Part shown: positions 1 to 64,000 of the stretch, one piece after another
Layout of the letters: each line of letters starts with the position of its first letter
Numbering within the stretch: the first letter of the stretch is position 1
Assembly (NCBI GenBank): GCA_964016885.1
Contig: OZ024743.1
Coordinates: 190,960,001-191,024,000 of the forward strand
Direction of reading: 5' to 3'
Length of the DNA stretch: 64,000 bases
Source: Eledone cirrhosa
Lineage: Eukaryota
Notes under the pieces: generated by a model
The model's input: only the letters and a program-made list of their open reading frames with translations
The model's database searches: none
What the model was told of the DNA's origin: nothing
Position numbers and translations under genes: made by a program

Positions 1-28154: not shown

Positions 28155-31100
28155 ATGTAGGATACCTTCGTAAATAGCCAAAACGGTGCATAATGGAAGA
28201 ATAGCCCTGTAAGTAATATAACCCTGAAATGGGGATAAAATAGGTTTGACGTAAATCGACATAAAAATATTTCTCGAATGATGAAAATAGTTTAATAATT
28301 ATTTTAAAAAATTTCTTCAGTGATTTATCAGTGAATATGATTTCAAAACTATAAGTTGTTTGTACTTCAAGTATCTATATTCGAGCTTTCTTTAAACAGA
28401 CGATATTTTAATTATCAGAAAAGCATTAAGTGAATATCACTGAAAAATACCAGTTGGTGTTAAACAGTAGGTGTTTATATTTTTGCTTTTGTTAAAAAGA
28501 ATATTTCAATTATTTAGAAATATTTTAAAGTGAATTTGATTTCACAAATATCTTTATTTACATAGACAATATCTTCATTTTCTAAAATTATTTTCAAGTG
28601 AATACGATGGAAAAAATATTTCTTGGCATATTAAAAAAATATTCTTAGGTGAAAATGACTTAAAAAATACAAATTATTTGTACACTGAGTATATATATTT
28701 CAGCTTTCTTTAAACAGAATATTTTAATTATTAATAAGTATTTTTTAAGTGAATATGATTTGAAAAATACGAGTTGTTTAAACAGACAATATTTTCATTA
28801 TTTAGAAATATTTCTAAATGATGATTTAAAAAAAAATATTTGTTGAGGTAATAGGAATTTTTTCTAAATTGAATACGATTTTCTATTCTTAAATAATACC
28901 TCGACGAGGAAGAAAGAAAACATCTGGTTGGTCTATCGATAGTGGAAGAAAAGCACGGCTAAGGAGAGCTGAAGAAGGTGAGCAAGATAGTGGTCAACAC
29001 CAACAAGATCGGGACAGGCTGCGAATAGAAGGATCGATGAGACTGTTAAAGCAAGGGCTGCGCGTCTGGCGGAACAGAGGGAAGGAGACAGAAGCAGGAG
29101 AGATCATGAATCGGATGGTCGGAGAGCTGAACGTCAGGCAGAACAGAGGAAAAGAGACAGAAGAAGGAGAGATCATGAATCGGACGCTCGGAGAACTGAA
29201 CATCTTTGCCAACAAACCATTAGGGATAGAGCAAGGACAGTTCAACGACGTGACCTCTCTGCTGATGTTGGACAGATGAATAAGATCTGTGTATGTTGTC
29301 ATGCAATGCTTTTTCATGGTGAAACTGCTAACTTTTGCTGTATGAATGGAAAAGTCTGGTTGGGGACTCTGCAGCCTTTACCCCGGTAACTTCACAGTTT
29401 ATTTAGTACTGAACAACATAGGGCAAACGAGTTCAGGAAGAACCTCAGACAATACAACTGCCTGTTCCAAATGACATCTTTTGGGGCCGAAGAAGTTCGT
29501 TCCTCAAGGAGTGGATGGAAACCTTCTATCGTTATTCATGGTCAAATTCACCATTACATCGGTTCCTTAACTCCTAATCACAACGAACAACCCCAATTTA
29601 TTCAAATTTACTTCTTGGATCCTCAAGATAGTGTTGATATGAGGATAAGGATACTCCATAATGATGGCATTCAGCGCGACATAGTTGGTTTATTGGAAAT
29701 AATACTCAGACAATATAACCCTTACGTTGCTTCATTTCGAATGGAAAAAGAACAAATTAAAAATATTACCGAAGCTTCGATTATTATTGATTCTGATAGG
29801 AGACCAGCAATGGAACATGAGAGAAGATTCGATGCACAAACTGCAAACGAAATTGCCGTTATTATACAAAACAGCACCGAACTTCAAGCAAAAGCGCGGC
29901 ACATTGTGTTGAAAGAAAAAGGCGGACAATTGCAAATAATCTCAGAGTCCCATCGGTCCTATGACGTTTGCAGTATGTTCTATTTTTTCCTTTTGGCGAT
30001 GACGGATGGCATCATGAGATGTTAATGAGCAACAACAAGAAGTTGACGCCAATGCGCTACTATGCCTATCGAATAATGAACCATGAGAATGAATTCAACC
30101 AACTTCTCAGAGGTGGTCGATTATTTCAGCAATATTTGGTTGACATGGCTGTGAAGATTGAAGGAGATAAACTGCAATACATCCGAATGAATCAAACATC
30201 ATTGCGATCTACAACATACAAGGGCCTTATTGACCCATTGAATGATGATGAAGATTTTCGTAATATTGGCAGGCGAATCATACTCTCTTCTACATTTGTC
30301 GGTGGACCGAGATATATGATGGAGCGATGCCAGGATGCCATGATGTACATACGGAAGTACGGCAATCCTTCGTTCTTCATCACAATGACATGCAATCCAA
30401 ACTGGCCTGAAATCCGGCAAAGCCTATTCCTGAATCAGAAGCCACATGACAGGCCAGATTTAATTGCCAGAGTATTTGATCTGAAGCGGAAACTGTTAAG
30501 AAAGTATCTTACTGGAGTAGATGGCCTATTTGGCAAGTGCATTGCTTACGTGCTGACAGTCGAATATCAAAAGGGAGGTCTTCCTCATGTGCACTGTTTG
30601 ATATGGCCCAATGAAGCCTCCAAGCCCAGACCGCAGGAATATGATAAATTTGTTCAAGCCGAAATACCAGATCCAAACAAAGATCCAGAGGGTCATGAAT
30701 TGGTGCTGAAGCACATGATCCACGGTCCGAATTGCTCTAACAAGTCGCCTTGTTGGAAAGATGGAACGTGCAATAAGCGGTACCCTAAGCCTTTCAATGA
30801 ATATACATTGTATGGAGAGGACTCTTATCCTGTGTACAGAAGAGGGTCTCCTGGAATGGGAGGATTTGATGGGCACCAAGAAGGAAGGGGAAGCCGAAAT
30901 ATAACTTCGGAATGGGTGGTTCCCTACAATATGAAACTATTAAAACTGTTCAGCTGCCACCTAGACGTAGAGATGTGCTCTTCGTGAAATCGATCAAATA
31001 TGTTATCAAATATACCATGAAGGGCAGTGATCAGGCAATCTTTGGAGTGAACAGGGAAGATGAGATAATACAGTATTTAACAGGAAGATATATCGGTTCT

Positions 31101-33745
31101 TCAGAAGCTGTTGCCTTGGTACTTGGATTTCCAATTTATGAGAGAGAACCGGCCTTAATTCGCCTTCAAGTTCATCTACCTGAGGAAAATCAAATCTTCT
31201 TTTGGGTCAATGCTGCTGTTAAAGTAAACAATAACATGGCTAAGACGACTCTGATTGAGTTCATGGATCTTTGCGATCGCGATCCGTTAGCAAAACATTG
31301 TATTATGCCGATGTCCCAAAGTTTTACACTTGGAGTAATAAGAGATGGGAAAGGAGAAAGGTGGGGAAAACAGTTGAGCAGTATCCATGGATTTTTGAGG
31401 TGAACGTTTTGGGACGAGTATACACTGTTTCTCCACGAAGTAGTGACCTATATAATTTAAGACTCCTTCTGCATCACGTCAAAGGGCCAGTATCCTTCAA
31501 CTCTTTGAAAATGTGTGATGGAGAACTCCTGCTTTTATTCAAAGACGTCTGCAGAGAGAAAGGTTTGCTTCAATCGGATAATCATTGGCAGCAGACTCTG
31601 GAAGATGCTGAGCGAAGAAGGCATCCCAAAACCATGAGAGATCTATTTATCGTGCTCCTCACAAATACGTAAATTGACAATTCCAGTGCTTTATGGGTTC
31701 GATTTAAGCATTCACTGTCTGAGGATTACCTTCAAATAGAAAAAAGGGCTACCAGAAACTCTAACCTTTTGATTAGCGAGAGACATTATGATCAATGTCT
31801 TTGAAGACAAACTTAACGACCTGGGCAGAAGTCTTAGTGACTTTAACTTGCCAAGGCCAAATAATATTGTTGCTAATCAGGATATTGGCAATTTTGGGTT
31901 ATTGCATGAATTGCAATACACCAGAGAAGAGCAGTGACGATTTGTAGAAGAGACGGAGCCTCTATTGAATAGTAAACAAAAACACGTGTATGACTTCGTT
32001 TGTAATAGTTTAGAGACGAACACATCTGCATTGAATTTCATTGACGCTCCAGGTGGAACAGGAAAGACATTCCTGATTAACTTAATTCTTTCAAATGTCA
32101 TGGGAAACGGTGACGTGGCTATTGCTGTTGCGTCATCTGACATTGCCGCAACACTCATGCCTGGTGGAAGAACAACGCATTCTAGGTTCAAAATACCGAT
32201 AGTAGTGAAAGAAAATGGTCTGTGCCACATTGATAAAAACTTAAAGACGGCAAACCTCTTCCAGCATACAAGGCTGATTGTTTGGAATGAGTGTCCTATG
32301 ATTCGGATGGAAAGCTTCGAAGCTGTTGACCTCACTCTGCGTGACATATGCGACAACAATGAGGCATTCGGTGGAATTTTGACAATTTGATGTGGCGATT
32401 TCCGTCAGCTTCTTCCGGTAGTGAAAAGGGGAAATGAAGCGGACGTGGAAAACGCCTGCATTAAAAAATCCTACTTATGGCGAAGGTTCAAAAGATTTCA
32501 GTTGAAGACAAACATGCGATTGGGTGGGGGAGCAGGAGACTATTCACAGTTCCTATTGGATATTGGAGAAGATAAGTTAAAAAAAAACTGAAAATGAGGA
32601 AATTATTTTGCCAAAAGAAATGGTTCTCCAAGCAACAACTATGGAAGAATGTATTGATTTCATCTACTCCTCATTCGAGAATCCAGCTGAAGTGTTTTCG
32701 AAAAATTGCATCTTAGTACCTCTCAATGAAATGATGAGAAGCATCAATTCCACCTGTATCAGATGCTTCCCTGGAACCATAAAAGAGTACCGATCCTATA
32801 ATTCTGTGAGTGATGGTGCCAATACCACTCATTTCCCGACTGAATTCCTTGATTCGGTTGAACTATCAGGACTGCAACCACATAACCTGGAATTGGAAAA
32901 AGGATCGCCAATAATTCTTATGAGAAACTTGAATCCTGCAAGACTTTGTAATGGAACGCGCATGATCGTGGAAGAACTGCACACAATCTCATAGTAGCAA
33001 CAATCAACACTGCTGCTTTCAGAAAGAGATCGTTATGATACCTAGAATAATAATTAATCTATCCGAAGGTGAGGGTATCCCTTTGCAGCGAAGCCAATTC
33101 CCAGCTCAATCGTGCTTCGCTATGACTATTCATAAAGCACAAGGACAAACTATTGAAAACGTCTTGGTTTATCTGGAACGACCTGTATCCCAACATGGTC
33201 AACTGTATGTAGCCATTAGCCGCGGAAAACGAAAAGAAAATGTTAGAGTGTTTCTGAAGGATACCCAGTCAACTAAGAATGTTGTCATCAAAAGCATTCT
33301 TTTGAACAAACTGTAACAACGTAAATATGAGAAAATATTGATTCCGACGTCAGAAAATGAAAGGAAAAGGAAAAACTAAGACAAGTAAGAATAATTTCAT
33401 TAAAATTTTTGTAAATAAAACCAGCTTTTCATTAACATTGTAACTTTTTAAGCAGGAAAATCTTTCAGAACAAACAGTCAAGCATCCAGAGAGATATAGA
33501 AAAAAGAATTTTGAAGTGGAGTGATTGGATAGCTATTAGTGAAAAATGATTTGGTATTTTCTTTGTGAAAATACTTGTGAATAATAAAGTGAAAAGACAA
33601 GTTTCGCGTAAATCAGACCACGGGTACCCGAGATATGCGGGTTTTTTCGGATATCTTTATAAATAACCAAATCGGCGCATAATGGGAAAATTCTTTGAAA
33701 GTAAGGTACCATTGAAATGTGAATACAAACGCAGATAGTGGTTGT

Positions 33746-33776
<31 letters not shown>

Positions 33777-34134
33777 CTGGGGGTGTTGTTGAATGAAATT
33801 ATAACAGGTGACGTCAAAGAATTGAATACAGCATTACTGTATCTAGCTAAAATTTGGTGACTGAATATTAAGTTATATGTATCTTATAACTTGTGTTAGG
33901 ACAGGATGTATGTGTGTGTGTGTGTAACCAGTGTATATAGGCCACAGACACCCACACACACAAACACATATATATATATACACGTACATATACACACACA
34001 CATACACGTATATATATATTGGCTTTCCAATGTCATTTTACATTATATACATTTTGTGTATATTTTAATTATTTAAAAATTATTTTTAAGTGAACATGAC
34101 CCAACAGTCACCCAACAGGTCACGGCTGGTCTAG
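27396..34134 (+). mobile_element. Decayed autonomous Helitron
   Basis: 5' A|TCTATATACTACTAAAA; 3' subterminal hairpin (ATGACC..GGTCAC) followed by CTAG|T; internal RepHel. Confidence 0.92.
28900..33316 (+). pseudogene. Helitron Rep/PIF1 helicase (RepHel) with multiple frameshifts and stops
   Basis: Rep: FFITMTCNPNW, EYQKGGLPHVH, IKYVIKYTMKG; helicase: DAPGGTGKT, GDFRQLLPV, LMRNL..LCNGTR, AMTIHKAQGQT, HGQLYVAISR. Confidence 0.95.
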
Positions 34135-34761
34135 TATACTACTAAAACTCTGTGATTGCTTGCTTGTTTGCTCGCTTGCTTGTTTGCTTGTCTGTTATAT
34201 AATACAGCCAAAAGTGCGCATAATGGGGAAATAATTTGAGAAGTTGATCCTGAAATGGTAATACAAATGGAATAAAACGTTTCGCGTAAATCAAAGCACA
34301 GATTCCCGTGATATGGGGTTTTTCCGGGTACCTTCAGAGAGAGAGCGGGGAGATAAGGGGGAGAGAGGGGAGGGGGAGAAAGAAAGAAAGATAGAGAGAA
34401 AGAGAGAGTCGTTGTGAGAGAGTATATTGAAAGAGAGACATAGAGAGAGGGAGAGGAGACAGAGAAGGAGAATGGATAAGAGAGAGCTGGTGTGTGAGTG
34501 TATGTGTGTATATGTGTAAGTGTGTGTCTATGACCAGTGTATATAGGTCGCAGACACCCACACACATATATATATATATACATACACACACACACATTTA
34601 TATATACATACAGCCACGTATATACATGGGCCTTCCAGTTTCATTTCACATTATATACATGTCTGTGTATATTCTAATTATTCAAAAATTATTTTGAAGA
34701 GAAAATGATTTTCTTTTATATTTTGAAGGGAACGTGACTCAACGGGTCACGGGTGGTGTAG
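34135..34761 (+). mobile_element. Non-autonomous Helitron joined head-to-tail to the autonomous copy
   Basis: Repeats the 5' end TATACTACTAAAACTCTG; ends with a CGTGAC..GTCACG hairpin and GTAG|T. Confidence 0.85.
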
Positions 34762-35039
34762 TGTTTATACGCAATTTATATATATACATATTGAATAATA
34801 AGCCAAACACTGCTAACTATTTCATATTTTAATTTACGTACGTATCATCCTTAATACTAAAACTCAAATTAGGACTCATCAGAATAAAATAAGATATAAC
34901 TATATTTTACATGACATTACGTCCAAAAGTATAACATGCCAAGGCAACCTTATATAAATTGACTATATATATATATATATATATATATGAACGTATATAT
35001 ATATATATATAGAGAGAGAGATAGATAGATAGATAGGTA

Positions 35040-35360
35040 ACTTTCTATTTATTGCCACGAGGGCACAAAAGAAGGGGACAAATACAAGGGAGGGGTCGCT
35101 TACACAAAAGAACGAGTAAAAAACAAATAACAAATATAAAATTAACAATAAAGTCCTCAATAGGGAGGATGCGTTTTGGGGGGTTACACACACCCCCGAA
35201 AAAGTGTGCAACCCTTCTCCTCAGGAGCACAGAGAGAGAGGGTGCTCCCTTGTGCTTCCATCTGTTTCACCTACAGGCTGATCTAGAGAGAAAAGCTCTA
35301 CAGACACGGGCGTCCGGGTAGGGACCCCTCGAAAGAGATCTGTCCCAGATGCGTGCCCAG
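35040..35360 (-). mobile_element. Tx1-like LINE 3' UTR fragment in (GATA)n
   Basis: Reverse-complement homology to 27100-27375; (GATA)n on both flanks. Confidence 0.75.
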
Positions 35361-35364
35361 ATAT

Positions 35365-35399
<35 letters not shown>

Positions 35400-37204
35400 T
35401 GTATAACTATATATATATATATATATATGGGGATGCTTTTACTCCTTCGTACATACGCGCAAAAACTCAGACTCGCACACACACACATGCCCCATATATA
35501 TATGTGTGTGTGTGTATAAGTTCATCATTATGTATTTGAACATAAGGAAGTGTAGTAAATTTATTGTAAGTTGTTTGAATATGTCGAGGGTTGTCCGCAT
35601 ATATCGTTCTACTCTCAGCGTCAAACTGATAGCTGGAGAACAGTTTGGAGGGGGTAATTTCCATTTGTGGTTAAAATATACCTGGGTCTATGGGGTTCTC
35701 TGATTGATTCTAGGTGATTGTCTTCCTATTGGGATGTGTTATTTCGTTTAATTGTATACCGTTTTTGTTTTTTTTATCAGATTCGATTCTGTGTAAACAC
35801 TCACCTTTATGTCATTTGTCTGTGTAACATCCCTTCATCCATGATATTTGTAAGAAATAAAGATATGATAATTAGTTCTATTATTCTGTTTATCTTTGTA
35901 TGTTTCTCTGACCCATATTTATGTTTTTCTTCATATTATTCTGTTACATTGCTGCTATTAATATGTTCTTGGTAATGTTATTACTACTGTTATAGTTATT
36001 TTCAATATCGGTATTGCTATTAATACTGCTATTAGTGATGTTTATAAAGCTGAGACTACTTTTTTCTATGATTGTATGTTACTCGGTAAGGTAGACTAGA
36101 GGTAAGTAGTTGATTTGCTTCGTCTAAAGATACAATGAAATTCTAGTGGCAGAGTGTGTTCCAGCACCTTACACTACTCAATCAATATATGACAATTTAA
36201 ATCAATGCAAGTTTGCTTTAGCCTACTACACCAAAAACAGCAACAAGACTAAAACAACAATACCGGCAATAAAACGAACATTTTGTTGGAAAATATATAT
36301 TTGGCACAAATTTCTTTGAGGAAACTGATGTATTAAATTTTGCTAAATTAGTTTCCAACGGAAGCAACGCCGTATTTTAAAAATAAAACTGTGAATAATC
36401 ATTCTAAATTATGGAAGGAATAATTTAAAGATATTATCATCCACTATCAATCAATGTTTTGAGAGGTATATGAACTTGCTTACGAAGTGAGTTTTGAAAT
36501 TTATAATTAATTCATGAAATCACCAGCAGCCGAACACCGTCTTGATCGAGTGTATTTATAAACAAACTACAACTAATCTCATGGATTATTTACAGTTTAC
36601 AGGAATAGCTGTAAAGAGATGCTGAAGATTTTCAATTGGCCTGGGAATGATGATTTATTTAGAATTGTACCCAAGCTTTTCAGAATATAGTTCAAATTGT
36701 GCATTATATATAAAGGCAATAGCAAAATAAATAGGGCCTAAAAGAAAAATCTATATATGTTTTATATACCCGGAGAGCATGATTTGCTTTCATAATATTC
36801 TAATCTATTAACTATTATTTCTACTTCAATTATTTCTATATAACTTTTAAATGATTATGGTAGTGTGTGAAAATTTGAGCCAAAATGAATAATCATGAAG
36901 CTAACAGGCGATCCGAGTTTCGCATAAAATTCCGATTTAAACTGATAACCAGTAATTTAAAGAACACGTAATCATCGGCCCGAGTTCATCAGTTAGGAAT
37001 TTTCGAGATGAAGACAAGCAAGCCTATAGTTCATCGTTAGTAAGGCCGGCATACAGCAAGTTTATATCTAGTTAGCCTATACAAACACACACACACACAC
37101 ACACATAAATATTAATATATACATATATACATATCAGAATGGACGCTGTAAAAACCAGTTACATCATGATTCGCCAGAGTACTCGATACTTGAATAATAT
37201 GAGT

Positions 37205-37308
37205 GAATAATATGAAATATTCGGGACCCCGACGGCTGAGCTCCTGCCGTTTCTACAGCTGTTGAAATGATAGGAGCTCAGCCATCGGGGTCCCAAATTT
37301 TTCATATA
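37205..37308. mobile_element. Short palindromic member of the foldback MITE family
   Basis: GGGACCCCGACGGCTGAGCTCCT..AGGAGCTCAGCCATCGGGGTCCC inverted arms; GAGTACTC upstream. Confidence 0.7.
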
Positions 37309-37314
37309 TATGAC

Positions 37315-37806
37315 AGAATTAATTGACCTGCGTATATATTATTTTATGTTTTACGATGACCTCCCCTTTCATATTTGGGGCCAGTGTGAAATTTCTTTTT
37401 GAGAAACTGCTGGAATTTCATATTTGGCGGTCATTCTAGCACTGACGGTGACCATCGCTGAATATTAATATCAGTATGGTTTTTTATATTGATATTGCTG
37501 GGCACCACTGATGAGTTATAAGTGCCCACCTGCATGTATACCTATGGACTATATGCAGGCTTCTACATAACATGGACATTATTTTCCCAATTTGTAGAAA
37601 ACTTATAACGAAACGATCGTTTGGAAGGAGAGATGTATTTAATTATATCTCATATAAAATAATACAGCCGGCTATCTGCAAAATACAATATAGTTAGCAC
37701 CCCAAACATATAATTACGGTTATACTCAGGTATATCCTAATGTTTGTTGAGTGAGATGGATGTCGGCCGGAGTATTGCTTAAAGCTTTCTCTGTTAATGT
37801 ATTAAG
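37315..37806 (+). mobile_element. Partial copy of the HHR-bearing non-coding element at 9385-10424
   Basis: Colinear inverted homology to 9390-9910. Confidence 0.8.
37499..37626 (+). ncRNA. Type-I hammerhead with branched (three-way junction) stem II, intact core
   Basis: TGGGC-A-CCA-CTGATGA-GTTATAAGT-GCCCA-[CCTGCATGTA..TATATGCAGG]-C-[TTCTACA..TGTAGAA]-A-ACTTATAAC-GAAA-CGATCG-TT-TGGAA. Confidence 0.88.
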
Positions 37807-37809
37807 TAT

Positions 37810-37894
<85 letters not shown>

Positions 37895-37895
<1 letters not shown>

Positions 37896-38444
37896 GTCTA
37901 TTTCGTTCTTACTGCTTCCTCTTTCTCTGTATCTTTACCCTCTCTAACAGTCACTCTCTCTGTTAGCCTCTTCCTCACCCTTCACTCACTCACTCTCTGT
38001 TACTACCTCTCCTCCTTCTTCCCGTTTGACCTGTGCGTAATTCTTTTCTTTCGCACCCTTGGTCAGGCAGGTTCGCTTATTTTCTCTCTCTCGTCTCCGA
38101 TTTCACAGAACTTATGTTCACCGAATTCACAGACTAGATTCCTTCTTCTTCCCGTTAGACCTGTACGGAATTCCTTCTTGCTCACATTCCAACCAGGTTT
38201 TATGGTCTTTACTCTCTCGTTCACGATTTCACCGAACTTATATTCATGGAAATTTAGGACTTGACTCTTTCTTCCTAATTTTTCGTTGCTTCACTATCTT
38301 TGTTTGTTTACAGCCTCGTGTCCCCTTTATTTACGTGTCACAACGACTTTTTAGCCGTTGCTCGCACCAACCGGAGGTATATGGTCTTTAAAGCGATGAA
38401 ATACCAATGATGGTTGGAAGATCACTGATGAAGGAATAACTTTA

Positions 38445-38447
<3 letters not shown>
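37895..38447 (+). repeat. Dispersed repeat with an internal ~130-bp duplication, ending in a truncated HHR 5' half; inverted relative at ~38900-39355
   Basis: ..GAGGTATATG..ATGAAATA..ATCACTGATGA-AGG shared with the minus strand of 38955-39025. Confidence 0.6.
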
Positions 38448-38478
<31 letters not shown>

Positions 38479-38828
38479 GTGCGGACTGGCCAGGTAGCCA
38501 GGTTGCCCAATGGCAAGTGGTCCCAAGGGGGCCCACGGTGGCATTGAAAGTGGGCCCACCTTAGCAGTGAAGGGCCTATTGTAGTATTTTAAAGACCAAT
38601 GTTTTGCTTTAAAAAATTAACTGGAATCTAAAAGAAAGAATACCATTTAAAAATAAATAAAACAATTAAGCAAAGCATTTGGTCAACCAATTCCCCAAAG
38701 AATCAATAGAAACCAAAATATACGATAGTTGGAATAGCTGAAATCAGTGGTTGTACATTCTACTAAATCAAAAGCTTAGTGTATTCATTCATGCATGCAA
38801 AGATACATATATAGACACAGATACACTA

Positions 38829-38896
<68 letters not shown>

Positions 38897-39353
38897 ATAA
38901 AATATAGAGAAAAATACTGCAGGTAGCACATGGATAACATGTAATAAAATGAGTCCCTCATCAGTGATTTGCCGAAGATCATAGATATTTCATTGCATTA
39001 AAAATCATATACCTCACTTCGGTGCAATAATAACCAAAATAAGTTATTAGGACAATTAAAACGCGTAAAGCGAGTGAGACAGGAGAACAACAGTGTAAGG
39101 CTAACCAGGGGAAAGAAACAAGCTTCAAAAATGATTCTGTTTAGCATAAGCTAGGTGAATATATGAGCGCTTTTAGAACAGACAATACACGAGCGAAGGC
39201 TATGAGCGGAGAGAGAAAAATAGCCTTCGTGGTGTACAGGATGAAATGAAGAGAAGAGAGAGAAACAGTGAGTGAGTGAAAGTGTGAGGAAGAGTTAACT
39301 GACATAACAGAGGGGGATAAACAGAGAGAATGGGGGAACAGTAAGAGAGAGAG

Positions 39354-39473
<120 letters not shown>

Positions 39474-39484
39474 TGTCTGTGTGT

Positions 39485-39561
<77 letters not shown>

Positions 39562-39641
39562 ATGTGTGTGTGTCTGATAGTAGCTAAGATGCTTAGATAG
39601 GCGATTTGCCGGTTGATATATATATATATGTGGTAAGGAAG

Positions 39642-39877
39642 CAGGTGGACCATAACGCACCAAAGTACTCAATACTTAGGGTAGTAGAGTGAGTAATAAG
39701 AACGAGTAGGATCCCGACGGCTGAGCTCAAGCCGTTTCGACGGCTAATTCTGGACTAAATTTAGTTCAGAATTAGCCGTCGAAACGGCTTGAGCTCAGCC
39801 GTCGGGGTCCTACTCGTTCTTATTACTCACTCTACTACCCTAAGTATTGAGTACTTTGGTGCGTTATGGTCCACCTG
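39642..39877. mobile_element. Near-perfect 236-bp palindromic foldback MITE
   Basis: Arms of ~118 bp mirror around TAAATTTA at ~39756-39763. Confidence 0.9.
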
Positions 39878-39890
39878 GGTCCTACTCGTT

Positions 39891-39925
<35 letters not shown>

Positions 39926-40138
39926 TTATTTATATATTTACACACGAACCACTGACCAAATGATATTTGGTATCAATGGGATAAAGATATCTGTCAAATC
40001 AATTTGTGGTGAAGGTGGTGCATATATATATATATATACATATATACACACACACAAACACACGCACACGCACACACACACACATACATATATATATTTA
40101 GGGAGTATGAAAGACCAAAGGTCATTATTGAAAGTCTC

Positions 40139-40298
40139 TGCGCCATGCTTTGGCGCATAGAGTTACGCCCTTTGCCATTCTGAGTTCAAATCCCGCCGAG
40201 GTTAACTTTGCCTTTCATCCTTACGGGGTCGATAAAATAAAGTACCAGTAATACATTGGTGAATTGCTGGCCTTGTGCCTAACGTAGAAACAATTATT
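40139..40298 (+). mobile_element. tRNA-derived SINE of the abundant Octopus-type family
   Basis: B-box GAGTTCAAATCCC plus GCCGAGGTTAACTTTGCCTTTCATCCTTACGGGGTCGATAAAATAAAGTACCAG; several copies in the window. Confidence 0.85.
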
Positions 40299-40416
40299 GA
40301 AAGTCTCTGGATTTCTCAACATACATATTATTTTTTATTGTTGTAGGTAAGATATGTTTACGCAAATATTTGATTGCACTGTTTTGTTTCCATTTATGTC
40401 CTTTTTAAAAATGTTA

Positions 40417-40723
40417 TTTATATATATAAAACTGAGGATATCTGTCTGTGTGTCTGTGAGTTTGAATCCCTAAAACTTGAGAAGAACCCAACCGGCTGTT
40501 TTCAAACTTTACACATGTAAAAATTATGTTACAGGGAGTGTTCTGAGCAAAAGCAATTTCAAATTGTCAATGCTCTAGGGACCGCATTAGGCGATTTAGC
40601 GATCTCTCTCTATAATTCTTAGTCTTTCTCTTTTTAGATAGATACATACATATAACGTCGTGGCCTTATTATATCTGTCTGTATATCTGGCTGTCTGCAT
40701 TACGTCACTTCCCTGAGGATGTC

Positions 40724-40795
<72 letters not shown>

Positions 40796-41297
40796 TTTGA
40801 ATCTCTAAAACTCGAGAAGTACCCAACCGACTTTTTTCAAACTTTACATGTGTATTACTTGTTTAAGGGAGTGTTATGCACATAAAAAATGTTAACTGAT
40901 TTTTCCAGGTTTTTAGTGTTTTTTTAGGCGTTACGTCAGACCGATTTCCTTGAAATTGTAACCATGCATTAGTTAGTCTCTTCTTCAAACCGTGAGCAAT
41001 TTTTTCAGCTTTTTAGGGCTTTTTTGAGTCGTTACGTCCAGCCGATTTTCCCGAAATTTCAAGGCATATTATGCACATAAAAAATTCCTTTTCTTGATCC
41101 ACTAGGGCCCGCATTAGGTAAACACCTGCATTTTTCCTGTTTCATCGAGGAAAATCTTTAAAATTATCCAGCCATCAGAGTATTCGATTTATTTTCTTTA
41201 CATATTGTCCAGGCATGCAGTTTTTCCACGATCAGATGTGTTGACGGCCCGCGTTCCAAAATACCTTATCCCGTGCAACGTCGGCTACCACTGCTAC
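40417..41297 (+). mobile_element. Non-autonomous Helitron-like element with a duplicated 5' module
   Basis: 5' TATATATAAAACTGAGGAT-(GTCT)n, repeated at ~40713 and 42410; 3' CCGTGCAACGTCGG..CTAC|T. Confidence 0.7.
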
Positions 41298-41411
41298 TTC
41301 ATTATAAAAATTAAATGATAGCATTCTATATGTAGGTGTGCCCCCTTCATCTGGCAACCAATATGTTTAGACCTAGCCCGCCACTGTATATATATATATA
41401 TATATATATAG

Positions 41412-41493
41412 TGAAAGAATGAAGAGTAACATGGTTGGCTGTACAACAAGGGGCTTTATTGTTTCATTGATCATGTTACTCTTCATTCTTTCA
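41412..41493. repeat. Small hairpin/MITE with ~24-bp inverted arms
   Basis: TGAAAGAATGAAGAGTAACATG .. CATGTTACTCTTCATTCTTTCA. Confidence 0.75.
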
Positions 41494-41658
41494 TTATTAT
41501 TACTCCAAGTATAACCTACATAGGAATTCCCGCTTCGAACTCGCTGTCTAACCATGGAAAGATCTTGTTGACTCAAACAAAGCCGTACGTTAAAACTATC
41601 CACGACGCAGAGTACTCACAATCTCTAACTGGATTACCTATAACGATGACTTGTTATC

Positions 41659-41747
<89 letters not shown>

Positions 41748-41961
41748 GCCAATCATTGTAAGTTTGAATTTGATATGCAAAAACATATATATATGAATAA
41801 AGTAAGTCCAAATCATAGTAGATTCAAATATCACAGAGAGAGAGGGGAAAGGGAGAGAAATGCGGTGCAACAGAAATGAAACATGGATTACAGGTTAAAA
41901 TATAGTCTAGATAGGTCTGAAAGAAAACGAGGATGTAGTTTATGGAACACCCAACTGATTT

Positions 41962-42398
41962 AGAAGTCGACCTTAAGTACGACCAATAACATTAAGAAAG
42001 ACATGAACGACACCATAACACTTTGTTTTGATAATTTTGAAAGTAGGTTTATAAGTATGAATTTTAGTAAGATTTTCGTAGTTGTCTCTGTGGCCTAGTG
42101 GTAGCTACTAGAGATGGTGGCCTTGGTTTCCATCCTGGTCAAGAGGTACGTCTAAACTGTTTCAGTTTTTATTTTACAGCCAATAGAAAAAGAATTATGA
42201 GGTTTACTGGGAACCCTACTCCCGAACTTCAAACCAGGATCAACAGCGTCTACGATTCCTCCAGCTAAGCCACAGAGACAGCTACAAAAGTATAATGAAA
42301 ATTGATAATTATAAACCTACTTTCTAAATCAAATTTAAAAGATGTGGTGACGTTCATGACTTTCCTGGAGCTACTAGTAATATTTAGGCTCGACTTCT
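41962..42398. mobile_element. Imperfect foldback element whose arms each contain a tRNA/SINE-like head
   Basis: AGAAGTCGA..AAAGTAGGTTTATAA..GTCTCTGTGGC mirrored by GCCACAGAGAC..TTATAAACCTACTTT..TCGACTTCT. Confidence 0.65.
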
Positions 42399-42520
42399 GG
42401 TAATTAACTATATATATAAAACTGAGGATGTCTGTCTGTGTGTGTGTGAGTTTGAATCCCTAAAACTTGAGAAGCACCCATCTCCTGGCAGCCAATCACT
42501 TTAGACCCAGTCCGCCATTG

Positions 42521-42599
<79 letters not shown>

Positions 42600-42641
42600 C
42601 ATACATAATATATATATATATAATTATATTATATTATTTAT

Positions 42642-43400
42642 GCTCATGTAGGGAACAAAAGCGCTTCCTACTGTTTCAAGTCCCAATATTGACCATATTC
42701 CCAGTTTGTAATATTGATCAAACCGGACACCTAATCTTCAGTCGCTTAACTGAGTTTTTAAGATAGCGTTAAAAGTATTGCCTGCTAAAGCGGTAGTTAA
42801 TTGAAAACGTATTATAACAAAGGGAAATAACTCCAATATGTAAATTTGAAATAGGAAAGCTGTACAGATGTATGGTATTACGTCGTGGTATTTAATATAG
42901 AGATGGGAATATTTATAAAGGTATGGAGTAGCCTGGTATAGAAAGTGTTCCCTGGTATATAACTGTGCAAAAGGACAGAGAAAGAAAAGATATCAAGATA
43001 GTATAAAAATCAAAGTAAGATGGATGCAAATCAGCTAAATTCGCTGATTATTTCCATTTAGCAAGTGGCTTATGAGATGGAGGATTCCTCCAATAATTTC
43101 GTTCTTTGAAGTTAAATAATAATTGTTCAGAGGACAGAACATGAAATATTCTGAATTTTACGACATTTTTGGTATCATTGGTGTAAGGTCAAGGTATTTT
43201 AAGTATATTCCAAATAATGTTATGTGATACTTCTTTCTCCTTTAACGGAATGAGGTTTGTTTTTTCTTTTTTTTTCTTTTTTTTTTTTGGCAGGGCAGTA
43301 CTGGTTGTTATATCAGGATTCCTAAGCAATGGACATACGAGTAAACATTTGTTTAAAACAATCTTGCATTATACCGATGTATCTTTTGCTAACTTCAGAA
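42642..43400 (-). mobile_element. Decayed PLE 3' end (GIY-YIG remnant, UTR, degenerate branched HHR at 42659-42747)
   Basis: Minus strand SKRYIG..FKQ..STAL..HNIIWNIL; AAGCG-A-CTGAAGA..[CCGGTTTG/CAAACTGG]..GAAA..CGCTT. Confidence 0.65.
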
Positions 43401-46140
43401 TTACCTGATTCGCACCCCAGTTCCCCTTAACGTAAAGATTAATGTAGGTAAGAAATGTTTAGGTGTATTAGATAGATATTTCTCACCATAACATAGATAC
43501 AGTAAAATGTTCTATCGCATTTCCGACAGATTCATAGTTATGGGCGTCCCCATGAGGATATCAACAATGTCAGCAAACCAGAAATTCTTTTACAATAATG
43601 CAGACTATTATAATAGTGCATTGGTGAATTGCAGAGTACAAGTAGAAGATAATATGCATACCAAAAATACGATAGGAATATTAGTAATGACAAAGAAGCT
43701 AGAAACAGAACTATGAGAACCTATAAAATTCGTTGGTTAGGCTACACCACCGATCATATATTGCATAACACAACCTCTTAAATGGCATAGGAAGGTGAGA
43801 ACTATCTCTAGAAATCAGAATACTGGTCAAACTAGGAGTAATCGAGTATACCAAACGACGACTGAGTCATCAGCGACCACCTATATAATTGAAAACGGAA
43901 ACGATGAATGTGTGAATGGTGACCAGTACCATGGAAGGTAGAATACATAGAAAATTAAATGGGCCTCCTACGAGTATTACGAGGGAGAGTAGATAATTAC
44001 ACAACCATAAAACCACATAGGGGGTAGAAACACGCACCAGACACCTAGATACTTGTTACAACACACTACACGCACCGCAACTGGCTAGAACTATTAACAT
44101 ACAGCACCTCCCACACTAGTAATCACACGAATACACACACAAGTGCATGTAACTCACAACAACACTACAAGCATAAAAACTATTAGAATCCAATAAGTAA
44201 TGATTACTCAAGCCAACAGACAGAGTCAAGCACGAACTTAGGGAGTCGAAATATAAGACTAAATAGAAGAAACCAACCTGTTAATAGGATATCGTATAGA
44301 TCTGTGGATAACAAAATATGCAACTGTTGGAACCCTTGAGGAGGGAATTATTAAGTAAAATATAATATATGAATGCAAACTTAGTGCCAGTAATAGAAGG
44401 TATAAATACATAGGAGCGCCCTACTGCAGTATAAATAATGTCACAGGTTTAAAATGCTAGATAGGAGCAAAAATAAAACACTGTTGCGAATATGATAGCA
44501 AGAAAACTAAGTAAAATGGAATTAGATCTGCACAGCGATACGGTGGGGCCGCTGATATATGTACGTTCTGCGTAACACATGCTATAGAAATAATTAGAAG
44601 CTGGACACATGTAATTAACAGAGAGACTGATTTGTTAAGTACATGTCCTCAAGGCTAACTAAAATATTCCTATTAACCTTTTCATAGAGGCCAAACGAAT
44701 ATCTCCCAGGCTTAACACCTAAATACTAAAATAGCCGACGTAGCACAATACAACACAGTACAATAGATGAAGTAGAATATAATCTAAATAATAAATAATG
44801 CAGCGTTTGTGTAGAAACAATCCATATTTCAACATAAGCATAAAGGGGACCCCTAATAGCACAAAGCATACTAGCCGCGATCTGTTTCTACAACAATCGA
44901 TATAAAGTAAACCTAAAGCAAGGCCATATGAATCTGAGTCAACACAAATACCATACATGCCGTGATATCGATGAAACCTGGATATTACCAAATATGGATG
45001 TATAGAATAAACCTATAACCAAAACATATCCACGGGCTGAGAATTCAATTGGAACTGTATGTACCGAACACCGCTCCTGGAGGAACGTACATGGGTAATA
45101 AATAGGTATATACCCCAATGATATCTACAACTCACAGGTGATAAGGGTATTGACACTTGGTAAATATGGAAATATTTTACATGTACTTCATGAATAGAGA
45201 ATAGGTATACATATTGTATACATTCTCTCTGCTTAATTCCTGGTTTATAGGTTTTTCAAATGGATGTTTTATTCCTTGTGGTCCAATTGCGAATTCCAAT
45301 GTTTATTCATTTTCTCGCCTGTTGTCCATTTACAAACTTATCATCTTTATTCTTTATTCTTTATTCCTATAATTTCTGACTTAAGAATATCGGATATATA
45401 TATAATATTTAAAGATTATAATGTTCTGTATACATTGTTGTTTTTCACACATATGGATTGCTTTTGTGTATTGTTATTATAAGGCACTTCATTATTTGCT
45501 TTAGAGTTTCTTTAAACTTCATTTAAACATGTTATTTAAATGTTATGTGTATAGATATTATGAGATACTCCGTTATTTACTATAAATCTTTTTAAAGAAT
45601 TCATTTAAACTATACCTCAAACTAAATATTTTTTATTTAATGGCTTTGTATATTTTTTATATATTTTATCTTATATTGAATAGACAATGTTAAATATTCT
45701 ATGGTATCATAAATTAACAGATATCATCACAGCATTATTGACCCCTGTAACAATACCTTCTGTCTACCACAAGAGACCACTAAGAGAGACTACTGGGACT
45801 CGAGATGGAGAAGTCTAAAAGAGAGAAATGTAAAAGATCCACTGATATGGGAAGATTTGTGGCCACTGGGAACCCAAATGCCTGTTCTAGAACCATATGG
45901 CGATCTGGGATACCCAACCTAGAATAGCTGTCATAAAAATTACATCAATCAACCTACGTGTAGCATGACCATCAACAACTCGAGAGTACAGGCAGACATT
46001 TATCATATAAATATCACGCCCACAAGAAGGCATGATTGACTAGACCTAGGGAACTATACGTTACCCTAGCACGCACAACTATGGAGTGTGTAAGTGCTAG
46101 ACGAATATAAACAGCTTTTTTTTCTGTCATAGACATTCAT
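43400..46140 (+). mobile_element. Decayed PLE (thumb, long linker, GIY-YIG, long 3' UTR)
   Basis: NVKINVGKK..HRYSKMF; RISTMSANQKFFYNNADYYNSAL; CNC..NIIYECK..YKYIG; ICTFC..INRE..STC; HHR-like fold at 46024-46121. Confidence 0.7.
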
Positions 46141-47187
46141 ACATACTTATGTTTGTAACGGGTTGATGATGTTATGTCAGTTGTTGTTTAGGTTTCATAA
46201 CTGCAATACTCTGGTGTTAGTGAAATTCACCTAATAAATGTAATTATGTAATTACACAAACATGTCTTAATGTTTGTTCGTATAACGATACTGCACCGTG
46301 TCAGATGCGATCGCACGTCAAAGATAGATACATACTATCGACATGGAAAGCTTCACTAAATGTCTACACTAAAATGTTGTGATTGAGATAATGCAAATGC
46401 AACACTCAGAAATAACTGGAATAAATAACACCAACTATATATATACATAATTTCCAACTAAATGTTTCCTTATGCACGAATTCATGAACAACACCAATAT
46501 CAGATTTACAATATCGGGGATGAATATGCCTATCTCCAGAGCAATTGAACGTTAATTGGTTTTATTTCTATTACTTAAAAGATCAAATACTCTTTGTGCT
46601 TTTATTGTCCAATATTATCGCAAGTGAGACAATAGGTTAAATAACTTAATGAAATCTGATTGATCATCAGTTGAGACAGATGAAATATTAATAAGACAAA
46701 GACCCGTTTATGATCATTTTCCAAGTGGATAGGAGTCAATAATAGCTATGGTCGTGTATTATAATAGAATGTGTATGGATTGAATATTAGTATAGCACAA
46801 TATTTTAAGGAAATGAAAAGAAATAGGAAGTAGTGATGTTCATGACTTTTAATGGTTTATTCATTACACAAATTGTGAACTATAAACTAAAATTGATAAT
46901 AATATTGTGAACATGTGTAAGCATTTACACGATTGTATTTTGCAAGATATAATTGTAAACATATTCGCACCAGTCACCAATCTGATACTTTGTCAAACCA
47001 GCGAAGACTAGGCTTATTTAGAGGCGGCCATTACACGCCTCGTCGTAGCTACGTCAGTGCGTTATGAGTTTTCTTGTGAGCCGCACGTGTCACATATTGC
47101 TCCATCTTCCCTAGTAGTTTACCGCTGTTGGTGAAAGAAGAAGAAGAAGAAGAAGACGAAGTTTATCATTTTGTGGCTTTAGGACAG

Positions 47188-47400
47188 TAGATTGGCAGAA
47201 TCGCTAGAGGGTCGGACGCCATGCTTTGCAGCATAGAGTTACGGCCCTTTATGATCTGAGTTCATATCCTGCCGAGGTTAACTTTGCCTTTGATCCTTAC
47301 GGGGTCGATAAAATAAAGTACCAGTCACCCACTGGGGTCGATTTAATCGACTTTCCCCTCCTCCAAAATGTCTGGCTTTGTACCTATACATGAAACCATT
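47188..47400 (+). mobile_element. Octopus-type tRNA-derived SINE
   Basis: A-box TGGCAGAATCG, B-box GAGTTCATATCC, same core as 40139-40298. Confidence 0.85.
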
Positions 47401-47784
47401 ATTTAGTGACTTTAATGCTATAACATCATACAATTAAACCTTAACCTGTATTCATACATGTATTACGAAAGCATCAGATATAAGAATGCAAATAACAGCT
47501 ATTGGTGGCAACTAATATTTGCAATCATATTTCAAGCTCAGCTTTCTATGAATCTATGGGAAAACGAAATGTTTCCCAACAGAATTGTTTTGTATGTTGA
47601 AAAACAATGATCATCTGAATGCAGATAGATATTTATTGAACGTGCAGAAACAATAATGAAATGAGGCCATACAAAACATTAAGAAAATAATTATTTGTTT
47701 TTCACTTCATTAATACAAAATAAACGGATTAAATGTCGCTCAACAAGTTTGTATTGTTTTTAATATGGTTGTGAAATGGTAAGA

Positions 47785-47990
47785 GAACTGGATTAGGAGT
47801 ATCAGTTGAGCGTCAGACAACATGCTTTGCGTCCACTTACGTTCTTAATTCAAATCTCTCCGAGGTTAACTTTGCCTTTCATCCTTACGGGGTTGATAAA
47901 ATAAAGTACCAGTAACGGTTTGAGATCGATGAAATCGGCTTCTCTTGCCCCAAACTTTGTTGGTTCTGTGACTAAATTAGAAACTATTAT
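47785..47990 (+). mobile_element. Octopus-type SINE, diverged
   Basis: CCGAGGTTAACTTTGCCTTTCATCCTTACGGGGTTGATAAAATAAAGTACCAG. Confidence 0.8.
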
Positions 47991-48449
47991 GATCGTGGGG
48001 AAGCAACTACGCATACAACCCACTTTTCACTGATGAAATTTGGAGAGCTCATTAAAAAGTTCATTTACCAAGGAAATGTCCCTCATCCGGAGTAAAACTG
48101 GTATGATTGGTTGTTACAGAGATATAGATACCCCATGTTTGAGAATGCAAAATTTCAGGACAATACAATGCACCTCTTGTTTAATTGTGGCCACCTTAAA
48201 AGGGATCATGACTGAAATCCTAAACCAAAGGTAAGTGGGTTGAATTGAATACAATAATAATTTCTGTATGTATTTCAACATTTTTTTTTTGTCAATTGCA
48301 TGGAATTGTATAAAAGTTTGATTTGTAAATGCATGAATTTAGGTTCCAGCCAGCTATGCAGGACATTGTCTATGAAAATTCTAGGATTTGTAGTTATTTA
48401 ACGCTTTGTAATACTAATTTGCTTGCGAGAAACTGTACAGCAGTCCTTC

Positions 48450-48522
<73 letters not shown>

Positions 48523-48523
<1 letters not shown>

Positions 48524-49168
48524 TAGCCGAATTACCCGCGCCATTCACATATTTTTTGTTTTGTAAGAAAATGATGATTGATTTTAAATCAGTGATATAA
48601 TTTATGGAGAAAAACTCTGCATTTCAATATTACTCAAAGTTAAAATGTGATGCATGAAAAATTGGAAAACATTATTTTTTGTAATATATCAAATCAAAAT
48701 TACATTATTCTTTTTTGATTCTTGTAAATAATTTTTTTTTAAAAATATATATTCAAAATGTTTGCGAATAGGCATCATATCTTGTCATTTACCTATGGCT
48801 TAAATTTCATATAAATCGAAGGGGAAACATTTTCAGCGGGTGTTTGTGCCTCCGCGAACCCTAATAGGGGGTTTAACCCCCCAATAGGGTATCTTAATAT
48901 TATTGAAATTTGCTGAGATTTTGTGAATAGGCATCATATCTTATCATGTACCTATGGTTTAAATTTCATATATATTGAAGGGAAAACATTTTCAGCGGGG
49001 GTTTTTGCCCCCGGGAACCCTTTGATTAAAATGAAATATACTTATCCAAGTACCCTGGGCAATATAGTTTCAGAATATATATATGGTTATGGGGGTCTGT
49101 CTCCAAAACCATAAGAGTAGCTCGTGAACAAACAAACAAACAATAAGACAGGGTTACAACTTTATATA
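48523..49168 (-). mobile_element. Non-autonomous Helitron-like element with an internal ~160-bp duplication
   Basis: Minus strand 5' TATATAAAGTT..(TTTG)n and 3' GCGGGTAATTCGG-CTAG|T; 48760-48860 repeated at 48920-49020. Confidence 0.65.
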
Positions 49169-49184
49169 TATATATATATATATA

Positions 49185-49376
49185 GGAAAATGTTTGACCC
49201 CGAAGGCAGAACCCAAGCCGTTTCGACGGCTATTTCTGGACTCTAGAAATAGCCGTCGAAGCGGCTAGAGCACTGCCGTCGGGGTCAAGCATTTTCTTAT
49301 TACCAACTCTACTTCCCTAAGTATTGAGTACTCTGGTGCATTATGGTCCATCTGGTTCCTTACCACACCTCCTTCG

Positions 49377-49378
<2 letters not shown>
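49185..49378. mobile_element. Foldback MITE family member
   Basis: GAAAATGTTTGACCCCGA..TCGGGGTCAAGCATTTTC palindrome with the same arm as 39760-39877. Confidence 0.8.
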
Positions 49379-49420
<42 letters not shown>

Positions 49421-51084
49421 TATAATCTTTTTTTCCCAAGGCGACACACATACATATATACATATGGGAAAAAAGATTGTGTGTGTCATATATTAAATGA
49501 AAATATCCTGTGTCTTTTAGATCATGGTAGAGACATTTTATATCCAGGTCGATTTTCCTTTTCAACTTTTAAAATTGAGAAACTAATCACCAGTGAAAGG
49601 ACTCAGTCGACATTCTCCTCTAAAACACCACGAGTATGTTTCCCCCTACAACTGTTGTCGAATAACTGAAAATCAAAACACTAATCATATATGATTCTTC
49701 CCAAATTTTAGACTTCGTACTTCGTTAATCGTCAGATTGAATTAAAACTAGGTAGCTATTGTTACGCTTTAGTGGAGAAGACCTCGTTTAACACCACCAC
49801 CTATTATATGAGTTTCTCCTACAGATATTAATCTATTTCATGAATTTTAACTATGGTTCATGTTTAAGGATACCTCATTCCTGGAGGATGAAAATGTCGC
49901 CTTCCTCTTCTGATTGTCTCCTTTTTGTAAAGATAGGGATGATATAGCTCCTACTTCTAACAGGGAGAGCGACCATATAAATTGTTCCTTGTAGCCATGT
50001 ATGTAGATGTAAGAAATGTAAATGTAACTACATGTGTATTAAGTGAAACATTACAACTTGCATCTCATAAAATCGTTCAGCTTATTAGAAAGAGAAATAT
50101 GTGATTTAATACCAAGATTTCATGTAATTTGATAATGACGGCAACAGGTAGTCAACTTGACACATATTTCTTTTAACATTTAGCGCTAAAGTATCAATTT
50201 TTACAGCAAGAACGAATACAGAAATTGTGCATATGTAATTTTTTTATTTTTCTCGTATGTTTTTCATTGTATAATCAAATTCGAATACACAATATATATA
50301 AGCTATTCAACACTTCAACCATACGCAATTCAGATTGTTATATCGGTTCGGAATAGGTTGAAAGATGTGCATGTGCCTCTACATTACTACCCACTTCTTT
50401 GAAACGAAACATCCTCCATTCAATGTCACTCACCATTTCACTAGAAATGTCATTTGTCTTCTTATATGCTTTTTTCTGTTGTTTCAAATATATTAGAGAA
50501 ACTGGTACCGTTTGCAAACAGGTTCACTCAACATCTACGTAATATGCCTTTAAATAGTACAAACATCACATTTTCTCCATCACTTCACCTCCCCTATTCA
50601 CGGTATCTCCCAGCTCTCAGTCTACGTTGTTGGTTTACACCATGATTCAACCATTACCCCTTACCACAAGGAATAACGTCCCCTTTTTTGCCTTGGATAC
50701 TCACTTCCCTTTGGTATACAGACTGTAGTGAGCTTTAGCTAACACACCACAACGTGTACACAAAATACCTCACGTATTACTTCCACTTAATATCTATTTC
50801 TATAAATCAACATGGACAGAATATCATACACACACACATACATCATCACACAAACAATTAATAACTTCATACGTAGGTATAACCCTACATATACACATAT
50901 CTATACATAAGCTCCTACTGTTAAATGGCCTTCATCTCTTGATAGGAACCGAAGCACTGAAAGAATCTCCTTGTTAAATCAGTCTCCCCAGTAAAGTCTA
51001 TGTTCAATGTCTGGCTATGTACTCTTTAAAGGCGTAAGAATATTTACCATATATATATGCCTACTCACCTGTACACAAACACAC

Positions 51085-51158
<74 letters not shown>

Positions 51159-51189
51159 ATATGTATATATATATATGCATATATATCTG

Positions 51190-51432
51190 TGTGTGTCTGT
51201 ATGTGTCTGTGTGTGTATGTAGAACATATATGTAGGTGGTAAAAGAAAACGAAAGACAGTCCTCAATTGGGAAGAGACCTGATATATTATATTATTAATT
51301 TATTTTCATCCTTAGTCACCAGCTACAGAAAATGTCTTCCACTCAGATACCTCGGTACGTATTCACTCATTAGTCCTCTTTCATACACATCACGCCATAC
51401 ACATATATGTGTGTATATATATATGTATATAA

Positions 51433-51464
<32 letters not shown>

Positions 51465-51672
51465 CTGTATGCGTGTGTGTGTCTATGTAGAAAATATCTG
51501 TAGGTGGGAAAAAGAAATCGAAAGACAGTCCTCAATTGGGAAAAGACCTGATATATTATATTATTAATTTATCTTCATCCTTAGTCACCAGCTACAGAAA
51601 ATTTCTTCCACTCGGATATCTTGGTTCGTATTCACTCATTAGTCCTCTTTCATACACATCACGCCATACACA
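51190..51672. repeat. Tandem duplication, period ~269 bp
   Basis: GAAAGACAGTCCTCAATTGGG at 51251 and 51520. Confidence 0.9.
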
Positions 51673-51894
51673 TTGCATGGTTCTATATAAATTTCAAACA
51701 ATAATATAGCTTTCGGAGTTAATTACTGGGTATTCTGGTAATTTATTAACAATTCTGAATGCCTATACTTTGACAGATATGAGAAATAACGTCATATTTA
51801 GGAAATGATGAACAAATTGGTAATGTCAGGATTCCAAGATAAATACATCATTGTCTCCAATTGCACAATTCCTTTATCAGAAACACACGCACAC

Positions 51895-52010
<116 letters not shown>

Positions 52011-52157
52011 TATTTTCCGTTGTGTTGTAATATAAATATTACACACAGTAGATTATCAGCTCACGTAGAGTTTGCTCGACGGTTCCAGTTGTAGTTCCAA
52101 AAGTAATCCGGAGAAAAATAGAAAGATTTGAATGGATACAGTTTAGTTGAAAGGAAT

Positions 52158-52274
52158 TTATTGACACGTGTTTCTATAACAGTTACATAACCTAAAACAG
52201 CTATCTACAAACTTTTAGTTATGCAGACATTCAATATTTCAATGTTATTATTTACTGTCATTTCATCAGAATAA
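52158..52274 (-). ncRNA. Branched-stem-II hammerhead in the 3' pLTR
   Basis: Reverse complement of 54673-54789; one C>T difference converts a G-C pair to G-U. Confidence 0.75.
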
Positions 52275-52860
52275 TATTACTGAGGACCTATTTAGTTTTT
52301 ATAGAGAATATTAGGAGGGAGGGGTGAAGTTGTTAGAAGAATAGTTGAAGGAGTGGTTTTTCGATAGCAGTGAGAATTCTTGGTGGCAGTGAGTAATTAG
52401 ATTCCCATCTGTTGTTTTGACATTTTTTATAGAATATATTATTGGTTATTTTTCTAAATCTATAGAAGGATTAGAGATAGTGAAGATATGCGTGGTTGGT
52501 TTTGTGTTTGCACTTAATTAACATTCAGACTTAAATTTTTCTTTCAAGTGTACGTATCCTTTCACCCACGCATTCACACACAAATATATTTGCACACCTC
52601 TACAAAATACATATACACACAATTCACATATTCATACTTACATATATATACACATGCATACACATATATATACACACATGTATTCATGTACATACATACG
52701 CGCTCATGTGTATACATTTTCATACTCAACTTATCTTTATATACACACGTATAGACACACACATATATACATACATACTCTAGTCCATGTGTACACACAT
52801 ACACATACATACACATCCATATACACATATATACATACACATATATACATACATATATAC

Positions 52861-52923
<63 letters not shown>

Positions 52924-53246
52924 CATACATACACAAACATACATATACACACATATACATATATATATATATATATAAGCACTTTAATACATGAATACAC
53001 TTACATCTAACTATACACATCAAACATATATATATATTTACTTATTTATATACATTTTCACATATATATACATACTTATGGACGTTTTTAGACACATTCA
53101 TTATCGCATATTTGTACCTATTCTCATCAGCATATCTTTTCATTATTAGTATGGTAATTTAAGGTTATTAATATATGTTGAGAAGAGATTGTTTTTATAT
53201 TTTTCTAACTAGATTAAGGTTTATATAGTTGGGGGATGTCCCTCTT

Positions 53247-54386
53247 TTATGTAATATTCGGCTTGTAGTGGGAAAAAAGGGTTTTAGTTCTGTGACGGCA
53301 GAATAATGTTCGTTCAATTCTGTTATTCAGCAGTTTCTTCTTGTGTGTGATTATGTAATAAATCTCAAGATTACACAATTTGCAGAAATTTTGGCTCCTG
53401 GAAAAGCTTTGGGTTTTAGCTAATTTTTCCCATTTTAGGGTAAACTTTTGATCGCTATCCCTGAGCGTCCAAGCTTTTTCTGCTAGAGTTGTTACATTTC
53501 TTTGGCTCTGGTGTTTTATTGAGTAAGAATGCCTATACAATCGAGATTTAAACGATGTTGCCGTTGATCCCACGTAATACCACTCGTTGCCTCCGGATTT
53601 AATGGTACACTTATAAATAATATTTTTTTCCAGGCAGTTATTGCCGAGGGGGCAGTTGTCAGGATAGGTGCAGTTACAGTTGTGTACGTTGGGTTTTCTC
53701 TGGAGTAGTATTGCGGACGAACTTAGGTGTGGTTTATTTATGTTCTGTAGTGTATTGTCTACTGTTTTTTTTGTGTTCTTTGTACTTAAGTTCTTAGTGT
53801 TTTCGTTTAACCTTCTAGTATTGATCTTTTTTATGTGTTGTTCAAGGTTTAACGCTGTAGAGTATGACAGTCTTATAGTGGTAGGGTTTAGGATTTTGTG
53901 GTATTTGTGTGATGTGGGGAAAATGTCTTTTAATTATTTTAAAGAAGAGTACTGGTAAATTTGTACTAATGGAGCTATTGTATTCGGGGTTATACCATAA
54001 GTACTCTTTGCATCGCTTTCTATTAGTTTTGTTTGTTGGTTTACTGGTGTGCATACTATGGTAGTAAGTGTGGTTTGGTGTTGTGTTATTATATCTACCT
54101 ATGTGGGATTTATTTTGGGTGTTTTGATTGTTCCCATCTATGTACTCTATTTTGTTGAGGTAGCCTGCTTTACTAAGGGCGTTATCGTAGTACTCGGCGT
54201 GTTCCTTAAATACTTGTATGTTAGAAGATAGACCCGAGATTCTAAGGGAAATATTTTTAAGGATAGATTTAATTATAGAGATGGGGTGGTTAGACCCAAC
54301 ATTTACGTATTTGAGATTTTCATTCAATTTATGAAACGGTTTAATCAAACCAGAGTTTAAATTGAGTGTGACATCCAGGAAGTTAA
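53247..54386 (-). pseudogene. PLE RT thumb + CxC + GIY-YIG (frameshifted, 5'-truncated)
   Basis: ORFs 53842-54399 and 53247-53573 plus the intervening frame. Confidence 0.9.
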
Positions 54387-54672
54387 AGGATACGTACACT
54401 TGAAAGAAAAATTTAAGTCTGAATGTTAATTAAGTGCAAACACAAAACCAACCACGCATATCTTCACTATCTCTAATCCTTCTATAGATTTAGAAAAATA
54501 ACCAATAATATATTCTATAAAAAATGTCAAAACAACAGATGGGAATCTAATTACTCACTGCCACCAAGAATTCTCACTGCTATCGAAAAACCACTCCTTC
54601 AACTATTCTTCTAACAACTTCACCCCTCCCTCCTAATATTCTCTATAAAAACTAAATAGGTCCTCAGTAATA

Positions 54673-54789
54673 TTATTCTGATGAAATGACAGTAAATAAT
54701 AACATTGAAATATTGAATGTCTGCATAACTAAAAGTTTGTAGATAGCTGTTTTAGGTTATGCAACTGTTATAGAAACACGTGTCAATAA
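54673..54789 (+). ncRNA. Branched-stem-II hammerhead in the inverted pLTR
   Basis: TTATT-CTGATGA-A-ATGACAGT-AAATAATA-[ACATT..AATGT]-C-[TGCATAAC..GTTATGCA]-ACTGTTAT-A-GAAA-CACGTG-TC-AATAA. Confidence 0.78.
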
Positions 54790-54826
54790 ATTCCTTTCAA
54801 CTAAACTGTATCCATTCAAATCTTTC

Positions 54827-54941
<115 letters not shown>

Positions 54942-55246
54942 GAATTGAAACAAAATGAAAACGAAATTTCATTTCTCACTCTTAGTATGGCACTTACTTA
55001 AATGTAAGTATGCATGTATACGTACATACATATATGTATACAGACGTACAGTAGCATGCACATATATATATATATATATATACATATATACATACATATG
55101 CATACAGGTACACATACATATATGCACGTATCAGTTTAGCGGCGCTAACGTCGCTTTGTTCGTTTGTAAACAAACTGAACAGCCTGAATTTATGCCATAC
55201 GGTGTTAAGGCAACCACGTCACCTTTTTGTTCAACACTGACACAGG

Positions 55247-55291
55247 AACGATGTACTAGTTTCAAGCTTGTTAGCTATCATCAGCACCGTT
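55247..55291 (-). ncRNA. Minimal hammerhead (inverted unit)
   Basis: Reverse complement of 55929-55973. Confidence 0.9.
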
Positions 55292-55928
55292 TACCCATCT
55301 GCCAGATAGTTGAACGTTCGAAAGTATATACTTTCCTTATGAAAATTAACGGCTGAGCAGCCTAATTTGCATATTGAGTGAGTTAAATCGGTCAGGCATA
55401 CCGAAAACGATAAATTGAAACAAAATGAAAACGAAATTTCATTTCTCACTCTTAGTATGGCACTTACTTAAATGTAAGTATGCATGTATACGTACATACA
55501 TATATGTATACAGACGTACAGTAGCATGCACATATATATATATATATATACATATATACATACATATGCATACAGGTACACATACATATATGCACGTATC
55601 AGTTTAGCGCCGCTAAACTGATACGTGCATATATGTATGTGTACCTGTATGCATATGTATGTATATATGTATATATATATATATATATGTGCATGCTACT
55701 GTACGTCTGTATACATATATGTATGTACGTATACATGCATACTTACATTTAAGTAAGTGCCATACTAAGAGTGAGAAATGAAATTTCGTTTTCATTTTGT
55801 TTCAATTTATCGTTTTCGGTATGCCTGACCGATTTAACTCACTCAATATGCAAATTAGGCTGCTCAGCCGTTAATTTTCATAAGGAAAGTATATACTTTC
55901 GAACGTTCAACTATCTGGCAGATGGGTA

Positions 55929-55973
55929 AACGGTGCTGATGATAGCTAACAAGCTTGAAACTAGTACATCGTT
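55929..55973 (+). ncRNA. Minimal type-I hammerhead
   Basis: AACGGTG-CTGATGA-T-AGCT-AACA-AGCT-T-GAAA-CTAG-TA-CATCGTT. Confidence 0.92.
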
Positions 55974-56396
55974 CCTGTGTCAGTGTTGAACAAAAAGGTG
56001 ACGTGGTTGCCTTAACACCGTATGGCATAAATTCAGGCTGTTCAGTTTGTTTACAAACGAACAAAGCGACGTTAGCGCCGCTAAACTGATACGTGCATAT
56101 ATGTATGTGTACCTGTATGCATATGTATGTATATATGTATATATATATATATATATGTGCATGCTACTGTACGTCTGTATACATATATGTATGTACGTAT
56201 ACATGCATACTTACATTTAAGTAAGTGCCATACTAAGAGTGAGAAATGAAATTTCGTTTTCATTTTGTTTCAATTTATCGTTTTCGGTATGCCTGACCGA
56301 TTTAACTCACTCAATATGCAAATTAGGCTGCTCAGCCGTTAATTTTCATAAGGAAAGTATATACTTTCGAACGTTCAACTATCTGGCAGATGGGTA

Positions 56397-56441
56397 AACG
56401 GTGCTGATGATAGCTAACAAGCTTGAAACTAGTACATCGTT
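56397..56441 (+). ncRNA. Minimal type-I hammerhead
   Basis: Identical copy at +468. Confidence 0.92.
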
Positions 56442-56864
56442 CCTGTGTCAGTGTTGAACAAAAAGGTGACGTGGTTGCCTTAACACCGTATGGCATAAAT
56501 TCAGGCTGTTCAGTTTGTTTACAAACGAACAAAGCGACGTTAGCGCCGCTAAACTGATACGTGCATATGTATGTGTACCTGTATGCATATGTATGTATAT
56601 ATGTATATATATATATATATATATGTGCATGCTACTGTACGTCTGTATACATATATGTATGTACGTATACATGCATACTTACATTTAAGTAAGTGCCATA
56701 CTAAGAGTGAGAAATGAAATTTCGTTTTCATTTTGTTTCAATTTATCGTTTTCGGTATGCCTGACCGATTTAACTCACTCAATATGCAAATTAGGCTGCT
56801 CAGCCGTTAATTTTCATAAGGAAAGTATATACTTTCGAACGTTCAACTATCTGGCAGATGGGTA

Positions 56865-56909
56865 AACGGTGCTGATGATAGCTAACAAGCTTGAAACTAG
56901 TACATCGTT
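56865..56909 (+). ncRNA. Minimal type-I hammerhead
   Basis: Identical copy at +936. Confidence 0.92.
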
Positions 56910-57332
56910 CCTGTGTCAGTGTTGAACAAAAAGGTGACGTGGTTGCCTTAACACCGTATGGCATAAATTCAGGCTGTTCAGTTTGTTTACAAACGAACAA
57001 AGCGACGTTAGCGCCGCTAAACTGATACGTGCATATATGTATGTGTACCTGTATGCATATGTATGTATATATGTATATATATATATATATATGTGCATGC
57101 TACTGTACGTCTGTATACATATATGTATGTACGTATACATGCATACTTACATTTAAGTAAGTGCCATACTAAGAGTGAGAAATGAAATTTCGTTTTCATT
57201 TTGTTTCAATTTATCGTTTTCGGTATGCCTGACCGATTTAACTCACTCAATATGCAAATTAGGCTGCTCAGCCGTTAATTTTCATAAGGAAAGTATATAC
57301 TTTCGAACGTTCAACTATCTGGCAGATGGGTA

Positions 57333-57377
57333 AACGGTGCTGATGATAGCTAACAAGCTTGAAACTAGTACATCGTT
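57333..57377 (+). ncRNA. Minimal type-I hammerhead
   Basis: Identical copy at +1404. Confidence 0.92.
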
Positions 57378-57625
57378 CCTGTGTCAGTGTTGAACAAAAA
57401 GGTGACGTGGTTGCCTTAACACCGTATGGCATAAATTCAGGCTGTTCAGTTTGTTTACAAACGAACAAAGCGACGTTAGCGCCGCTAAACTGATACGTGC
57501 ATATATGTATGTGTACCTGTATGCATATGTATGTATATATGTATATATATATATATATGTGCATGCTACTGTACGTCTGTATACATATATGTATGTACGT
57601 ATACATGCATACTTATATATATATG

Positions 57626-57712
<87 letters not shown>

Positions 57713-57771
57713 ATAATTGTTTCTACATTTGACACAAGGCCAGTAATTACCCAATACATTACTGGTACTTT

Positions 57772-58407
57772 AAATTATTTACCCTGATAGTGGGGTTAAG
57801 CACACTCGGAGAAATGGAAAAAGATGAGTATTGACGTACATGGGAGTCGAAAATATTCTTACTTGACATTACAGTTGCTAAGATTATAGCTTCTAATTTG
57901 AATGGAAAACGACGGGTGATATGTTGGTGTAAATGGTAGCACAGTGGTCTGGATAACCAAAGCTGTGGGTTTGACTCCGATGTACGTCAATACTCATCTT
58001 TTTCCATTTCTCCGAGGGTTCTTAACCCCACTATCAGGCTAAATAATTTTCTTTAATTTCTTTAGTCAAAACACGGCGGTAGTTTACATTTATAATTTCA
58101 AACTCGCTCGCTGTTTCGAAAATATTCTTACTTGACATTTACAGTTGCTAAGATTATAGCTTCTAATTTGAATGGAAAAAGACGGGTGATGTGTTGGTGT
58201 AATGGTAGCACTGTGGTCTGGATAGCCAAAGATGTGGTTTCAACTACCATATACGTCAAAACTCATCTTTTCCCATTTCTCCGAGGATTCTTAACCCCAA
58301 TATCAGGCTAAATAATTTCTTTAATTTCTTTAGTCAAAATACGGCGATAGGTTACATTTATAATAATTTCAAACCCGCTCGCCGATTCGAAAATATTATT
58401 ACTTGAT
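57772..58407 (+). repeat. ~270-bp tandem unit (x2) with a tRNA-like segment, preceded by a short inverted copy; bracketed by SINE tail fragments (57716-57772 minus, 58625-58698 plus)
   Basis: TGGTGTAAATGGTAGCAC..GGTTTGACTCC A/B-box-like motifs at ~57925-57979 and ~58195-58248; 57772-57846 mirrors 57973-58049. Confidence 0.7.
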
Positions 58408-58876
58408 ATATATATATATGTATATATATATGGAAAACAAAGAATCAGTGACACTTTTATTTGTATAAAATCATTTTTTAATGATTTCATACGAATGGAG
58501 CAGTTCCAGACGTACAAATTTAATGTATATATAAAATAAATATACATAACATCTACTAACGTATAGAGGTATGGAGGAGCTTTGTTGACTGAAATTATTT
58601 CCGAATCCCCTTCGAGATGACACCCTTCATTAGATAAAATAAAGTACCAGTAATACACTGGAATAATTGCTGGCCCTGTGCCAAAAGTAGAAACAATTAT
58701 ATATATATATATGTGTGTGTATATTGTTATACTTTGGGAGGGTCATGTTGCCAATAAGAAACACACGCACCAGTCGCATTCACTTCAATTTATTATAAGT
58801 TAAATTTATAAATTTAGGAATTTATAAATTTCCGGTTGGTCGGTTGGTTCCACAACCAGCCGATTGTTTATATATT

Positions 58877-58919
58877 GTCAAAGTTCTATCGTCACACATT
58901 CTGTGACCTCTTCAGTAAC
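58877..58919 (-). ncRNA. Degenerate minimal hammerhead
   Basis: Minus strand: GTTA-CTGAAGA-GGTCACA-GAATG-TGTGAC-GATA-GAAC-TT-TGAC (GAAA>GATA, GTAC>GAAC). Confidence 0.6.
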
Positions 58920-58984
58920 TGGGGATTCTTTTCTTTGATTTTGTGCCTCTCTTTTGTTCTGTCCTACGCCATCTTGTTGGCATG

Positions 58985-60430
58985 TATATTATGAACTTTT
59001 TCTTCGGCCCAGATCTTTTCCCAGAATTCTTGCACTTCCTCCTTGGGTGGTATTGATTTAGCAGTTATTTTTTTACTTTTTATTTATTGACTTGCCAATT
59101 TTTCTGTAGAAGTTTCTTTGGTTGTTTTTGAACATATTATTGTCCTTATAGAATCTAGATCGTTTTTCAAAGCGGCTTATACGAGCAGCTTTGGCCGACA
59201 CTTTTTGCTTGATTATTTCTATCAGCATGTCTATGTCACTTGTTGATTTTATACTCTATTTTCTTTTCAATTTTCTAAGTTTAGTTTGTTTAATGTGATC
59301 ACCTACTTTGTAGTTTGTTAACATTTCTATGTCAGATCGGAGAAGGTTTATTTGGCGATTGATGTTCTCTTGCCAAATAGATTTCTTGTGGGAATTCCTT
59401 TGTTTTTTTCATTTTCCCTCCACATATGTGAGTGGTGACTTTAGCCGATGCATAATATAGATGATTTAAATCAGTAATGTTTAGTTTGTTTGTGATGATA
59501 ATGGTTTGAGAATTATGTTAGTCTTGTGTATTATCTTTTGGTTCGGTTTGGAGTTCTGGATCTTAGGGAGATTGTCTCGTTCCCCCATGTCAGATTCTTT
59601 CATTTTCATCCATTCGATCATAATTTCATCCTTCAAGTTGGCAAGTTCATTCTCATTCATTTCTTTATCATTTACGATCTCATTGTTTGGAGTTTCATCT
59701 TGAGCATGCACTCCCTCCACTTTTTCGATCCTTTCTTTAATTTGTTCTGTTGTCAGTGATTCCACCCCAACCCTGGGATTCGAAGTGTTACAATTTACCT
59801 CGTTTTCACTGACACGTTTCATTTTCCCTTCGCTGACTTTGTGCTAATAGTTTGATCTAATCAATTTCTATATTAGTTAGTAACTTTTTTTTACAATATT
59901 TCTTCGTATATTGGCTAGTTTGTTACTGTCAATATAGCCTCTGTTTTCGGGATGTTTCTTTTTCTAGTTGATATATGTCTGTTCTGTATTCGATCTATTT
60001 GATGGCAGTGTAGAAATCCTCAAGGACTTCTTTATTGTCTTCCTTTGACCATTTTTCTCTCTTTTTCTTTCGATTTCTTGGTGGTGAGCATGGAGGGCCA
60101 GCTGTAGGAGTATTCCGGTGATGGGAGGTCTCCAGCTCCGAAATGATGGGAAGGTTTAACCTTTAGCTGATTTTTCGACCCCAGTCTGGTTCCTCTGTGA
60201 GAGACTCGGCCCTTTATGACCCGGGTAACGGCCGATCCGGTATGAGATTTTACCATTTGACATTTACTTTATTTTGTCGCGTTGTATCCTTAACCGCCAA
60301 GGGGTAATCATTTCGTGTTACCACTTCTAGGACGAGTGTCAACCAAACTAGAGGGGTCGTCCTCCCCTATAGACACGGCTATTCCCCGCCGGCCGCCATT
60401 CCGGTATTTCATGGTCACGGGGTTTTCTTG
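58985..60430 (-). mobile_element. 5' portion of an R4/Dong-like non-LTR element, decayed
   Basis: Minus strand AKAARISRFEKRSRFYKDNNMFKNNQRNFY..P.KEEVQEFWEKIW, homologous to the N-terminal region at 63500-63900; upstream limit uncertain. Confidence 0.65.
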
Positions 60431-61094
60431 GCTATGTCAGTGGTGGTGCTGGGGCTTTTTCTATTGTTGGTGGGGAAGGGATAGTGGTAGCAATGATTGA
60501 TGGAGTGGTGGCGGCGGTGACTATAGTGATGGCGTTGTCGTTACTGAGTTTTGTTGAATAGACTGTAGTAGTATGCGTTTGTTTGACCTGTGTATCTATG
60601 CGATTTGTCGCGTATGTTTAATATATGTGTTGACATATTTACTTAATATTTCAATTAAACATTTTGAGAAAACTTGAGATACAATAATAGTAATTATTAT
60701 TATTATGCTGGGATTGGTGGTGAAATTTCCGTTATCTGGCTGTTGTGTTTAGTGTACACAGAGGAGTGATGGGATAGGTGGTGTATCTAGCTTGTGGTGT
60801 TGGTGAAATTGCTGTTATTTGGCTGTTATATATAGTGTAGACAGAGGGGGTTTTCTTCCATTTCTAACCATTTTTTTTTTTTAATATAAGATTTATAATA
60901 CAAAATTGAATATTTGAGCGATATAACAGGATATTATGGATTCGAATTTCCTGAGAGCGAAGCCCGGCGCTTTATGTCCCATTTGTACTACGAATTGTTA
61001 TATCACAATGGTTTTAAATATGGTAAAAAAACAAAAACTTACGGGAACGATTCCATAACACTCTATTCACCACGTGCGCCTTCTTCCCTATCTT

Positions 61095-64000
61095 TATTAT
61101 TATAATTATTATTATTGTTCTTTGAGTCTCAGTCATGGATGTTATTTAACTGGAAAGTTTGTTGAGATGAATATCAAGCCGCTACCTGCAGCTTCAGATA
61201 TTCAGGACCTATCGGAGGGTTCTTGCTGTTGCCAGCAAGCATGCCTTTTGAAGTGTTCCAAAAAGCAGCGCTAGACAAACATTCTTTAACCATCCTTGGA
61301 AACGTTTTGAGATAGTACCTAGTGCGCCTATGACAATCGGGACCACTTTGACCTCATGGCAGTTACAAATCCTTTTTACATCCCAATTTAAATCCTAGTA
61401 TCGGTTAATTTTCTCCCTCTCCTTTTCTTGCACTCTCGTGTCAAATGGGCAGGCTACATCTACAATCAGGCATGATCTGTTTTCCTTGTCCAAAACACCA
61501 GGTCAGGCTTATTGTGTTCCAGTTTCTTGTCCGTCTGTATCCTAAAATCCCATAGCACCTTCACCTGATCGTTTTCTATCAACAACTCTGGCCTATGCTC
61601 ATACCACTTCTCAGAATGTGGTAAATTGTTTACTTTGCACATGTGCCAGTGGATCACCCTGCCCATCACATCATGTCTCCAGCCCTTATAGTGAGTCAGG
61701 GCTAGGTTTTTACACTCGGATACAATGTGAGCCACAGTCTCCTCTCTCTCTCCACACATCCTGCACAGTGGGCTAGCCTCCTCCTTGTAAATATGGTGTT
61801 TCAGCCACTTCGTTTTGAGGGCCTGCTCTTGCGCAGCCATTAGCATTCCTTGTGTAGCCTTGTTAAGCTCTCCTCTTTTCAACCACTTCCATGTCTGTGG
61901 GTCTCTAAATTCAGTTTTCTCAAAGAAGGTACTATGAAGGGATTTTTCATGAAGGTTGCTCTTTCTCCTTGTTATTTCCTCCTTGGACATCCCCTGGTCT
62001 ATTGTCCTCTCCTTCAGTACAATTCTGAGCATTGGCTCCCTACTATCGGTCACGTATTTGTGTAGGTTGTTTTTCTCCATCTGAACACAGTCTTCTATGC
62101 TGATAAGACCTCTTCCACCTTCAGATCTCCTTAAGTAGAGTCTATCGACATCACCCCTCTTGTGGAACATGCTGTAGATAGTCAATAGCTTCCTAGTCTT
62201 CCTATCCATTTCTTTTTGTTCAGCAACATTCCATCTCAGAATTCCCGTACTGTACCTAATAATAGACACAGCTCGGGAATTTACTGCACTTATGGCATTC
62301 CTACTGTTCAGATGTGACTTTAATACGCTCCTTACTCTCCGAATGTATTCAGTTCTTATCAATTCCTTCATTTTTTTGTTCTTGATGTCATCAGCCTCCA
62401 GAACACCTAAATATTTGTATCCTTCTTCGGTATCAATTTCCTTTATCATCTCACCTGTTGGTACCTGGATTCTGTTGCCTCTGCTCAATTCACCCCTCTT
62501 CATCTCAAAGACTCCACACTTACTAATACCAAATTGCATACATATTTCATTGCTGAAAATACGGACAGTGTCAGCAAGCACATCCAACTCCTTCTCACTC
62601 TTCCCGAATAGCTTAAGATCGTCCATGAAGAGCAGGTGATTGATGGTAAGCCCTTCCTTTTCCAACTTGTATCTTGCGCTTACTTTTGGCAGTATAATGG
62701 TCAGGGGGATCAGGGCAAGGCAAACAACAGAGGGGACAAACTATCTCCCTGGCAGATATCTCTCTTGATCTTCACGCCTCCCAAGGATTCTCCGCCCGAT
62801 GTTAACTCTGTTTTCCAGGACTTCATACTTTTGCTCAACAACTGTCTGATGTTATCTGCCACACTGAAGATCTCTAGGATTTTGGTCATCCAAGAATGAG
62901 GTACCATGTCGAATGCCTTTTTGTAGTCTATCCATCCCATGGCAAGACCAGTGTGTCTCCTCTTGCAATTCCTCATTACCTTTCCAATTATCTTATCAAT
63001 AAGTAGCTGGTCCTTTGTACCACGGGACTTCTTTCGGCATCCTTTCTGTTCGTCCGGTTATAAGTTGTTTATGTTGAGGTGATGGTAGATTTCCTCAGAC
63101 ATAATGCTTGTTAACAGTTTCCACATTACGGACAGCATGTGATAGGTCTATAGTTGGTAACATCATTAGCCTTGGTTCGGTCTTTCATTACTAGAACTGT
63201 GGTACCTTTTGTCTACCACTCTGGTACCTCCCCTGACATCAAACAGTCATTGAACATGGTTGTCAGTTTCGGGTGGAAGGATGTTTTATTTTTAATCCAA
63301 TACCCCTGCACACCATCTGGGCCTGGTGATTTCCAGTCGGTTAGTTTTCTGGCTGCCCCTTAAGAGTTTCAACTGTGATACTCAAATCAGTTTGTTGGTG
63401 TGCCTGTTCACTAATCTCCTTTTGTACTGTCTCAATCCACACTGCCTGATCATTATGTTCAACATCCTGCTCCTATATTCCCCTCCAGAATGTCTTAGTT
63501 TGTTCCGCCTCGGGGATCAAGTCGTTGCCTCTTTCTTACTCTTCAAGCTGTCCAAACAACATCTTCTGGTCGTCGTCAAACATGCGGTTATGTCTATATT
63601 GACTGACTCTGCTCTTGTATCGCCTAATATTTGCGCTCCCTTGCTACAATGCGTTGCTTCAGTTCCTCTATGATAATATTTAGATTTTTCCTCCTAGGTT
63701 TGTACTTCATTTCCAGTCTATTTTTAGTGTCTATGTTTTGTAATGTCCCATTCAGTAGGGACTCAAGCTTTCCAATGTCATTTCTCATTTCCCTGATTTT
63801 ACCATTCAGTCGTTTCTTCCACCATGGTGGAATCTTTCTTGTTTGTTGGTTTCTCTCGCTTTTATGCCAAGTAATTTCCTCACCGCATTTACTGTTGCTT
63901 TGAGGATATTGTTGCACTGGTGAAGGTTCCTCGCCTCAAGGTATGGGATGACTTTGTTTACCTTAGCTGCTGTTTCTTTTAACTTTTTCCTGTCTACAAA
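61095..64000 (-). mobile_element. R4/Dong-clade RLE LINE (RT, CCHC knuckle, restriction-like EN) with a (TAA)n 3' end; disrupted and runs off the window
   Basis: [77 protein letters not shown]. Confidence 0.93.

Follow-up and report, generated by a model that had tools for sequence, protein, structure and literature searches.

A hammerhead retrozyme array of Eledone cirrhosa with the end anatomy of PLE insertions

The array in the window and its surroundings

The 64,000-nucleotide stretch of Eledone cirrhosa DNA analysed here (the window) carries at positions 54943-57615 a head-to-head array of a 468-bp unit with a G+C content of 36%. The right arm (55604-57615, plus strand) comprises 4.3 copies at a period of 468 according to Tandem Repeats Finder; three of its four whole units are identical, and the third unit has a 2-nt loss and a 2-nt gain, both within TA runs. 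The left arm (54943-55609, minus strand) is inverted and, with 667 nt, 1.4 units long. Both arms meet at a 13-nt near-palindrome that is present in every unit (55604-55616), and the sequence forms a perfect palindrome over 546 nt on either side of the central base 55610. We count unit positions from the predicted ribozyme cleavage site (u1 = 55967); on this scale, the right arm has its 3' end, at 57615, at u247-248, whereas the left arm reaches u309 at its 3' end, 54943, and thus bears at its outer end, and nowhere else in the array, a tail of about 60 nt (u249-309; 54943-55003, minus strand) that contains an AU-rich hairpin. Both flanks of the array are (TA)n (54827-54941 and 57616-57709), and any target-site duplication, which in retrozymes exceeds 4 bp when present, would be masked by them. 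The arms differ from each other in one TA run, and their flanks differ as well. The near-identical tandem units, the large palindrome near 55610 with some 670 bp inverted at the left, and the embedding in (TA)n had all been noticed in the original prediction, and each was borne out.

The open frames inside the array are of low complexity (99-135 amino acids), and none of the array gave a match to a PLE protein. The 468-nt unit folds far more stably than shuffled versions of itself (z = -8.9), a TA-rich hairpin contributing much of this signal.

A separate insertion of a Hydra-type PLE family, designated P1, adjoins the array on the left. Its long arm (52008-54385, minus strand) is 5'-truncated and frameshifted and contains the RT thumb, the GIY-YIG domain and the pLTR, with a 110-nt tail at 52008-52117; the short arm (54382-54829, plus strand) is an inverted, tail-less pLTR. 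The two form an inverted repeat with arms of 448 nt and two differences, so that the adjoining inverted-pLTR PLE proposed earlier is real. A reading of this 448-bp inverted repeat as convergent RT-coding sequence was dropped, since the full unit shows it to be the pLTR. Elsewhere in the window lie a head-to-head insertion of the Hydra-type PLE family P4 (2453-6430), another decayed Hydra-type PLE that is 30-47% identical to P1 (12280-14909, plus strand), two tandem 269-bp tRNA-derived SINE-like units (57710-58412, with an Rfam tRNA match at 58188-58258) and a broken non-LTR retrotransposon with RVT_1 and zf-RVT matches (59481-63935, minus strand).

The hammerhead ribozyme

Each unit carries one type I hammerhead. 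Four copies lie on the plus strand of the right arm (55929-55973, 56397-56441, 56865-56909 and 57333-57377, with cores starting at 55936, 56404, 56872 and 57340), and a fifth on the minus strand of the left arm (55247-55291, core start at 55284). All five cores are identical, and the consensus predicts cleavage after 55966 in the first plus-strand copy and, on the minus strand, after 55254. Helix I comprises 7 bp, and helix II 4 bp with a U.U pair at its base, as is also the case in HHR_Amex2 of the axolotl, at least in the available text of Cervera and de la Pena 2020 (PMC7229834). Helix III consists of the palindrome ACUAGU, that is, 2 bp with a 2-nt loop, and is consequently unable to close in a monomer. 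At its gathering thresholds Rfam missed the motif, its sole match being tRNA-like.

The number, orientation and integrity of the ribozymes and the palindromic nature of stem III stand as originally described, while the label "minimal" does not, because a helix III of 2 bp is present. The min-HHRs of PLEs, in the portion of PMC4209133 that was available, have neither helix III nor loop 3 and possess a long helix II, whereas the retrozyme combines a 2-bp helix III with a 4-bp helix II; the motif therefore fits the usual metazoan type I form better. Between the window's family (family A) and a sister family described below (family B), 6 of the 12 ribozyme pairs have changed on both sides, and 92% of the ribozyme cells pair, compared with at most 59% when the comparison is slid, both figures resting on two sequences.

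The window holds four further type I candidates that belong to other families (at 10800, 11287 and 16056 on the plus strand and at about 19690 on the minus strand), and at least eight ribozyme families occur in the loci fetched from the genome, helix II in many of them beginning with U.U or U.C at its base. At 6164-8200 of locus L039 lies one more hammerhead repeat, the third, whose period is 310 bp; it has seven plus-strand copies and one minus-strand copy and is apparently also head-to-head. L163, L170, L207 and L230 hold older family A relatives, in which helix I pairs are swapped and the cores read CUGACGA.

Two related families across the genome

A 35-nt core of family A has 10,471 exact matches in the 3.0-Gb genome and none when reversed as a control, so the motif is not a product of chance. 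The array is one member of a non-LTR retrozyme family. The first 100 core places correspond to 53 loci on one contig (C1); all of these were fetched, together with four other loci that have the joint of the window array and 14 more that were picked by variant. As loci were selected by an exact hammerhead match, the sample is biased towards young and intact copies. Among the first 100 core places, neighbours within 1.6 kb are divergent in 16 pairs and convergent in none. At L040/L041, two arrays face each other across 2.3 kb of TA-rich sequence.

Family B is 71% identical to family A and has 5,196 exact cores. It was found at L128 (2235-3004), L195-L206 and L239-L242, with a unit of 465-468 bp, a canonical G-C pair at the base of helix II and a helix III as in family A; its arrays contain up to 11 plus 11 ribozyme copies and obey the two-end rule set out in the next section. 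L128 had been considered as a parent pLTR, an assignment that was dropped when it turned out to be this sister retrozyme. Two further arrangements were also seen: the outer flanks of the array at L039 (2220-2270 and 5890-5930) share a short outward-reading sequence, as if the array lay inside another inverted structure, and at L244 (4050-6500) the TA tract of a family A unit hosts another tandem repeat, of about 520 bp.

Two fixed ends and a single tail

Family A arms stop at one of two sites about 60 nt apart, u247-253 (site 1) or u306-312 (site 2), and then run into (TA)n. Among 114 terminal arms, a count conditional on retention of the u205-245 anchor and in which a few overlapping loci may figure twice, site 1 accounts for 53, site 2 for 56 and other positions for 5; 109 of these anchored ends pass into (TA)n. 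A handful of arms stop earlier, within the TA-rich part of the unit. At the 57 loci and in the window, no arm ends at the ribozyme cleavage site.

The two ends are not distributed at random over an insertion. One site-1 and one site-2 end are combined in 36 of the 38 readable head-to-head insertions (binomial test against 50%, p = 3e-9); the two others (L048 and L233) have two site-1 ends and hence no tail, and an insertion with two tails was not encountered (0/38). The 38 readable insertions derive from 44 joints, of which 34 are made up of 29 from C1 and 5 of the window type, and 10 are variant-selected; at L037, L063, L073, L082 and L084, where the unit chain overshot or stopped short, the end class was taken from other readouts. 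In the C1 sample, which was chosen by position only, the rule of one tail per insertion holds in 25 of 26 cases (p = 4e-7 against 50%), and in family B it holds in all 11 readable insertions (one further insertion was unread). Neither the tailed nor the tail-less arm is consistently the longer one.

The original prediction had interpreted the left arm as a 5' inversion of the kind seen in PLE insertions and had suggested that other loci might begin and end at permuted positions. In fact, the outer end of the inverted arm is the second of two fixed, family-wide end sites, and across loci the 3' sides are fixed and only the joints vary. Since it ends at the fixed site 2, the inverted arm behaves as a second primed 3' end, and "5' inversion" is better read in this sense. 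The ends of the retrozyme are those of the known "tail" signature of PLEs, for which a tail on one of two inverted pLTRs had already been reported, in the sections available, by Arkhipova et al. 2013 (PMC3846280) and Craig et al. 2021 (PMC8557442).

PLEs as candidate partners

No reading frame for an RT plus GIY-YIG protein was found in the retrozyme unit itself, nor one that lies consistently upstream of its arms, whereas the genome contains several intact Hydra-type PLE families with open frames of 785 (P1), 809 (P3) and 784 (P4) amino acids. P1 exists in many identical copies, its 785-amino-acid frames lying in 3,578-bp tandems. This frame shows the RWK and DKT motifs, a CxCx5C linker, CxxC and CxH motifs and, at its C terminus, a GIY-YIG domain, and the element targets (TA)n; the same motifs and target are listed for the Hydra clade in the consulted part of PMC8557442. 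The Atlas neighbours of the P1 frame bear HTH_animal and GIY-YIG domains, and no Pfam matches were obtained in the PLE frames. A descriptor search of both strands detected no canonical hammerhead in the P1 unit, while one is present in P3. A complete hammerhead postulated for the P4 end had 0 matches. In P1, which is young and abundant, a decayed hammerhead look-alike follows the stop codon (L113: 4335-4392; about 53075-53135 in the window, minus strand); hammerheads have been reported as universal in the Hydra clade, unlike the situation in P1.

The rule of one tail per insertion also applies to the PLEs, in seven of seven readable P1 pairs (that of the window included; two were unread) and in the four P3 pairs that were seen. 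At the sequence level, comparison of the retrozyme unit with the 3' regions of P1, P2, P3 and P4 gave no significant match; neither these regions nor the 1.4 Mb of fetched loci contained a pLTR homologue of the unit among the matches listed, and a profile of the tail run over the same 1.4 Mb recovered families A and B only, again among the matches listed. The neighbouring PLE can therefore not be named as the partner: P1 shares the end design of the retrozyme and no detectable sequence with its unit.

Three mixed insertions, all of which obey the one-tail rule, join the retrozyme to other PLE families. At L044 and L066, a tailed family A arm stands head-to-head with a tail-less P4 end, and at L050 a tailed P3 arm with P3 endonuclease sequence is fused to a tail-less family A arm. 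Because P4 ends are very common (15,135 exact matches), such structures may be neighbours that were fused by deletion. We consider P4 the best candidate partner. Its 3' ends also occur in thousands as palindromic stubs of 200-300 bp (L213-L232 and L253-L257), each with one tailed arm (80 nt) and one tail-less arm.

A model for the insertion of retrozyme arrays

The biochemical properties of a PLE protein have been studied in vitro by Frangieh et al. 2024 (PMC11167929). The protein, a predicted dimer, cleaves its target on both strands and extends them; it starts at two internal sites of the RNA, the interval between them corresponding to the tail, and on either strand the two start sites are employed equally. 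RNA that was linear and uncleaved formed the main substrate, and insertion proceeded normally with ribozyme mutants.

In the pathway that we envision for the retrozyme, hammerhead cleavage, presumed to be incomplete and dimer-dependent, followed by ligation, would generate circular RNAs of one to three units. A Hydra-type PLE reverse transcriptase-endonuclease acting in trans would cut both strands of a (TA)n target and, as a predicted dimer (PMC11167929), would prime cDNA synthesis from both target ends, with site 1 inside the RNA as the start of one cDNA and site 2 as that of its counterpart. The ribozyme site would be traversed several times in each cDNA, most probably through rolling synthesis on the circular RNA; the 3' ends of the two cDNAs would then join through microhomology, in the window at the self-complementary 13-mer, and repair would complete the head-to-head insertion. 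We consider double priming by a PLE protein to be very probable, and the complete scheme, in which it is combined with circular templates, seems to us probable on balance. Counting against the scheme are the two insertions that have no tail (L048 and L233) and the lack of sequence similarity between the unit or its tail and the PLEs compared. A more specific version is put forward as a tentative proposal: the PLE dimer may carry out a coordinated, asymmetric, double-ended reverse transcription in which one subunit always begins at site 1 and its partner at site 2, each rolling round hammerhead-made RNA circles that comprise one, two or three units, and in some cases with two different RNAs as templates, the retrozyme on one side and P4 or P3 on the other.

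Haplotypes, periodicity and the form of the template

Units differ by 1.4% within arms (178 pairs), by 1.5% between the arms of an insertion (117 pairs) and by 4.7% between loci (10,001 pairs), all three values being inflated by partial copies. Both arms of an insertion share one haplotype, and there is one template per insertion. In B1, for example, all 19 units are identical over both arms and differ from those of other loci at 7-17 positions. The view, already expressed in the original prediction, that the window array is a young retrozyme that arose in a single insertion with the marks of PLE retrotransposition is supported.

Not all arrays are homogeneous at the level of the single unit. 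In L090, the unit series P,Q,R stands in triplicate in one arm and twice over (P,Q,R,P,Q,R) in its counterpart, with the outer 315 nt of one arm breaking the period-3 pattern. B4 has a period of 3 in one arm only, L241 a period of 2 and L091 a period of roughly 2; L233 is composed of homogeneous unit blocks, and in L088 the arms share three units in register with an offset of one unit. The single 468-nt circle that had been proposed as the template fits the window locus and does not fit the arrays of period 2 or 3 (L090, B4, L241), so that the template was not always one such circle. The periodic arrays would be explained by circular templates one to three units in size, together with occasional switching. 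It should be noted that in the old array L237/L238, which has more than 30 units, private changes are common to neighbouring units and local duplications are present, so that DNA-level expansion also occurs and is able to mimic periodicity.

The most serious alternative retains double priming by the PLE protein and has it act on a linear transcript, uncleaved and multimeric, of an array already in place, a circle being unneeded and the hammerhead playing a minor role in insertion. The equal use of both start sites on the two strands in vitro, the preference for uncleaved RNA and the normal insertion of ribozyme mutants (PMC11167929) favour such a linear multimer; L090 and L088 fit a single linear template that was primed in adjacent units; P1 spreads without a hammerhead that the descriptor search would recognize as intact; and with its U.U pair and a helix III of 2 bp the ribozyme is predicted to cleave weakly (compare HHR_Amex2 in the accessible text of PMC7229834). 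Against this stand the long homogeneous arrays in many haplotypes, which require a step from one unit to many, and the exact period-3 repeats and the homogeneous blocks of L233, which are natural products of rolling and switching. In addition, no source array for the unit order of L090 was found among the other loci that bear the variant C402T, and circles are the main RNA form of the retrozymes of other animals in the available part of PMC7229834. We regard the linear transcript as rather unlikely and favour circles over it by about 2 to 1, a preference that leans on PMC7229834; if double priming by a PLE is granted, a circular template appears fairly probable.

Head-to-head joints and the origin of the second arm

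Head-to-head structures were found at 29 of the 53 sampled C1 loci. In total, 43 candidate joints were listed, of which 34 were kept and 9 (L044, L051, L055, L065, L068, L071, L075, L078, L080) were dropped as microsatellite-only or unclear, although those of L068 and L078 may be real. The 29 C1 joints are all distinct, the positions of two of them having been taken from a separate reading, and they connect different unit positions in 27 cases. Overlaps of 1-7 nt occur at 20 of them, as judged from BLAST ends and partly attributable to chance. An enrichment of 5' ends at the ribozyme cleavage site was not seen, as none of the 34 joints falls at u1 and three fall at u450-465.

For PLEs, Arkhipova et al. 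2013 (PMC3846280) and, in the sections consulted, PMC8557442 proposed that an inverted arm arises from a single primed cDNA through self-priming fold-back at a hairpin, the tail being a product of endonuclease resolution. Several features of the retrozyme are in keeping with this idea: the joint in the window is palindromic and coincides with a hairpin inside the unit, it recurs at five loci with differing arm lengths and haplotypes while its reciprocal was encountered at none, the central base at this shared joint stems from the non-tail arm in all five loci, and the order of units in L090 is mirrored from the joint. Yet only 2 of the 29 C1 joints lie at self-complementary spots, the other 27 being non-palindromic. 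Moreover, in L090, L091 and L092 the arm with the tail exceeds in length the one from which the hairpin would have come, and that of L092 contains sequence absent from the other arm; the tailed arm is therefore not merely a fold-back copy. Simple fold-back fails on these two counts, and the mixed-family insertions L044, L066 and L050 likewise speak against it, so that we judge it improbable as the general origin of the second arm. Fold-back or annealing at the hairpin may nevertheless form the palindromic joints after both ends have been primed, in keeping with double priming.

Still less probable, indeed very much so, is a satellite that grew and inverted at the DNA level by unequal crossover, slippage or extrachromosomal DNA circles and without any RNA step. 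The local duplications in L237/L238 agree with it, and Li, Clavereau and Pollet (bioRxiv 10.64898/2026.07.22.740005; hereafter Li et al. 2026) favour, in the part available, local amplification once a PLE end has been copied; it gives no account, however, of the dispersal into (TA)n, the fixed pair of ends, the one-tail rule that coding PLEs also obey, the exclusively divergent orientation or the compensatory changes in the ribozyme. An inversion created by chimeric reads or assembly, palindromes being a known product of amplification and of fold-back reads, is scarcely credible, for it would have mirrored the flank, whereas the window arms differ in their patterned ends, flanks and TA run, and head-to-head loci make up the majority of the C1 sample with joints that are all different.

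Comparison with known systems

Non-LTR retrozymes and their proposed dependence on PLEs are already published (PMC7229834; Li et al. 2026), and the comparisons that follow refer to those parts of the cited sources that were available. Like the family described here, the metazoan non-LTR retrozymes are tandem, non-coding units of a few hundred bases with less than 50% G+C; they carry one type I hammerhead per unit with a weak, palindromic helix III, and they occur in thousands of copies beside PLEs. The unit length of 468 bp lies just above the range of 150-450 bp given in PMC7229834 and inside the 51-972 bp of Li et al. 2026. Whereas their link to PLEs consists of co-occurrence, a shared ribozyme type and homology to the pLTR, the link reported here is the anatomy of the insertion.

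Insertions of endonuclease-positive PLEs of the Hydra clade (PMC3846280, PMC8557442, PMC11167929) share with the retrozyme arrays the head-to-head inverted and 5'-truncated copy, the (TA)n target, the tail at one end and the two internal start sites. The retrozyme differs from them in that it is non-coding, has a tail of about 60 nt instead of 30-40 nt, and can be multi-unit in both arms; a tail at exactly one end is near-obligatory in the retrozyme and optional in the PLEs. The non-autonomous Chlamys elements such as MRC1 (PMC8557442) are, like the retrozyme, non-coding passengers of PLEs with a multicopy head-to-tail organization. Unlike the retrozyme, they are similar to the 3' ends of the autonomous elements that they accompany, and hammerheads are missing from most Chlamys elements.

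A further likeness exists to the twin priming of L1, in which both target strands prime cDNA synthesis and microhomology-mediated joining produces an inversion. In twin priming, annealing of the second primer takes place upstream of the first cDNA, at an internal site that varies; the retrozyme, by contrast, has two fixed starts next to each other, and its arms are copies of one and the same region.

Implications

The movement of retrozymes, the inverted ends of PLEs and the one-sided tail are described as open questions in the available text of PMC7229834, PMC8557442, PMC11167929 and Li et al. 2026. The main-text literature searched, which includes few subscription journals, offered no description of inverted arms, fixed paired ends, tails or a higher-order periodicity in retrozymes. 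This class of element was known before, as was the one-sided tail of coding PLEs; what the family adds is a 468-nt non-coding RNA that bears the whole end signature of a PLE at thousands of loci, alongside intact candidate enzymes. Its unit constitutes a minimal template with two predicted start sites and a short list of candidate proteins, and the higher-order periodicity of its arrays offers a means of telling circular from linear templates. Should the coordinated double-ended reverse transcription tentatively proposed above prove true, PLEs would be directly shown to move retrozymes, oligomeric circles would be real intermediates, and the tail and inverted end of PLEs would result from double priming instead of self-priming.
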